The notes under the pieces were generated by a model. The model worked only from the letters and a program-made list of their open reading frames with translations. It was not told the origin of the DNA and did not search any database. 64,000 nucleotides of DNA from an uncultured Chitinophagales bacterium (GTDB taxonomy: Bacteria > Bacteroidota > Bacteroidia > Chitinophagales > BACL12). The stretch's first letter is position 1. Each line of letters begins with the position of its first letter. The translations under genes and the position numbers were made by a program. Positions 1-64,000 of the stretch are shown here, piece by piece. The stretch covers positions 13,957 to 77,956 of the forward strand of contig CAYXBK010000015.1 in the NCBI GenBank assembly GCA_964463165.1. The letters are read 5' to 3'.

Positions 1-12
1 GTTTTAGAAAAA

Positions 13-612
13 GTGAAAACCCACACAATTATTTTCCTTCTTTCGCTGTTTGCGCTGATATTTGCCTGTACGAATCAGCCAACGCAATTTAAAAACACAG
101 CTTTGCCGGTAAGAACTGCATTCCCCGATCTATCAGTAAAAGAAATAATTGATTCTTTACAAATTGATAAAGACCTCATCGGTATTTACATCGATAAATC
201 CGAATACATTTTGCAATTGCGCTTCGATACACTTGTAATAAAAACATATCCGGTTGTATTGGGTGGTAATCCGGTAGATGATAAAAAAAGGGAAGGCGAT
301 AAATGCACGCCTGAGGGGAAGTTTGAATTGCGTGCACTCTATCCGCATAAAAAATGGAGTAAATTTTTATGGATCGACTACCCGACAGCAGATTCATGGA
401 AAAAATTTAATGCTGCAAAAGAAGCAGGAGAAATACCGGCATCATCAAATATTGGCGGTGAAATCGGTATTCATGGTGTACCAGAAGGAAAAGATGCAGT
501 GATCGATGATGGACAAAACTGGACGCTTGGCTGTATCTCCTTAAAAAATAAAGATGTGGACGAAATTTATGAAGTAGTGAAAGTGGGAACGAAAGTGGAG
601 ATTGTAAAATAA
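13..612 (+). CDS. L,D-transpeptidase (YkuD-domain) lipoprotein
   Basis: 199-aa ORF with a GTG start and a lipoprotein-type signal (LFALIFAC). IHGVP...NWTLGCISL matches the conserved His/Cys catalytic motif of YkuD L,D-transpeptidases. Confidence 0.75.
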   Translation: MKTHTIIFLLSLFALIFACTNQPTQFKNTALPVRTAFPDLSVKEIIDSLQIDKDLIGIYIDKSEYILQLRFDTLVIKTYPVVLGGNPVDDKKREGDKCTPEGKFELRALYPHKKWSKFLWIDYPTADSWKKFNAAKEAGEIPASSNIGGEIGIHGVPEGKDAVIDDGQNWTLGCISLKNKDVDEIYEVVKVGTKVEIVK

Positions 613-633
613 ACAACGCATAACCACAAACCG

Positions 634-1482
634 ATGCATATTCCGATTTCAATCACCTGTTTCGTATTCCTGTTTTTAAATTCCTGTGATGGAAATTTTT
701 CCATACAATCCATTGCAAATAAACCCACCCATCATTATCTGAATGAAGGTGGTTTAACGGTTGCGTCCCGTATTCTTTGTCCCGAAGGTTTTGAAAGAAT
801 GCAGGCAGATTCCAATTCATTTACATATTTTTTACGCCAGCTTCCATTGAAAAATTTTGAGGCTGATGTAAAAAAATTTGACGGCAATCCAAAAGAAACA
901 TATGTGCATGTCGGCGTAATTGATATGCCGGTAGGTAAATCAGGATTGCAGCAATGTGCAGACAGCGGCATCAGGTTGTATGCAGAATATTTATATTATT
1001 CGGGACAGTTTGAAAAAATACATTTCAATTTCACAAACGGTGAAGCATGCAGTTGGGTGCGCTATGCCGAAGGCTGGCGGATTGAAGTGAAAGAAAATGA
1101 AACGAAATGGTATAAAGCGGCGGAGCGGGATTACAGTTATGGTAATTTCAGTAATTATCTCGAACTCGTTTATATGTATGCCGGCTCCTATTCACTTTCA
1201 AAAGAAATGGAATTTGTGGAGATGCGTGATATCCGGCCGGGTGATTTTTTTGTGCGTCCCGGATTCCCCGGTCATGTGGAAATTGTAATGGATGTTTGTG
1301 AAAATAAAACAACAGGAGAAAAATTATTTATTCTCGCACAGGGATTTACACCGGCACAGGAAATTGAATTATTGAAAAACATGGATGCGCCGCAGATCAA
1401 TCCATGGTATCAGACAAATACCACAATGGTAATTACGCCACAAGCCGATTTCGAATCAAATCTTTTAATGCGTTTCAAATAA
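634..1482 (+). CDS. Secreted hypothetical protein (possibly DUF4846-like)
   Basis: 282-aa ORF with a hydrophobic N-terminus ending in Cys (FLFLNSC) and coding-like composition. The family assignment is from memory only. Confidence 0.6.
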   Translation: MHIPISITCFVFLFLNSCDGNFSIQSIANKPTHHYLNEGGLTVASRILCPEGFERMQADSNSFTYFLRQLPLKNFEADVKKFDGNPKETYVHVGVIDMPVGKSGLQQCADSGIRLYAEYLYYSGQFEKIHFNFTNGEACSWVRYAEGWRIEVKENETKWYKAAERDYSYGNFSNYLELVYMYAGSYSLSKEMEFVEMRDIRPGDFFVRPGFPGHVEIVMDVCENKTTGEKLFILAQGFTPAQEIELLKNMDAPQINPWYQTNTTMVITPQADFESNLLMRFK

Positions 1483-1513
1483 AAAAGCAGGACCGTGCTT
1501 CGTCCTGCTTTTA
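1481..1513. terminator. Bidirectional rho-independent terminator hairpin
   Basis: AGCAGGAC (1486-1493) pairs with GTCCTGCT (1502-1509) around an 8-nt loop. An A-run lies 5' and a T-run 3'. It sits between the convergent genes 634..1482 (+) and 1532..2800 (-). Confidence 0.8.
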
Positions 1514-1531
1514 AATAAATGGAATGTATAT

Positions 1532-2800
1532 TTATTCGATCACAATTGATTTTGTAACTGAAGTTCCGTCATGCACGGCAGTGATAAAATAGAGGCCCGG
1601 TGTAATATCGTTCAAATAAATACCGGTTAGTTTACTTGCGCCTGTTGCAGTATAAACAACTTCACCCAATGTATTCACGATTGTAATATCTGCGTTTTCG
1701 ATCTCAAATAAATTCAATGTAAAATTCCCATTGCTCGGATTCGGATAAGCAAATATTTCATTATGTAAAAACTGATCAGGATTTTCAATATATGCCTGGA
1801 TCATATCATCTCCATATCGTGCAAGTGTTCCTAATGTGGCGCATGCAGTATTTGAAAGTGTAACATTTTCAGACACCTGCGATGGAATAAACACAGTTGA
1901 ATAAGCAACACAGTCGCACCAATTATGCGGAATTGAATCAATTTTAAAAGATATCTGAATGGCCTCATCCGCATTAACTGCACCCGTGGCTTGAATATAA
2001 CCGCCTAATCCGTTCCACATATCACTCGGACTGCCCATTGAAAAATTACCACGTGATGCTTTTGAACGTGCATCGCCTGCAACATAACTTACATAACAAG
2101 GGGAAGCAACAGTACTTGAAGCCGCAACCATCGAATAACCATCTACAGCATATTGTTTTTTTACTTCATTTTTTGTGAGAAATGTTCCGTTTGTAATCTG
2201 GTCATTATCAGGGTCAACATTTCTTGCATAATATACATCTGTGAGCGCATCCCCTCCATTACATATATCTACAATGGTAACATAGGATTGTTTTTTTGTT
2301 GAATAATAGGTAGTCTGACTGATCGCTAAACCGAGATCCGCATTTGTTCCCTGCCATATATTTTTTCTGATTGAACCGCCATTTACATTTAATGTGTTTC
2401 CTCCTGAAAAATGCGCAGATGACGGAGTAAATAATCCAATGCGATAACAATACGGCTGGAGATTTCCATAAACCGGACCAGTGCCGATCTGAATTGCAAA
2501 TCCTTCTTCAGGGCTTCCCGGCATAACATAATCACCGCATTGTGTCGGTACTCCCACGTCAAATCCATCTTCACCCCAATCGTTTGTATAAGACAATGAA
2601 CCATCTATCGTATTATCGTGATACGTATCCGGAGCAGCTACCACCGCACCGTCGGCACCTGATGCATAAGTACCGCAATCAGATACGGCGAGTTCAACTC
2701 TTTTGCCTTTCAGATAAGAAACATCACCAACAATTTGCGCATTTATAATTCCTGATATTGTTAATGCACATAGCATTAATTTGATCGAAATATTTTTCAT
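1532..2800 (-). CDS. T9SS-secreted protein of unknown function
   Basis: 422 aa with signal peptide (ISGIINAQ). The C-terminal ~80 aa (YPNPSNGNFTLNL...GLYFITAV...IVIE) is a typical T9SS type A sorting domain. Confidence 0.8.
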   Translation of the reverse strand: MKNISIKLMLCALTISGIINAQIVGDVSYLKGKRVELAVSDCGTYASGADGAVVAAPDTYHDNTIDGSLSYTNDWGEDGFDVGVPTQCGDYVMPGSPEEGFAIQIGTGPVYGNLQPYCYRIGLFTPSSAHFSGGNTLNVNGGSIRKNIWQGTNADLGLAISQTTYYSTKKQSYVTIVDICNGGDALTDVYYARNVDPDNDQITNGTFLTKNEVKKQYAVDGYSMVAASSTVASPCYVSYVAGDARSKASRGNFSMGSPSDMWNGLGGYIQATGAVNADEAIQISFKIDSIPHNWCDCVAYSTVFIPSQVSENVTLSNTACATLGTLARYGDDMIQAYIENPDQFLHNEIFAYPNPSNGNFTLNLFEIENADITIVNTLGEVVYTATGASKLTGIYLNDITPGLYFITAVHDGTSVTKSIVIE

Positions 2801-2811
2801 ACAAATAAAGA

Positions 2812-3183
2812 TTAATAGTTAGAAAATGATTGATACGTTGTTGAGCAGCGAATGGATGTTGCATCCATATAGTCATTCCACTGTTCGATTGTCCAGACTG
2901 TTTTGCCCAAACGTTCAGGATATAAATACATCGTTGCGGTTTTTGCCGTAAAATCCACACTGAATGATACAAGATTGTTTTGAATGGAATTAAAAAATTT
3001 CTGAGCTGTGGGCTCATCTTTAAAATTCAATCCTGTAATATCAAACTGCACGGTTTTTTGTTGGAGCGTTTGATCTGAGATCTGAATTGAAAAATGATCG
3101 TCGAGTTTTACAGATTGCGAAAATCCCGAAACGGTTACAAGCATGGCCGCTGTGAGAAGCAGAGGTGTAATAAACCTTTTCAT
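2812..3183 (-). CDS. Small secreted hypothetical protein
   Basis: 123-aa ORF with signal peptide (LLLTAAMLVTVSGFSQ). It lies 11 bp upstream of the T9SS gene on the same strand. Confidence 0.55.
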   Translation of the reverse strand: MKRFITPLLLTAAMLVTVSGFSQSVKLDDHFSIQISDQTLQQKTVQFDITGLNFKDEPTAQKFFNSIQNNLVSFSVDFTAKTATMYLYPERLGKTVWTIEQWNDYMDATSIRCSTTYQSFSNY

Positions 3184-3463
3184 AATGATAAATTTTGAAG
3201 TTAAATGATTCTATTAGATATGGGTATGATTTTTTTGGTGGTGGTTATTTGTTATTGGTTAGTATATGTGAACCTGATATAGAAATTTTAGAAATTCATC
3301 AGACTGCTGATTTTCTAAAGCTATTGAATATGGAGTGGATTTAAAATTTACGCCTGCTATTTGAATTTATTCCAACATCACAAATATGCGGTTTCGCTTC
3401 AATTTTCAAAATACCGCTTTAACGGATTTCGGAATTGTTTAATTTAGCGATGCAGAAAACGAT

Positions 3464-3874
3464 ATGAAAAACATTATTTGCGCAGCTATCATTTTTCTTA
3501 CGGCAACAAGCCTGCATTCGCAGCAACAAAAGCTTGTTTTGCAGACAGATTCCATAATACCGGCGGGGCCGTTCGACAATGTAACCAATCAATTAATTTA
3601 TTCCGATTCAAGTGTTTCTACTTTTCTCATCTGGATTAAAACTGCTGTGCCGCTGCATAAACATGCCTGGCATACCGAGCAGGTAATTGTGCTGGAAGGA
3701 AGCGGAGAAATGCGGCTCGGAGAAAAGTCATTCCCTGTTCAGAAGGGGGACGTGATATTTATTCCTGAAAATACACCACATGGTGTGATCGTAACTTCAG
3801 AAATACCTCTTAAAGTAATAAGTATTCAGGCTCCAGAATTTAAAGGAGATGACAGGATTCTGATCAGCGAATAA
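3464..3874 (+). CDS. Cupin-domain protein, secreted
   Basis: 136 aa with a signal peptide. HKHAWHTEQVIVLEGSGEM...GDVIFIPENTPHGV fits the two-motif cupin_2 fold. Confidence 0.75.
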   Translation: MKNIICAAIIFLTATSLHSQQQKLVLQTDSIIPAGPFDNVTNQLIYSDSSVSTFLIWIKTAVPLHKHAWHTEQVIVLEGSGEMRLGEKSFPVQKGDVIFIPENTPHGVIVTSEIPLKVISIQAPEFKGDDRILISE

Positions 3875-3877
3875 TTT

Positions 3878-4807
3878 TTAATGCAGTAAACGTATACAAT
3901 GATCGAGCAGCTCTTTGATTTTTGTATCCCGCACATCCATAGAATGATCAAGTAAATTCACAGCTTCACGAATCAGAGACTGTACTTCAGGTGCCTTATT
4001 CAGATTTTCTTTTTGTACAAAGGAAGAAATATCCTGTATTGTGCCGATAAGTGATAGGCCGCCACTTTTTTTACTGAGTTGAATTTGTCCCTGGTTCGCT
4101 ACATTTTTTTCGATATTACCCGGCAGGATCAGTTTATACTCTGCAGTAAATTGTTTTCCTTTTTCCATCGAACCGCTGAGGGCTTCCTTCACTTTTTTCA
4201 ATTCATTTTCATCAACGTATTTTAAAAAATCATTCAGCGTTGGCTCAAACGAATTCTCTTTAAATCCGAGAATTCGGAATACCTCATCGCTCCAATACAT
4301 TTGATTCGTCACAACATCAAGTTCCCAGTTACCGATGCGGGCCATTTTTTGCGCTTCGAGCAAACGTTGTTCATTCAATTTAATGGCCTTCGCATAATTT
4401 TCGAGTTTGATCTGCAGCTGATGCCGTTCAATTGCATATAGAATTGTTCTGGACAAAAGGTTACTGTCGAATTGACCTTTTACAATAAAATCCTGTGCAC
4501 CGGCTTTTACCGAATTTAATGCAACGGTTTCATCATCGAGACCGGTCATCACGATTACAGTCTGCGCAGGAAATTCTTCAAGCAGGGTTTGTACGGTACT
4601 GAAACCCGTGCTGTCTGGAAGTGTAAGATCTAGCAATACAATTTCAAAATCCTGCTCTTCCATCATCAATAATCCCTTCTTCAATTCAACCACCCTTGTA
4701 ATATTGGGTATCATCATCGACGATTCATTGAGATAAATCTCGACCAGCTTGGCATCTGCGGGATTATCTTCAATCAGCAATACATTTATTTTCTTTCTTT
4801 CGTCCAT
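3878..4807 (-). CDS. Response regulator with receiver + coiled-coil + PAS domain
   Basis: N-terminal REC domain (LLIEDNPADAKL...LLDLTLPD...VKAGAQDFIVKG), followed by a PAS-like segment (ARIGNWELDVVTNQMYWSDEVFRILG). No DNA-binding or enzymatic output domain was recognised. Confidence 0.8.
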   Translation of the reverse strand: MDERKKINVLLIEDNPADAKLVEIYLNESSMMIPNITRVVELKKGLLMMEEQDFEIVLLDLTLPDSTGFSTVQTLLEEFPAQTVIVMTGLDDETVALNSVKAGAQDFIVKGQFDSNLLSRTILYAIERHQLQIKLENYAKAIKLNEQRLLEAQKMARIGNWELDVVTNQMYWSDEVFRILGFKENSFEPTLNDFLKYVDENELKKVKEALSGSMEKGKQFTAEYKLILPGNIEKNVANQGQIQLSKKSGGLSLIGTIQDISSFVQKENLNKAPEVQSLIREAVNLLDHSMDVRDTKIKELLDHCIRLLH

Positions 4808-4808
4808 T

Positions 4809-5267
4809 TTAGAATTTTGAATTTCCGGTGGTCGGTAATTTCACAACACCAAACCAAAATATCTGAATTTGTTTGATGACGTAAATAAATTGATCGAGGT
4901 CCACCGGTTTTGTTATAAAGCAATTTGCATGAAGCTTATAACTTTTTAAGATGTCCTGTTCGGCATCAGAGGTTGTAAGTATCACAACCGGAATCATTTT
5001 TAAAGGCTCATCATTTTTAATTTCCGCCAGCACTTCCCTCCCGTCTTTTTTGGGCAGATTGAGATCGAGCAAAATGAGGTCGGGCACCGGAATGCCATTA
5101 TATTTCCCTTTGCGGCGGAGAAATTCCAAAGCCTCTACGCCATCTTTTACAACATGTAAATTACTTTTGATATCACTTTCTTTAAGTGCTTCCTGTGTGA
5201 GTCTTATATCGCCGGGGTTATCTTCAACCAATAAGATATTTACAACATGGTCCTTTCGTGTCTTCAT
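4809..5267 (-). CDS. Stand-alone receiver-domain response regulator (Rcp1-like)
   Basis: 152 aa. [13 protein letters not shown]...[13 protein letters not shown]...HANCFITKP is a complete REC domain. The stop is 1 nt from the start of the downstream regulator. Confidence 0.85.
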
Positions 5268-5362
5268 CCAGAGCTAAGTAATAAGCTGGTAAAATAAATC
5301 CCCCCACCCCTCACGAAAATAGAAACTTATTTTGAATCGAAGTAAATGATTGTAAGTTTTTT

Positions 5363-6046
5363 TCAGTAGCTTGTAGAACCGGACGACATGAAAACGTATT
5401 GCACAAGGTTCGCTCCCATTTGCAAAGCTTTCTGCCGCACTTCTTCAGGATCTTTATGCACTTCAGGATCTTCCCAGCCATCACCGAGATCACATTCGAA
5501 GGAATAAAAACAAACTAATCTGCCTTCCCAGAATAATCCGAATCCCTGGGCGGCTTTCCCATCGTGTTCATGAATTTTGGGAAGCCCGTTTTTAAAATCA
5601 TATTTCTGATGATAAACCGGGCTGCTGAAGGGCAACTCGATAAAATCCAATTCAGGAAATACGGATTTCATTGCCGGTCTCACGTAAGGGTCCATTCCAT
5701 AATTATCGTCGATATGCAAAAACCCGCCGGCTATTAAATAATTGCGGAGATTTTGTGCTTCTTCCGCAGAAAATACCACGTTGCCATGGCCGGTCATATG
5801 AATAAACGGATAATTAAAAATATCGGGGCTCCCCACTTCAACCGTCGGCGGATCGGGATTTAAATTCATCCCCAGGTTTTTATTGCAGAATTGTGCAAGA
5901 TTCGGCAGAGAGGTCGGGTTTGCATACCAATCTCCACCGCCGTTATATTTTAATAATGCGATCGAATTTGTTGGTGCCGGCATGCGGAATGCGCCGCAAA
6001 TTAAAACGGCCGCAAGAATTGTAACTGCGCTCCTGATTTTTTTCAT
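5363..6046 (-). CDS. DUF4159-like secreted protein
   Basis: Start placed at MKKIRSAVTILAAVLICGAF (signal peptide). LKYNGGGDWYANPTSLPNL recalls DUF4159. The start overlaps the rsmE stop as ATGA. Confidence 0.65.
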   Translation of the reverse strand: MKKIRSAVTILAAVLICGAFRMPAPTNSIALLKYNGGGDWYANPTSLPNLAQFCNKNLGMNLNPDPPTVEVGSPDIFNYPFIHMTGHGNVVFSAEEAQNLRNYLIAGGFLHIDDNYGMDPYVRPAMKSVFPELDFIELPFSSPVYHQKYDFKNGLPKIHEHDGKAAQGFGLFWEGRLVCFYSFECDLGDGWEDPEVHKDPEEVRQKALQMGANLVQYVFMSSGSTSY

Positions 6047-6768
6047 GCGTTGAATTGATTCATTAATTTCACAAATGCACACGACAAGATTCCTGCTGTT
6101 TCCGTACGCAATCTGCTTTCACCTAATGTTGCGGGTGTAAATTGATTTGCAATAGCCAAAGTTATCTCTTCTGCAGTGAAATCACCTTCCGGCCCTATCA
6201 TTATAATCGCATCGTTTAACAAAGAATAAGATTTCACCAGGATTGCTTTTTCACCCGGTTGACAATGACAGATAAATTTTTGAGCAGAATTACCGGTTTG
6301 CGTATTTATCCATTTCTTAAATTCAACAGGTGGATTCAAATGAGGCAACCATGCATTTCCGGATTGTTTTATAGCAGCAATCAATGTCTGATTTAATTTT
6401 TCTGTATTTAATTTTCTTCTTTCAGAATTTTGTGTGATGAGCGGTGTAATTTCATCAATTCCGATCTCCGTTGCCTTTTCAAGAAATAAATCAAAACGTT
6501 CGGATGATTTTGTAGGTGCTATTGCAATATGTAAATTATAATTGCGCTCTTTTTTTTGCATTTCCTGCTGGAGGATTTTCACCAATACTACTTTTTTCCC
6601 CGTTTCAAGAATTTCTGCATCATATAAATTTCCTTTCCCGTCAACCAGCTTTATTTTTTCACCTGCAGGCAATCGCAGAACACGCATTACATGATGTGAT
6701 TCTTTTTCATCCAGTTGAATGGTTGATTCGGTTCCGATATGTTCTGCAAAAAAATAATTCATCTTCAT
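6043..6768 (-). CDS. rsmE: 16S rRNA (uracil1498-N3)-methyltransferase
   Basis: MKMNYFFAEHI...ESHHVMRVLRL...IAPTKSSERFDLFLEKATEIG...IGPEGDFT is the RsmE pattern. The start at 6768 overlaps the upstream gene's stop as ATGA. The longer ORF reaching 6867 is rejected. Confidence 0.85.
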   Translation of the reverse strand: MKMNYFFAEHIGTESTIQLDEKESHHVMRVLRLPAGEKIKLVDGKGNLYDAEILETGKKVVLVKILQQEMQKKERNYNLHIAIAPTKSSERFDLFLEKATEIGIDEITPLITQNSERRKLNTEKLNQTLIAAIKQSGNAWLPHLNPPVEFKKWINTQTGNSAQKFICHCQPGEKAILVKSYSLLNDAIIMIGPEGDFTAEEITLAIANQFTPATLGESRLRTETAGILSCAFVKLMNQFNA

Positions 6769-7565
6769 TCCATAATTAGTACCGGCCTGAATCCGATGAA
6801 AGGTGATGCACCATTCAAGCCGGCATATATGTCTTCTGCCGCAATGCTGATAAACACTTCCGTGCAATCCCAGCTACCACCTTTATGAGTGCCCGTCTGA
6901 TCAAGCATTTCGGCAACATTACCCGACATATTGTATAATCCAAACTTGTTTTTGCCAAATGATTTTACAGGTGCCATTATGATAGATTCTGAATTTTCAG
7001 GGCCGGTAAAATTAAAATTACCATTTAAATTATTTTTTTTATTGTGTAAACTGTTTCCTTCCCATGCGTATATATTTTCCGGATTTCCGCCCGAGGCTGC
7101 ATAGCTCCACTCATCCTCCTGCGGCATCCGCACAATACCTTTCACTCCGAGTGCATGATATTTTTCAGTCAGCCATTTACAATATAATTCAGCTCCCTCA
7201 AAGGAAATATTAACAACCGGATATTTTGCATAAGCGGGATGTAAATGATAATAATATTGGTAAGGTGTCATTTCGATTGAAAAATCAGTCCAGCGTGTTG
7301 AATCGATTTTTGCGATATTATAATCGCGGATCTGTTCGCGGGCAAGTAAATCGGCGAGAAATAAATTATACTGTTCATTTGAAATTTCAGTTGCCGAAAT
7401 ATAAAAGCCCTTCCGGATCACCGGATTAACATATGAAGTATTTTCACTTCCGGGAATCAATACAAAACCATCGGTTTTCAATTGATGCTCCAGTTCATTT
7501 CCGCGAAATGAGAAAGAAATAAATAATCCCGAAAAGATCAGTATATATCGGGTAATTGCGGTCAT
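6765..7565 (-). CDS. Formylglycine-generating-enzyme (SUMF1/FGE-sulfatase) domain protein
   Basis: 266 aa with an N-terminal anchor. YPVVNISFEGAELYCKWL...FGLYNMSGNVAEM...GGSWDC are hallmarks of the FGE-sulfatase fold. Confidence 0.8.
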   Translation of the reverse strand: MTAITRYILIFSGLFISFSFRGNELEHQLKTDGFVLIPGSENTSYVNPVIRKGFYISATEISNEQYNLFLADLLAREQIRDYNIAKIDSTRWTDFSIEMTPYQYYYHLHPAYAKYPVVNISFEGAELYCKWLTEKYHALGVKGIVRMPQEDEWSYAASGGNPENIYAWEGNSLHNKKNNLNGNFNFTGPENSESIIMAPVKSFGKNKFGLYNMSGNVAEMLDQTGTHKGGSWDCTEVFISIAAEDIYAGLNGASPFIGFRPVLIME

Positions 7566-7623
7566 CAGATGATTTCTGTTAAAAACGAAAACTGTAAAAT
7601 TATATTGCCGGCACTTTTCCCAA

Positions 7624-7650
7624 GAAAAAAGCCCGGATAATTCCGGGCTG
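7624..7650 (-). terminator. Rho-independent terminator of pckA
   Basis: AGCCCGGA (7630-7637), loop TAAT, TCCGGGCT (7642-7649). On the minus strand the hairpin is followed by a T-run (the plus-strand A-run at 7625-7630). Confidence 0.8.
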
Positions 7651-7670
7651 TCAAATTTCCTGCTATCAAA

Positions 7671-9284
7671 TTAAACTTTTGCCACCACCTTTGGAGCAGC
7701 TGCAAGAGTTTCTGCATTTGCTTTATCAGCATATTTTTCAAAATTCTTCACAAACTGCATTGCGAGATTATTTGCTTTTTCATCATAGAGATTTTTATTC
7801 TCCCAGGTATTTCGCGGGTCAAGCACTTCAGCCGGCACGTTTGGAACATACACAGGCATTTGCAATCCGAAAATATCATGCGTTTTATATTCAACCTTAT
7901 CGAGATTGCCATTTAATGCTGCGGTGATCATTGCACGTGTATACGATAATTTCATGCGGTGACCAACGCCGTACGGACCGGCGGTCCAGCCTGTATTGAT
8001 GAGCCAGATATTCACATTATGCTTTTGCATTTTTTCTCCGAGCATTTCGGCATAACGTGTAGGGTGTAGCGGAAGAAACGGTGCTCCGAAGCATGTCGAA
8101 AAAGTGAGTTGTGGTTCGGTGATACCCGCTTCTGTGCCTGCAACTTTTGCAGTATATCCGCTCAAAAACTGATACATTGCCTGGCCGGCTGATAATTTAC
8201 TGATAGGAGGCAAAACACCGAAGGCATCACATGTGAGGAAAAAAATATTTTTCGGCAAACCGCCCATACTGGGTGTCATGATATTATCAATGTACTCGAT
8301 CGGATAACTCACACGTGTATTTTCCGTTTTCGAAATATTGCTGAAATCAACGGTGCGTGTGCCGGGAAAAAATTCAATGTTTTCCAGAATTGATCCGAAT
8401 TTAATGGCATTAAAAATCTGCGGTTCGTTTTCTTTTGTGAGGTTCACGCATTTTGCATAACAGCCGCCTTCGAAATTAAATACACTGTCGTCTGTCCATC
8501 CGTGCTCATCATCGCCAATCAGTCTTCTGTCCGGATCGGCACTCAATGTTGTTTTTCCTGTTCCTGATAATCCAAAGAACACCGCCACATCATCATCTTT
8601 ACCAACGTTTGCGGAGCAATGCATGCTAAGCACTCCTTTTTCCTGCGGCAGCCAATAATTCAATACGGTGAAAATTCCTTTTTTCATTTCACCTGTATAA
8701 CCGGTTCCGCCGATCAAAATAATGCGCTTTGTAAAATCGATCATTGCGAAATTCGGCGATCGGGTTCCGTCAACAGCAGGATCCGCCTCAAAACCCGGCG
8801 CATTTATGATCAGCCAGTCGGGTTCCATCGTTTTGATCTCATCTGCCGAAGGGCGTAAAAACATATTGTTGCAAAACAAATTTCCCCAGGGATATTCATT
8901 GATGATGCGGATATTGAGTCTGTATTTGGGATCAGCACAGGCATAATTGTCTCGCACCCAGATATTGCGGGTGGCGAGGTAGGCCATTATTTTAGTGTAT
9001 AATTTTTCGAATGTTGCGCCGTCTGTCGGTATATTCACCTGATTCCAGTCTACCGTATTTTCAGTCTTAGCATCTTTCACAGTGTATTTGTCTTTCGGTG
9101 CACGGCCCCGGAATTTACCGGTATCCACAACCAAAGCTCCTGAATCTGCTAAAATTGAGTAGCCATTACTTATGGCATGCTCTACAAGTTCGGCCGGTGT
9201 AAGGTTCCAATATGAAGTGGCGGTATGATTGAGTCCTATTTTGCTGAGGCTTGCGGCGGGGTTTTTTATTCCGATTTCGTTCAT
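7671..9284 (-). CDS. pckA: Phosphoenolpyruvate carboxykinase (ATP)
   Basis: 537 aa with the ATP-type PEPCK kinase motif GLSGTGKTTLS and family-typical sequence throughout (FNFEGGCYAK, NTGWTAGPYG). Confidence 0.95.
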   Translation of the reverse strand: MNEIGIKNPAASLSKIGLNHTATSYWNLTPAELVEHAISNGYSILADSGALVVDTGKFRGRAPKDKYTVKDAKTENTVDWNQVNIPTDGATFEKLYTKIMAYLATRNIWVRDNYACADPKYRLNIRIINEYPWGNLFCNNMFLRPSADEIKTMEPDWLIINAPGFEADPAVDGTRSPNFAMIDFTKRIILIGGTGYTGEMKKGIFTVLNYWLPQEKGVLSMHCSANVGKDDDVAVFFGLSGTGKTTLSADPDRRLIGDDEHGWTDDSVFNFEGGCYAKCVNLTKENEPQIFNAIKFGSILENIEFFPGTRTVDFSNISKTENTRVSYPIEYIDNIMTPSMGGLPKNIFFLTCDAFGVLPPISKLSAGQAMYQFLSGYTAKVAGTEAGITEPQLTFSTCFGAPFLPLHPTRYAEMLGEKMQKHNVNIWLINTGWTAGPYGVGHRMKLSYTRAMITAALNGNLDKVEYKTHDIFGLQMPVYVPNVPAEVLDPRNTWENKNLYDEKANNLAMQFVKNFEKYADKANAETLAAAPKVVAKV

Positions 9285-9322
9285 TGCTTACAATTTAGGG
9301 TTGTTTCATCAATTAAGAGAGG

Positions 9323-9330
9323 CAAAGTTA
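9323..9330 (-). promoter_or_regulatory. Candidate Bacteroidota -7 promoter box for pckA
   Basis: The minus strand reads TAACTTTG, a perfect TAnnTTTG match, 39 nt upstream of the pckA ATG. A TTG (-33 element) lies 20 nt further upstream at 9351-9353. Confidence 0.55.
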
Positions 9331-9344
9331 AGGCAGAAATAAGG

Positions 9345-9371
9345 GGTTGTCAAGTTTGCATGTTGACAACC
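9345..9371. promoter_or_regulatory. Perfect 9-bp inverted repeat overlapping the pckA -33 element
   Basis: GGTTGTCAA (9345-9353) and TTGACAACC (9363-9371) are separated by 9 nt. This is a candidate operator. Confidence 0.45.
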
Positions 9372-9476
9372 ATGGTGATTTTCATCAAATGCAAAATACT
9401 AAAATGCAGGCAGCTGAGGGTGAAAAAATTCAAGTGAAAAGAGAAATGTATTTTATTCAGGTAAGAATCAACGCAA

Positions 9477-9767
9477 TTAAATATCACCGATCACTTTTAT
9501 GCTGTCATCTTTCAGGCAGGCACGCACGTGCTCCAGCGCTTCCTGTTCAAATTCAGTTATTTTCAATTCTTCAGTATAATCAGATTTTGTGTTTTCGATA
9601 CAGCCATCCAGATTATCCATAAGTTTGAGAGCTTCTTCTATTCCGATCGAATCCCGCACGTTTTGATAGCAAGTACAAATATCATCGGCAAATGCTTGCG
9701 GTGTTTTTTTCTGAGAACCACATGCAGCAATTATGCATATTAAAATGAGGGGCAGATATTTTGGCAT
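9477..9767 (-). CDS. Small lipoprotein, unknown function
   Basis: Start placed at MPKYLPLILICIIAACGS (lipobox). ~96 aa, Cys-rich. Confidence 0.5.
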   Translation of the reverse strand: MPKYLPLILICIIAACGSQKKTPQAFADDICTCYQNVRDSIGIEEALKLMDNLDGCIENTKSDYTEELKITEFEQEALEHVRACLKDDSIKVIGDI

Positions 9768-9911
9768 ATTGAATTTTGGGTAAAAGTAATGGTTTTGACT
9801 TAGCGTTGCCAAGCTATTTAAAAATAATTAATCACCCATATCCGGATTGTCAAAATACATTCTTATCGAGAGAACCCTTTTTCATTTCATAATGAATTAT
9901 TTTTTATAGAC

Positions 9912-12605
9912 TTATTCTTTATTAAAAATCTTAATTACTTTTTCCAAATTAATTCCTTTACCAAGTACGGGTTTAAATATATCACCTTCGCTTTTTATTC
10001 TTTCCAGTGCATTATAAATTGTAAAGTCACTCATTTTTAATCCCTTCTTCATTTCGTCCCAATGGAGCGGCATTGAAACAGTTGCTCCCGGTTTAGGCCG
10101 TAAAGAATAAGGAGCGGCAACAGTTGCCTGCGGACGGTTTTGTAAAAAATCAATATACATTTTCCCCTTCCTTGCTTTCACTATTCTTTCAATACTTGTG
10201 AATTTTGGAATTTCCTGCTGAACCAATGTGGCAATAATTCTTGCAAATTCTTTAGACTGATCATAGGTGTATTTTGCGCCGAGTGGAATATAAATATGCA
10301 TACCGGTTGAACCGCTTGTTTTCGGGAAAGACGTTATACCCATATCCTCCAGAATATCTTTGGTAACATTGGCTGCATCAATTACCTGTTGAAATGAATT
10401 TTTTGACGGGTCAAGATCTATAATACACCAATCGGGATAATCTTCAGTTGCAACTTTGCTATGCCATGGGTTCATTTCAATACATCCAAGTGTTGCCATA
10501 TAAAGTAAGCTGGCTTCATCTTTAGCCACTAAATAATTTCTCACTCTGTTATCCGATTCACTTTTATATTTAAATGTTTCAATCCAGCCGGGTGCAGTTC
10601 CTGTAACATCTTTAAAATAAAAACTTTCTCCTGTGATACCGTTTGGATGCCGGTTCATCGATTGCGGCCTGTCTTTGAGATAAGGCAAAATATAAGGTGC
10701 AACCTGATAATAATAATTTAACATATCACGCTTCGTAATTTTTTCTTTGGGCCAGTAAATTTTATTGAGGTTATTAAATTTTATTTCATGGCCATTTATT
10801 TCACGTACCTGCGTTTCATCCGTCGGGTTTAAAAGCGTTTTACGATCTTGTTTTCCCACCGGCTTTAAAATTTTTTTTGATTGTTTTTTATTTTTCAGAA
10901 TGATTTTATTTGTTTCAATTGCTTTTTCATTTGTAACATCCTTTGCTTTTTTATCAATGCGCATCGCTTCAAATGAGGGGTGGCGCATAATTCCGTCGGT
11001 TGTCATTTCCGTATAGCTTACTTCACAAACCAGTTGAGGCTTCATCCATACTGCTTTTGCATGAGGCGGATCGTGGCGGAAGCGAGAAGGTTTATTAATA
11101 TCCGGCAGTTCGGTAAATGGTGACGCTTTGGTAATATAAGGTTTAAACTGTTTGAGCATTTCTATTTGTTGTTTATCATTAAAACCGGTTCCAACTTTCC
11201 CGGTATAAATCAACCTGCCTTTTTCATACACACCGAGCAGGAGTGAACTGAATGATTTTGATGAATTCTCATTTTTCGTATAACATCCAATTACCATTTC
11301 CTGTCGTTTGTTTGCTTTTATTTTAAGCCATTCCTTTGATCGGATTCCAGCGGTATACATACTGTCTGATTTTTTTGCAATGATTCCCTCGAGCCCCATT
11401 TTTTTTGCCGTTTCAAAAAATTCTGTCCCGCTAACATCAAAACTTTCGCTTAATCGGATAAAGGGATTATCAGGGAGAATTTGTTTCAAAATATTTCTGC
11501 GTTCCGACAATGGCAACTGCATCAGATCTTTTCCATCGAGCCACAAAAGATCAAAAACATAGAAAAAAATATCACCATCTGCTTCACTTCGCCAGTTTTG
11601 CAAATCACCGAAATTTGATTTTCCGTTTTCATCCAATACCACCACTTCACCATCCACAACTGCTTTGATATTCCACTGCTGAACGGCTTTAAGAACAGGA
11701 TAAAATTTTTCATTGAAAGATTTATCGTTTCTCGACTTTAATTCCACTTTATTTTTATTACAGAACGCCACCGTTCTGTAGCCATCCCATTTTATTTCAT
11801 AAAGCCAGCCTTCCTTATCAAAGGGTTTATCAATCAATGTTGCAAGCATGGGTGATAATTTGGAAGGGAATTTTGCATTCCTTTCTTTTGATAAAGTTTT
11901 TGCGGGAACATTTTTTTTCCTTTTATTCTGTTCAGAAACGGTTTTCACCTCTTTGCGTTTATGGAGTGATGTTTCTTTTTTACTTTTTGTTTTTGATTCC
12001 TTTACCCGTTTGGCCCCATAAAAATTTTTTGTTGTTTTTTCTACCTGCGCCAAAGTTTTTTTTGAAACAACCGATTTATCTTTTAATGTGATGTCTGCCT
12101 CGGAAGCATATTTATCTTTTACTTTAAATAACAGCCATGCATTTTCTTCCTTACCATGCGTTTTCACCAATGCATATTCACCTTTCAGCTTTTTTCCGTG
12201 CAAGACAAAATGCAGTTTGCCGGATTGAATACCTTTTCGCAATTCTTTGTCCTGCGTTTTTTTATCTTTTCCGGTTGCATCCGCAAGTTCATAAAAACCT
12301 TCGTCCCAAATAATAACAGTTCCGGCACCATAACCGCTCGGAATGATTCCTTCAAAGTTCCGGTAATCATACGGGTGATCTTCAACCATCATTGCAAGGC
12401 GTTTAACTGCAGGGTTGGTAGAAGGGCCTTTCGGAACGGCCCAGCTTTTTAATACACCTTCCATTTCCAATCTGAAATCATAATGCAAACGCGATGCATC
12501 ATGCTTCTGAATTACAAAGCGCAATTTCTCACTATCAGGCTTGCCGCCCGTTGGCTCCGGGCTTTCCTTGAAATTTCTTTTTACTTTGTATTTTGTCAGT
12601 GCCAT
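9912..12605 (-). CDS. ligD: Multidomain ATP-dependent DNA ligase D (phosphoesterase-ligase-polymerase)
   Basis: 897 aa. The N-terminal PE domain (RFVIQKHDASRLHYDFRLE...WAVPKGPS) is followed by the ligase adenylation motif I (YEIKWDGYR). The C-terminus is a primase-polymerase domain (NGITGESFYFKDV...SGSTGMHIYIPL). Confidence 0.9.
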   Translation of the reverse strand: MALTKYKVKRNFKESPEPTGGKPDSEKLRFVIQKHDASRLHYDFRLEMEGVLKSWAVPKGPSTNPAVKRLAMMVEDHPYDYRNFEGIIPSGYGAGTVIIWDEGFYELADATGKDKKTQDKELRKGIQSGKLHFVLHGKKLKGEYALVKTHGKEENAWLLFKVKDKYASEADITLKDKSVVSKKTLAQVEKTTKNFYGAKRVKESKTKSKKETSLHKRKEVKTVSEQNKRKKNVPAKTLSKERNAKFPSKLSPMLATLIDKPFDKEGWLYEIKWDGYRTVAFCNKNKVELKSRNDKSFNEKFYPVLKAVQQWNIKAVVDGEVVVLDENGKSNFGDLQNWRSEADGDIFFYVFDLLWLDGKDLMQLPLSERRNILKQILPDNPFIRLSESFDVSGTEFFETAKKMGLEGIIAKKSDSMYTAGIRSKEWLKIKANKRQEMVIGCYTKNENSSKSFSSLLLGVYEKGRLIYTGKVGTGFNDKQQIEMLKQFKPYITKASPFTELPDINKPSRFRHDPPHAKAVWMKPQLVCEVSYTEMTTDGIMRHPSFEAMRIDKKAKDVTNEKAIETNKIILKNKKQSKKILKPVGKQDRKTLLNPTDETQVREINGHEIKFNNLNKIYWPKEKITKRDMLNYYYQVAPYILPYLKDRPQSMNRHPNGITGESFYFKDVTGTAPGWIETFKYKSESDNRVRNYLVAKDEASLLYMATLGCIEMNPWHSKVATEDYPDWCIIDLDPSKNSFQQVIDAANVTKDILEDMGITSFPKTSGSTGMHIYIPLGAKYTYDQSKEFARIIATLVQQEIPKFTSIERIVKARKGKMYIDFLQNRPQATVAAPYSLRPKPGATVSMPLHWDEMKKGLKMSDFTIYNALERIKSEGDIFKPVLGKGINLEKVIKIFNKE

Positions 12606-12653
12606 AGTTTTAAATTAATTTCTATCTGAGTCCGGATTAATATGGATCAACAA

Positions 12654-12866
12654 TTAATTTTTGCATCTTATAAATTTAAAACAACCTGCTCGATAATTTA
12701 GAAAAAGCAGATTGCAGAAACACCAGCTGATGATTCCACTTTCCGGAAGTATTGCTTTTAATTCACTATTCGGCCCTCCGAATTGTTCAAGTAATAATCT
12801 TGCAAACCGGGGATCTGGCTTTGAAACCTGTGCATTAAATTGTAATTCTTTTACGTGATGAAGCAT
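12654..12866 (-). pseudogene. Manganese-catalase N-terminal relic
   Basis: The first 38 codons (MLHHVKELQFNAQVSKPDPRFARLLLEQFGGPNSELKA) match the conserved Mn-catalase N-terminus (compare MFYHIKELQYQAKP..PDP.YAKKLQE.LGG). The ORF then leaves the family and stops at 70 codons, whereas these catalases run to ~270-300 aa. Confidence 0.65.
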
Positions 12867-13065
12867 ATATTATTTTTTTAGAGATTAAAATATCACTTCC
12901 CTGTTTTATTGGCAGTGGTGGCTCTCTCAACAGCACGAATAATATGCCATCCGGTTTATTGGACAAATTCAGGCCGGAAAAAAAATAAGCGGGTATTATT
13001 TTTCGCGGGCAGGGAATTTCTTCTATTAATTTAATTTTTTTTACCCGTATAAGCGCATGCGACAC
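12835..13065 (-). pseudogene. Possible Ku (NHEJ) gene relic
   Basis: The translation KKIKLIEEIPCPRKIIPAYFFSGLNLSNKPDGILFVLLRE resembles the Ku core segment (..IEI.EFV....ID..YF..PYYL.P......AY.LLREA). It sits directly upstream of ligD on the same strand, where ku usually lies. Only ~75 codons remain. The similarity is weak and judged by eye. Confidence 0.35.
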
Positions 13066-13085
13066 ATTCGAAAGTATAACACAAT

Positions 13086-13117
13086 AAAAATGGGGTGCCC
13101 CACGATGGAAACACCCC
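13086..13117 (-). terminator. Terminator hairpin after the 1155-aa FG-GAP gene
   Basis: GGGGTG (13092-13097) pairs with CACCCC (13112-13117). On the minus strand the hairpin is followed by ATTTTTATT. Confidence 0.55.
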
Positions 13118-13141
13118 TACCCTGTTCTAACAAACTTTTTT

Positions 13142-16100
13142 CTATTTCATAACTATGATGCGGCGGCTGTAATAAGTATCATTATTTTGAACGGAGAAGA
13201 TATATGTACCATTGCTTAATTGATGGAGATCAATTTCATGGGTTCCTGTATCATGCAGTGTATTCCTGTAAACGATTTGTCCTGTTAAACCGGAAACAGA
13301 AATAAATGTTTCTCCCTGAAGTGCATGATTTTCAAAATTGAAAATTCCGTTGCCGATCGTCGGAGATACACTAAATATCTGTCCGGCTTCCGGATCGGTT
13401 GCAGAAGTAATATCATCATTATCCAAAATTTTTACTGTCAGGTTTGGAATCGTAACAGGATCGTAATACATATCTTCACTGACAACCGAAAATGTGATCA
13501 AGCCAGTGTGATACCCTTCAATATCCGCATCATCAACCGGCACACCGGAAAATGTCTGGCCGATATTTATGAAACCATCAGATATAAATGTTATGGTATC
13601 TGCGATACCAGGCCCGTTGCCAAGATCCAGTTGCACGTCGGGTGTTGCAATGATGTAAACATTAAAATATGGCTCGGATGAAATAGTAACGGAAATTGCG
13701 AAGGTGTTCAAACCTTCTTCATAGTATGCATTTCCAACACCCCCACGCACGATATCTACGATATCATTATCGTGCACAGAAAGAATTTTTTCCTGCGGAA
13801 TAAATGAAGAAAAGACCGGATCATCACTGGTGAATTCAGCAAGAAACGAACTATTGTATACCGGTTCATAATAAATGTCGTTCGGTGTTGAAACATAAAA
13901 TATTTTATTTGCCAGACTGGAAATATCAGAAGTAAATGTATATGTCAACGGTTCACCTGCACCTGCACCCATACTGATATCAGGTTGCGGTGTAAATGTA
14001 AGTGTACTGGTGACGGAAGGAATTGAATTAATATGCAGATTAAATACACATACACTTCCTTCGGTTACTGTTGCAATTCCTGCAGGGGTATAAAATAATC
14101 CCAGATCATTATCGGTGGTTGTATACGAATAGCTTTCATTAATACTGCCTGCATAAAATCCCCAGGTATCCGGGTCAGCAAGAATCGTTACCGTTGCAGT
14201 TGAATAATCTTCAATGATCGTATCATCCGGAATATTCCATCCGATAAATTTCGGTACCAATGCTGTTGAATCTGCAGCAAAGGAAACTGTCACCGGCACA
14301 CCGGCACCACCACCCGCATCAATGCTGCCTGTCGGTGTAATCTCCACGATCAGTTCGCTTGCCGGAATCTGATTAAATGTAATTGTAATACCATCGCTTG
14401 CACCGTTTTCCTGCAATATATTTAATGTGGCAGGCAGCAGCGTGAACGACGGATTGATGAACAGAATATCATTTTGAAAATAAAATTCGAGATCATTTGT
14501 TCCTGCAAAATCGAAAAGAGAATCACCATCCAGATCTGCAAATGTTCCAAAATCACTTGAATAGGTTAGATAATCTGACTGGAACGTACCTGGTCCGGTA
14601 GATAATTTCACCTTTGTACCGTTGGAATAATCACTTAATACGATATCAGGATATCCATCTGCATTTAAATCAGTTGCCGTATTATTGAATTGCTCGCTAA
14701 GACTTGCAAAAGTAAAATCACCGTACTCCACCGGAGTGAAAACTCCAGCTGAATTATTTGCGAGAAAAGTATTTCCGCTGATTGAGCAAACATATGCGAT
14801 ATCATCATCACCGTCCAAATCAAAATCATTTAGGTATAGAGACGAAGGTGAACTACAGGATGTATTAAATAAATTGAATTGTGTTCCGAAAAAAGCAAAA
14901 CCATCTGCATTCGGCACTTCCACAATATAAGATGTTGCAGTACCCGCTCCGATAAAATCGTCATCACCATCACCATCTGCATCCATCATTTCAAAATTTC
15001 TCCAGCTGCCTGTTGTAATTTCAGTGGTATAAATAAAATAATTCGCAGGATCTGGATAACGGAGATATAAAACAAGATTATGCGGAGCAGCATATTGCAT
15101 TGCGATCATATCTTCATCGCCATCATTGTCCGCATCTATAAACCAGACTTTATTATAAGCATTTGCATCTACTTCATAAGATGTAAAAATGCCATTGCCG
15201 TCATTTATAAAATAATATGTGATTTGTTGCCCTCCGCCTTCCGAATGAAAACTTGCGATCAGGTCTTCATCTCCGTCTGCATCCAGATCATGATGATCCA
15301 ACAAACTTGGATAAGGGCTGGCTTCCAAATTAGGTAAATAATGCACAGAGAAAAATGAATCTGCAACTGCATCGTATTTAAACCACGCCATTTTTCCATC
15401 GTGTGAAATAACAACCAGGTCGTTATCCGCATCGCCGTCAATATCAACTGCCTGAACAAGATCCATCCGGATATAAGACGTATCCGGATCGATCGGTTGT
15501 GAAAAAAATGCATCCGGCATTTCATTCAATTGAATTAAAGCTGCATCGTTATCATCGTACAGCAAATCAATTTTACCGTCGTTGTTATAGTCGCTCAATA
15601 AAGTATAGTTCGGATTTCCCGGAAGTGAATCAATTACAAGTTCCATATCATCCAAATCAACAGAGCTACCGTTTGTTTCGATCCATTTCAAATTTGTAAA
15701 TTCTGAAAGCGGATCATTTTCAAATATGATCCAGTCAAAATCACCATCGTCGTCCAGATCATTTGTTTGAATATCGAGAATATTATCAGAATAATCCCAG
15801 GGTATATCCAGATCAAATTCGCCACTGATCGTATCAAAAATCGCAACTCCGAAATTAAATGCATCTTCAACAACAATATCTGCATAACCGTCACCATCTG
15901 CATCACCAACGAAAATATCATCCTGATTTTCATCCGTGCTCACAGTGGAAGTTGAAAATGTGCCATCGCCGTTATTTTCAAAATAATCTGTGCAGCAATC
16001 ATAGAAATATGCTGTCCAGTCCTGGTCACCATCTTTATCAAAATCAAAAACTTTTGCAACACGCACTGAAGGATAATCATCGGGGATTGCATGCGATGCA

Positions 16101-16609
16101 ACCATAATTCCGCTTTCATTTTCCGACCAGTATAAATAAGAAGAAGAATTTTCATACACAAGATCGGCATCACCATCAGAATCCATATCAAAAATCCCGA
16201 TCAGCATATTCATAGATGGTCCGATCATATGATTTACCCATGGATCGGTGAGGTTACCCGGATTTCTATACCAAGAAACAGTTGTGTAAGTAATATCTTT
16301 TTCCGCAACGATATCGGTCCAGCCATCGCCGTCCATATCTACAGCATAGGTATTAATAATATACGCATTTGTAAATCCGGGAACCACATTTCTGTCGGCC
16401 CATGCGGTGCCACCGTTATTCTCAAAAAAAAGCGCATTTGATTCTTCCAGAGAAACATAGTCTGTCCATCCGTCATTATTAAAATCGATCGGGAGGAGAC
16501 TTTTAATTTTATCATTTTGTGTATGCAGAATGATATTTTTCGCCGGGATCTGTGCATTGAGAAATTGCTGAAAAACAATCAATGCGAGAAAAGTAAATTT
16601 CATTTTCAT
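13142..16609 (-). CDS. Giant secreted FG-GAP/VCBS-repeat protein with Calx-beta-like modules and T9SS sorting domain (paralog 1)
   Basis: 1155 aa with signal peptide (FQQFLNAQ). It has 14 DxDxDGxxD calcium-loop motifs, three ~105-aa modules each ending in DND, and a T9SS C-terminal domain (GNGIFNFEN...GTYIFSVQ...IIVMK). Confidence 0.85.
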   Translation of the reverse strand: MKMKFTFLALIVFQQFLNAQIPAKNIILHTQNDKIKSLLPIDFNNDGWTDYVSLEESNALFFENNGGTAWADRNVVPGFTNAYIINTYAVDMDGDGWTDIVAEKDITYTTVSWYRNPGNLTDPWVNHMIGPSMNMLIGIFDMDSDGDADLVYENSSSYLYWSENESGIMVASHAIPDDYPSVRVAKVFDFDKDGDQDWTAYFYDCCTDYFENNGDGTFSTSTVSTDENQDDIFVGDADGDGYADIVVEDAFNFGVAIFDTISGEFDLDIPWDYSDNILDIQTNDLDDDGDFDWIIFENDPLSEFTNLKWIETNGSSVDLDDMELVIDSLPGNPNYTLLSDYNNDGKIDLLYDDNDAALIQLNEMPDAFFSQPIDPDTSYIRMDLVQAVDIDGDADNDLVVISHDGKMAWFKYDAVADSFFSVHYLPNLEASPYPSLLDHHDLDADGDEDLIASFHSEGGGQQITYYFINDGNGIFTSYEVDANAYNKVWFIDADNDGDEDMIAMQYAAPHNLVLYLRYPDPANYFIYTTEITTGSWRNFEMMDADGDGDDDFIGAGTATSYIVEVPNADGFAFFGTQFNLFNTSCSSPSSLYLNDFDLDGDDDIAYVCSISGNTFLANNSAGVFTPVEYGDFTFASLSEQFNNTATDLNADGYPDIVLSDYSNGTKVKLSTGPGTFQSDYLTYSSDFGTFADLDGDSLFDFAGTNDLEFYFQNDILFINPSFTLLPATLNILQENGASDGITITFNQIPASELIVEITPTGSIDAGGGAGVPVTVSFAADSTALVPKFIGWNIPDDTIIEDYSTATVTILADPDTWGFYAGSINESYSYTTTDNDLGLFYTPAGIATVTEGSVCVFNLHINSIPSVTSTLTFTPQPDISMGAGAGEPLTYTFTSDISSLANKIFYVSTPNDIYYEPVYNSSFLAEFTSDDPVFSSFIPQEKILSVHDNDIVDIVRGGVGNAYYEEGLNTFAISVTISSEPYFNVYIIATPDVQLDLGNGPGIADTITFISDGFINIGQTFSGVPVDDADIEGYHTGLITFSVVSEDMYYDPVTIPNLTVKILDNDDITSATDPEAGQIFSVSPTIGNGIFNFENHALQGETFISVSGLTGQIVYRNTLHDTGTHEIDLHQLSNGTYIFSVQNNDTYYSRRIIVMK
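13415..14360 (-). repeat. Three tandem ~105-aa Calx-beta-like coding modules in paralog 1
   Basis: Each module contains ..D.G.G.G.P...F and ends in TTDND, VHDND or ILDND. Boundaries are approximate. Confidence 0.6.
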
Positions 16610-16822
16610 GGTACGAAGATTTATTATGAATAATTCGAAAATTACAGGTACCTATATTGTTCTGCAAGGCACTTTGAGGGAATGCGGAAGGCCGGCTTGT
16701 GAATGGTTGAATTGAATGAGGGAACGAAACCGGAATAAGATAGAAACCTGAACAATTAAACATCCCTGAAATAAAAACGGGATACCGCATATGCAGATAT
16801 CCCATTCTGAACCGGAGGAGGA

Positions 16823-19800
16823 TTATTTTATCAGTTCAATTATTTTTGTGCTGAAGACATTGCCCTTTTGCAGACGTACATAATACATACCGGCAGCAGC
16901 TTCCGAAATATCTATGTTAGTTTTACCGCTGCTGTTCATTTCAATTTCTTTGATCCATCTGCCCGTTGCGTCAAAAATTGAAATTATTCCATCGTTGCTT
17001 CCATCATATGTAATAGTAAAAATTCCGTTTGACATAGCCGGGTAAATTAGAAATTGATTTTGATCAGCATTTATCAGAGCCGTAGCTGCATCATTGTCGT
17101 CAATATGTATGATCAATGGTTCCAATGCATAACCAGCATAAAACGGATCATCTGTTGAAATAATAAAATTTATTTGCCCGTCGTGGAAACCTTCTGCAAG
17201 CAAATCATCCACAATTGAAATTTCGAATGTGAGTGGAACGCCGGGTTCATAGCTGACATTTGCAATAATTACAAGCGGCATTCCGGGCCCTTCACCCAGA
17301 TCGATTTGCGCATCAGGAACTGCATAAATAAAAACATTGTCTGCCGGTTGGGTAAACAAATAAATGTCTGCCGGAATTTCAATTGTTCCTTCCGGATAAA
17401 TCAGATCGGCCGCACAAACCAAAGCCATTCCATCGTCGTCGTTATCTTCAATAAAGATCTCAGAAATTGCGATTGCAACTCCATCAAAAACCGGATCATC
17501 GGAAGAAGTTATATAATTGATAAATCCGGAATGCAGCCCGTCGTTGAGCATATTGTCAAACGGGATTCCGCTTATTGAAATATCATCAGGCAGTTCACCA
17601 TCGGCAATAAAAGTAAATTCAACAGCAACGCCAAACCCTGCGCCGAGATCAAGATTCATATCCGGAACAGCAATAACCGAAACATTTTCGGAAGGGATAG
17701 ATGATAAATTAAAATTGATTTCAAATTCACCCAAACCTTCCAGATATGCAGCTGTTAATTCTGAATGCTGAACGGCAGACAAATCGTTGTCTAAAATTGA
17801 AATTGTTATTTCCGGAATATTTAATACTTCATAATAAGGATCATCTGTAATAACTGAAAATTCAATATGTCCGAAATGCAATCCGTCAACAATTAAATTT
17901 TCAGAAGGTATTCCGGAAAATACTATTGCATCCGGTATTATATCTCCGGCAATAAAATCCATCGTTACCGCAACACCCGGTCCTGCACCAAGATCAATTT
18001 CACTATCCGGATCCGCAATAATTTGCACATCAGCCTGAGGTGCACTTGTTACATGAATTGTTATACTAAAATCTTCCAGCCCTTCCGTATAATAACTGCC
18101 CGGGATAAGTGTTGAAAAAGAAGCATTGTCATTGTCTGTCAGACTTATTTGTATCGTATCAGTAAGCATTGAATTAAAAAGGCTGTCGTCACAAAAAAAT
18201 GAAACAGGTAGTTGCGAAATATGTGTTTCTTCATGGATATAATCATTTTCAGCGGTCAGATTGATAATAATATTTTCAATTGCTTCAATACTTGCGGGCA
18301 GTTCAAATTCAACCGGAAAACCTAAACCTGCGCCGGCATTTAATTCTGTTTCAGGCTGGAGATGCAGCGTAAGCGGCGCATCAGGTATTGCATTTAAATG
18401 CACGCTTACTGTTTGTGAAGCTCCTTCATTTATTGCAGGAACATCTGTATAAAATAAACCGGGGTCGTTATCTGTTACAATAAATGCATATTCGGCATGC
18501 AGGGTTCCGGCATATAAACCCCATCCGGCTTCATCTGTAAGCGAAATAATTTCTGTTGTATAATCTTCCACCAACGCATCTTCGGGAACCTGATAATAAA
18601 AATAATGAGGCAATAAAGCAGTTGAATCCGGATTTATAACATACACTATTTCTTCACCCGCACCAGCCCCGGCATCGAGAACCGGGCCCGGATGAAATCG
18701 AACTGAAAGTGCAGTTTGCGGAATTTCAGTAAAATAAATACCAATGCTGTCGCCCGAAGCATTTTCTTCGAGATATGTTTTCGTTGGTGGAATAACAATA
18801 TATTCCGGAGCTTTTGTGATCACATCATATTGCACATAAAATTCAAGTTCATTTGTTCCGATAAAATCAATCACATCATTCTCATCAAGAAAAGTATAAA
18901 AACCAAAATCAGCTGATGCATTATTGAAATCGAATTGAAATGTTCCTCCTGCACCTTCTGCTAATTTAACAGCAGTTCCCGTCGTATTCATTCCATTGCT
19001 GAGGATGAGGTCAGGAGAATTGTCGAGGTTCAGGTCTTTTGAATACATGAAGCCGGGGGCAGATAGATCCTGATCACTGAAATATCCGGAAGAAGAAGAT
19101 GTAAAAAATCCGCCGGCATTTGTTAATTTATATGCATTGCCGGAGTATGAGCAGGAATAAAAAATATCATCATCCGCATCACCGTCAAAATCATCTGAAT
19201 AAATTGCATTCATGACAGTGCAGATCGTGCCCTTTAAAACATAGGCTGCAGAAAATGTTTCTGCACCGTTCGTATTTGCAATCATATATATTGCAGCTAC
19301 ACCTTCCTGTGTTCCGATAAAATCTTCATCGCCATCGTTATCGGCATCCGAAATTTCAAAATTTTTCCATAAGCCGGTTGGTGTGATATCGCTGTCGTCT
19401 GAAAATAATGCGGAAGTATCCCCGGTATTTAAAAACAATTCAAGTTTATTAGATTCAAACCGCCAGCCAATCAGATCCGCATCGCCATCATCATCCGCAT
19501 CGGTCATCCATATTTTCTTAAATGCAAATTCTGTAAACTCATGGAGGTAAAAATTTCCGGCGCCATCGTTGAGCAGGTAATAACTTATTCCGCCGGCTCC
19601 GTAATACGAGTGAAAACTTGCAATCAAGTCCTGATCACCATCGCTGTCCACATCAAAATTCTGCAGGCAGGAAGGATATGGGCTTGCTTCAATATTTTGA
19701 ATATGATGCACTGCATAAATTGAATCAGATGCGGCATCATATTTCATCCAGGCAAGTACACCGTCGTGTGAAGCAACAAATATATCCTCATCACTATCGC

Positions 19801-20977
19801 CATCTGCATCGAAGGGCAACATGATATCAATTTTTACATACGTTGAATCAAGCCGTATCGGAGCAGAAAACCCGCTTTCGGGAAACGCATTCGGATATAC
19901 GGATAAAAAATTATTATCGTCCATGAATAAATCCGGTAATTCATCATTGTCATAATTATAAAACGCAAAATAATATTCATTTTTTGAAAGAGAATCCTGA
20001 AGTGTCTGCAAATCATCCAGCAGCATTTCTCCACCGGTATTTTCAATCATTTTTAATGATGCAAATTCAGCTCCCGCTGTATTTTCCAGAAATATCCAGT
20101 CGTTATCACCGTCGTGATCAATGTCTGTAATTTTGATTGTATTGAAATCATCATAATTTCCGTAATACGCCTGCGGTCCAAATTCATTTGAAACGGGATT
20201 AAAAGTTGCAATATATTCGTTTGCACCTATTTCAATAAACAAATCAGGATATCCATCGTTATTAGCGTCTGCAGAAATTAATCCATATTGATACTCATCG
20301 CTGTTTATGTATTCGTACGAAAATGTTCCGTCGCTGTTATTTTGAAAATATGCCACACAGCAATCATAAAAAAAACCGGCCCAGTCCAAATCTCCATCCT
20401 GATCAAAATCCGCAATCGTACTGTACCGAACCGATGGTAAAAGATCTTCAATCATATGTTTTATTTCAAAAACACCGTCAATATTTTCAGTCCAGCATAA
20501 ATAGGAGCCCGGATCTTCATACACCATATCCGCATCACCATCACCATCTGTATCGATAAATCCGATCCACGCCCCGACAGATACATCAATCATGTGCACA
20601 GGCCAGCTTTCATCTGTTGCATGCGGATTTTCGATCCAATAGAGATCATAAGGGAAATCGCCCGACCTATAAAAAATATCGGTGTAGCCATCTGCATTCA
20701 TGTCCCGCATTTCAACCGACTCCATGTCAGAAACAACAGCATCGGTTTCAATCAGATATTTATTGGTCCAGTTTGAAGCTGCATCCACCGCATACCAAAA
20801 CATGGTTGTTGCATTTGAAGTGATGAAGTCGAATATGCCGTCGTTATTCATATCGGCATGATATGTATTGTTAATTTCACCGCTTTGTGTATGCAAGATC
20901 ACTTTCTTTTCAGGTACTTGCGCATGGAGGATAGCAGAGAGGCAAATCAACAAGCAGATGATGCAGATTTTTTTCAT
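16823..20977 (-). CDS. Giant secreted FG-GAP/VCBS-repeat protein with Calx-beta-like modules and T9SS sorting domain (paralog 2)
   Basis: Start placed at MKKICIICLLICLSAILHAQ (ATG 20977). It is collinear with paralog 1 and has 14 DxDxDG-type loops, five ~108-aa modules ending in DND, and a T9SS CTD (SNGIFTITYD...GMYYVRLQ...IELIK). Confidence 0.85.
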   Translation of the reverse strand: MKKICIICLLICLSAILHAQVPEKKVILHTQSGEINNTYHADMNNDGIFDFITSNATTMFWYAVDAASNWTNKYLIETDAVVSDMESVEMRDMNADGYTDIFYRSGDFPYDLYWIENPHATDESWPVHMIDVSVGAWIGFIDTDGDGDADMVYEDPGSYLCWTENIDGVFEIKHMIEDLLPSVRYSTIADFDQDGDLDWAGFFYDCCVAYFQNNSDGTFSYEYINSDEYQYGLISADANNDGYPDLFIEIGANEYIATFNPVSNEFGPQAYYGNYDDFNTIKITDIDHDGDNDWIFLENTAGAEFASLKMIENTGGEMLLDDLQTLQDSLSKNEYYFAFYNYDNDELPDLFMDDNNFLSVYPNAFPESGFSAPIRLDSTYVKIDIMLPFDADGDSDEDIFVASHDGVLAWMKYDAASDSIYAVHHIQNIEASPYPSCLQNFDVDSDGDQDLIASFHSYYGAGGISYYLLNDGAGNFYLHEFTEFAFKKIWMTDADDDGDADLIGWRFESNKLELFLNTGDTSALFSDDSDITPTGLWKNFEISDADNDGDEDFIGTQEGVAAIYMIANTNGAETFSAAYVLKGTICTVMNAIYSDDFDGDADDDIFYSCSYSGNAYKLTNAGGFFTSSSSGYFSDQDLSAPGFMYSKDLNLDNSPDLILSNGMNTTGTAVKLAEGAGGTFQFDFNNASADFGFYTFLDENDVIDFIGTNELEFYVQYDVITKAPEYIVIPPTKTYLEENASGDSIGIYFTEIPQTALSVRFHPGPVLDAGAGAGEEIVYVINPDSTALLPHYFYYQVPEDALVEDYTTEIISLTDEAGWGLYAGTLHAEYAFIVTDNDPGLFYTDVPAINEGASQTVSVHLNAIPDAPLTLHLQPETELNAGAGLGFPVEFELPASIEAIENIIINLTAENDYIHEETHISQLPVSFFCDDSLFNSMLTDTIQISLTDNDNASFSTLIPGSYYTEGLEDFSITIHVTSAPQADVQIIADPDSEIDLGAGPGVAVTMDFIAGDIIPDAIVFSGIPSENLIVDGLHFGHIEFSVITDDPYYEVLNIPEITISILDNDLSAVQHSELTAAYLEGLGEFEINFNLSSIPSENVSVIAVPDMNLDLGAGFGVAVEFTFIADGELPDDISISGIPFDNMLNDGLHSGFINYITSSDDPVFDGVAIAISEIFIEDNDDDGMALVCAADLIYPEGTIEIPADIYLFTQPADNVFIYAVPDAQIDLGEGPGMPLVIIANVSYEPGVPLTFEISIVDDLLAEGFHDGQINFIISTDDPFYAGYALEPLIIHIDDNDAATALINADQNQFLIYPAMSNGIFTITYDGSNDGIISIFDATGRWIKEIEMNSSGKTNIDISEAAAGMYYVRLQKGNVFSTKIIELIK
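17095..18712 (-). repeat. Five tandem ~108-aa Calx-beta-like coding modules in paralog 2
   Basis: The modules share IDLGAGPGVAV / LDLGAGFGVAV / IDLGEGPGMPL cores and end in VTDND, LTDND, ILDND, IEDND and IDDND. Modules 3-5 are clearly the most similar to each other. Confidence 0.65.
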
Positions 20978-21278
20978 GAAAATGTTTTTAATAATTGATT
21001 GAAAGTAGAATTCCCCCAGTGATATCACAACCTGCAATGAGTGAATGAAGCGATTTCACGTGTGAACCGACAACATAAATTAGGGAAGGAAAGATGATGT
21101 ATGAATCTCCGGGACGCAGTTTGGAATTTTGTTGCGAATCGATGATAAGCGGGCAAATCAAAAAAACTTACCAAACCTGTCACCATAAATGGTACAAATG
21201 AAAAAAGTGGCTTTTGAAGCCAATAGAAATGCATATGTTCGCAACGCTTCTCCTTAAAACAAATACTCTTCATGTCGC

Positions 21279-21317
21279 AAAAACTTCGAAAGCAGGAATG
21301 TTTCGGAGTTTTTTTTT
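21279..21317 (-). terminator. Terminator hairpin after membrane-protein gene
   Basis: ACTTCGAAA (21283-21291) pairs with TTTCGGAGT (21301-21309) with one G-U pair. It has T-runs on both strands and abuts the stop codon at 21316-21318. Confidence 0.65.
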
Positions 21318-22005
21318 ATGCTTTATCAGAATACACTTTTAATTTTCTTACACCGAGATAGAGCACGTAGGCGCTCACACACATGAGGCAATGTGCCAGG
21401 TCGAGGTAATTGAACCAGGGATGAATTGTAAAATAACTGATATGTACAAAAGCCGCTATGGAGGATATTCCCACACTATACAATAAATACCGCGAGCCTG
21501 CATCTTTTGTTTTACGGTAAATAAAAAATTCAAAACTGCCGAACACAATTAATAAACCGTACAAAGCATGTACTTCCACAAAAAGAAAATTGAGCGTTAC
21601 ACTCACTGCAGTGATCAGGGTGGCAAGTTCTACAATATTCAGCACTGAAAATAATTCACCGATCTGTTTTTTCAACAACGGCCTTGCATGTACAATTGAA
21701 CTGCGTTCTGCGAGCATCACGGCGATCATACTGCAAATCCATCCCGGCAATTTTAAATTATATCCCACTGCATAATTAAATGCGTGGCCGAAAATGCCGC
21801 CTAATAATGTTGCGAGCCCCATCATAAAAAAGAAATAACGAAACAGCCGGTATACAATGGAGCGGAAATGGTATGGTTTCAAGCGCAAAAAAACAAACCA
21901 GCAAACAACAGTGATCATGATATCGGTTAAAGTGGTAACCGGTTCCTGAATCAGTATCCCGTTGAAATTCCATTCAACGATTTCGGGCTTTGCAAACAGA
22001 TCCAT
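21316..22005 (-). CDS. Polytopic integral membrane protein, unknown function
   Basis: 229 aa with about seven hydrophobic helices. It starts 9 bp downstream of the dprA stop on the same strand. Confidence 0.7.
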   Translation of the reverse strand: MDLFAKPEIVEWNFNGILIQEPVTTLTDIMITVVCWFVFLRLKPYHFRSIVYRLFRYFFFMMGLATLLGGIFGHAFNYAVGYNLKLPGWICSMIAVMLAERSSIVHARPLLKKQIGELFSVLNIVELATLITAVSVTLNFLFVEVHALYGLLIVFGSFEFFIYRKTKDAGSRYLLYSVGISSIAAFVHISYFTIHPWFNYLDLAHCLMCVSAYVLYLGVRKLKVYSDKA

Positions 22006-22014
22006 ATATAAAAA

Positions 22015-23112
22015 TCACACTAATTTAAAACGCTTTCCCGGAAGTGATGCAATTAATCCCTGAAATTCGAGATTTAATAAACATCCTGCCAAAACACTCG
22101 GAGATAACTGCACGGCAATTGTCAGTTCATCAATTCCCAATTCAGATTTTGCCAATGCATCATATATCAATTTTTCTTCCGGGCTTAATTCAATAAATAA
22201 TTCTCTCTGCGGATTCGATTTCGTTTCTTTTTTCGACCAGTTCAGAAAATCCAGAATATCATTTCCATTTTCAACCAGTGCCGCACGGTTTGTTTTAATT
22301 AAATGATGACAACCCTGCGAATATTTATGATGAATATTTCCCGGATAGGCAACAACATCTTTATTATAACCGTCGGCAAGCATTGCGGTGATCAGTGCAC
22401 CGCCATCCAATGCAGTTTCAACAACCACCAGCACATCTATCATACCCGCCACGATCCTGTTTCGTTTTGGAAAATTTTGCCTGTCGGGTAATGTCTCACT
22501 CATAAATTCTGTTAAAAGGCCGCCATTTTGCATCATTTTTTTTGCAACCTCTTTATGCGCATAAGGATAAATTCTGTCGAGGCCATGACCCACAACACCG
22601 ATCGTCTGTATATTTTTTTTCAGGCAGGCTTTATGCGCTGCAATATCGATCCCGTAGGCAAGGCCGCTCACGATCAGCACATGTTCCTCCTGCAATGTTT
22701 CTATCAGCTCATCAACAATTTGCTTTCCATAATCACTCGCATTTCTGGTTCCCACGATGCCCATCACCCTGTCTGCATTCAAATCTGCATTGCCTGCATA
22801 ATACAGGAGGACGGGTGCATCGGTGCAGGCCCTGAGCCTGAACGGATAAGCGGCATCCCAGTAAGGCAGGATCTGAATATTTTTTGTTTCGGTAAATTTT
22901 AATTCTGCCTCTGCCCTTTCAAAAACATCATGATGCACAATGGCTGCTGCGGTATTTTCTCCAATACCCGGCACCCGCATCAATACCTGCTTTTTTGTTT
23001 TAAAAATTTTTTCAACACTCCCGCAATAACTGATCAGGGATTTCGCATTTACAGGGCCGATTCCCGGAATTAATGTTAAAGCGAGGAGATAAAATAAATT
23101 TTCTTTGCTCAA
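22015..23112 (-). CDS. dprA: DNA-processing protein A
   Basis: 365 aa with a TTG start. GIVGTRNASDYG...SGLAYGIDIAAHKACL...VGHGLDRIYP...FPKRNRIVAG is the DprA/Smf Rossmann core. Confidence 0.9.
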   Translation of the reverse strand: MSKENLFYLLALTLIPGIGPVNAKSLISYCGSVEKIFKTKKQVLMRVPGIGENTAAAIVHHDVFERAEAELKFTETKNIQILPYWDAAYPFRLRACTDAPVLLYYAGNADLNADRVMGIVGTRNASDYGKQIVDELIETLQEEHVLIVSGLAYGIDIAAHKACLKKNIQTIGVVGHGLDRIYPYAHKEVAKKMMQNGGLLTEFMSETLPDRQNFPKRNRIVAGMIDVLVVVETALDGGALITAMLADGYNKDVVAYPGNIHHKYSQGCHHLIKTNRAALVENGNDILDFLNWSKKETKSNPQRELFIELSPEEKLIYDALAKSELGIDELTIAVQLSPSVLAGCLLNLEFQGLIASLPGKRFKLV

Positions 23113-23256
23113 GGTATTTATATTTGTTCTGATGATGAAAGATCTCTAAAATGATCCCAGTGACATCCGGAACGTAAACAGATCAGGAAGATCTGCTAAA
23201 GCGAGAATGACTTAAGGGGTTTAGAGGTTAAACGTAACTACAAAAAAAATAAAGAC

Positions 23257-26200
23257 ATGCGTCAATTGCAAACTTTGATTACAACAATTTTTATTTTTTT
23301 ATCAACGCTGATTTCTGCGCAAAACGGCAAGATCGTTTCTGATGCTTTTAACAGACCTGCTTATGCATACCGTAGTGCAGAAAATCCATATTACTGGAAA
23401 AACAGAAAACCATACGACGGATACTGGCAACAGGATGTGGAATATAAAATTTCTGCAGAAATCGATGAAACAACAAATATTATTTCAGGAACAGTGCGCC
23501 TCACATATTATAATAATTCACCCGATGCATTGCCTTTCGTTTATTTTCATTTATATCAGGAGGCATTTTTACCCGGTGGATATGTGGAAGATCTGTATAA
23601 AGTAAATGACGTAAAACCCACATTCGGCAAATACGAATCGCAAGGACTCGGAACGGAAGTGGAAAATATTACGATCACAAACAGAAACGGATTCCCTGTT
23701 TCGGAAACTGCAACTCTCATACAGGATTTTTCCGTTTTAAAAGCAGAATTAAAATATCCTGTTACGGCGGGTGGTTCAATTACATTTGAAATTCCTTTTA
23801 AAACATATTTCGATAATGAAGGAAGTTTAAGAAGAAGGATGAAGGAATTCAGTTCGGGTGAATTCATGCATTATGACGGTGTGCATTGGTATCCCCGCAT
23901 TTGTGTGTACGATATGAAATTCGGATGGGATACCGAACAACATCTTGGAAAAGAATTTTATGGTGATTACGGCAGCTATGAAGTTGATCTCACCTTTGCG
24001 AGTAATTATATTGTTGAAGCAACAGGTTATTTACTGAATGCAAATGAAGTGATGCCGAACAGCCTGCGTGAAAAATTAAATATTAAAAATTTTGCGGGCA
24101 AAGCGTGGAATGAACCTGCATCTGTAATTATTCCTTATGTGCAGGGAGATAAAAAAACATGGCGGTATTATGCTGAAAATGTGCATGATTTTGCATTTAC
24201 TGCAGACCCTTCTTACCGCATCGGTGAAACAATGACTGTTATAAACGGGAAACAGGTGCGCTGTATCGCATTGGCACAGGAAGGACATGCTGCCTTCTGG
24301 CAAAATGCCGCTGATTATACTGCTAAAGTGATTCATGTTTACAGCAATGATTTTGGTGATTATATCTGGCCGAAAATTATTGTCGCAGATGCACGGGATG
24401 GAATGGAATATCCGATGCTTACGCTTGATGGCGGATACGATCCCTCCTACCGCGATTTATTCGCACATGAAATCGGACATATGTGGTTTTTCGGTATGGT
24501 TGGAAATAATGAAACATACCGTGCAGCTCTTGATGAAGGGTTTTCTCAATTTCTCACGGCATGGTCGTATATGAAAATAGATGGAGATGTGCGGATTGAA
24601 TTTGAAGATAAATCGAATTATAAAAATACATATCGCAAGCCCGATGAAATCATCATGAGCGAAGTGTATTCTGCGTATTTACAGGATGCAGTGAGAGCGA
24701 ACGATATGCCTTTGAACACACATTCAGATATGTTCAATTCTGCACTTGCACATGGCGGCGGATACAGGCATGTTTACTTTAAAACCGCAGTGATGCTGTA
24801 TAATCTTGAATATGTTTTAGGCGATGATTTATTTGAAGCTGCGATGAAACATTATTTTGAGCAATGGAAATTATGCCATCCGTATTTTGAAGATTTCAGA
24901 AATTCAATTATAAATTATACCCATGTTGATCTCAACTGGTTTTTTGATGCTTGGCTCGAAACAACAAAAAATATTGATTATGGTATAAGTGAAGTGCGCA
25001 AAAATCCGGAATTCTCTCTCGATGGCCAGCCACTTTTGCATTACGATGTTTTATTCAAGCGCAAAGGCATGCAAATGCCCGTTGATTTCCAGGTGGTTTT
25101 GGAAAACGGAGACACACTCAATTACTATATCCCGAATACATGGTTCAATAAATATGAAGGGCAAAAAAATATTTCCGAAGGAAGGCTCGACAGAACATAT
25201 TTTGAAAATGTGATCGTGTTGCCGAAATGGTATGGATTCGACAAACTGGAATCGGAATATGTTGCGCATGTAATTGTGCCAGCGAAAATAAAACAGATCA
25301 CGATCGATCCGAGCAACAGGCTTGCAGACATCAATAAACTTGATAATACATGGAAATGCTCGATTGATTATGAATTTGATTCACAGATACGCAATACCGC
25401 CAACTGGAATCAATATGCCTTAAAATGGCGGCCCGAAATCTGGGGAAATGCATATGACGGATTAAAAGTAGGACTGCATTTCAACGGAAATTATTTTAAT
25501 TACAAACATATGTTCGAATTTACTGCCTGGTTCAACACCGGTATATTGCAATCCGATTATTATCATCCGCTGAATTCTTCCGGCGATGATATTACCGACG
25601 ATTTCGATCCGTTTTCTTTTCACCTGTCTTATAAAACAGCAACTGATAATTTTTTACCGAGAAGTAATTTTTTATTCGATACGAAATATCTCGATGGTGT
25701 ATTCGGATTTAAGATCGGAGAAGAAATTTTTCTCGACCGCGACTTCAGGAATAAGATCACATTTTATTTTAATGATTTTCAAATTGTAAAAAATCAGTAT
25801 CTCTTATACGGCGATTTAATTGATGAAGCAAAAAACAATTCCTTCAACCTGGAATACGAACATAAGTATAATTATTTCAAAGGCAACGGAAAATTCATGC
25901 TTGGCTTCCGTTCAAATGATCTATTGAGTGATTATGATTTTTCGCGGGTGCAGGTAGAAGCAATAAATAATACCACACTTGGAAAATTCGATTTAAAAAC
26001 AAGATATTTTTTACAATGGGGCAGCGGATCTTCCATTCCTTTTGCATCCTCACTCATGCTGGCAGGTGCGAATGCCGAAGAATTACTCGACAGTAAATTC
26101 ACACGTTCACGGGGTTTTGTTCCAAATGAATGGACAACATTCGGAAACACAACAAATCATTTTCAAATGGGCGGCGGATTAAATCTGCGGGGATATTCCG

Positions 26201-26577
26201 GTTATCTTGTTGCCGAGGAAAATGAAGACGGAACAATTTATCTCGCATATTCTGGTGTGAGCGGTACTTCAGCAAATATTGAACTTGAATTCGACCGTTT
26301 ATTTAATTTCAAAATCATTAAATTCATTAAAATGGATCCCTACGTTTTTGCAGACGGCGGAATTTTATCAGTTGATGAAGATTTTAAACAACTTTCTTCT
26401 TTCCGCATGGATGCCGGTATCGGCACTGCATTTACATGGAGTTGGTTCGGCCCGCTCGAAACCGTTAAACCCATAACTTTAAGAATTGATTTTCCCGTCT
26501 GGCTGAGCAATGCACCATTTGAGGAAAGTGAGAATTTTAAATTCAGGTATGTAATCGGATTGAACAGGTGTTTTTAG
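23257..26577 (+). CDS. M1-family zinc metallopeptidase with C-terminal Omp85-like beta-barrel region
   Basis: 1106 aa with a signal peptide. The gluzincin motif HEIGH (24466-24480) plus Glu 19 residues later (HEXXH-X18-E) defines the peptidase. The C-terminal ~400 aa shows alternating beta-strand patterns, GGGLNLRGY (26169-26195), and ends ...FRYVIGLNRCF with a terminal Phe, as OMP beta-signals do. Confidence 0.85.
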   Translation: MRQLQTLITTIFIFLSTLISAQNGKIVSDAFNRPAYAYRSAENPYYWKNRKPYDGYWQQDVEYKISAEIDETTNIISGTVRLTYYNNSPDALPFVYFHLYQEAFLPGGYVEDLYKVNDVKPTFGKYESQGLGTEVENITITNRNGFPVSETATLIQDFSVLKAELKYPVTAGGSITFEIPFKTYFDNEGSLRRRMKEFSSGEFMHYDGVHWYPRICVYDMKFGWDTEQHLGKEFYGDYGSYEVDLTFASNYIVEATGYLLNANEVMPNSLREKLNIKNFAGKAWNEPASVIIPYVQGDKKTWRYYAENVHDFAFTADPSYRIGETMTVINGKQVRCIALAQEGHAAFWQNAADYTAKVIHVYSNDFGDYIWPKIIVADARDGMEYPMLTLDGGYDPSYRDLFAHEIGHMWFFGMVGNNETYRAALDEGFSQFLTAWSYMKIDGDVRIEFEDKSNYKNTYRKPDEIIMSEVYSAYLQDAVRANDMPLNTHSDMFNSALAHGGGYRHVYFKTAVMLYNLEYVLGDDLFEAAMKHYFEQWKLCHPYFEDFRNSIINYTHVDLNWFFDAWLETTKNIDYGISEVRKNPEFSLDGQPLLHYDVLFKRKGMQMPVDFQVVLENGDTLNYYIPNTWFNKYEGQKNISEGRLDRTYFENVIVLPKWYGFDKLESEYVAHVIVPAKIKQITIDPSNRLADINKLDNTWKCSIDYEFDSQIRNTANWNQYALKWRPEIWGNAYDGLKVGLHFNGNYFNYKHMFEFTAWFNTGILQSDYYHPLNSSGDDITDDFDPFSFHLSYKTATDNFLPRSNFLFDTKYLDGVFGFKIGEEIFLDRDFRNKITFYFNDFQIVKNQYLLYGDLIDEAKNNSFNLEYEHKYNYFKGNGKFMLGFRSNDLLSDYDFSRVQVEAINNTTLGKFDLKTRYFLQWGSGSSIPFASSLMLAGANAEELLDSKFTRSRGFVPNEWTTFGNTTNHFQMGGGLNLRGYSGYLVAEENEDGTIYLAYSGVSGTSANIELEFDRLFNFKIIKFIKMDPYVFADGGILSVDEDFKQLSSFRMDAGIGTAFTWSWFGPLETVKPITLRIDFPVWLSNAPFEESENFKFRYVIGLNRCF

Positions 26578-26712
26578 AATTGCGAATTGCGGATTGAGCA
26601 AAATTGCGAATTGGGGCTTTCTTGATTTAAGAAAATTTTGGAAAATAATAGCACTTTCGATTTAAGAACATACTGTAATTGCGAATTGCGGATTGAGCAA
26701 AATTGCGCATTG
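26578..26712 (+). repeat. Left arms of nested inverted repeat (two 36-nt units, 99-nt period)
   Basis: AATTGCGAATTGCGGATTGAGCAAAATTGCGAATTG occurs at 26578-26613, starting on the base after the peptidase stop codon. It recurs at 26677-26712 with one mismatch. The unit itself has a 7-nt periodicity. Confidence 0.9.
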
Positions 26713-26850
26713 AAATCCGAGTAAAGTTTCAAGCTTTGGGTTCATTTAATTGCTTTAATTATTTAATTGAAATTTGATAATTAGTTTATTCTTTTGTTTC
26801 CATTTATTGTTGAATTAATGTAAATTCGCAAGTAATTAAACCCCTTATTT

Positions 26851-27216
26851 ATGACAGAAGAAGAGAAATTAAAAGCTCGCACAAAACAATTTGCTCTCAA
26901 TGTTATTAACATTGTCGAGCATCTTCCTAAATCAACTACAAATTATGTTTTAGGGAAACAACTTCTCAGATCAGCAACTTCGGTGGGTGCTAATTACAGA
27001 GCAGCATGCAGGGCAAGATCACATGCGGATTTTATTTCCAAAATAACTATTGTAGAAGACGAAGCAGATGAATCTCAATTTTGGATTGAAGTAATTATGG
27101 AGTCAGGAAACAGTGATGGTGATTTGGTAAAATCTTTGCGTCAGGAATCAAAAGAACTGACTGCAATTTTCACTTCATCAGGTAAAACTGCAAAAGAAAA
27201 TCGAATTAGGAAATAA
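26851..27216 (+). CDS. Four-helix-bundle protein (23S rRNA intervening-sequence protein / Avd-like family)
   Basis: 121 aa. GKQLLRSATSVGANYRAACRARSHADFISKITIVEDEADESQFWIEV is the signature of this family. Confidence 0.85.
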   Translation: MTEEEKLKARTKQFALNVINIVEHLPKSTTNYVLGKQLLRSATSVGANYRAACRARSHADFISKITIVEDEADESQFWIEVIMESGNSDGDLVKSLRQESKELTAIFTSSGKTAKENRIRK

Positions 27217-27286
27217 GGGATTCAATTCTCATAAAAATTTCATAAGCTTGATTTTTAACAGGAATTTATTTAAGGTCACGAAGCCT

Positions 27287-27429
27287 CAATTCGCAATTTT
27301 GTTCACTTCGCAATTCGCATTTTCCCTTCAGAATTTTCCAATGTAAATATAGTTTATTAATACCAGATAAATGCCCGCAGAAAGTCAGAGTTTCAATTCG
27401 CAATTTTGCTCAATCCGAAATTCGCAATT
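27287..27429 (+). repeat. Right arms of nested inverted repeat (reverse complements of the 36-nt unit)
   Basis: 27394-27429 (CAATTCGCAATTTTGCTCAATCCGAAATTCGCAATT) is the reverse complement of 26578-26613 with one mismatch, and ends 4 nt from the rsmG stop. 27287-27321 is a more diverged copy that pairs with 26677-26712. Confidence 0.9.
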
Positions 27430-27433
27430 CTCC

Positions 27434-28132
27434 TCAATCCATCGGCAAATAAATCAAAAACTTATCTGCAAACCAGGGTTCTTTAAACCATTCGATGATC
27501 GGGAACTTGTAGAGAATATCTTTAAATGGAGCAACTTCAAGTTCGAGATAACCACCTTTTAATGTAATTAATCCGTTCGGGAAATCATTAAATGAACCGC
27601 CACGTCGAACCATATTAATTGTCCAGTCATACAATATCATTAAATCCGCAACACCGCGAGCAAGTATAAAATCAAATTTTTCTTTGACATCTTCCACCCG
27701 GGTTTGCTCGCACGAAATATTTTGCAATCCCAATGCTTTTCCGATCATATCGGCAACACGCACTTTTTTTTCGATCGAATCGATGAGATGAAATTCAACT
27801 TCCGGATTCATAATTGCAAGCGGAATTCCCGGAAATCCGCCACCTGTTCCCAGATCAAGCACTTTTGTGCCCGGTTGAAATTCGATGAATTTTGAAATTG
27901 CGAGTGAATGCAATACATGATGCTCGTAAATATTATCGATATCCTGCCGCGAAACAACATTTACTTTTTCGTTCCAGAATTTAAATTGCGGCCCGATCTG
28001 CCTGAATTGGCTGATCTGCCTGTTGTCGAGATGGGGGAAATACTTTAATATACGGTCCACAGGAAACAATTTTAAAGATTTTCTTCCAAATTTCCTATTG
28101 GTTTCCCACAAAGGCATAAAGCTGCTTTGCAT
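27434..28132 (-). CDS. rsmG: 16S rRNA (guanine527-N7)-methyltransferase
   Basis: ILKYFPHL...FWNEKVNVVSRQDIDNIYEHHVLHSL...LDLGTGGGFPGIPLAI is the RsmG/GidB pattern with its SAM-binding motif. The true start may be GTG 28060 or ATG 28117 rather than 28132. Confidence 0.9.
   Translation of the reverse strand: MQSSFMPLWETNRKFGRKSLKLFPVDRILKYFPHLDNRQISQFRQIGPQFKFWNEKVNVVSRQDIDNIYEHHVLHSLAISKFIEFQPGTKVLDLGTGGGFPGIPLAIMNPEVEFHLIDSIEKKVRVADMIGKALGLQNISCEQTRVEDVKEKFDFILARGVADLMILYDWTINMVRRGGSFNDFPNGLITLKGGYLELEVAPFKDILYKFPIIEWFKEPWFADKFLIYLPMD
28101..28121 (-). promoter_or_regulatory. 21-nt motif copy A in the divergent rsmG / C1-peptidase region
   Basis: The minus strand reads CTTTATGCCTTTGTGGGAAAC, 40 nt upstream of the candidate GTG start of rsmG. 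Confidence 0.4.
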
Positions 28133-28264
28133 AAATCCAAATTAAGACCATATGAAACCATGTTTCCGCCGTGTCCTCAATTTGAAATTTCCGATGCTTA
28201 AATGCCGTAATCAAAGAAAAAATAAATGCGCTGCAATTGCGCATAAAACTTTTTCGCTGAAAAT

Positions 28265-28285
28265 CTTTGTGCCATTGTGGGAAAC
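28265..28285 (+). promoter_or_regulatory. 21-nt motif copy B (inverted orientation)
   Basis: The plus strand reads CTTTGTGCCATTGTGGGAAAC, matching copy A at 19 of 21 positions. It lies 30 nt upstream of the peptidase ATG at 28316. Confidence 0.4.
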
Positions 28286-28315
28286 AAACATTAATTTTCA
28301 AAAAAAATACTTCCT

Positions 28316-29887
28316 ATGCCTATTCGAATGGTTCCCGACAATAATCAGCAGCAGCAACGCAAAATTCCGGGCGGCGGCGGTGGCGGCACCGGCCGTGGTG
28401 GCGGCAATATCATCACGTTATTATTGCCTTTGTTTTTAGGCCTGTTCCGGAAAAATCCCAAACTCGGCTGCGGTATTTTAATTGTGGCTGCAATCGTGAT
28501 TTATTTTCTGGGCGGCAACCTGTTTAATTTCAGCGGCGGCGGAACCGATGCTTCCGGTGGTTTTGCAACAGGCGCAGATTTCGATCCGGAAAAATACGAT
28601 GCAACGGAAATATTTGAACCGCCTGTTACCGACAATAAAAAAAATCCATTGCCCGAAAGCGTTTCGCTTTTAAAATATGCGCCGGCAAGATTAAATCAGG
28701 GCCAGCAGGGTTCATGCGTTGGTTGGGGTTCTGCCTATGCGGCACGCACAATACTTGAAGCCGAACGCACCGGAAAAGATCCGAATTCAATTGCTTTCAG
28801 TCCGGCATATTTATATAATCAGATCGGGCTTGAAGGATGCCAGGGCGCATATATTCAAAATGCAATGGACGTGATGAAAAATCAGGGGCTGGTTTCACTG
28901 CGTGAATTTCCTTATTCGGATCAGGATTGCAGCAAGCAACCGAATTCATCGCAAAAACAACAGGCCTCTCAATTTAAAATGACCGGATTTAATCGCCTTA
29001 CACAGGGCGATGGCCAGGGAGTAAATAATGAAAAACTCGATCTTGTTGCCATCAAACAAAATCTTGCACAGGGTGCACCGGTTGTGATCGGTATGCTGGT
29101 GGGAGGAAGTTTTATGCAGCCGATGATGGGAAAAGATGTCTGGAACCCCACCAACGACGATCTCGATATGTATGGTTTCGGGGGGCATTGCATGTGCGTG
29201 ATCGGTTATGATGATTTTAAAGAAGGCGGCGCATTTCAGGTGATGAACAGCTGGGGATCGGAATGGGGAAATAATGGCGTTGCATGGATACCTTATAACG
29301 TATTCGATCATTTTGCTAAAGAAGCGTATGGTGTTTATCCGATGGGCTCTGCAGATAAACCATTATCAAATACTTTGTCTGTTGAATTCGGTTTGGTAGA
29401 TAATTCAAGTTCAAGAAATATTCCGCTCAAACAAAATGGAAACGGCGTATTTGAAACAAAATCACCGATTAAAAAAGGAACGAAATTTAAAATTCAGGTA
29501 ACTAATTCGCATGAATGTTATACGTATATTTTCGGAATGGAAACAGATAATTCATCATATGTTTTATTTCCATATACCGAAAAACATTCACCTTATTGCG
29601 GCATCACCGGCACACGCTTATTTCCGAAAGATTACAGCATGCAGGCAGATGAGATCGGCACAAAAGATTATATGGCGATTGTGGTAACCAAACAACCGCT
29701 CGATTATAAAGCACTCAACGATCTAATCAATAAACAAAGCGGCAGTTACGATCAGAAAATTAAATCCGCACTTGGTTCTCAATTAATTCAAAATGTAAAA
29801 TACAATCCGGGTGAAACAATCAGTTTCCAGAAAGATGCGGGCGCCGATGGTGCGGTGTTGATGGTAATTGAGGTGGATAAATTTTAG
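28316..29887 (+). CDS. Membrane-anchored papain-like (C1 family) cysteine peptidase with extra C-terminal domain
   Basis: 523 aa. A Gly-rich N-terminus precedes a TM helix. The catalytic residues appear in QGQQGSCVGWGSAY (Cys), GGHCMCVIGYDD (His) and VMNSWGSEWGNNG (Asn/Trp). The C-terminal ~170 aa is possibly DUF4384-like. Confidence 0.85.
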   Translation: MPIRMVPDNNQQQQRKIPGGGGGGTGRGGGNIITLLLPLFLGLFRKNPKLGCGILIVAAIVIYFLGGNLFNFSGGGTDASGGFATGADFDPEKYDATEIFEPPVTDNKKNPLPESVSLLKYAPARLNQGQQGSCVGWGSAYAARTILEAERTGKDPNSIAFSPAYLYNQIGLEGCQGAYIQNAMDVMKNQGLVSLREFPYSDQDCSKQPNSSQKQQASQFKMTGFNRLTQGDGQGVNNEKLDLVAIKQNLAQGAPVVIGMLVGGSFMQPMMGKDVWNPTNDDLDMYGFGGHCMCVIGYDDFKEGGAFQVMNSWGSEWGNNGVAWIPYNVFDHFAKEAYGVYPMGSADKPLSNTLSVEFGLVDNSSSRNIPLKQNGNGVFETKSPIKKGTKFKIQVTNSHECYTYIFGMETDNSSYVLFPYTEKHSPYCGITGTRLFPKDYSMQADEIGTKDYMAIVVTKQPLDYKALNDLINKQSGSYDQKIKSALGSQLIQNVKYNPGETISFQKDAGADGAVLMVIEVDKF

Positions 29888-29890
29888 AAG

Positions 29891-29924
29891 CAGGAGTCAG
29901 GAATCAGGAATCAGGAGTCAGGAT
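29891..29924 (+). repeat. Heptanucleotide tandem array (5 units)
   Basis: CAGGAGT CAGGAAT CAGGAAT CAGGAGT CAGGAT, beginning 4 nt after the peptidase stop codon. Confidence 0.9.
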
Positions 29925-30043
29925 AAATTAAATTGAGTTTAGTGATGCATGGAAATTTCTGTTTACTAAATCCACCAATAACCAATTCACGAAACATCCA
30001 AACCAATTTAAAAGAACCTGTGTCTGTATTAAAAACATAAATA

Positions 30044-30712
30044 ATGTATAATTTTTCATATTTCAAGGAGAAGGATAAACAAACAGTTTTAGAATTCATT
30101 GAATTATATCCATTTGCTTTTGTAACAGGAAGTTTTTTATCCGGTTTGCAGGTTGCTACACAAATTCCAATATTGCTGGAAGAAAGAAACGGCGAATTGT
30201 ATTTGCAGGGGCATATCATGAGAAATACGGACCATCACAAGGCATTTCTGGAAAACCCAAATATCATGATTGTATTCACCGGGCCGAATTGTTATGTGAG
30301 TGCATCCTGGTACAGTAATCCGCAAATTGGTTCAACATGGAATTATATGAGTGTTCAGATAGCCGGAAAAATTGAATTCATGTCCGATGCGCAGCTTATT
30401 CAGTTCATGCGGAAACTGACCTTGAAATTTGAAAACGGAGATGTCGCTTCACAAACATTTTATGATAATCTGCCCGACCAGTTTCTCAATAAGATGATGC
30501 CTGCGATTACCGGATTTGAGATCAAAGTTGAAAAAATTGAAAATGTTTTCAAGCTGAGCCAAAACCGTGATGAAAAAAGTTATCTGCATATCATTGCAAA
30601 ACTCGAAGAAAAAGGCGGCGACAGTGCATTGATCGCAGAAGAAATGAAAAAACGGCATGCCGGATTATTTCCTGCCGGTGTAGCTTGGGATCCGGCAAAA
30701 TTTGATTCATGA
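30044..30712 (+). CDS. FMN-binding negative transcriptional regulator (PaiB family)
   Basis: 222 aa. FIELYPFAFVTGS...LPILLEERNGELYLQGHIMRNTDHHKAF...FKLSQNR matches the PaiB-like pattern. Confidence 0.75.
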   Translation: MYNFSYFKEKDKQTVLEFIELYPFAFVTGSFLSGLQVATQIPILLEERNGELYLQGHIMRNTDHHKAFLENPNIMIVFTGPNCYVSASWYSNPQIGSTWNYMSVQIAGKIEFMSDAQLIQFMRKLTLKFENGDVASQTFYDNLPDQFLNKMMPAITGFEIKVEKIENVFKLSQNRDEKSYLHIIAKLEEKGGDSALIAEEMKKRHAGLFPAGVAWDPAKFDS

Positions 30713-30762
30713 AAAATTTTCGTTTAAACTATTACAAAAAACAATAAGCATCATAATGGGAG

Positions 30763-30909
30763 ATGGTAAAAATTAATTTAATAGCGCTCCTTCTATTCAA
30801 CAATTTAATACTCTCGGGTCAGGAATTTCCTGTTCCTTTTAATTATAATATGATTGGTTCGGCTACCGGAGATTTAGATAACGATGGAATAAATATGCTA
30901 ATTATATAG
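30763..30909 (+). pseudogene. Truncated 5' fragment of an FG-GAP-type secreted protein
   Basis: A 48-codon ORF too short for the ORF track: MVKINLIALLLFNNLILSGQ (signal peptide), then ...SATGDLDNDGINMLII and a stop. It holds one FG-GAP calcium loop and nothing more. Confidence 0.4.
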
Positions 30910-30984
30910 AAATTCAAATAAATAAAACATCCTGGCGTTTAATTATATAACTTTCGCGAGACATTTTCAATATGCGTGTTTCTT

Positions 30985-31803
30985 ATGAAATCAAAAATAA
31001 ATATATTTTATACAATTTCGCTTTTTGTTTTATTGTCCAAACCGTTAAAAGGACAAGTTTGTTATAAAATTTGGTATAATCAGGATAGTTTTTTTACTTT
31101 CAATACGTCTTCTTTTTTGGATTCAACATTTAAGAAACCATTCTCTGTTCCCGATGGAAAATGGGTTATCTTAAGTAAAGACTCTTTGCCGATTTACTTT
31201 TTCAATACGCAAAAAAATTGTATCCACGGTGAATACTCAGAATACTGGGATGGGGTCTTAAAAACAAAAGGATATTATAGAATGGATTCCATCTGGAGTT
31301 TCCGCTTCAATAGATTTGAAGAAAGATTCAAAGACAGCACCTGGATACTTTATGTCAGTTTCATTTTAGATACCACAACCAACCAAATTGTTGGTTTTCA
31401 GGATGCGGTCACTATGACTTATAATAGCTATTATCCAAACGGCAGTAAAAAATTAGAAAGGCGTGGACAACAAATTGAAATTAATTACTACGAAAATGGA
31501 CTAATGAAATCAATGATAACTAATTATAAAAATGATAAGGACAATATAACTATTGAACAAAATTTTGACAGTATTGGACAGCTAATCAAGATTATAACTA
31601 TCAGAACCACAACTAAAACGCGGCATAAAGTTTTAATCGGAGGAATCTTTGTTTCGTCTGATACAGTTGAATATAATGGATTTTGGAAAAAGAAGGAAAT
31701 AATCGAAAATAACAAACAAAAAATAACAATCCTGTACGGAGAGGTTGGTCAGGAAATAAGCCGAATAGTACAGAAAAAAAAGAAATCACAATATTACATT
31801 TAA
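30985..31803 (+). CDS. Secreted protein with MORN-variant (YwqK-like) repeats
   Basis: ATG 30985 gives MKSKINIFYTISLFVLL. It has recurrent G.Y..Y(Y/W).(N/D)G motifs (HGEYSEYWDG, YNSYYPNGSK, EINYYENGLMK). The gene is very AT-rich. Confidence 0.55.
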   Translation: MKSKINIFYTISLFVLLSKPLKGQVCYKIWYNQDSFFTFNTSSFLDSTFKKPFSVPDGKWVILSKDSLPIYFFNTQKNCIHGEYSEYWDGVLKTKGYYRMDSIWSFRFNRFEERFKDSTWILYVSFILDTTTNQIVGFQDAVTMTYNSYYPNGSKKLERRGQQIEINYYENGLMKSMITNYKNDKDNITIEQNFDSIGQLIKIITIRTTTKTRHKVLIGGIFVSSDTVEYNGFWKKKEIIENNKQKITILYGEVGQEISRIVQKKKKSQYYI

Positions 31804-32013
31804 TTTCATATTACTAAAGAAAATACAGCTGTTCACGTAATAAATGCATAAGCAATTAAAACGAACTGTGAATGAAATATATTTGAATGGAAATTCAGTG
31901 TGATTTGTAGACCACGTGATGGGTTAAAGGAAATGACATGCTTTCAAACAGAATACAATCAATCATATTAACATTACTATGAAAATTATAAATTACAATT
32001 TAATTTCATCTCA

Positions 32014-32640
32014 TTGGTAAAAATAATTACATTGTTGCTTATACTAAATCTTTTACTTTCGTGCGATTGTGTGCAGGAAGTTACAGGAACAATTATTGAC
32101 TATGACACGGGATTACCATTGGGAGGAACTGAAGTTTATAATAAAAAAAGAAATAGAAATACGATTAAGACAGACTCGACTGGTAATTTTAAATTAACGG
32201 CTATTTCAGGTGGTTTCGGGTGCCCGCCTATGACTGTAGTTGCTGAATTGAAAAATTACATGCAAACAGAAGTTGAAATAGAATCCGGCGAATACAAAAT
32301 TATTAAAATGAAAGCCATTGATCCGTTATCGAAATCAACTTTAGAACGCTTACAGGGAATTTGGTATCATGATCAAGACAGTTCAGCTACTGTGGAGGTG
32401 ATATCCAAAACGTGGACCTTTAATTATAAATCAGCAATTCCAGGAGCTTATGATGTCTACTCTATTGTAATAACCGATGAATTGACCGAATATGCGAGCG
32501 TGCAGGAAAATGCGGAGTTTTTAGTCTTGATAAATAATAAAGATAGTTTAGAATTTGAAATTTTAAACCTTACTGATTCAACTCTTAGTTTAATGTATTT
32601 CCCTGCAGGCAGAATACATTTATATAAGCGAAATAAATGA
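32014..32640 (+). CDS. Lipoprotein with carboxypeptidase-regulatory-like N-domain
   Basis: TTG start with lipobox LLLSCDC. VTGTIIDYDTGLPLGGTEVY resembles CarboxypepD_reg. The C-terminal half is lipocalin-like (LNLTDSTLSLMY). Confidence 0.55.
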   Translation: MVKIITLLLILNLLLSCDCVQEVTGTIIDYDTGLPLGGTEVYNKKRNRNTIKTDSTGNFKLTAISGGFGCPPMTVVAELKNYMQTEVEIESGEYKIIKMKAIDPLSKSTLERLQGIWYHDQDSSATVEVISKTWTFNYKSAIPGAYDVYSIVITDELTEYASVQENAEFLVLINNKDSLEFEILNLTDSTLSLMYFPAGRIHLYKRNK

Positions 32641-33068
32641 ATCTATTCTTGACATTATTTTTGCTGACAGTTACTTTGTCTTTGCATAGTCAGAACGGCA
32701 TAGCAGATTCCTATAATTTGACTGTGATTGATTCTTGTTTCAGCAAAGTGGACAGCTCAATTAAATTGATTTCAATTCAATTTAAAAATGGCCGAGATAA
32801 AAATTTTGAAAAAATCTTCATCGATTCATTAAAAACATTGAAACAAATAGATTATTTTCTTTATGAAAATGCCATGAATATCCGCCCATTCAATGAAGCG
32901 AAAGGTATCAACATTTCAATTTATTACGAAAGTAAATCGTGTATGATTACAGGAGGAATTTTCATATGTGATCCGCTCACTTTTGAAACATCCCAAATCA
33001 TTACTTCAAAAGATATAAATTGTTGCTGGACTTTTAAGGCAGGAGAGCCTGTTTTGCCATGCAAATAA
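32637..33068 (+). CDS. Small secreted hypothetical protein
   Basis: 143 aa with a signal peptide. The start overlaps the upstream stop as ATGA. Confidence 0.55.
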   Translation: MNLFLTLFLLTVTLSLHSQNGIADSYNLTVIDSCFSKVDSSIKLISIQFKNGRDKNFEKIFIDSLKTLKQIDYFLYENAMNIRPFNEAKGINISIYYESKSCMITGGIFICDPLTFETSQIITSKDINCCWTFKAGEPVLPCK

Positions 33069-33126
33069 TTCTGTATATTTATAGAGAATATATCTTCATA
33101 ATTTCACAAATTGTAAAAAAACAACC

Positions 33127-34212
33127 ATGATGAAAAATGCCATTACCCTGGGATTTATAATCTTATTAGTTTTCGAGCAAAACGGCTCCGCTCAAACCAA
33201 CAAAGAAAAAGCATACGATAAAGGTGTGCGGGCGATTGAGTTGATGGACAATGGAAAAATTGATGAGAGCATCGCATTACTTGAAGAGGCGCAGAAACTC
33301 GACCCCGACCGTTTCGATTATCCATACGAAATGGCTTATGCCTATTATTTAAAAGAGGATTATAAATCTGCAATCAAAATACTCGAAAAGAACAAGAAAC
33401 ATAAGGATGTAACCGAACGGCTTTTTCAGCTGCTTGGAAACAGTTACGATATTATCGGGCAAAGCGATAAAGCCTTCGCAGCGTATGATGAAGGGCTTGA
33501 AATATTTCCGAATTCAGGAATGATCTATCTTGAAAAAGGAAATGTGTATTGGGGTAAAAAAGAATATAACAATGCGTTGCCATATTACGAAAAAGGAATC
33601 GAAGTTGATCCGAAATTCCCATCCAACTATTACCGTGCAGCTTTGCTTTATTGTGGTTCCACCGAAGAGGTTTGGGGCATGTTATACGGCGAAATATTTA
33701 TGAACCTTGAAAGAAACAGTCAACGCACAGTTGAAATCAGCAAATTGTTATATGATACTTATAAAAACGAAATCAGCTTTACAAGTGATTCAACACGCAG
33801 CGTAAGTTTTTGTCAGATGATGTCGATGTCGCTTGATGCATTCTCCGATCCTGACAATATCAAATTCCCTTTTTGTATGGTATATGAACCCACATTACTT
33901 ATTGCCATCGCATTTGAAAAAGAAATTACCATGAATTCACTGGACCGGATCAGAACTACTTTCATTGATGTCTATTATCAATCAGGGCGTGACAAAACAC
34001 ATCCCAACGCATTGTTCAATTATGAAAAAGAAATTATGGAAGCCGGGCATATGGAAGCTTATAATCATTGGATTCTCATGCAGGGCAACCTGGATGAATT
34101 TGATAAATGGTATGCAGGCAATAAAGAAAAGTGGGATAATTTCATCCTTTGGTTTACTGATAACGGCCTTGAATTGGATAAAAAGAATAAATTTTACAGC
34201 GGACAGTATTAA
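33127..34212 (+). CDS. Secreted tetratricopeptide-repeat protein
   Basis: 361 aa with a signal peptide. It has at least four TPR-like units (YEMAYAYYLKEDYKSAI, LGNSYDIIGQSDKAFAAY, LEKGNVYWGKKEYNNALPYYEKGIEVDP). Confidence 0.75.
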   Translation: MMKNAITLGFIILLVFEQNGSAQTNKEKAYDKGVRAIELMDNGKIDESIALLEEAQKLDPDRFDYPYEMAYAYYLKEDYKSAIKILEKNKKHKDVTERLFQLLGNSYDIIGQSDKAFAAYDEGLEIFPNSGMIYLEKGNVYWGKKEYNNALPYYEKGIEVDPKFPSNYYRAALLYCGSTEEVWGMLYGEIFMNLERNSQRTVEISKLLYDTYKNEISFTSDSTRSVSFCQMMSMSLDAFSDPDNIKFPFCMVYEPTLLIAIAFEKEITMNSLDRIRTTFIDVYYQSGRDKTHPNALFNYEKEIMEAGHMEAYNHWILMQGNLDEFDKWYAGNKEKWDNFILWFTDNGLELDKKNKFYSGQY

Positions 34213-34280
34213 TAGGTTTTCATTCCTTATTTCCTACACCCAATTTTTAATCAGGCTTCAACAATAAATTTTGTAATCCT

Positions 34281-34598
34281 AAAATGACTCCAAAACAAAT
34301 CCTGCAAAAATGGCTCGATGCATTTAATAAAGCTGATGCGGAGGCGATCTCGGATTTATATGCGGAAGATGCGATCAACCACCAGGTGGCGAATGAACCT
34401 GTTGTTGGGAAAGCGGCAATAAAAAATATGTTTACAACAGAATTTGCGAATGCCGAAATGATTTGTATTCCTGAAAATATATTTGAGGACGGCGATTGGG
34501 CAATTCTGGAATGGAAAGACCCGCTCGGACTTCGCGGCTGCGGTTTTTTTAAAATAGAGAATGATAAAATAATATTTCAAAGAGGTTATTGGGATAAA
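34281..34598 (+). repeat. Direct repeat copy 1 (318 nt, 3 mismatches to copy 2)
   Basis: 34281-34528 is 248 nt identical to 37887-38134. There are three synonymous differences up to 34598, after which the copies diverge. Confidence 0.95.
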
Positions 34599-34640
34599 CT
34601 TTCATTTCATAAAATTCATAATATTCCATTGACTATTTGA
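34284..34640 (+). CDS. NTF2-like (SnoaL-type) small protein, copy 1
   Basis: 118 aa. KWLDAFNKADAEAISDLYAEDAINHQ...WAILEW...GCGFFKIENDKIIFQRGYWD is typical of SnoaL-like NTF2-fold proteins. Confidence 0.8.
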   Translation: MTPKQILQKWLDAFNKADAEAISDLYAEDAINHQVANEPVVGKAAIKNMFTTEFANAEMICIPENIFEDGDWAILEWKDPLGLRGCGFFKIENDKIIFQRGYWDKLSFHKIHNIPLTI

Positions 34641-34655
34641 ATTAAAATTACCAGA

Positions 34656-35147
34656 ATGAAAACTAAATTTAAGATTACCGGGTTTCTAATAATAGCATTC
34701 AGCATTTTCCTGCTAATTATTTTTATAAACGTTGTTTATGAAATGATTACAAACGCAGACGATGAGAAAAACGTGTTACCGCTGTTCATAGCAGTCATCT
34801 TTTTCATTTTTGTGCTGGCATGGTTAATATTGGGAGAATTGAAAAATAAGTTCATTATAGTTCGATTAGCTGAAAATAAAATTTCAATTGCAAAATTGGG
34901 CGGTGTCTTGCCAATAATAGATTTTAATTCTTCCGAAATCGAAGGGTGGAAATATTCAATTTTACCTTCAAAAACCCGTGACTATGAATATTTATATCTC
35001 TATGCCCATGGCAAAAAAATTGCAAAAATTTCTCAATTTTATCATAAGAATTACCCGGACATTAAAAAATATGTGAGTGATCATTATGCAAATCTGGGCT
35101 TTGAAGAATTTAGTTATTTAAAAGAATTTAAAGAAATCTTTGAATGA
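34656..35147 (+). CDS. Membrane protein, unknown function
   Basis: 163 aa with two N-terminal TM helices followed by a soluble domain. Confidence 0.6.
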   Translation: MKTKFKITGFLIIAFSIFLLIIFINVVYEMITNADDEKNVLPLFIAVIFFIFVLAWLILGELKNKFIIVRLAENKISIAKLGGVLPIIDFNSSEIEGWKYSILPSKTRDYEYLYLYAHGKKIAKISQFYHKNYPDIKKYVSDHYANLGFEEFSYLKEFKEIFE

Positions 35148-35259
35148 TTAAATAAAATTTGAATGAATTCCTCTCCCTCCTTCCCCACATACCGAAACGG
35201 TGGCCCAGGATTTCCTTTGTTCCGCCCACCTATCATTCAGACAAAATTAATCGATTGTT

Positions 35260-35469
35260 TTGTTACTTGTTTTTGAATTTCTCAATCTATTACTGCATCC
35301 ACTCTTAGAAAGAATTACTCATCACTCACCCGTCTTAATGTTGCTTGCGTTTGTTTGTATTGCGGCTTTTCTTGTGCCCTTGCACCACAAATTAGAAAAG
35401 TGGACAACAGTAAAACTGGTGGAGAAAAACAAGGCGACAAGATTGGCGAATGCAAAAGAAGACGAATGA
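35260..35469 (+). pseudogene. Probable 3' fragment of a larger membrane-anchored regulator gene
   Basis: 69 codons with a TTG start. LHPLLERITHHSPVLMLLAFVCIAAFLVPLHHKLEKW resembles the C-terminal TM segment of large TPR-containing regulatory proteins of Bacteroidota. No upstream partner is present. Recognition is from memory only. Confidence 0.3.
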
Positions 35470-35656
35470 ACAGTTAGAAGATGAGATAAAAAACCAAAGA
35501 CCGCAGCAAGAACGCATAACATAGATTTGCCTATAGGCTGCGTGCTGTGCAACTTCCAACTGCATCACATTCTACTTACATTTGTGCTGGTGGAAACGTA
35601 AGTGCATCTGATACACGCACTTCGGCAACTCCTTAAATGGTATATCGAATTATAAA

Positions 35657-36238
35657 ATGAATACAAATCCTTTAATATATTATTTTGAAAAACTTCTTCC
35701 TTTAAATGAGGAAGAGAAATTAATGATAGAGGAAGTTTTTAAAGAACGAAGAATTAAGCGTAAGCAGTTCATTCTGCAGGAAGGCGATGTATGCAATCAA
35801 AATACATTCATAGTTGAAGGTTGTTTCAGAATGTATATGGTTGACGACAAAGGCAAAGAACACAATCTCCAGTTCGCAGTTGAGAATTGGTGGATTGGCG
35901 ACATTGGCAGTTTTCATTCAGAAAAATCAAGTAAGCTATTTATTGAAGCAATTGAGAATTCAGTTATCCTTCAATGTAATAAGGAAGATCAGATAAAGCT
36001 TTTTGAAAAATATCCAAAATTCAATAGGATTTTTAGAGTCCTTGCTGAAAATGCAATAATAAGTATGCAAAATAGAATCTTACAAAATATAAGCTCTACT
36101 GCCGAAGAGCGATACCTTGATTTTGTTGAACGATACCCGCATTTTTTCAATCGAATAAGCAATGTTCAAATTGCTTCATACCTTGGTGTAACACCCGAAT
36201 TTCTCAGCTCCATCCGCAAGAAAATCGTAAAATCTTAA
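35657..36238 (+). CDS. Crp/Fnr-family transcriptional regulator
   Basis: 193 aa with a cNMP-binding beta-roll (ILQEGDVCNQNTFIVEGCFRMY) and a C-terminal HTH (NVQIASYLGVTPEFLSSIRKK). Confidence 0.85.
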   Translation: MNTNPLIYYFEKLLPLNEEEKLMIEEVFKERRIKRKQFILQEGDVCNQNTFIVEGCFRMYMVDDKGKEHNLQFAVENWWIGDIGSFHSEKSSKLFIEAIENSVILQCNKEDQIKLFEKYPKFNRIFRVLAENAIISMQNRILQNISSTAEERYLDFVERYPHFFNRISNVQIASYLGVTPEFLSSIRKKIVKS

Positions 36239-36333
36239 GATAGATTAAGATTATTTCTTAAGATACTTTATAGGCAAACACATTTCTTCTTCCAGACCTT
36301 TGTAATGTTATTAAACTAAAAAAACATTACATT

Positions 36334-37218
36334 ATGGAAAAGAAATTAATTGCGGTTGTAGGTGCAACCGGGCTACAAGGTAAAGGCGTAGTTAACGCAT
36401 TAAAAAAGAATGGTTCTTTTACAGTAAGAGCTATAACCCGCAACCCTGATAAATACAAGGGAAATGCAGATGAAGTCGTTTTAGGTGAGCTAACTAACCT
36501 TACTTCATTAACAAATGCCTTTAAGGGTGCCTATGGCGTATTTGTGATGACTAATTTTTGGGAGGGAGCTGATGAACTAACCCAAGGAAAACTCGCAATA
36601 GAAGCAGCAAAAAAAGCGAATGTTACTCATTTCATCTGGTCCACTTTGCCGAATGTTGAGGCAATTAGCAAAGGCAAATATGATGTACCACATTTTACAG
36701 CAAAAGCAAAGGTAGACGAAATAGTAAAAACAGCAGGTTTCATCTATTATACCTTCGTACAAGCTTCATTCTATTTTCAAAACCTGGTCGGACAATTGGG
36801 CGTTCAAAAACAACAAGACGGATCGTTTGGATGGGCGCTTCCTATTGACCCTGCTAAAAGCGTAATTCACATGGCAGATATTAATGATTTAGGAAAAGTG
36901 GTAGCCGGTGCATTCTTAAATCCTGAAAAAGCTGGTAAAGGAAATTATTTATCAGTGGCGGCAGGTTGCTACAGCTTCAATGACATTTTATCTGCTTACA
37001 AGGAAAATGGAAAGGAATTCAGCTTTACATACGTTCCGGGTGAAGTGTTTTCTAAATTTCCATTTAAAGGCGCTGATGAACTTACGCAAATGTTTTCTTA
37101 TTTTGAAGAAAGCACTTATATGGGACCAAATACAGATGGTCAAATTAGAATGGCAGCTGAAATTTCTACTGAAACATTTACATCATTGGAAGAATGGATT
37201 AAACAAAATCAAAACTAA
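36334..37218 (+). CDS. NmrA-family NAD(P)-binding protein
   Basis: 294 aa with a Rossmann motif (VVGATGLQGKGV) and an NmrA-like profile (HFIWSTLPNVE...VPHFTAKA). Confidence 0.85.
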   Translation: MEKKLIAVVGATGLQGKGVVNALKKNGSFTVRAITRNPDKYKGNADEVVLGELTNLTSLTNAFKGAYGVFVMTNFWEGADELTQGKLAIEAAKKANVTHFIWSTLPNVEAISKGKYDVPHFTAKAKVDEIVKTAGFIYYTFVQASFYFQNLVGQLGVQKQQDGSFGWALPIDPAKSVIHMADINDLGKVVAGAFLNPEKAGKGNYLSVAAGCYSFNDILSAYKENGKEFSFTYVPGEVFSKFPFKGADELTQMFSYFEESTYMGPNTDGQIRMAAEISTETFTSLEEWIKQNQN

Positions 37219-37219
37219 C

Positions 37220-37711
37220 ATGAGAAGAATATATGTCATAGCATTAATGATGGCACTAATAAGTTCATGCACTCTAAACGAACATTCAGATTTAAAAACT
37301 AACGAAACACAAAATATGGAAAAGCAAGAAAAACAAAAAATAGAAACACTTTTAAGTGAGTATCAGAAGTCATTAAATACTTCAGATGCAAAATTTGCGC
37401 AGTCTTTATACACAAAAGACGGGATTTTTATGCCAACAGAAGCTCCTTCAGGGATTGGATCGATAGGTATTTTGAAATCATACGAATATGTCTTTTCACA
37501 AATCCAGCTGAATATTGAATTCTTTATTGAAGAAATTCAAATAGAAGGAAATATGGCTTTTGCCGTTACCAGTTCGAAAGGTTCATCATTAATCCGTGCG
37601 ACAGGAGTATCAATCCCGGAAGCAAACAGAGAATTGTTTGTGTTTGAAAAGGTAAATAATGATTGGAAAATTGCACGATATATGTTTAATAAAACCCAAC
37701 CTGGAAAATAA
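37220..37711 (+). CDS. NTF2-like (DUF4440/SnoaL-type) lipoprotein
   Basis: Start at ATG 37220 (MRRIYVIALMMALISSC, lipobox), 1 nt after the NmrA stop. LYTKDGIFMP...FVFEKVNNDWKIARYMFN is NTF2-fold-like. The ORF-track extension back to 36980 overlaps NmrA and is rejected. Confidence 0.7.
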   Translation: MRRIYVIALMMALISSCTLNEHSDLKTNETQNMEKQEKQKIETLLSEYQKSLNTSDAKFAQSLYTKDGIFMPTEAPSGIGSIGILKSYEYVFSQIQLNIEFFIEEIQIEGNMAFAVTSSKGSSLIRATGVSIPEANRELFVFEKVNNDWKIARYMFNKTQPGK

Positions 37712-37886
37712 TCCCCCCCTATATCAAAGGTTTTGCATTAACGGGTGGACAATACGAATAGAAAAATTGGAGAAATTAATAAACTTTGGTTCTGGCAGAC
37801 AGTTTATGGTTCAGAAGTTCATCAACCTCAAACCCAAAACGTTATCCGCCATCCTTTACAGACAAACAAACAAAACATTCATATAA

Positions 37887-38204
37887 AAAATGACTCCAAA
37901 ACAAATCCTGCAAAAATGGCTCGATGCATTTAATAAAGCTGATGCGGAGGCGATCTCGGATTTATATGCGGAAGATGCGATCAACCACCAGGTGGCGAAT
38001 GAACCTGTTGTTGGGAAAGCGGCAATAAAAAATATGTTTACAACAGAATTTGCGAATGCCGAAATGATTTGTATTCCTGAAAATATATTTGAGGACGGCG
38101 ATTGGGCAATTCTGGAATGGAAAGACCCGCTCGGGCTTCGCGGCTGCGGATTTTTCAAAATAGAGAATGATAAAATAATATTTCAAAGAGGTTATTGGGA
38201 TAAA
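37887..38204 (+). repeat. Direct repeat copy 2
   Basis: Offset of 3606 nt from copy 1; see 34281-34598. Confidence 0.95.
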
Positions 38205-38246
38205 TTATCATTCAACAGATTGCATCCTATTCAGCCGGCTGATTAA
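37890..38246 (+). CDS. NTF2-like (SnoaL-type) small protein, copy 2
   Basis: 118 aa, identical to copy 1 for 108 residues. Only the last 10 residues differ (NRLHPIQPAD vs HKIHNIPLTI). Confidence 0.8.
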   Translation: MTPKQILQKWLDAFNKADAEAISDLYAEDAINHQVANEPVVGKAAIKNMFTTEFANAEMICIPENIFEDGDWAILEWKDPLGLRGCGFFKIENDKIIFQRGYWDKLSFNRLHPIQPAD

Positions 38247-38440
38247 AATTTCTTCTTTCTTCAATTTCATTTTAACCCGGCCGGTTCCCGCAACACAACT
38301 GCGACTCTCACCTTTTTAGCCAGTTTACCATTACAAACAGAAAGTGGGAATTATGCAATATCCATCCAAAATTCTGTAAGAGTTGAAATTTAAAATTACC
38401 GGATTTTTACAACCCGTAAATCAAAATTTCATTTTCATTC

Positions 38441-38833
38441 ATGACCATATCCATACTTAAAAGGATTTTCGAAACCTATTCACCAATGTTGTATGGCGTG
38501 GCTTTGGAAATTTGCGGAACAAAGGAACTGGCTGAAGAGATCATTATAAAAACCTTCGAGAAAATTTATAAACAAAATATCGGAGAACAAGTGAACGACG
38601 CTTTGTTTATCCCGCTTATTAAAATTCTTTTTCAAACAACCGGCGAACATTTGAAAGAGATGCAAGTGCAGCATGCTATCAATCAGAATCCTTTTGAAAA
38701 AACAACCGAATTGCGCAACGTATTGATTGGGCTTAAGGATTCAGATGTGGGCAACAATGCGCATTCATGTGTGAGCGGAAAATTATTGAGGGAAGAAATA
38801 AATAAAATGCGCAAAGAAAATATTTTATCGTAG
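38441..38833 (+). CDS. Small sigma-70-like protein (region 2-like N-terminus, degenerate region 4)
   Basis: 130 aa. YSPMLYGVALEICGTKELAEEIIIKTFEKIY resembles sigma-70 region 2. The C-terminal similarity is weak. Confidence 0.45.
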   Translation: MTISILKRIFETYSPMLYGVALEICGTKELAEEIIIKTFEKIYKQNIGEQVNDALFIPLIKILFQTTGEHLKEMQVQHAINQNPFEKTTELRNVLIGLKDSDVGNNAHSCVSGKLLREEINKMRKENILS

Positions 38834-38861
38834 TACAAAGCATTTCGGGTAATCTCACCTT

Positions 38862-39824
38862 TTATACATCAGGCTCTGAATTGCTGATATATTTGAAGGT
38901 CGGCCCTGCATTACCCTCTTTTCCGATCAACGGAATTTGCATCAGTTTTTTTGCGATGGGCTCGAGCATCAGCATGATATAAATCCCATCCTGAATATTC
39001 CCGTAACCGTTATAAGCAAGGTGCAATGCATCAAGCATATTGCTGTAGAGCGTATTAAATTTCTTATTTAATTGTTTCGCTTCATCACTGAAATAATTCT
39101 CATCAGGATTTGGAGCAACAGGATATACATCTTCTTCAATTTTCCATTTTCCGGAATTGATCAGATGAAATATTTCATTGAATTTCCAGTAATGCGTTAA
39201 TTCATGATCTTTATCGTAATGATTTTTCAGATTATGCCCCTCCCCCTGATCCAGAATTTCTTCCATGGCCGCAACTGCTTCTTCTCTGCTGCTAACCGTA
39301 TATAAAATTCCATGGGCAGGGTTTGCAGAATTATCTATTTGCCCTCCATGCCTGAAATCATCATCTGAAATGATCGGGTCGTTTATTAAATGAATGATCA
39401 TCCGGTAAAACTGCCCGATCGTTGCCCATTTTTTTTCCAGATGCACTTCTTCCAGTATTTCTTCGGGCAATTCAATTCGCATAAAAGTTTCTATTGCATC
39501 GGCGCTGCAAGGAGCAAGTCCAACTTTAAATGCATTCACCGTATGTGAATGCCCCGGCAGATAAGAAGGATAATCCGGAATAAATTCCTTTCCCTGAATC
39601 AGTGGTTTACCGCCTAATGCATTCAGAATATTACAAGCCATTCCCATATGCAGCATTTCTTCCCTGATGACACTTAAAATTAAAGCAGCAGCATTTTGGG
39701 CATGCTCCGACGTGCCGAATACAGACCAGTAAGCAGTGAGATATGGCGGTAAGGTAGCATGCTCGATCTCAATCGCCGTTTGCAAATGTTCCTTTAATTT
39801 ATTTATTAAATAGCTGTGTGTCAT
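38862..39824 (-). CDS. Ferritin-like domain protein
   Basis: 320 aa. AIEIEHATLPPYLTAYWS...REEMLHMGMACNILNALGG matches the ferritin-like di-iron helical family. Confidence 0.75.
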   Translation of the reverse strand: MTHSYLINKLKEHLQTAIEIEHATLPPYLTAYWSVFGTSEHAQNAAALILSVIREEMLHMGMACNILNALGGKPLIQGKEFIPDYPSYLPGHSHTVNAFKVGLAPCSADAIETFMRIELPEEILEEVHLEKKWATIGQFYRMIIHLINDPIISDDDFRHGGQIDNSANPAHGILYTVSSREEAVAAMEEILDQGEGHNLKNHYDKDHELTHYWKFNEIFHLINSGKWKIEEDVYPVAPNPDENYFSDEAKQLNKKFNTLYSNMLDALHLAYNGYGNIQDGIYIMLMLEPIAKKLMQIPLIGKEGNAGPTFKYISNSEPDV

Positions 39825-39908
39825 GAACCGGTTTTAAACAACAGCGAATTTACATTTTTGAGTTGAAATATTTTCTTAATTTTAACTGGATAAAAAAATA
39901 CGTCAGGC

Positions 39909-40727
39909 ATGTTGTTAAAAAATCTCTTTCATGTCCGGGTGCTTTTCATTTGCATCATTTTTATGGTGTTGCCTGGTTTTAATTCAACCGAAACGAAAGA
40001 GGTGCGCAATTTCAAAAATTATTTTGATGCATTCCAGGTATCAGGTTCATTTATATTGTACGATCAGGATAACAACCATTCTGTTGTATACAACGAACAG
40101 CAATTAAATGAACAATTTATTCCTGCTTCCACATTTAAAATCTGCAATTCCCTTATCGGCCTTGAAACAGGTATTATTCCCGATGAAAATTTTATTATTC
40201 CATGGGATAGCGTTGTGCGGAGAAACCCGGACTGGAACGCAAGTCAGGATTTGAAAACTGCTTTTAAAAATTCAACGGTATGGTATTACCAGGAATTAGC
40301 AAGGCGGGTGGGTGGAGAAAAAATGGATTACTGGCTGAAAAAAGCAGGTTACGGGAATGCCGACACATCGGGTGGTATCGACCAATTCTGGTTAACGGGT
40401 GGATTGCGCATTTCACCTGCAGAACAAATTGATTTTTTAAAAAGATTATATCATAATGAGCTGCCTTTTTCACAGCGGTCAATGGACATTGTGAAAAAAA
40501 TTATGATACAGGAAGAAACAACTGAATATATTCTGCGCATGAAAACAGGCTGGGGCGTGATGCAGGATACGGATATCGGATGGGATGTCGGTTACCTTGA
40601 AGCAAACAATCATGTTTATTATTTTGCCAACTGTATTCAATGCAACGATCCGAATAATATGAATTTTGGTATTGCACGTACAGCAATTGTTGATTCAGTT
40701 CTGCATGAATTAAAATTAAAAGAATAA
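39909..40727 (+). CDS. Class D (OXA-type) beta-lactamase
   Basis: 272 aa with a signal peptide. All class D motifs are present and in order: STFK (40128-40139), STV (SxV), YGN, KTG (MKTGWG). Confidence 0.85.
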   Translation: MLLKNLFHVRVLFICIIFMVLPGFNSTETKEVRNFKNYFDAFQVSGSFILYDQDNNHSVVYNEQQLNEQFIPASTFKICNSLIGLETGIIPDENFIIPWDSVVRRNPDWNASQDLKTAFKNSTVWYYQELARRVGGEKMDYWLKKAGYGNADTSGGIDQFWLTGGLRISPAEQIDFLKRLYHNELPFSQRSMDIVKKIMIQEETTEYILRMKTGWGVMQDTDIGWDVGYLEANNHVYYFANCIQCNDPNNMNFGIARTAIVDSVLHELKLKE

Positions 40728-40729
40728 AC

Positions 40730-41122
40730 TTGTCTGCCGCATTTGATAAAATTAAATCACTGACGCAGCTCTATTCACTTTTGCCGGATCACGAACGCAT
40801 TATGGTGGATGTTTTAAGGCAGATTGTATTACACACTTTACCGGATTGCAAAGAAAAAATATCATTTAATGTTCCTTATTTTTTCCGGAAGAAGGGTATC
40901 TGCATCATCTGGCCTGCAACAATACCGCGGGGCGGCATCAAATCAGGAGTGTTATTCGGTATCTGGTACGGAAATAAAATTCCCGATCCGGATGGCTATC
41001 TGAAGCACGGAACGAACAAACAGATATTTTATAAAATATTCCAGTCGGTTGATGAAATAAAAGAAAAACCGATCATGAAATTATTGAAAGCAGCAAAGCA
41101 ACTGGATGATACATGGAAATAA
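40730..41122 (+). CDS. DUF1801 (YdhG-like) domain protein
   Basis: 130 aa with a TTG start 2 nt after the beta-lactamase stop. LRQIVLHTLPDCKEKISFNVPYF fits DUF1801. The start is uncertain. Confidence 0.55.
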   Translation: MSAAFDKIKSLTQLYSLLPDHERIMVDVLRQIVLHTLPDCKEKISFNVPYFFRKKGICIIWPATIPRGGIKSGVLFGIWYGNKIPDPDGYLKHGTNKQIFYKIFQSVDEIKEKPIMKLLKAAKQLDDTWK

Positions 41123-41135
41123 ATACGCTTCCAAT

Positions 41136-41345
41136 TCAATCAAGCGCCACACAATCAAATCCAACTTCATTTAAAACAGCGATGATCGATTCATTGCAAA
41201 TCAATTCTCCCGCAACCCGCAAAATTTTATCACAATCTTCAAGATCGAAATTTATTTTATAATGCGGATACAACGTATTTAATTTATGGATCAGCCATTG
41301 TGCAGGTTCCGGCGCATTAACATTCGTTTTAAAAACTTCCACCAT
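41136..41345 (-). CDS. Small hypothetical protein
   Basis: 69-aa ORF with good coding composition and no recognised family. Confidence 0.45.
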   Translation of the reverse strand: MVEVFKTNVNAPEPAQWLIHKLNTLYPHYKINFDLEDCDKILRVAGELICNESIIAVLNEVGFDCVALD

Positions 41346-41375
41346 GAGATCGGTATGAATTGCTGCAGCAGTTAA

Positions 41376-41798
41376 TTATACAGTTTTGCCGTCGTAATTG
41401 ATCATCCAGCCGACACCAAATTTATCTACACACATACCAAAAAGATCGGCCCAGAATGTTTTTTCCAGGGGCATATTTATTTTACCTCCTTCAGAAAGGC
41501 CATCAAAAATACTTTTTGCATGTGCCTCGCTGTTTGCATTCACAGATATCCAGCAATTATCCCCGAATTTTGCAGGCGGATAAGACGATGGACAATCACT
41601 TCCCAATAAAAATGAATCTTCCCCGATCGGTAATGAAATATGCAGGATGCGGTTACCGTCTTCTTTTTCCGGGCTGTCAAAAGGCATATCTTTATACCGC
41701 TGCAAATTATTGAATTCATTTCCGAAAACGGATTTATAATGGTTGAATGCGTCTTCCGCATTTCCGTTGAAATTTAAATAAGGATTTAAAGTTGCCAT
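41376..41798 (-). CDS. VOC-superfamily protein (PhnB-like)
   Basis: 140 aa. LNPYLNFNGNAEDAFNHYKSVFG...DKFGVGWMI is the PhnB-like glyoxalase-fold pattern. Confidence 0.8.
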   Translation of the reverse strand: MATLNPYLNFNGNAEDAFNHYKSVFGNEFNNLQRYKDMPFDSPEKEDGNRILHISLPIGEDSFLLGSDCPSSYPPAKFGDNCWISVNANSEAHAKSIFDGLSEGGKINMPLEKTFWADLFGMCVDKFGVGWMINYDGKTV

Positions 41799-41849
41799 TG
41801 TTTTTATTTTTGAATGAAATAATTAATTCTATTTTAGAAACCGGATGCA

Positions 41850-42251
41850 CTATAAATATAAAAGCCAGTTCATGCCGAATTTATCCGTAATCGCTCCGAT
41901 GGTACCCGCATAAAATTCATGAAGCGGCCTCGTGATTTTCCCGCCCGCAGACAATTTCGAAAAAAAATCTTTGATCTCCGTTTCATTGCTGCATGTTAAA
42001 GAAATAAAAATACGGCCCTTTGCATTTTCATCTTCCGGTCCGCCCATATCCGATGCCATGATCATCATACCGTCGTGCATTAAAGTTGCATGCAGAATAT
42101 GATCCTGCACATCAGATGGCCATTCAGCAGACATCGGCGAATCATGAATTGTTTGCAACGAAAGTTCACCGCCAAAACAGGCCTGATAAAACTGCATCGC
42201 TTCCCGGCAATTTCCATTGAAAATGAGGTACGGATGAATCTGCATATGCAT
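41850..42251 (-). CDS. VOC-superfamily protein (PhnB-like), second copy
   Basis: 133 aa. IHPYLIFNGNCREAMQFYQACFGG...DKFGMNWLL. The start may be ATG 42245. Confidence 0.8.
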   Translation of the reverse strand: MHMQIHPYLIFNGNCREAMQFYQACFGGELSLQTIHDSPMSAEWPSDVQDHILHATLMHDGMMIMASDMGGPEDENAKGRIFISLTCSNETEIKDFFSKLSAGGKITRPLHEFYAGTIGAITDKFGMNWLLYL

Positions 42252-42355
42252 TGAATAATAGCTGCAAACTTATTTCAGGATCCGAAAATGGTGAGGGTGC
42301 AAACACGGCAATGTATGGGGTTGATTGCGACAAGAACATGGTGTAGATTTGCCTT

Positions 42356-43336
42356 ATGAAACATGTTTCCATTCTGGTGCCTCGTGGTGCCGCAGCCCTG
42401 AGTTGTATTGAAGGATCGTATAAAGCTTTTACAACAGCAAATACTTTTTTGATAAATAAAGGAAATGAACCGCTATTTCGTGTGGAGCTTGTCGGCATTT
42501 CAAATGAACCACAGGTATACGACAAATTATTTAAGGTGGAACCGGATATATCAATTGATGCATTGCAAAAAACCGATCTGATCATTATTCCCGCCGTGAA
42601 TGGAAAATGGGAAGATGTGATTGCTTTAAACGAGCCGTTTTTTCCCTGGATTCGTGAAAGGCATGCGGAAGGTGCGGAAGTTGCAAGTTTATGTGTGGGA
42701 GCTTTTCTGCTTGCTGCAACAGGTTTGCTGGAGGGAAAAAGTTGTTCGACACATTGGCTGGGTCACGATGATTTCATTAAAATGTTTCCCGGGATACATC
42801 TGGTATCGGATAAAATAATTACGGATGAAAATGGAATTTATTCAAGCGGCGGTGCAAATTCATTCTGGAATTTATTATTATACATTATAGAAAAATATAC
42901 CACACGAGAACTTGCAGTGCAGGAAGCAAAATTTTATGAAATTGAAATCGATAGGAATAATCAGTCGCAGTTTATGATATTCAACGGACAAAAAAGCCAT
43001 GAAGATGAACCCGTGAAAAAAGCACAGGAGTTTATTGAGCAGCATTTTCATGAAAAAACAAGTGTCGAACAATTGGCGGACATGTTTGCGATCGGCAGAA
43101 GAAGTTTTGAAAGGCGTTTTAAGAAAGCAACAAATAATACAATCGTGGAATATATTCAGCGGGTGAAAATTGAAGCGGCGAAAAAAAATCTTGAGAACAG
43201 CAGAAAAAATATAAATGAGGTGATGTATGAAGTAGGGTATTCAGATACGAAAGCCTTCAGAACAACTTTCAAAAAAATAACCGGCCTCTCTCCTATTGAA
43301 TACCGCAATAAATTCAACCGTGAAGTTGCAGCATAA
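42356..43336 (+). CDS. GlxA-family transcriptional regulator (DJ-1/PfpI + AraC HTH)
   Basis: 326 aa with the DJ-1 nucleophile-elbow region (VASLCVGAFLLAATGLL) and an AraC-type HTH (YEVGYSDTKAFRTTFKKITGLSPIEYR). Confidence 0.85.
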   Translation: MKHVSILVPRGAAALSCIEGSYKAFTTANTFLINKGNEPLFRVELVGISNEPQVYDKLFKVEPDISIDALQKTDLIIIPAVNGKWEDVIALNEPFFPWIRERHAEGAEVASLCVGAFLLAATGLLEGKSCSTHWLGHDDFIKMFPGIHLVSDKIITDENGIYSSGGANSFWNLLLYIIEKYTTRELAVQEAKFYEIEIDRNNQSQFMIFNGQKSHEDEPVKKAQEFIEQHFHEKTSVEQLADMFAIGRRSFERRFKKATNNTIVEYIQRVKIEAAKKNLENSRKNINEVMYEVGYSDTKAFRTTFKKITGLSPIEYRNKFNREVAA

Positions 43337-43395
43337 TAAATTTCATGCTGAAAAGTAAAATTGCTTTAATACAATCCGATACGTAGTTTTACTTT

Positions 43396-43821
43396 ATGAA
43401 ATTTATCACGATCATTTCCATATTGTTTATTGCAGCCTGCGGCACAAAACAAAAATCAATTCCTTCTGCGTTTTCTGAGGGTGCACATTGTTACCGGTAT
43501 GTTTTGAGTTTCGACACGATCTCAATGCAGATTCAAATTAATGGCGATCGGTTTTCAGGCTCAATGGATTATCAGTTTTTTGAAAAAGACCAAAGCCATG
43601 GAACGATAAGCGGAACAATTGCGGGTGATAAACTGATCGGTGATTATAAATTTTCTTCAGAGGGAACAGAATCAGTTTCACAGATTATATTTAAGAAAAA
43701 TACTGATGACCTGCAGGTGGGTTTCGGAGAAATGGAAGAAAAAGACGGACGCCTTGTTTATAAAGATACGGCAAGCCTGAAATTCGAAACATTTATTCTG
43801 AATGAGATACCTTGTAAATAA
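43396..43821 (+). CDS. Lipoprotein, unknown function
   Basis: 141 aa with lipobox LFIAACG. Confidence 0.6.
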   Translation: MKFITIISILFIAACGTKQKSIPSAFSEGAHCYRYVLSFDTISMQIQINGDRFSGSMDYQFFEKDQSHGTISGTIAGDKLIGDYKFSSEGTESVSQIIFKKNTDDLQVGFGEMEEKDGRLVYKDTASLKFETFILNEIPCK

Positions 43822-43919
43822 TGTGTCATCTCTTGCAATGCATATGATTTTTGTCAAAAGGCTATAAATGTTTACCACCATTCGGGCATTTTGCATAACT
43901 TTCTGTAAAAATCATACAG

Positions 43920-44336
43920 ATGGCAACCCAATCCTACAAATTTCCTACTTTGATCGGCATATTGAGTATCGCCGCACTCAGCGCTTCATGTGGTAAAGAA
44001 AAAACAGCAGACGACAATACCAGCCCCGTTATTATTGTGCAGGACCCATTTTCCGGGGAGCAGTTCAATTACCAGGATACCGTTCATTTATCTGCAGATA
44101 TATCGGATGAATCGGAAATAAAAGATGTAACGGTTTCCATTATCACAGCCTCAGATACAATAGAATTCTGGCCACCGGCTCCTGTTGTTTTTGGAAATGT
44201 AACGAGTTACAGCCTCGATGATGACATTATAAACGGAATTGCAGTTGCTGTACCAACCGATGTGATCATGCGTTTTTCCGCATCAGATAAACATGATAAT
44301 TCTGCATTTGTGGATGTGGCGATTCAACTAAAATAA
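43920..44336 (+). CDS. Lipoprotein with Ig-like domain (possibly DUF4625-like)
   Basis: 138 aa with lipobox ALSASCG. PVIIVQDPFSGEQF...VHLSADISD suggests an Ig-like fold. The family call is tentative. Confidence 0.55.
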   Translation: MATQSYKFPTLIGILSIAALSASCGKEKTADDNTSPVIIVQDPFSGEQFNYQDTVHLSADISDESEIKDVTVSIITASDTIEFWPPAPVVFGNVTSYSLDDDIINGIAVAVPTDVIMRFSASDKHDNSAFVDVAIQLK

Positions 44337-44356
44337 TATAACGCATCAGGGCTTGA

Positions 44357-47300
44357 TCATTCTTTCATAAATCGTGTAACCTGTATTGCACCTGCATCAT
44401 TCACATAATAGATAAAATATGGTGCAGCAGCAAATGAAGAAATATCAATTGTAAATGTATTTTGTCCGCTGTGCAATACAAATTTGCGGCTCAGGAGTTT
44501 TTTACCGGGAATATCTGTGATCTCAACAACAATTTGCTGATCGAAACTACTATTGACTGAGAAATTTAAATTTGCACTAACAGGATTCGGATAAACGATA
44601 AATGCGGGCGTCCCGTCTTCATCCACCCTGATTGCAATTGTATTACTGTATTCAAATGCGCCGTCAATATCCGTCATTCTTAATCGGTAATAATTAATTC
44701 CTGCAACAGGATCATCGTCGTAAAATGTATAATCCGATTCTACAAGTGAATTACCTGCAGCATTTACATTTCCTATCGTATAAAAATCAATTCCGTTTAT
44801 ACTTTTCTCCACACCAAAATAATCTGAATTTATTTCTGTTGCAGTTGTCCAGTGCAATTCATTTTCAGATCCGTTATACCAGCCGGTAAATGCAATTAAT
44901 TCGAGAGGCAATAAATAACAATCAGGAGTTTGCACAACAAAATCACCCTCATCTGCACCAATATCTGGTGTTGAGCCTGAGCGTGCATCACCCTCATAAT
45001 CTGTGGTAATTCCCGCTATAACAACGGCACCACTTTCTGCATAGGTTGTTGCACCTGTTGTCAGTTTTAAATTGTCCGGTAAAATTGGGCCGCCGGCAAA
45101 TGGTGGGACATCATAATAACTGTTTATTTCTCTTGTGCCGCCACCACTTAACGACATAAAATATTTGTAAGAAGTTATATCACTTGCCGTTAGAATATTA
45201 AAGCATGGATCATTATTCAAATTATTTGTTACATTTGTTGTAGCACCAGACCATGCATAACCATTTTTAATTGTTGAGGTTGAAGCCCCTTCTACATAAA
45301 TATAATTGCTGGATGCCGTATTAATAAAATAATAATTATTATTTGTTGATGATGTAATACTTGTAGTTGCTGGCGCAGTTGCCGCTACTCCCGCAGTTCC
45401 TTTTCTTACACAGGATGCAACACCATTTCCAACCGCAGTTGCATTTATATAAATTATATTATTTCGCAATGCTAAGATTCCGGCCCCATGATACATTCCG
45501 CATACACCAAATCCGCTTCCTCCAGAAACAATTGAATTTTCTCCAAATGCAATTGTATTATTAGAAACATTATAGGTACTTCCAACGGCAGAAGTATAAA
45601 TTCCATTAAGTGCTAAATTTTGTGTGCTGGATGGTGCTGTGAATCTCTGTAAAATATTATTATAAATAGCATAGGTAACAGACCCGGATGTTGCATAAAT
45701 ACCGATGATCATATCGCTTGCAGCACCACCAGAAAAGTTGGCAAGATCATTAGCAGAAACTGTTACAGTTGATGAAGTTGGAAATAAATAAATTCCGGAC
45801 ACAACCGCTGTTCCGCCGGCATTGTTGTGATATACATTTGTGATAGAAGAATTATCAATAAGCAAAGTATTTGGCGAAGTGCAACCACCGGCGCTTATTG
45901 CACGAATGAGTAAGGGTGATGCGCCTGTCGCAATAATACTATCAATTGTATTCGATAAAGCACTTATTAAGGTTGAAGCATGAATAGCAAGCCCTGACAG
46001 CGAACCTGTTGCACCGGTTCCAGAAGTAGAAATATCTGAAATTGAATTTCCGGAGACTACCACATTGGCATTACTTGATACATTTAATGAGGTTGCATTA
46101 AATCCGGTACATTGTAAACCGGATACATTTGCACCACCGGTAACAGTTTGAATCACATTATTATTTGCAGAAGATGAAGAATTCATTCCATCGATAATAA
46201 TTCCGGAAGTAAAAACACTAGTTCCGGTCCCTCCTGTGATATGTGATACTGTATTTGAATTAACTATTTTATTTTGAGCAGGAGCAGTTGTGATCCGTAT
46301 ACCGATTGCTGATGATGGAGATCCGGATGGAACAGATAAATTATAAATGATATTTCCGGTTACTGTTTCGGTACCGGAAGCGGCAACGCCGTTATTATAA
46401 TAACCATATAAACTTGCAGACCCGGAACCGGTTTTAGAATTATTTAATAATTGATTATTAGTAATTGTTGTATTCGGTGTAGCGGTATTATTATTGATCA
46501 AAAGCAAATCATTTATTCCAACCGATGCGGTAGAATTTAATGTATTATTCTGAATGATATTATCTGAAATAGTAATTGTCGAAGCAACAAATAACTGATC
46601 TATGCCGCGGAAGGTACCGCTTGATGAAACTGAAAAACTGCAATTTTGAATTGTATTGGAGGTGATGGAGACCGTGGTTGCAAGATGGCCCGAAGATGAA
46701 CCTGATTTAATGCCATACATCGCACTGGTTGCCGAACCCTGCGTTAAAGAAATTGTATTGTTTGTGATGGCTAAATTTGCAACCGAAGTTGTGGTATTGC
46801 TCCCATTAAAAATTCCATATAAAATACTTGTGGAAGCCGATCCCCCGCTTGCCGTATTATTAATTGAATTATTGGAGATGACATGATTATTTTGATAAAT
46901 CACATAAATTCCGAATACAGCGGAAGATCCGCCTGAACCATAATTTTCAATTGTATTACCGGCACCTGCCTGCCCGATCTCATTATTTTGATCATAGTAG
47001 GTATAAGGTGACACCAAATCATAATATCCGCGAATTACAATTCCGTGATGAACATTTTTAATTGTGTTCGAAGCATAAACATTATTGTCATTCCGGCCAG
47101 TTGTTGTAGAAATTACCAAAGTACTTGTCAGCGCAGTTCTTGTAATATTTCCCGAAAAAATTCCTTTTGATCCATCTTCAAATTGGGATGGCCCTGTACT
47201 GACATTCGAAGCTTTTAAAGTGATTGCGCAATTTTTAATTGTATTATGCTGGCAACCATCTGTATTTGAATTCTTAAATAATGCATATCCATATTCCATT

Positions 47301-48505
47301 GTTCCGGGAGCCGATGCATTATTATCTGTTAAATCTATCCCGTCAATTGTTACATAATCCGAACCGTTCAATGAAAATATTCCGTCAACCGTTGTTGATG
47401 CGCCTGTCATTGTAACTGTGCCCGTTTGCGCATAAATTATCGGATTTGCACCGGTACCACTTTTCATAAATGTGATCGTATTAATTGCGGTGCCGGTTTG
47501 CGTCAAATTAATTCCACCTGCCGGTGCTGTTTCGGTATGACCGGCTGCCACATTACAAATCACCGGACAAAAAACAGTTCCGGCATTTAACGCAGTGACA
47601 AATGATGCAATGGTTGGATAACATGCGGACGGCACATAATAATTGCCGCAAAATCCGACTGATGTTAAAACTGTATAACTGTAATTCGGCCCGCCGTTAT
47701 TATTTATACTGAGCGTACTCATGTCGTGCGACATTTGACCGTATGTTCCGACATCAGCAAGGATTTGTGCCGAGGTGCGGTTACTTGTATAAGCGTAATA
47801 ATAAATTGTTGTTCCGGCTAACTGGCAGGGGATTTCAACCGTACCTGTTGTTCCGGTGATTGTAACCGGCAATAATGTGGAAGAAGTGAAATTAAATACG
47901 GTTGAATATCTGACATACACATATTCGCCTGCACTGGGTGGCGCAGCAGTCGTTACCGTAACATAAACCGAATTCTCAGGATACACTGCCGCTGCACCCG
48001 GGCTTTGTGTTACGGAAGTGATGGCAACCGGATTAAAACTCGTTTCCATCACACCCATATATTCGTTGGCAGGGGTACCTGCAACACTGTATTCCGTGGT
48101 ATTGAACGTATAATAATTTCCGTTGGTAACCGCAGGCATTAAACCATCTGCGCCTCCGGGACTGTAGTTATAAAGTGCGCTCGCGGTTCCGCCAACCGGC
48201 TGAATGGTTGTATTATATCCTGCAAGCGTGAGGCCGCCGGTATACGGACACCATTTGACCGTGTAATCAACAGCACCCGGCGCTGTTCCTCCGGCAAACA
48301 ACCAATTCCTGGTACCGGTTGCACCTGAACTTGTAGCCTGTATCCGCACCTGCCTGAACAACCCATGGTCGGTCAGATTATAAGTCGCATATGAGCCATT
48401 TACGGTTTGGGTTCCTAATACAGTGGGTTGTGTAAAGGCAAATGTGCAGAGTATGCACATCATAACGGTTGGTATAACTCTAAGCGCCTTCAAAACGAGG
48501 AACAA
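44357..48505 (-). CDS. Giant right-handed parallel beta-helix repeat protein with T9SS sorting domain
   Basis: 1382 aa. Hundreds of residues follow a periodic NN.I.N / I.NN pattern (ISNNSINN, ITNNTISL, ISDNIIQNN, ITNNQLLNN). The T9SS CTD is VYPNPVSANLNFSV...PYFIYYV...RFMKE. The start (TTG 48505 or ATG 48463) is uncertain. Confidence 0.85.
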   Translation of the reverse strand: MFLVLKALRVIPTVMMCILCTFAFTQPTVLGTQTVNGSYATYNLTDHGLFRQVRIQATSSGATGTRNWLFAGGTAPGAVDYTVKWCPYTGGLTLAGYNTTIQPVGGTASALYNYSPGGADGLMPAVTNGNYYTFNTTEYSVAGTPANEYMGVMETSFNPVAITSVTQSPGAAAVYPENSVYVTVTTAAPPSAGEYVYVRYSTVFNFTSSTLLPVTITGTTGTVEIPCQLAGTTIYYYAYTSNRTSAQILADVGTYGQMSHDMSTLSINNNGGPNYSYTVLTSVGFCGNYYVPSACYPTIASFVTALNAGTVFCPVICNVAAGHTETAPAGGINLTQTGTAINTITFMKSGTGANPIIYAQTGTVTMTGASTTVDGIFSLNGSDYVTIDGIDLTDNNASAPGTMEYGYALFKNSNTDGCQHNTIKNCAITLKASNVSTGPSQFEDGSKGIFSGNITRTALTSTLVISTTTGRNDNNVYASNTIKNVHHGIVIRGYYDLVSPYTYYDQNNEIGQAGAGNTIENYGSGGSSAVFGIYVIYQNNHVISNNSINNTASGGSASTSILYGIFNGSNTTTSVANLAITNNTISLTQGSATSAMYGIKSGSSSGHLATTVSITSNTIQNCSFSVSSSGTFRGIDQLFVASTITISDNIIQNNTLNSTASVGINDLLLINNNTATPNTTITNNQLLNNSKTGSGSASLYGYYNNGVAASGTETVTGNIIYNLSVPSGSPSSAIGIRITTAPAQNKIVNSNTVSHITGGTGTSVFTSGIIIDGMNSSSSANNNVIQTVTGGANVSGLQCTGFNATSLNVSSNANVVVSGNSISDISTSGTGATGSLSGLAIHASTLISALSNTIDSIIATGASPLLIRAISAGGCTSPNTLLIDNSSITNVYHNNAGGTAVVSGIYLFPTSSTVTVSANDLANFSGGAASDMIIGIYATSGSVTYAIYNNILQRFTAPSSTQNLALNGIYTSAVGSTYNVSNNTIAFGENSIVSGGSGFGVCGMYHGAGILALRNNIIYINATAVGNGVASCVRKGTAGVAATAPATTSITSSTNNNYYFINTASSNYIYVEGASTSTIKNGYAWSGATTNVTNNLNNDPCFNILTASDITSYKYFMSLSGGGTREINSYYDVPPFAGGPILPDNLKLTTGATTYAESGAVVIAGITTDYEGDARSGSTPDIGADEGDFVVQTPDCYLLPLELIAFTGWYNGSENELHWTTATEINSDYFGVEKSINGIDFYTIGNVNAAGNSLVESDYTFYDDDPVAGINYYRLRMTDIDGAFEYSNTIAIRVDEDGTPAFIVYPNPVSANLNFSVNSSFDQQIVVEITDIPGKKLLSRKFVLHSGQNTFTIDISSFAAAPYFIYYVNDAGAIQVTRFMKE

Positions 48506-48615
48506 AATTAATTACTTTGCTCATGAATAACTCTAGAAAGTTAAGTATTCATCTAATGATAATCAAGAAATAAGCATTTATTATTGTTGATAATCTATTG
48601 AAAGAAGGATATCAA

Positions 48616-48647
48616 TAAAAAACCGGCAAGTAACCCGCCGGTTTTTC
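48616..48647 (-). terminator. Rho-independent terminator
   Basis: AAAAAACCGGC (48617-48627) pairs with GCCGGTTTTT (48637-48646). On the minus strand the hairpin is followed by a T-run. It lies 17 nt after the stop of gene 48664..50316. Confidence 0.8.
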
Positions 48648-48663
48648 AATCTGGCAGTTTTGT

Positions 48664-50316
48664 TTATTGCTTCACAAAACTTGCGTTCATCGACGCACCT
48701 GTTTGTGAAATAAATTTCAACTGGTAAATTCCCTTTGGAAGATCAGATACGTTGATGTTTGCATTGGCGCCATCCAATCCCCTCACGATTTTTACCGTTT
48801 CACCGATGGCGTTTATTATTTCGATACTCGTATTGAAAAATTTATTTTCCTGTTCTGTTGTGATATGGATAGTTTGCATAACAGGGTTTGGATAAATAGA
48901 AATATCTGCTTCGGGTACAGTGTGTATCAATTCAACATAATCTGCATTCCTTTCATATACAATTGAGCAATCTTCAAAATTTGAATAATAAAAATCCTGT
49001 ACCGAAGGAATACGTTCTGTTAAAACATCCACAGCTTTCCTGTTCAGAAAATTTCCATAAACGGAATCTGTTACAAGAGTATCATAAGAAAATGCAGTAA
49101 TCAATGCGATCTCAAAACACAGTGAGTCACCTGAATTTAAATTGAACGGGCCTGACGATCCTAAACCACGCCTGTCGGATGGCGTATTTAATTCTGTAAA
49201 TTCACTCCAGCCATCGGGATCCAGCGGACTTGATGAGTACAAATAATTTGCTGGTTGAATCCCTCCATATCCATTGCCGCCGAATGTCTGGCTTGATCCG
49301 TCTCCCCATAATCCTTTCATATAACCATAAAAATTTTCCGGATAAGCAGGATTGCCTGTTACCGTGAAATCATTATTGAAATATTTAAAACTGTTTAAAC
49401 GCTGATTTAAAAATGCAACACCCTGTGCAGGAGCATTAAATCCATAACTAAAAGCAGAAGGCCCGTCTGAAAGATCACCATTATAAGCATAAAATAAATT
49501 TAAATTACTGTCGCAACCGAGAAAATCATCATTATAAAAACCAAGGTCAAAATCGGTAAATAATCCGAGATAGAAATCATGATAATTTTCTGCAGAGCGG
49601 TTTATGATCTGGTAATTAATGAATATCGTTTTTCTTAATGCACTATCACCCGGCATGTCAAATGCGTAAGCCGTTCCATGTATTTCCAATTTTAATTTAT
49701 CACCCATGGATTCGGTATGATCATTTGCATCATCATTCATCATAAAAAACGCCGCCTCATCTCCGCGGATTTTCGGATAATCGCCATTTTCAGGATCATA
49801 GATTGCATTATTGTTATAATCATAAAACGGAGCGAGTATTGCTGCTTCACCGTTTGCAATATTTCCGTTCCCCGGCCAATTCGCAATTGATGCAGGAACA
49901 ATATAGCCGGCTGTTGCCCAATTTAAAATATGATTATCAATTGTTGATTTATCTACTACCCAGACATTGTCGTAAGTGTCGGTATAGCCCGGAGCATCAT
50001 AATCAGTTGCAACAGGGCCCGGCCAAAAATCACCACCGGATTGACGATAGGTTTGAGCGGCGATATGCAGGTTACCTCCATCGTCAATACCGCCTATCCA
50101 TAATCCCTGTGCAAATATTGAAGAAACAGGAATTTGACCCGGCAGAGTTGGCTTTGGAACATAAAAATGTGCATCGGATTCACCATCCCAGAAATTATTT
50201 CCATGCGACCCTATCAATGCATTGATGTCATTCACATCAATCGAATCATAAGTTTGTGCCTTTAGTATCGGTTGGATAAGCACGGAAGATAGGAGAATAA
50301 TTAAAAGTGTTTTCAT
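48664..50316 (-). CDS. T9SS-secreted protein of unknown function
   Basis: Start at MKTLLIILLSSVLIQPILKAQ (ATG 50316). The T9SS CTD is ISIYPNPVMQTIHIT...GIYQLKFIS...FVKQ. Confidence 0.8.
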   Translation of the reverse strand: MKTLLIILLSSVLIQPILKAQTYDSIDVNDINALIGSHGNNFWDGESDAHFYVPKPTLPGQIPVSSIFAQGLWIGGIDDGGNLHIAAQTYRQSGGDFWPGPVATDYDAPGYTDTYDNVWVVDKSTIDNHILNWATAGYIVPASIANWPGNGNIANGEAAILAPFYDYNNNAIYDPENGDYPKIRGDEAAFFMMNDDANDHTESMGDKLKLEIHGTAYAFDMPGDSALRKTIFINYQIINRSAENYHDFYLGLFTDFDLGFYNDDFLGCDSNLNLFYAYNGDLSDGPSAFSYGFNAPAQGVAFLNQRLNSFKYFNNDFTVTGNPAYPENFYGYMKGLWGDGSSQTFGGNGYGGIQPANYLYSSSPLDPDGWSEFTELNTPSDRRGLGSSGPFNLNSGDSLCFEIALITAFSYDTLVTDSVYGNFLNRKAVDVLTERIPSVQDFYYSNFEDCSIVYERNADYVELIHTVPEADISIYPNPVMQTIHITTEQENKFFNTSIEIINAIGETVKIVRGLDGANANINVSDLPKGIYQLKFISQTGASMNASFVKQ

Positions 50317-50476
50317 AATATAAATTTTTGATGTCAGGCAAATGAACTTCATTTTACATACAAAGTTGTCATCAAATTATCTGAATTTATGATAAGTGTT
50401 CAGTTGAGGGTCATATTTACATTTAATTGACAATCCCTACCCTCAACGCTCTGAACCCTGAACGCAGAACATCCAT

Positions 50477-50484
50477 TATCTTTG
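50477..50484 (+). promoter_or_regulatory. Candidate -7 promoter box upstream of gatB
   Basis: TATCTTTG matches TAnnTTTG. It ends only 7 nt before the gatB ATG, implying a very short or absent leader. Confidence 0.4.
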
Positions 50485-50491
50485 CCGTTCA

Positions 50492-51940
50492 ATGGAAGTG
50501 TACGATAAATACGAAGTGGTTGTGGGCCTTGAGGTGCATGCCCAGCTCCTTACAAAAACAAAAGCTTACAGCTCCGATATTGCTGAATACGGCGGCGATC
50601 CGAACACACATGTAAGTGTGGTTACCCTCGGGCATCCGGGCACTTTGCCCGTTGTGAATAAACGCACATTTGAACTGGCCATAATGATGGGCCTTGCTAC
50701 ACATTGCAAGATCACGAGAGTAAATCAGTTTGCACGTAAAAATTATTTTTATGCCGATCTGCCGAAAGGATATCAGATCACTCAGGACAAAACCCCCCTC
50801 TGCACGGAAGGTTATTTATTGATCGGTGATTACGGCAACGAAAAGAAGATCGGTATTACAAGAATTCATGTGGAAGAAGATGCCGGAAAAAGTATTCACG
50901 ACCTTGATCCGTTTTATACATTGGTTGATTTAAATCGTGCCGGTACTCCTTTAATTGAAATTGTAAGCGAACCTGATATGCGCAGCAGTGATGAAGCATA
51001 TCAATATGTAACGGAGATCAGAAAAATTGTGCGCTATCTCGGCATCTGCGATGGAAATATGGAAGAAGGATCACTGCGCTGCGATGCAAATGTGAGCGTG
51101 CGCATAAAAGGTGTTGATGCATTCGGCGTAAAAGTGGAAGTGAAAAATATGAATTCGATCCGCAATGTAAAACGTGCAATTGAATATGAAATTAAAAGGC
51201 AGATCGATGCGATTGAAAATAATGAAACATTAGTACAGGAAACAAGAAGTTTTGATGCGGCAAAAGGAATTACATTCAGTATGCGCAGTAAGGAAGCTGC
51301 TCATGATTATCGCTATTTTCCCGAGCCTGATCTCCAACCGGTTGTGATCACAGATGAAATGATCAGTTCGGTAAAAAATAAAATGCCGGCATTACCGAAG
51401 GAGCTGATGCATAAATATATCGAACAATTAAAACTCAGCATTTATGATGCGGAAATTCTGACATCAGAAAAAAGTGTGAGCGATTATTTTGAAACATTAA
51501 TTCAGCATACAACAAATTACAAAGCTGCTGCTAACTGGATGCTCGGGCCGGTTAAAACATGGGCAAACGAAAACGCAATGGAAATAAATGAAATTCCGGT
51601 TTCACCTGCAAAAATTGCCGAGATCATTGCACTCACCGATGCGGGGAAAATCAATTTCACAATTGCATCACAGCAATTATTTCCGAAAATGCTTGCATCA
51701 CCTGAAAAAGATGCCATCGCACTTGCAACGGAATTAAATCTGATCGTTGAAAGTGATAATGGATTGATTGAAAAATTAGCTATGGATGCGCTTGCGAAAT
51801 ATCCGGATAAAGTGCAGGAATATAAAAACGGTAAAACCGGAATTATCGGATTGTTTATGGGCGAGATCATGAAAATGAGTAAAGGAAAAGCCGATCCGAA
51901 AATGGCAACAAAAATTCTCGAAGAAAAATTAAATCAGTAA
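50492..51940 (+). CDS. gatB: Asp-tRNA(Asn)/Glu-tRNA(Gln) amidotransferase subunit B
   Basis: 482 aa. YEVVVGLEVHAQL...RKNYFYADLPKGYQITQ...EEGSLRCDANVSVR is diagnostic of GatB. Confidence 0.95.
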   Translation: MEVYDKYEVVVGLEVHAQLLTKTKAYSSDIAEYGGDPNTHVSVVTLGHPGTLPVVNKRTFELAIMMGLATHCKITRVNQFARKNYFYADLPKGYQITQDKTPLCTEGYLLIGDYGNEKKIGITRIHVEEDAGKSIHDLDPFYTLVDLNRAGTPLIEIVSEPDMRSSDEAYQYVTEIRKIVRYLGICDGNMEEGSLRCDANVSVRIKGVDAFGVKVEVKNMNSIRNVKRAIEYEIKRQIDAIENNETLVQETRSFDAAKGITFSMRSKEAAHDYRYFPEPDLQPVVITDEMISSVKNKMPALPKELMHKYIEQLKLSIYDAEILTSEKSVSDYFETLIQHTTNYKAAANWMLGPVKTWANENAMEINEIPVSPAKIAEIIALTDAGKINFTIASQQLFPKMLASPEKDAIALATELNLIVESDNGLIEKLAMDALAKYPDKVQEYKNGKTGIIGLFMGEIMKMSKGKADPKMATKILEEKLNQ

Positions 51941-51941
51941 A

Positions 51942-53108
51942 ATGAAATTCAACCGATATATGAAATCTGTTTTGTTATTTATAATGAGCTGCCTCGCAAT
52001 TTCTTTCTATGCCTGCAATACCGAAAAAGGCGAACCCTTTCATGTAACAGGCACAATCAAAGGTGCGGAGAATAAAAAAATATTTATTGAAACAATGACT
52101 TTTCCGCAGATCAATCAATTTCCGAAATACACATTGATTGATACGGCACGTGGTGATGCAAACGGTAATTTTACAATTGAAAATTATTTGCCGGAGCGCA
52201 TGTTGTGCCGCATTACGGTAGAAGGAAATCAATATAATTATTATATCGTTTCACTTGAAAATGAAACATTGCGGATTGCGGCAGACATCAATAAACAATT
52301 GAAACCTGACGTGCAGGGATCAGGCGCAACAATCGCGCTTTATGCTTTCATCGACAGAATGCGTGAGAACAATCTGTTTCAAAATGCGATCAACGACAGC
52401 ATCATGACTTACACTGCCGCAGGAAATGATTCGATGATCAGTATTTACACGCAAAAAAGAATTGATGCACAAAATGAATACAGCCAGATTCTAAAAACCT
52501 TTGCGGATACTGCAAACGATATTTCCAATGCAATTGTCGCGATCGAAGGCCTTGAATTTGAAAAAGAAATTGAGTATATAAAAAAATTCGCTGCACGCAT
52601 GGACAATTCGGATGATTCTGCCTCTGCTTATTTAAAAGAATTGAAAACCAAGATCGACTTGCAGGAAAAAATGCTGACGGAAAGTTTTATCGGCAAACCA
52701 TTTATTGATATTATGCAACCGGATCCAAGCGGTAAGAATTTAAAATTATCCGATCTGAAAGGAAAAGTGGTGCTCGTTGATTTTTGGGCGAGCTGGTGCG
52801 GGCCCTGCCGGAAAGAAAATCCGAATGTGGTGAATGTTTATAAAAATTATGCAGATAAAGGTTTCACTGTCTTCAGCGTTTCACTCGATACGGAAAAAGA
52901 TAAATGGCTCGCTGCAATTAAAAAGGACGGATTGATCTGGGATACGCATGTGAGTTTATTAAGCCAGGAAAATAATCAGGCTGCAATGGATTATCGTATC
53001 ACCGGAATTCCTATGTCGTTTTTAGTTGACCGAAATGGAATTATCGTCGCACAGAATTTAAGAGGCAGTGCGCTTGCGAAGGAAGTTGATAAGCTGATTA
53101 ATCAGTAG
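51942..53108 (+). CDS. TlpA-family thiol:disulfide oxidoreductase lipoprotein
   Basis: 388 aa with an N-terminal lipoprotein signal. The thioredoxin motif is FWASWCGPC. The start is 1 nt after the gatB stop. Confidence 0.85.
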   Translation: MKFNRYMKSVLLFIMSCLAISFYACNTEKGEPFHVTGTIKGAENKKIFIETMTFPQINQFPKYTLIDTARGDANGNFTIENYLPERMLCRITVEGNQYNYYIVSLENETLRIAADINKQLKPDVQGSGATIALYAFIDRMRENNLFQNAINDSIMTYTAAGNDSMISIYTQKRIDAQNEYSQILKTFADTANDISNAIVAIEGLEFEKEIEYIKKFAARMDNSDDSASAYLKELKTKIDLQEKMLTESFIGKPFIDIMQPDPSGKNLKLSDLKGKVVLVDFWASWCGPCRKENPNVVNVYKNYADKGFTVFSVSLDTEKDKWLAAIKKDGLIWDTHVSLLSQENNQAAMDYRITGIPMSFLVDRNGIIVAQNLRGSALAKEVDKLINQ

Positions 53109-53112
53109 TTTT

Positions 53113-53190
53113 CAGTCCGCAGTCCTCAGTCGCAGTTGGCAGTGGCGCAAGCGGACGTGAACACACGAACACGTGAACGCGTGTGCACAC
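53113..53190 (+). repeat. Low-complexity short-period repeat block between convergent genes
   Basis: CAGTCCG CAGTCCT CAGTCG CAGTTGG CAGTGGCG (53113-53147) is followed by GTGAACACAC GAACAC GTGAAC and the 10-nt palindrome GTGTGCACAC (53181-53190). GTCCGC (53115-53120) can pair with GCGGAC (53151-53156). Confidence 0.85.
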
Positions 53191-53191
53191 T

Positions 53192-53812
53192 CTACAGCCC
53201 TATTGCCACACCAAACTGCCAAACCGAATGATGCGCATTTCTCAAACTATATGATAAACCATTAAAACTATCTGTAGTCCCGATATCACTTATGCCGTAA
53301 TTATAACGTGCATTAAATTCGATTTGATCATTTCCCAAACCAAATCCTACTGCCAATCCGAAATCCGTGGAATTAAAATCATCGCGGTTTATTTTTTCAT
53401 CAAAATCGAGCACATCATCATCCGCATCATTCACAACATTTCCGCTTATTAAAAAACCTGCATAAGGACCCGCCTCTATTCTGAAAATAGTCCCGAGCCT
53501 TGCGCCGATTAAAACCGGAATTTCAACATAATTGAAATTATAATTTGTAACACCCTGGCCGAGGATATAATCATAATCCACCGAACTGCCTTTAGTTGTA
53601 AAATTTAATTCAGGTTGCAGAAATACACTTTCGGTTAAATCTGTCCGTAAAAAAACACCCGCATTAAATCCGGCTTTTAAATTATTGTCGTTTACATTTT
53701 CAATAAACATATTGCTTAAATTCAATCCGGCCTTTAATCCGGCAAATGTTTGCGCATGCACTGCATGTATCATTGACAACAGAATTGCAGACAGTATCAG
53801 AATCTTTTTCAT
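53192..53812 (-). CDS. Small outer-membrane beta-barrel (porin-family/OmpW-like) protein
   Basis: Start at MKKILILSAILLSMIHAVHAQ (ATG 53812). It has alternating strand patterns and a C-terminal aromatic-rich end (VWQFGVAIGL). Confidence 0.75.
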   Translation of the reverse strand: MKKILILSAILLSMIHAVHAQTFAGLKAGLNLSNMFIENVNDNNLKAGFNAGVFLRTDLTESVFLQPELNFTTKGSSVDYDYILGQGVTNYNFNYVEIPVLIGARLGTIFRIEAGPYAGFLISGNVVNDADDDVLDFDEKINRDDFNSTDFGLAVGFGLGNDQIEFNARYNYGISDIGTTDSFNGLSYSLRNAHHSVWQFGVAIGL

Positions 53813-54007
53813 AAAAATATTTTCAAATCTTAGGGAAAATATCCTGCCATTGCCTGGAAGTGCCGGTATCAGTAGTTTGAGAAATGGGACCAATTCAGGT
53901 TGGGGAAATAAATGCACAGAAGCAGGAAGCGGCAGCCACGGCATTCATCAGTCAAATAAATAATGTGCCGCTTATTTTATTTTCAAGACAGCCTTCAAAT
54001 AATATAT

Positions 54008-55999
54008 TTAATCAGGAATAATCAGCTTTACCGTAAATTGTTTTTCGTCCTTCACAATTGAAAATATATATACGCCTGGAGTTAAGGATACCGGTATAAA
54101 TTTTTCCTTTGAGGTAATTAATCCATCACAAATTTTCCTGCCGCTCATATCATATAAATAAAAATCAAATGGTTCACCATATTCCTGATTCAGGTTTACA
54201 AATATATTTCCGTTATAATATGTGATAAGCTGAGAAAAGATGGCAGGATCAGCGACAGAAACCAATGTTTCAAGATCAACATCATTTGATCTGTCAGAAA
54301 GCTGATCAACTGTGCCAAATTCGTTTTTGATAATCAGCACGTATGCAAAATAAGGCCCGCCAGGTTCAATCGTATCACCCTCAACAGTAATGAGGTTTTC
54401 ATCACCATTAAAAACTATATTTTCTCCTGTCGGTAAAATCGTGTAATAATTGGAAGCTGGAATTGAGAGTGCATCATCAACATTAAATCCGACGGCAAGC
54501 GCCCCCGGTTCCAAAAAATAAATCCTGTATTCTGTAACAGCCTTTTCAACGGTAGCCATATCGAATGATAATTTTAGATCCCGTCCGTCGCCGAAATCAC
54601 TGATATCCTCCAGTACAAGATCTGTCGGCACAGGTGTTTCAATTTCTATCGTCTCAAGCAGTGTCGGAATTGAAAGTACAGAATAAGCTGCAGAAATACT
54701 ATCGGCAACACTGAGACTTATGGCGATATATTTTCCTACTGTAATCACATCACCATCTGTATCCCTGGCAGCAGCACCGGCAGGAAATGAAACAAATTCC
54801 GTTGCGGTTGATACATTAAAATAATTCCCGGGCAATACATTCAGAGCCGTGGTGGTTGTAAAGCCCGGAATGCTTTCTTCCTTAACAAGCATAACACGAT
54901 ACTCGAGTATACCTTTTTTATTGAGAGGTGCTGTAAAATTTAATTTTATATCGGCACCATTTCCATAATTATGCAAATCTGTCAGGGTGATAATCCCGGG
55001 TGCAATTGAATCTGATAAAATAATTGTTCCTGATGGCAATGAAAGTGAATCTTCGAAACCAACATTCATTTTCTGTAAAATAAATAACCGGTAATTTATT
55101 CCGTTGCCGACTGGATCGCCATCACTGTCGCGGGAAAGTGAATTAAAAGTTGAAATATATTCATCACTTCCATCGGCTGGTATTTCTATATATTGATCTG
55201 CAGAAAGTAATGCTGCATCATCAATTGTAAAATCATCTGCAACATCATCCTTTACACAGATTGCCCGGTAAGTATTGATATTTGCTGCATCTGCCGGCGC
55301 ATTAAATCCAAAATGGAGATCATCGCCCGTTCCTGTGATATCTCCGTCTTTTACAAATTTCCATGTAATGTCCGCAAAAGAATAAAACGTTTCGATTGGT
55401 GTTACCGGCGTTGCATCAAATGCAAAATCTTTAATAATTAATTTATAGTCATCAACTACGGAGCAGCGAATCCATCCATAATGCAATAATCCTTCACCAT
55501 CCCAAAAACGAAGGCCCAGGAATTTATCTTCCGTATCAGGGAACCAGTTTCCTGCGCCACCGCCGCCAAAATAATTACTGACAATAAATGCAATTTCGCC
55601 CTGGTAATAAAAATTAAAATCCGACTCATTAATCATCACATTGACATTTAATGCATAAGGCGCAGTAAATGTTGTTGAACACGAACTGCATAATCCAGTC
55701 CAGAAAGTGCTGGCAGCAATTTTATCATTAATTCCAATTCCCTGAACCTCGATATTATTAGAAAATGCAGTTTCACTCATCCACCATGATGAAGTTGTAA
55801 AAAAAGATGCTTTAGTAAACCAGAAATCCGGCGCACCATCATTGTCCATATCCAGCAGGAATTCATCTCCGTTAAATTCCAATACGGTATCAGGATCTAT
55901 ATCATTATAGTAAACCTGACCAGATATTTCCTGGAAACCTAAAAAGTTTACGGCCAGTGCCGAATAAGATATAAGCTTATTTCGTGATTGATTATTCAT
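54008..55999 (-). CDS. T9SS-secreted protein with three ~110-aa internal repeats
   Basis: Start at MNNQSRNKLISYSALA (ATG 55999). There are three related modules (..GDDLHFGFNAP.., ..GADIKLNFTAP.., ..GRDLKLSFDMA..). The T9SS CTD is GVYIFSIVKDEKQFTVKLIIPD. Confidence 0.8.
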   Translation of the reverse strand: MNNQSRNKLISYSALAVNFLGFQEISGQVYYNDIDPDTVLEFNGDEFLLDMDNDGAPDFWFTKASFFTTSSWWMSETAFSNNIEVQGIGINDKIAASTFWTGLCSSCSTTFTAPYALNVNVMINESDFNFYYQGEIAFIVSNYFGGGGAGNWFPDTEDKFLGLRFWDGEGLLHYGWIRCSVVDDYKLIIKDFAFDATPVTPIETFYSFADITWKFVKDGDITGTGDDLHFGFNAPADAANINTYRAICVKDDVADDFTIDDAALLSADQYIEIPADGSDEYISTFNSLSRDSDGDPVGNGINYRLFILQKMNVGFEDSLSLPSGTIILSDSIAPGIITLTDLHNYGNGADIKLNFTAPLNKKGILEYRVMLVKEESIPGFTTTTALNVLPGNYFNVSTATEFVSFPAGAAARDTDGDVITVGKYIAISLSVADSISAAYSVLSIPTLLETIEIETPVPTDLVLEDISDFGDGRDLKLSFDMATVEKAVTEYRIYFLEPGALAVGFNVDDALSIPASNYYTILPTGENIVFNGDENLITVEGDTIEPGGPYFAYVLIIKNEFGTVDQLSDRSNDVDLETLVSVADPAIFSQLITYYNGNIFVNLNQEYGEPFDFYLYDMSGRKICDGLITSKEKFIPVSLTPGVYIFSIVKDEKQFTVKLIIPD

Positions 56000-56181
56000 G
56001 GGTTTAGTTGATATTTTGAACGATGGGTGCAATTCAAACTTACATTAATTCAAACAATAACACAAATGCTTTTTAGTGAAGCAACACGATTCAATGGTGA
56101 AACAGCTCGTTAAATGAGTGATGGGTTTGTCCTCAGATTTTGTAATCACCAATCCGCTTGTAATTTGAATTATTCCTTCGT

Positions 56182-56264
56182 GGCAAAAGATTGCTTCGTT
56201 GTGCCTCCCTGCCGGCCGACGCTCAGACCCGTGCTGCGGCAGGCGGGCTCGCAATGACTTTTGC
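56182..56264. repeat. GC-rich two-tier hairpin element (copy A)
   Basis: Outer stem: GCAAAAG+ATTGC (56183-56194) pairs with GCAAT..CTTTTGC (56251-56264). Inner stem: CCTGCCG (56208-56214) pairs with CGGCAGG (56237-56243). The core GCCGACGC...GCTGCGGCAGGCGGG recurs at 57645-57680. Confidence 0.8.
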
Positions 56265-56353
56265 TAGAGATGGCTGCGAGAGATTTGTTGTGTCACCTAG
56301 TCTTGCGTCAGCCGTTTAATGTTCCTTATTCCTTGTTCAATATTGGATATTCA

Positions 56354-56515
56354 TCACCATTTCAACCGCTTCCACCACGGCCTCTTTCTTTTTTCGGGCG
56401 GGATTTCCGCTTGCTGCATTTTATATTTTTTATATCCGAATACAAAAATGATGATGAGTGCGGCGATGACCGGAAGAATTTCAAGAAAATATAAAAAGAA
56501 AGCGATGGCACTCAA
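56354..56515 (-). CDS. Possible small single-pass membrane protein
   Basis: A 53-codon ORF below the ORF-track cut-off, with TTG start 56515 just after the M42 stop. It has a hydrophobic helix (SAIAFFLYFLEILPVIAALIIIFVFGY) followed by a basic tail (KKYKMQQAEIPPEKRKRPWWKRLKW). Confidence 0.3.
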   Translation of the reverse strand: MSAIAFFLYFLEILPVIAALIIIFVFGYKKYKMQQAEIPPEKRKRPWWKRLKW

Positions 56516-56516
56516 A

Positions 56517-57605
56517 TCAAAAATATTTAAAGCTGGTACCTGATTTTAATTGCAATAATGTTTCATAAATTAATTTGATAACATTCTCCACGTCATCGCG
56601 GTGCGCAGATTCGACAGTTGTATGCATATAACGCAAAGGCAATGCAACAAGGCAGCTTGGTATGCCGCTTCCTGCGTATGCAAATGCATCTGTGTCTGTT
56701 CCTGTTGAACGTGATGCAACATCCCGCTGCCAGGGGATTTTATTTTTATCCGCCGTTGCCATAACCATTTTCAATAAATTATTATGAACGGCAGGGCCAC
56801 GTGTTAATGCAGGGCCGCGACCTAATTTCAAATCACCTTCAAGATTTTTGGAGATCATCGGTGTATTTGAATCATGTGTTACATCCGTAATAATTGCAAC
56901 ATCTGGTTTGATGCGATGCGCCATCATTTGTGCACCACGCAAACCCACTTCTTCCTGCACGCTGTTCACGATATATAAACCGAATGGTAATTTCTTTTTA
57001 TTTTCTTTTAATAATCTCGCCACCTGTGCGATCATAAATCCGCCGATGCGGTTATCAAGTGCACGACCAACAAATATATTCTCATTCAGCATCATGAAAT
57101 CATCATCGAATGTGAGCGGATCACCGACATGCACACCCAATTTTTCAACTTCTTTTTTTGATGTGCATCCGCAATCGATAAATAAATTTTTAATATCCGG
57201 TGTATCTTCTTTACCACTTAATCGTGTATGAATTGCCGGCCATCCGAAAACCGCTTTTACAATTCCTTTTTCGGTATGAATATTTACACGTTTGCTCGGT
57301 GCAATAATATGATCACTTCCGCCGATACGCTCTACATAAATAAATCCGTCTTCGGTTATAAAATGAACGGCCCATCCGATTTCATCGGCATGTGCTTCGA
57401 GCACAACTTTATATTCCGCTTTCGGATTAATTACCGCTGCAACGCTGCCGTAATTATCCGTGAAATATTCATCACAATATTTCTCCATGTATTTTAACCA
57501 GATCTTTTGACCGGCTGCTTCATAACCTGTGGGAGAAGGATTGTTAATGTAATTTCTTAGAAATTCAATTTCGGGATTGCCGAGGATATGTTTTTTGGTA
57601 CTCAT
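56517..57605 (-). CDS. M42-family metallopeptidase (glutamyl aminopeptidase/FrvX-like)
   Basis: 362 aa. LEAHADEIGW...GRALDNRIGG...VQEEVGLRGA...IITDVTHD...LRYMHT are the M42 metal-ligand segments. Confidence 0.85.
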   Translation of the reverse strand: MSTKKHILGNPEIEFLRNYINNPSPTGYEAAGQKIWLKYMEKYCDEYFTDNYGSVAAVINPKAEYKVVLEAHADEIGWAVHFITEDGFIYVERIGGSDHIIAPSKRVNIHTEKGIVKAVFGWPAIHTRLSGKEDTPDIKNLFIDCGCTSKKEVEKLGVHVGDPLTFDDDFMMLNENIFVGRALDNRIGGFMIAQVARLLKENKKKLPFGLYIVNSVQEEVGLRGAQMMAHRIKPDVAIITDVTHDSNTPMISKNLEGDLKLGRGPALTRGPAVHNNLLKMVMATADKNKIPWQRDVASRSTGTDTDAFAYAGSGIPSCLVALPLRYMHTTVESAHRDDVENVIKLIYETLLQLKSGTSFKYF

Positions 57606-57616
57606 CTTTTTAAAAT

Positions 57617-57783
57617 AATTGCGAATTTCGAATTTGGAATCCTGTCCGCCGACGCCAGGCCATGCGCTGCGGCAGGCGGGTGCGAATTGAAATCTGATTT
57701 GTTGAATTAGCTAATTACTAAATATATTAATTTTATCATCAATTTTAAATTCGCAATTTTGCTCAATTCAAAATTCGCAATTC
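57617..57783. repeat. Gene-less copy of the AATTGCG-type inverted-repeat family, enclosing GC-rich hairpin core (copy B)
   Basis: Left arm: AATTGCGAATTTCGAATTTGG (57617-57637). GC core: 57645-57680. Right arm: AAATTCGCAATTTTGCTCAATTCAAAATTCGCAATTC (57747-57783). The right arm shares an exact 19-mer, ATTCGCAATTTTGCTCAAT, with 27396-27414. Confidence 0.85.
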
Positions 57784-59324
57784 TATAGGGGGATGTTTCC
57801 ATGTTTTTTCTTCGGCAACACCGCCACTTTATTCTGTAACATTTCAAAAGCACGCATTACTTTGATCCTTGTATTTTCAGGCATAATCACTTCATCCACA
57901 AAACCCCTGAAAGCAGCACGGTACGGATCAGCAAATTTCTGCGTATACTCATCGATCTTCTCCTGCAATTTTGCTTCTTTATTTTCGGCTTCGTCAATTT
58001 CTTTTTTGAAAATAATTTCTGCAGCTCCCTTCGGTCCCATCACCGCAATTTCAGCAGTTGGCCATGCATAATTCATGTCGGCACCAATATGTTTGCTGTT
58101 CATCACATCGTAGGCACCACCATATGCTTTTCTCGTGATCACGGTAATTCTTGGAACGGTGGCTTCACTGAATGCAAATAATAATTTTGCGCCGTTTGTA
58201 ATAATACCTCTCCATTCCTGATCTGTTCCCGGCAAAAATCCCGGCACATCTTCAAAAACCAATAACGGAATATTAAAGCAATCGCAAAATCTTACAAACC
58301 TTGCCGCTTTTCTACTGGCTTCGATATCAAGCACGCCGGCAAGAATGGCAGGTTGATTTGCAACAATGCCGGTACTTTTTCCGCCGATCAGTGAAAATCC
58401 GACAACAATATTTTCTGCATAATATTCATGCACTTCAAAGAATGAATTTTCATCCACCACCTGATTAATTACATCACGTATATCGTAAGGTTGATTCGGA
58501 TTGTCGGGAATAATTGTATTTAATGCGGGACGAACTTCATTTGTTTCATGATAAGGATATGCCGGTGCATCTTCTTCACAATTTTGAGGAATATATTTTA
58601 AAAGCGTTTTTATTTTCTGAATACAATCCACACCATTTTTTGCAGCAAAATGTGCAACGCCGCTTTTCGATGCATGTGTCATCGCACCTCCCAATTCTTC
58701 GCTGGTCACTTCTTCATGCGTAACGGTTTTCACCACATTCGGGCCGGTCACGAACATATAAGATGTTTTTTCGACCATGAGAATGAAGTCTGTGATGGCG
58801 GGAGAATAAACGGCTCCGCCGGCGCAGGGTCCCATGATCGCACTGATCTGCGGAATCACACCGCTTGCAAGCGTATTTCTGTAAAAAAGGTCGGCATAAC
58901 CGGCAAGTGAATTCACACCTTCCTGAATGCGGGCGCCACCTGAATCATTCAAACCGATGACAGGAACACCATTTTGCATTGCAAGATCCATGATGCGGCA
59001 AATTTTTTCGGCATTTGTTTCTGAAAGCGACCCACCGAAAACCGTAAAATCCTGGGCAAAAACATAAATAGCACGTCCGTTCACTTTTCCATAACCTGTT
59101 ACAACACCATCTCCGTAAAATTTTTGTTTTTCCATCCCGAAGTCGAAACTTCTGTGCGCCACCATTTCACCGATCTCCTCGAAAGTGCCTTCATCCATCA
59201 GCAAATGAACACGCTCACGGGCGGTGAGTTTGCCCTTTGCATGCTGCGATTCGATCCTTGCCTTACCACCACCTTCGAGTGCCTTGGCTTTTAATTCTCT
59301 CAGTAATTTAATCTTGTCTTCCAC
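57783..59324 (-). CDS. Acyl-CoA carboxylase carboxyltransferase (beta) subunit (propionyl-CoA carboxylase / methylmalonyl-CoA decarboxylase type)
   Basis: 513 aa with a GTG start and the carboxyltransferase family pattern throughout ([50 protein letters not shown]). Confidence 0.9.
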
Positions 59325-59533
59325 GTTTATTGGATATATAGCTCAAATGAAAGCGGAAAAATACTAAACCTTCCACGTTTTTTCATTGACAGAAATGAAC
59401 CTTGTGAGAAAACCTCAGTTATAGATTTTGAACCTGGATATGTTATATTCCGTTAATTTCCTATTCTGATTTAAACCGGGCGTCGATCGCGAAATCATAT
59501 TTAGGTATTTTTGTAAACGCTAAGCCACAGTTA

Positions 59534-61963
59534 ATGAAAAAATTATTTATCCTCCCCGTGAATTTATTTTTTGTGATTGCTACTTACGCCCAGACAAAAG
59601 TGGGTGGTATTGTGATGGATGGATCCACAAAAACACCAATTGAATTTGCTGCAGTTACGATATTAAAACCCGGCGACTCACTGATCATTACCGGTGCAAT
59701 TACCGACAATGAAGGAAAATTTCTGCTCACAGATATTAATCCCGGTACATATACGCTTCGTGTAAATTTTCTTGGCTATGATGATGCCGAAAAAAATATT
59801 GAGGTTGCTGCAGGTGCACCTTTTGTCGGGACCGGCCCCATAATGATGCAGCAGGGCACTTCGAATTTAGATGCGGTGAATATCACGGCGGATAAATCAT
59901 ATTTTCAAAACAGCATTGATAAAAAAGTGTATAATATCGAAAAGGATATTGTTGCATCAGGTGGCAATGCATCCGATGCACTGCAAACAATTCCGTCTGT
60001 TTCAATTGACATTGACGGAAATATCAGTTTAAGAGGCAGCCAGGGCGTTGTGATTTTTATTGATGGAAAACCTTCCGGCATTGTGGGTTCAAATATGAAT
60101 GCCATCCTTGAACAGATCCCTGCAGCAAATATTGAAAGTATCGAAGTGGTAACAAATCCATCTGCACGTTATGATGCCGAAGGCAGTTCGGGTATTATCA
60201 ATATTGTGATGAAGAAAAATAAAAAAGTAGGATTGAATGGAAATATAATGGCTGGTGTAACCACATCTCCGAAATATGAAACAGGCCTTTCTCTAAATTA
60301 CAGGAATAATAAAATCAATATTTATACAAATTACAGTTTATCACATGATGAACGAAGCGGATACGGTGAAAATTTCCGCAAGACATTTGAAGAAGATACA
60401 ACGTATTATTTTTCTTCGCTGAGCGACAACCTGAATACGGGCCTGACGAATATGCTGCGTGGCGGAATTGATTTTTATCTGAATGAAAAAAATACGATCG
60501 GGTTTACGGGTTCTTTTATGAAAAACAATTCAGACCGGAATGATGATGTGCACTATGCATTTCTGAATGAAGATTCAGTGCTCACTTCAACGAGCGACCG
60601 TTTAACCGCAAGTGAAACCGACGGAATGAATTATACCGCAGGAATAAATTACCGTAAAATATTTTCTTCCCCAAAACATGTATTAACTGCCGACGGGTAT
60701 TATTCATACGGAAATATGGATGATATCAGTAATTATGATGAACGGTTTTTTGATCCTTTACTTGTGCCGGTCGGATTGCCGTTGCTGCAAACAATTTCAA
60801 AACCGGGCACGAATAAAGATGCAAGTGCACAGATGGATTATGTGCAGCCTTTTAAAAATGGAAATCAATTTGAAACCGGTTTGAAATATTCGAAAGAAAT
60901 AAAAGACAATACCATTTATTCTGAAACATTCAGTGAAATTGAAAATGATTGGTTTCCCGACGATTCGATAAACAATCAGTTTATTTATGATGAAGATATT
61001 TTTGCCGCTTACGTGATCTGGAATTCAAGTATTGATAAATTCGGATATCAGATTGGATTGCGTGCCGAACAAACCTATACAAATTCAAATCTTGTCACCA
61101 CCGACGAATATTACGAACATAATTATTTCGGACTCTTTCCAAGTGCGCATGTTGCTTATAAATTCAATGAAGAAACCGAATTATCATTAAGCTACAGCCG
61201 TCGAATCGACCGTCCGAATTCATGGTTTTTAAATCCATTCCCTGATTATGGCGACCCTTACAGCCTGCGCATGGGTAATCCATTTCTTGAACCGGAATAT
61301 GAAAATTCATACGATCTTGAATTTGCAAAATCATTTAAAAAACATTCGTACAGCGGATCCATTTATTATCACCAGACACTCAATGAAATTTCTCCTTATA
61401 CCATTATCGATTCAAACGGAATTTCGCTCATGACTTTCCAGAATTATAATAATGAAGAGAAATACGGAGTGGAGGTCATTTCAAAAAATGAATTTTATAA
61501 ATGGTGGAATATGACCAGCACGTTTAATTTCAATCAGACTCTGGTAGATGCACAAAATCTGGAAACAGGATTGACAAATTCAACATTTAATTATACGATC
61601 CGTGTAATGTCGTTTTTCCAGGTATTGAAACAAACTGCGTTACAACTCACATTTAATTATTCGACACCATGGACATTTGCGCAAGGTGAATCCGAACCGG
61701 TGTATTTTCTGGATGCGGGTATCAAATCCGATTTTTTTCAAAACAGATTAAGTGTGAATCTCACTTTCAGCGATATTTTCGATACGAGAATATGGCAGGG
61801 TTATTCAGATGGTATTAATTTCCATTCCGATTATTCCCGCAAACGTGAATCGCAAATAGCAGGATTAAAGCTCACGTATAAATTCGGCCAGCAGGATGCT
61901 TTCAGAAAAAAAGGCGGAAGAATGGACGAGAATTATGATGGCGGCGGGTTTGATATGTTTTGA
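59534..61963 (+). CDS. TonB-dependent-receptor-like outer membrane protein
   Basis: 809 aa: signal peptide, CarboxypepD_reg-like N-domain (VGGIVMDGSTKTPIEFAAVTI), plug (DALQTIPSVSIDIDGNISLRGS), a long barrel, and a C-terminal ...GGGFDMF. Confidence 0.85.
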   Translation: MKKLFILPVNLFFVIATYAQTKVGGIVMDGSTKTPIEFAAVTILKPGDSLIITGAITDNEGKFLLTDINPGTYTLRVNFLGYDDAEKNIEVAAGAPFVGTGPIMMQQGTSNLDAVNITADKSYFQNSIDKKVYNIEKDIVASGGNASDALQTIPSVSIDIDGNISLRGSQGVVIFIDGKPSGIVGSNMNAILEQIPAANIESIEVVTNPSARYDAEGSSGIINIVMKKNKKVGLNGNIMAGVTTSPKYETGLSLNYRNNKINIYTNYSLSHDERSGYGENFRKTFEEDTTYYFSSLSDNLNTGLTNMLRGGIDFYLNEKNTIGFTGSFMKNNSDRNDDVHYAFLNEDSVLTSTSDRLTASETDGMNYTAGINYRKIFSSPKHVLTADGYYSYGNMDDISNYDERFFDPLLVPVGLPLLQTISKPGTNKDASAQMDYVQPFKNGNQFETGLKYSKEIKDNTIYSETFSEIENDWFPDDSINNQFIYDEDIFAAYVIWNSSIDKFGYQIGLRAEQTYTNSNLVTTDEYYEHNYFGLFPSAHVAYKFNEETELSLSYSRRIDRPNSWFLNPFPDYGDPYSLRMGNPFLEPEYENSYDLEFAKSFKKHSYSGSIYYHQTLNEISPYTIIDSNGISLMTFQNYNNEEKYGVEVISKNEFYKWWNMTSTFNFNQTLVDAQNLETGLTNSTFNYTIRVMSFFQVLKQTALQLTFNYSTPWTFAQGESEPVYFLDAGIKSDFFQNRLSVNLTFSDIFDTRIWQGYSDGINFHSDYSRKRESQIAGLKLTYKFGQQDAFRKKGGRMDENYDGGGFDMF

Positions 61964-61969
61964 GATATA

Positions 61970-62097
61970 GGCCACTGGCTACTGGCCGCTGGCTGCTGGC
62001 TTGTAAATAGTAACTAGTAACTAGTATCTAGTGGCTAGTGGCTAGCAGCCAGTAGCCAGTAGCCAGCAGCTAGCGGCTAGTGGCCAGCAGCCAGCAG
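61970..62097. repeat. 18-unit phase-perfect heptanucleotide array forming a long imperfect palindrome
   Basis: GGCCACT GGCTACT GGCCGCT GGCTGCT GGCTTGT AAATAGT AACTAGT AACTAGT ATCTAGT GGCTAGT GGCTAGC AGCCAGT AGCCAGT AGCCAGC AGCTAGC GGCTAGT GGCCAGC AGCCAGC. The left third is complementary to the right third. It lies between convergent genes and includes the last 6 codons and the stop of hemH. Confidence 0.9.
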
Positions 62098-63096
62098 ATC
62101 CACCAAACAATCCACAAACAACTCACTATCATTCAAACTCTCCACCAACGTAATTTTCTCACCGCCTTTGGATTTGAAAATTTCATTGTACTCCTCACCT
62201 ATTTCATATAAAGTTTCGAGACAATCGGCTACAAATGCCGGACTGAAAGCAAGTATTTTTTTTACACCTTTTTTTGCAAGTTCATCTATCACGAAATCAG
62301 AATAGGGTTTAATCCAGGGTGTTTTCCCGAGCCGCGATTGAAAACAAACAGTATATTTTTCTGCAGGAATATTTAATTGGGTCGCAATTAATCTTGCAGT
62401 ATCAAAACATTGTGCACGATAGCAAAGCTGATTTTTTTCGTGCAGCATATCGCAGCATGATTCGGTCAAACAATTATTTTGGGGAATGGATTTTGAAATT
62501 TGCCGTTCCGGCAATCCGTGGAAACTGAATAAAATATGGTCGTAATTTTCCGGCTGATGTTTTTTCCCGATTTCAGCGAATGCATTAATAAATAACGGAT
62601 GATTATGAAAACTTCCGGTAAAATGTATTTCGGGAATTGCAAGCCAGTTTTTTGTAATCTCCATTACTTTGTCGATCACCGAACCGTTGCTTGCGGATGC
62701 ATATTGCGGGAAAAGCGGAACAATAATAAATCTGCCGCAATTCTGATTGCGCAATGTATTTAATCCTTTTTCTATCGAAGGACTTTGATAGCGCATTGCA
62801 AGTTCAACGAGATAATCTCCGCCTAATTTATTTTGCAATTTTGCTTTTAACAGTTCGCTGTAAACCAGCAGGGGCGACCCTTTGTCTGTCCATATTTTTT
62901 TATACAAAGCGGCAGATTTTGGCGCACGGAAAGGTGCAATGATCCCACGCACCAATAAATTTCGTTGGAATGCGGGAATATCAATCACCCTTTTATCCAT
63001 TAAAAATTCGACGAGGTATTTTCTTACATCCGCAACTGCCGGAGAATCCGGAGTGCCCAGGTTGACCAGCAGTATACCTGTTTTAGATCGGTTCAT
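62077..63096 (-). CDS. hemH: Ferrochelatase
   Basis: 339 aa. GILLVNLGTPDSP...VRKYLVEFLMDKRVI...LFPQYASASNGS...FSFHGLP is the ferrochelatase pattern. Confidence 0.9.
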   Translation of the reverse strand: MNRSKTGILLVNLGTPDSPAVADVRKYLVEFLMDKRVIDIPAFQRNLLVRGIIAPFRAPKSAALYKKIWTDKGSPLLVYSELLKAKLQNKLGGDYLVELAMRYQSPSIEKGLNTLRNQNCGRFIIVPLFPQYASASNGSVIDKVMEITKNWLAIPEIHFTGSFHNHPLFINAFAEIGKKHQPENYDHILFSFHGLPERQISKSIPQNNCLTESCCDMLHEKNQLCYRAQCFDTARLIATQLNIPAEKYTVCFQSRLGKTPWIKPYSDFVIDELAKKGVKKILAFSPAFVADCLETLYEIGEEYNEIFKSKGGEKITLVESLNDSELFVDCLVDLLAAGH

Positions 63097-63459
63097 TGTG
63101 GCGGCAAAGTTACAGCGTGGGTGGAATTTTTAATTCATGCTGCAGAATTAAATGCATATATAATTGTATTGAGGAAAATGAAGGCAAGGGAGAAAAAAAT
63201 GTTTTTTGATGTACTTCTCACCCCCCTTCACCCCCCTCCAGGGTGGAGGCATCCGGTTCTTTTATAAAAATTCACAATGAAAAATGTAATTCTTTCTTTA
63301 AGGTTTGCTGCGTATGCGGGAGAGCTGCATTTTCAAGAAGTAAAATTCCATTGTATAATGAAAGTCAAATTCTCCGCCGCAAGGCGGACGCAGGGTGATG
63401 GTTCAAAGATATCATTCCATGCATCCGAAATTACCTGATATGTTTTATCGGGTTAAATG

Positions 63460-64000
63460 CTATTGTTTAACAAATTTCTCCACAACCACATCAGAACCGG
63501 AAATTAATTGGATAAAATAAATTCCTGCAGGGAGATTGTGAATATTGAAATTATACATAGTTGTTGAGGAGATATTTCCTTTATAAAAATTGGTGATATA
63601 TTTTCCATCGATTGACAATAAATTTAAACTGATATTATTTTTTTCAGTTGAATTAATTGTGATTTGTAAATAATCATGTGCCGGGTTCGGATAAATTGAA
63701 AGCCCTTTTAAATGATCATTTTCTTCAATTTCCAAACCACAGGGTTCAAGCGTATATCTGCCCGGTGATCCGCCCGGACAAATGGATATCCAGTTATATC
63801 CGCTGTTCATCAGCCCGAGCGAATCAATTATTTCCGCCGCATAACCGCCGCCATCCGCTTCGAAAGGCCATGGTGTTTCGTCTGAATAATTTACAGATAA
63901 TGCAAGTTTTCCTGTTTGATCATACATACGGATCCATTCACCGCCATTTCCAAGATCAAAAACAAATGATGAATCAAAATTACTGATCCATGGATAGGCA
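63460..64000 (-). CDS. T9SS-secreted protein, 3' part only (lamin-tail-like domain + sorting domain); continues beyond window end
   Basis: The reading frame stays open upstream of the first Met to position 64000 (..FVFDLGNGGEWIRMYDQTG..). LSVNYSDETPWPFEADGGGYAAEIID resembles a lamin-tail (LTD) domain. The T9SS CTD is LSIYPNPAHDYLQITI...GIYFIQLIS...FVKQ. Confidence 0.75.
   Translation of the reverse strand, partial: AYPWISNFDSSFVFDLGNGGEWIRMYDQTGKLALSVNYSDETPWPFEADGGGYAAEIIDSLGLMNSGYNWISICPGGSPGRYTLEPCGLEIEENDHLKGLSIYPNPAHDYLQITINSTEKNNISLNLLSIDGKYITNFYKGNISSTTMYNFNIHNLPAGIYFIQLISGSDVVVEKFVKQ

Follow-up and report, generated by a model that had tools for sequence, protein, structure and literature searches.

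Results

Structure of the element between the M1 peptidase gene and rsmG

The M1 peptidase gene (23257-26577, plus strand, TAG stop) and rsmG (27434-28132, minus strand, stop at 27434) converge in the window, by which we mean the whole 64,000-nt stretch of DNA analyzed here. The host is Chitinophagales-like, to judge from the names attached to relatives of rsmG. The entire spacer from the peptidase stop to the rsmG stop (26578..27433) is taken up by a repeat element in which a 36-nt unit, AATTGCGAATTGCGGATTGAGCAAAATTGCGAATTG, occurs four times, twice in forward and twice in reverse orientation. The outer-left copy, A1 (26578-26613, plus strand), is exact, is composed of AATTGCG, AATTGCG, GATTGAG, CAAAATTGCG and AATTG, and has its first base directly 3' of the TAG stop. 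Next come the left spacer of the outer tier, s1 (26614..26676), and the inner-left copy, A2 (26677-26712, plus strand, 1 mismatch). A four-helix-bundle (FHB) gene of the TIGR02436/PF05635 family (26851-27216, plus strand, 121 aa), its leader (26713..26850, plus strand) and its trailer (27217..27286, plus strand) lie between A2 and the inner-right copy, A3 (27287-27322, minus strand, 4 mismatches). The right spacer of the outer tier, s2 (27323..27393), and the outer-right copy, A4 (27394-27429, minus strand, 1 mismatch), complete the element, A4 ending 4 nt short of the rsmG stop.

A preliminary description of this DNA had proposed this nested two-tier arrangement of four copies between convergent genes, and all of it was found again. 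At up to 3 mismatches the unit had 3 matches in the window and 0 in any shuffle of it. The coordinates given there agreed with ours in general, except that A3 ends at 27322 and not at 27321, with 4 mismatches and not about 5. The complementary 9-mer pair reported in the spacers also exists, with its right copy at 27333-27341 as described; its left copy, however, is at 26638-26646 and not at 26636-26644.

A1 and A4 form terminal inverted repeats of 38 nt that are 97% complementary, with 780 nt between these outer arms. In the minimum free energy folds of both strands, the outer units pair with each other and so do the inner units (z of -6.5 and -7.1), as had been proposed. A1 with 24 adjoining nt can also pair in an interleaved way with A3 and its 24 adjoining nt (60 nt, 78%), and the homology within the element is likewise interleaved, joining A1 and its extension with A3 and its extension, and A2 with A4. 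The arms enclose the FHB ORF and the folds agree, so the gene-in-a-stem-loop geometry suggested earlier holds. A strong flanking inverted repeat was found only at the FHB gene, one of the 45 genes in the window (score 52, z of 16.7, with 300-nt flanks), and the remaining 44 genes had z values of at most 3.2.

A search of the whole window against Rfam gave no family at threshold and no rRNA. No reverse transcriptase, recombinase, invertase or transposase was found among the nine neighbour proteins scanned (21.3-34.2 kb). These two results agree with the placement of the element at a site that belongs neither to rRNA nor to a diversity-generating retroelement. The scanned neighbours are DUF6962, DprA, C1 peptidase, FMN_bind_2 and TPR proteins, and the same set makes up the synteny in the relative L056. 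The further proposal that the outer stem could double as a bidirectional terminator was not supported: 26300-27700 contains no terminator-like site, by which we mean a T run preceded by a short G+C-rich stem, and the distance between the outer arms is large. Sigma-70-like promoters were not above chance (6 found versus 5.1 expected), and inspection of the leader by eye gave no clean Bacteroidota TAnnTTTG motif. The element is bounded by TTTTAG and CTCCTCA with no visible direct duplication, and the empty-site spacer of L056 is unrelated sequence.

The FHB gene and its product

The FHB gene encodes the sole credible ORF inside the arms, and its family assignment was upheld by matches to PF05635 (E of 2.9e-17, 63.3 bits against a cut-off of 33.8), to TIGR02436 (E of 5.8e-25, 87.6 bits against a cut-off of 24) and to the pentameric Bacteroides structure PDB 2RLD (E of 1.3e-19, residues 6-117). 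PF05635 is the only Pfam match of the protein; no HUH/Y1 transposase was matched. There was no match in PADLOC and none in PHROGs. At E up to 0.001, 9,851 clusters (50% identity) match the protein. The long-term dN/dS of 0.10-0.13 indicates that the gene is under purifying selection over the long term. In the comparison of the window with L017, a relative described below, the gene has 14 nucleotide changes and ten amino acid changes (dN/dS of 0.70). To our knowledge, the FHB family has no known role outside diversity-generating retroelements.

Heptamer composition of the unit and copies without the gene

The 36-nt unit is itself built of heptamers, namely AATTGCG, AATTGCG, GATTGAG and AATTGCG again. 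TRF gave a period of 7 at 26577-26596 and 26677-26695, with 2.7-2.9 copies. The left array begins on the base right after the stop codon. The arrays at the window locus are short and compound, whereas those at the FHB loci L022 and L051 are long and pure.

The repeat family also occurs without the gene. A copy between the M42 peptidase and carboxyl-transferase genes of the window (57606-57782) contains the unit at 57747-57782 with 4 mismatches, and its fold is a hairpin of two tiers (-52.3 kcal/mol, z of -3.85); it has subterminal stretches in common with FHB cassettes. In the metagenome contigs L006, L012, L013 and L014, related units, AATTGCGGATTGCGGATTGAGCAAAATTGCGGATT, lie directly 3' of stop codons, often as inverted pairs separated by a loop of 10-40 nt, and the metagenome scan that found them showed no FHB gene nearby. 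A search of representative genome contigs with the repeat core returned merely three chance-like single matches. Heptamer arrays of other sequence, again with no FHB gene, are present in the window at 29887-29923 and 53113-53136, and a hairpin of (GGCTACT)n and its complement is present at 61970-62097. Neither the heptamer make-up of the unit nor its copies without an FHB gene had figured in the preliminary description.

The same site in related genomes

Both filled and empty states of the site, which the preliminary description had suggested comparing, were found: it is filled in L017, L018, L020, L021 and L067 and empty in L056-L059. L017 and L018, in which rsmG has 90.5% amino acid identity to that of the window, share the window arrangement with all four units. 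L020 and L021 are two independent assemblies whose rsmG shares 97.8% identity with that of L017. In both, the FHB gene occupies the same site but is reversed, the leader is different and three units are present. L067, also from Chitinophagales (rsmG 75.5%), has an FHB gene of 65% identity at the same site, flanked on each side by two small AATTGCG-type hairpins in addition to an outer stem. In L056-L059 (rsmG 76%), the synteny of C1 peptidase, rsmG, M1 peptidase and dprA is kept with a clean spacer of 58 nt. Since this orthologous spacer has no repeats and no gene, the whole 26578..27433 stretch is lineage-specific. In L060 the spacer is 520 nt long and contains heptamers of other types, with no FHB gene.

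Divergence of the FHB gene does not follow that of rsmG. Between the window and L017, dS is 0.80 for rsmG and 0.052 for the FHB gene; between L017 and L020 the values are 0.27 and 0.79, and between the window and L020 they are 0.76 and 0.70. Identity between the window and L017 is 74.6% in s1, 94.9% in the leader, 96.2% in the gene, 92.9% in the trailer and 81.7% in s2, against a sliding-identity background over 7 kb of 65-94%, typically about 83%. The single sustained run of at least 93% in the 7-kb comparison is an island at 26723-27270 (93-98%), which covers parts of the leader and trailer and the whole gene and probably marks the horizontally exchanged tract; A3 carries the L017-type AAGTGA variant. 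In the left outer tier, from the peptidase end through A1 and s1 to halfway along A2, L017 and L020 are 98.7% identical. They become unalignable past the middle of A2, and their inner segments are 48% identical, which places the left recombination breakpoint inside A2. On the right, the breakpoint is less clearly defined than on the left. The inverted allele of L020 has 83% nucleotide identity and lacks one inner unit, and the leaders of the two orientations are unrelated save for about 30 nt before the start codon.

The exchanged tract lies roughly between the inner repeats, with the outer tier tracking the host lineage. These comparisons show an accessory cassette: lineages have exchanged its inner tier and gene separately from the flanking genes, and it can lie in either orientation. 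The empty site, the inverted allele and the dS discordance support the preliminary description in its suggestion of a self-contained, moving cassette. The simplest reading would be that L020 has the clade-native allele and that L017 recently received a window-type cassette in the reverse direction. The low dS of the FHB gene together with the conserved leader and trailer could instead reflect constraint at the nucleotide level, although that would leave the inverted, divergent allele of L020 unaccounted for. P0017 and P0087 each occurred in one context in all contigs read, and none of these contigs showed a near-identical cassette at a second locus. The single contexts of P0017 and P0087 indicate that, over short periods, cassettes move from site to site slowly or not at all.

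Heptamer arms at other FHB loci

The generality of the arrangement was assessed on a sample of about 30 FHB loci taken from search hits, which is not a full census. About 27 of these 30 other loci are embedded in heptamer arrays, usually complementary across the two sides, and heptamer arms were seen at L022-L032, L037-L055 and L062-L072. The loci come from Bacteroidota, Cyanobacteriota, Chloroflexota, Spirochaetota, Bacillota and Ignavibacteria, and from unplaced G+C-rich contigs. The Bacteroidota/Ignavibacteria set includes loci between nrdA and nrdB (L022-L031), between ABC transporter and MFS transporter genes (L062), between nuoD and nuoH (L065), and L068; in Flavisolibacter tropicus (L032), the gene lies between those for RNase R and polyprenyl synthase. 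Annotated plasmids gave loci in Planktothrix, Bernardetia, Chlorohelix (two), Nostoc (several), Gloeocapsa, Pseudanabaena, Treponema, Chondrinema, Euhalothece, Monoglobus (a pseudogene), Dolichospermum, Aulosira and Anabaena. Scans of viral contigs gave six FHB loci in total, and the loci examined on IMG/VR contigs are L037, L039, L040 and L042; the two matches in the phage collection are distant and atypical. The distant relatives L073 and L074 (32% identity) have no typical arrays. A lack of flanking inverted repeats at other family members, which would have spoken against the preliminary description, was not what we found, as nearly all of those examined have them.

Examples of the arms are (TTTTAGA)n/(TCTAAAA)n, (AATTCGC)n/(GCGAATT)n, (GTCGGAG)n/(CTCCGAC)n and, with 13 copies, (CCAGTGA)n/(TCACTGG)n. 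About a third of the loci lack a simple stem around the gene and have either a complete hairpin on each side, as is the case at about a quarter of all loci, or weakly complementary arms. Array length varies even among contigs with an identical FHB protein, the distance from the FHB stop to the nrdB start ranging from 63 to 535 nt. A lag of 7 was the top period at 17 of 21 loci, and 16 of 21 had a flanking inverted repeat with z above 3.2 (150-nt flanks). Predicted RNA duplexes between the two flanks reached z below -3 at 13 of 19 loci in RNAduplex, with 100-nt flanks that miss arms lying further out, such as those of L020 and the window. An inverted-repeat search with an 8-nt seed found none at L022, L026, L027 and L032, where the arms look complementary but imperfectly so. 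Within the same contigs, median lag-7 scores were 16/21 for FHB-adjacent spacers versus 10/21 for other spacers (p of 1.3e-9).

Similarity of the heptamers rose with FHB identity (Spearman 0.43, Mantel p of 2e-4), which suggests that the arms travel or co-evolve with the gene, although host base composition may inflate this correlation. The association of FHB genes with heptamer arms is, on these comparisons, general across several phyla, and arm sequence appears to track the FHB phylogeny. Arrays are even read as protein: NPQSAIRNPK-like C-terminal tails occur in 31 of the 72 homologues whose ORF extends at least 8 residues past the core, and RIADCGL-like N-terminal peptides in 8 of the 33 with an N-terminal overrun. 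By manual count, the FHB gene runs in the same direction as its upstream neighbour at 19 of 24 loci.

Discussion

We consider it probable that the element is an accessory cassette, in which an FHB gene lies between inverted heptamer arms and is nested in an older hairpin of the same family. In the mechanism that we propose as part of this explanation, exchange would take place by homologous recombination through the arms. As each arm is the reverse complement of the other, a cassette that arrives could integrate either way round. Replication slippage would lengthen and shorten the arrays. The cassette would be transcribed by read-through from the upstream gene, in keeping with the shared direction of the two genes at 19 of 24 loci, and the arms would pair in the RNA to form a long stem. 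By analogy with the intervening sequences (IVS) of 23S rRNA, this stem may be cut by RNase III, which would free the cassette RNA from the host transcript. As a guess, the FHB protein may bind its own heptamer arms. That no mobility enzyme is encoded among the neighbours scanned counts against this explanation, as do the single contexts of P0017 and P0087, the roughly one third of FHB loci that lack a simple stem, the possible share of base composition in the correlation of arms with FHB identity, the alternative of nucleotide-level constraint, and the distant relatives L073 and L074 with no typical arrays.

The closest likeness is to the 23S rRNA IVS of Leptospira and Coxiella burnetii, where the same protein family is encoded in the loop of a long stem formed by complementary flanks. 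The IVS, too, are inferred to have been acquired horizontally. The IVS, however, sits in helix 25 or 45 of the rRNA, whereas the window element sits between protein genes and its arms are compound 36-nt units, two per side; cleavage is known from the IVS. The window element has an ORF enclosed by stem-forming complementary flanks and is not an insertion in a 23S rRNA helix. In Coxiella, the IVS carries 2-3 tandem GACAGAT heptamers, variable among strains, just 5' of the S23p ORF, and RNase III cuts at the first heptamer repeat (PMC4990558). We found no literature that links FHB genes to heptamer repeats; coverage was incomplete and novelty is hence unproven. We see the element as an IVS-like stem-loop cassette outside rRNA and as one case of a widespread, apparently undescribed arrangement.

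Heptameric intergenic repeats themselves are not new; work on the STRR sequences of Calothrix has reportedly recorded them since 1990. Arrays of GGGAATC in Xanthomonas and of GGGGATT in Nostoc lie near stop codons, often in convergent pairs, and have no assigned function (PMC4692102). The window locus resembles them in its 7-nt period, its position within about 50 nt of stop codons, its convergent inverted repeats and the variation of array length between close strains, and it has tandem 7-nt units in an intergenic region near a stop codon. It differs in that its heptamers are organized into a 36-nt unit, and the reports on these repeats make no connection with FHB genes.

Several other systems share features with the element. 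In REPIN/RAYT systems, one gene lies between inverted repeat copies that are also dispersed as gene-less intergenic hairpins, but that gene is an HUH/Y1 transposase whereas the window gene encodes a 121-aa helical bundle, and the FHB family has many paralogues with a heptamer type of its own at each locus. The Correia elements of Neisseria and similar MITEs are small, lie between genes, have inverted repeats at their ends and are transcribed together with their neighbours. The window element has such terminal inverted repeats, but it contains a conserved ORF and is thus not non-coding, its arms are heptamer arrays and it has no visible target-site duplication; the gene-less copy at 57606-57782 would fit a non-coding element. 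In 'minimal mobile elements', recombination replaces cassettes at a fixed site between conserved genes. Avd of the diversity-generating retroelements has a homologous four-helix-bundle fold and belongs to the same family (PMC10053308), but there is no reverse transcriptase among the nine scanned neighbours of the window FHB gene.

Other explanations of the locus have to be weighed against an accessory cassette. The association could be a coincidence, in which a common REP/MITE-type intergenic repeat happens to surround an unrelated small gene. The gene-less units at 57606-57782 and in L006, L012, L013 and L014 and the FHB-free heptamer arrays at 29887-29923, 53113-53136 and 61970-62097 are what one would expect of such a repeat. 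We regard a coincidence as extremely unlikely, however, when about 27 of 30 FHB loci from several phyla carry such arms and spacers away from FHB genes on the same contigs do not (p of 1.3e-9), when only one of the 45 window genes has a flanking inverted repeat and when arm sequence follows the FHB phylogeny. The observation that both gene orientations occur between the same flanks might suggest an invertible switch, with the inverted repeats serving as invertase sites for phase variation. This is scarcely credible, because the two orientations differ by 17% in nucleotides (dS of 0.79), have leaders that are unrelated save for about 30 nt and differ in the number of inner units, L020 being short of one. 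In addition, no invertase or recombinase is among the neighbour proteins scanned, and the gene would be downstream of a converging gene in either orientation.

The stem could also be a shared transcript-end structure, a terminator or stabilizer of the two converging genes, with the FHB gene as a passenger. The arms do abut both stop codons, and the gene-less hairpins of the family lie just 3' of stop codons, but the lack of a terminator-like site and the 780 nt between the outer arms speak against it. Moreover, many cassettes lie in co-directional operons (nrdA/nrdB, nuoD/nuoH, RND adaptor/permease and hsdS/hsdR), where termination would be harmful, and we therefore hold a transcript-end role to be very unlikely. 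Finally, the FHB ORF might home into the loops of pre-existing native heptamer hairpins, so that the arms would be the target and not part of the element. Gene-less hairpins do outnumber filled ones, and for Xanthomonas campestris pv. campestris 186 repeat sites are reported, along with 70 pairs in convergent arrangement (PMC4692102); rRNA intervening sequences occupy hairpin loops (PMC4990558), and the outer tier at the window locus is host-like. The arms correlate in sequence with FHB identity across phyla, however, the inner arms belong to the exchanged tract and the clean empty site of L056 has no hairpin at all, which makes homing unlikely, though it deserves to be kept in mind.

A wider reading of the probable accessory cassette is that FHB proteins and heptameric repeats form one system. 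The protein would bind, copy or recombine its own arms, the cassettes would spread into spacers, operons and rRNA hairpins, and gene-less arrays such as STRR and GGGAATC would be products or remnants. We put this forward tentatively and consider it rather doubtful. If it were true, the excess of heptameric repeats that has long been noted in bacterial genomes would have an explanation, and an orphan family would gain a function. If the link between FHB genes and arms holds genome-wide, rRNA IVS, standalone FHB genes in operons and defence loci, and heptamer arrays would become one subject. The fold was defined by the crystal structure of an FHB protein of Xanthomonas, XCC0516. A further case of heptamers at an FHB gene is found in the supplementary table of PMC4692102, which lists, with no comment there, a GGGAATC array that lies between XCC0517 and XCC0516 and overlaps the start of the latter.

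The cassettes put long potential double-stranded RNA stems into nrdAB, nuo and accBC operons and into restriction and CRISPR loci. Surveys of CRISPR systems list 23S_rRNA_IVP genes inside cas loci, and this scoring of FHB genes as CRISPR-associated may partly reflect their own arrays or their settling in operons (PMC3936711; PMC10910872). Among the loci that we read, FHB genes adjoin cas1 (L048) and lie between cas2 and cas1 (L072), and others separate hsdS from hsdR or drmD from MmeI; in two cases an FHB gene has a DUF1156 gene on one side and a Swt1-HEPN gene on the other.

The allele of the four-helix-bundle (FHB) gene in the window (26851-27216) is nearly identical to that at the same site in the relative L017 (4776-5141), and 10 of the 14 nucleotide differences between them are amino-acid-changing. 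The dN/dS of the FHB gene is 0.70 for the window versus L017, and 0.10-0.13 over longer distances. Relaxed or diversifying selection following transfer could be the cause of the high value for this pair.

The arrays that flank the FHB gene vary in length even next to an identical protein. Ten contigs (L022-L031) encode the same FHB protein between nrdA and nrdB, and their flanking arrays show large length differences, with an upstream spacer of about 89-263 nt and a downstream one of 63-535 nt. The higher-order period of the downstream array is 37 nt.

A three-gene block composed of a DUF1156 protein, FHB and a Swt1-family HEPN protein is common to plasmids of two phyla, those of Chlorohelix (L045; Chloroflexota) and Gloeocapsa (L047; Cyanobacteriota). 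The FHB arms in both are alike, being of the GATTTTA/GATTTTG type. The shared block and arms indicate that the FHB cassette, the gene with its arms, has travelled with the DUF1156/HEPN operon. In a Monoglobus plasmid (L052), an unannotated, stop-interrupted FHB pseudogene lies between hsdS and hsdR and retains complementary arms (AATTAGGAATGAGGA versus TCCTCATT..AATTCCTAATT).

Heptamer arrays are also found elsewhere in the window. At 61970-62097, (GGCTACT/GGCCACT)n is followed by its complement (AGTAGCC/AGCAGCC)n to form a hairpin. On one side of this hairpin lies a converging gene (59534-61963) and on the other the gene for ferrochelatase, whose ORF (62077-63096, - strand) shares its final codons with the array. 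Two short arrays, (GAATCAG)5 at 29887-29923 and (CAGTCCG)3.6 at 53113-53136, begin at or just past the stop codons of unrelated genes, and neither has an FHB gene or an obvious complementary partner. In L060, a relative that has no FHB gene at the rsmG/peptidase site, the spacer (5730-6250) carries (ATAGGAC)n at one end and roughly 13 CAGAACY copies at the opposite end, and its interior holds two or three copies of a module of about 45 nt, AATAATCGGATCGYAGCCCTGAAACTTTTGCTAAACATGTAAAC.

In the repeat element that lacks a gene (57606-57782), a G+C-rich hairpin, CCTGTCCGCCGACGCCAGGCCATGCGCTGCGGCAGGCGGG (57641-57680), breaks up the left arm; the spacer is otherwise A+T-rich, and the hairpin looks like a small insertion. 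In L020, the repeat unit that lies 3' of the inverted FHB allele has an 18-nt near-palindrome, TCCCGATAACTATCAGGA (about 1826-1843), in its middle; this is a further, very small insertion into a repeat unit.

The longest ORF of rsmG in the window (27434-28132) encodes 232 aa, versus 208 aa in most relatives. The real rsmG start codon probably lies about 24 codons 3' of the first ATG.
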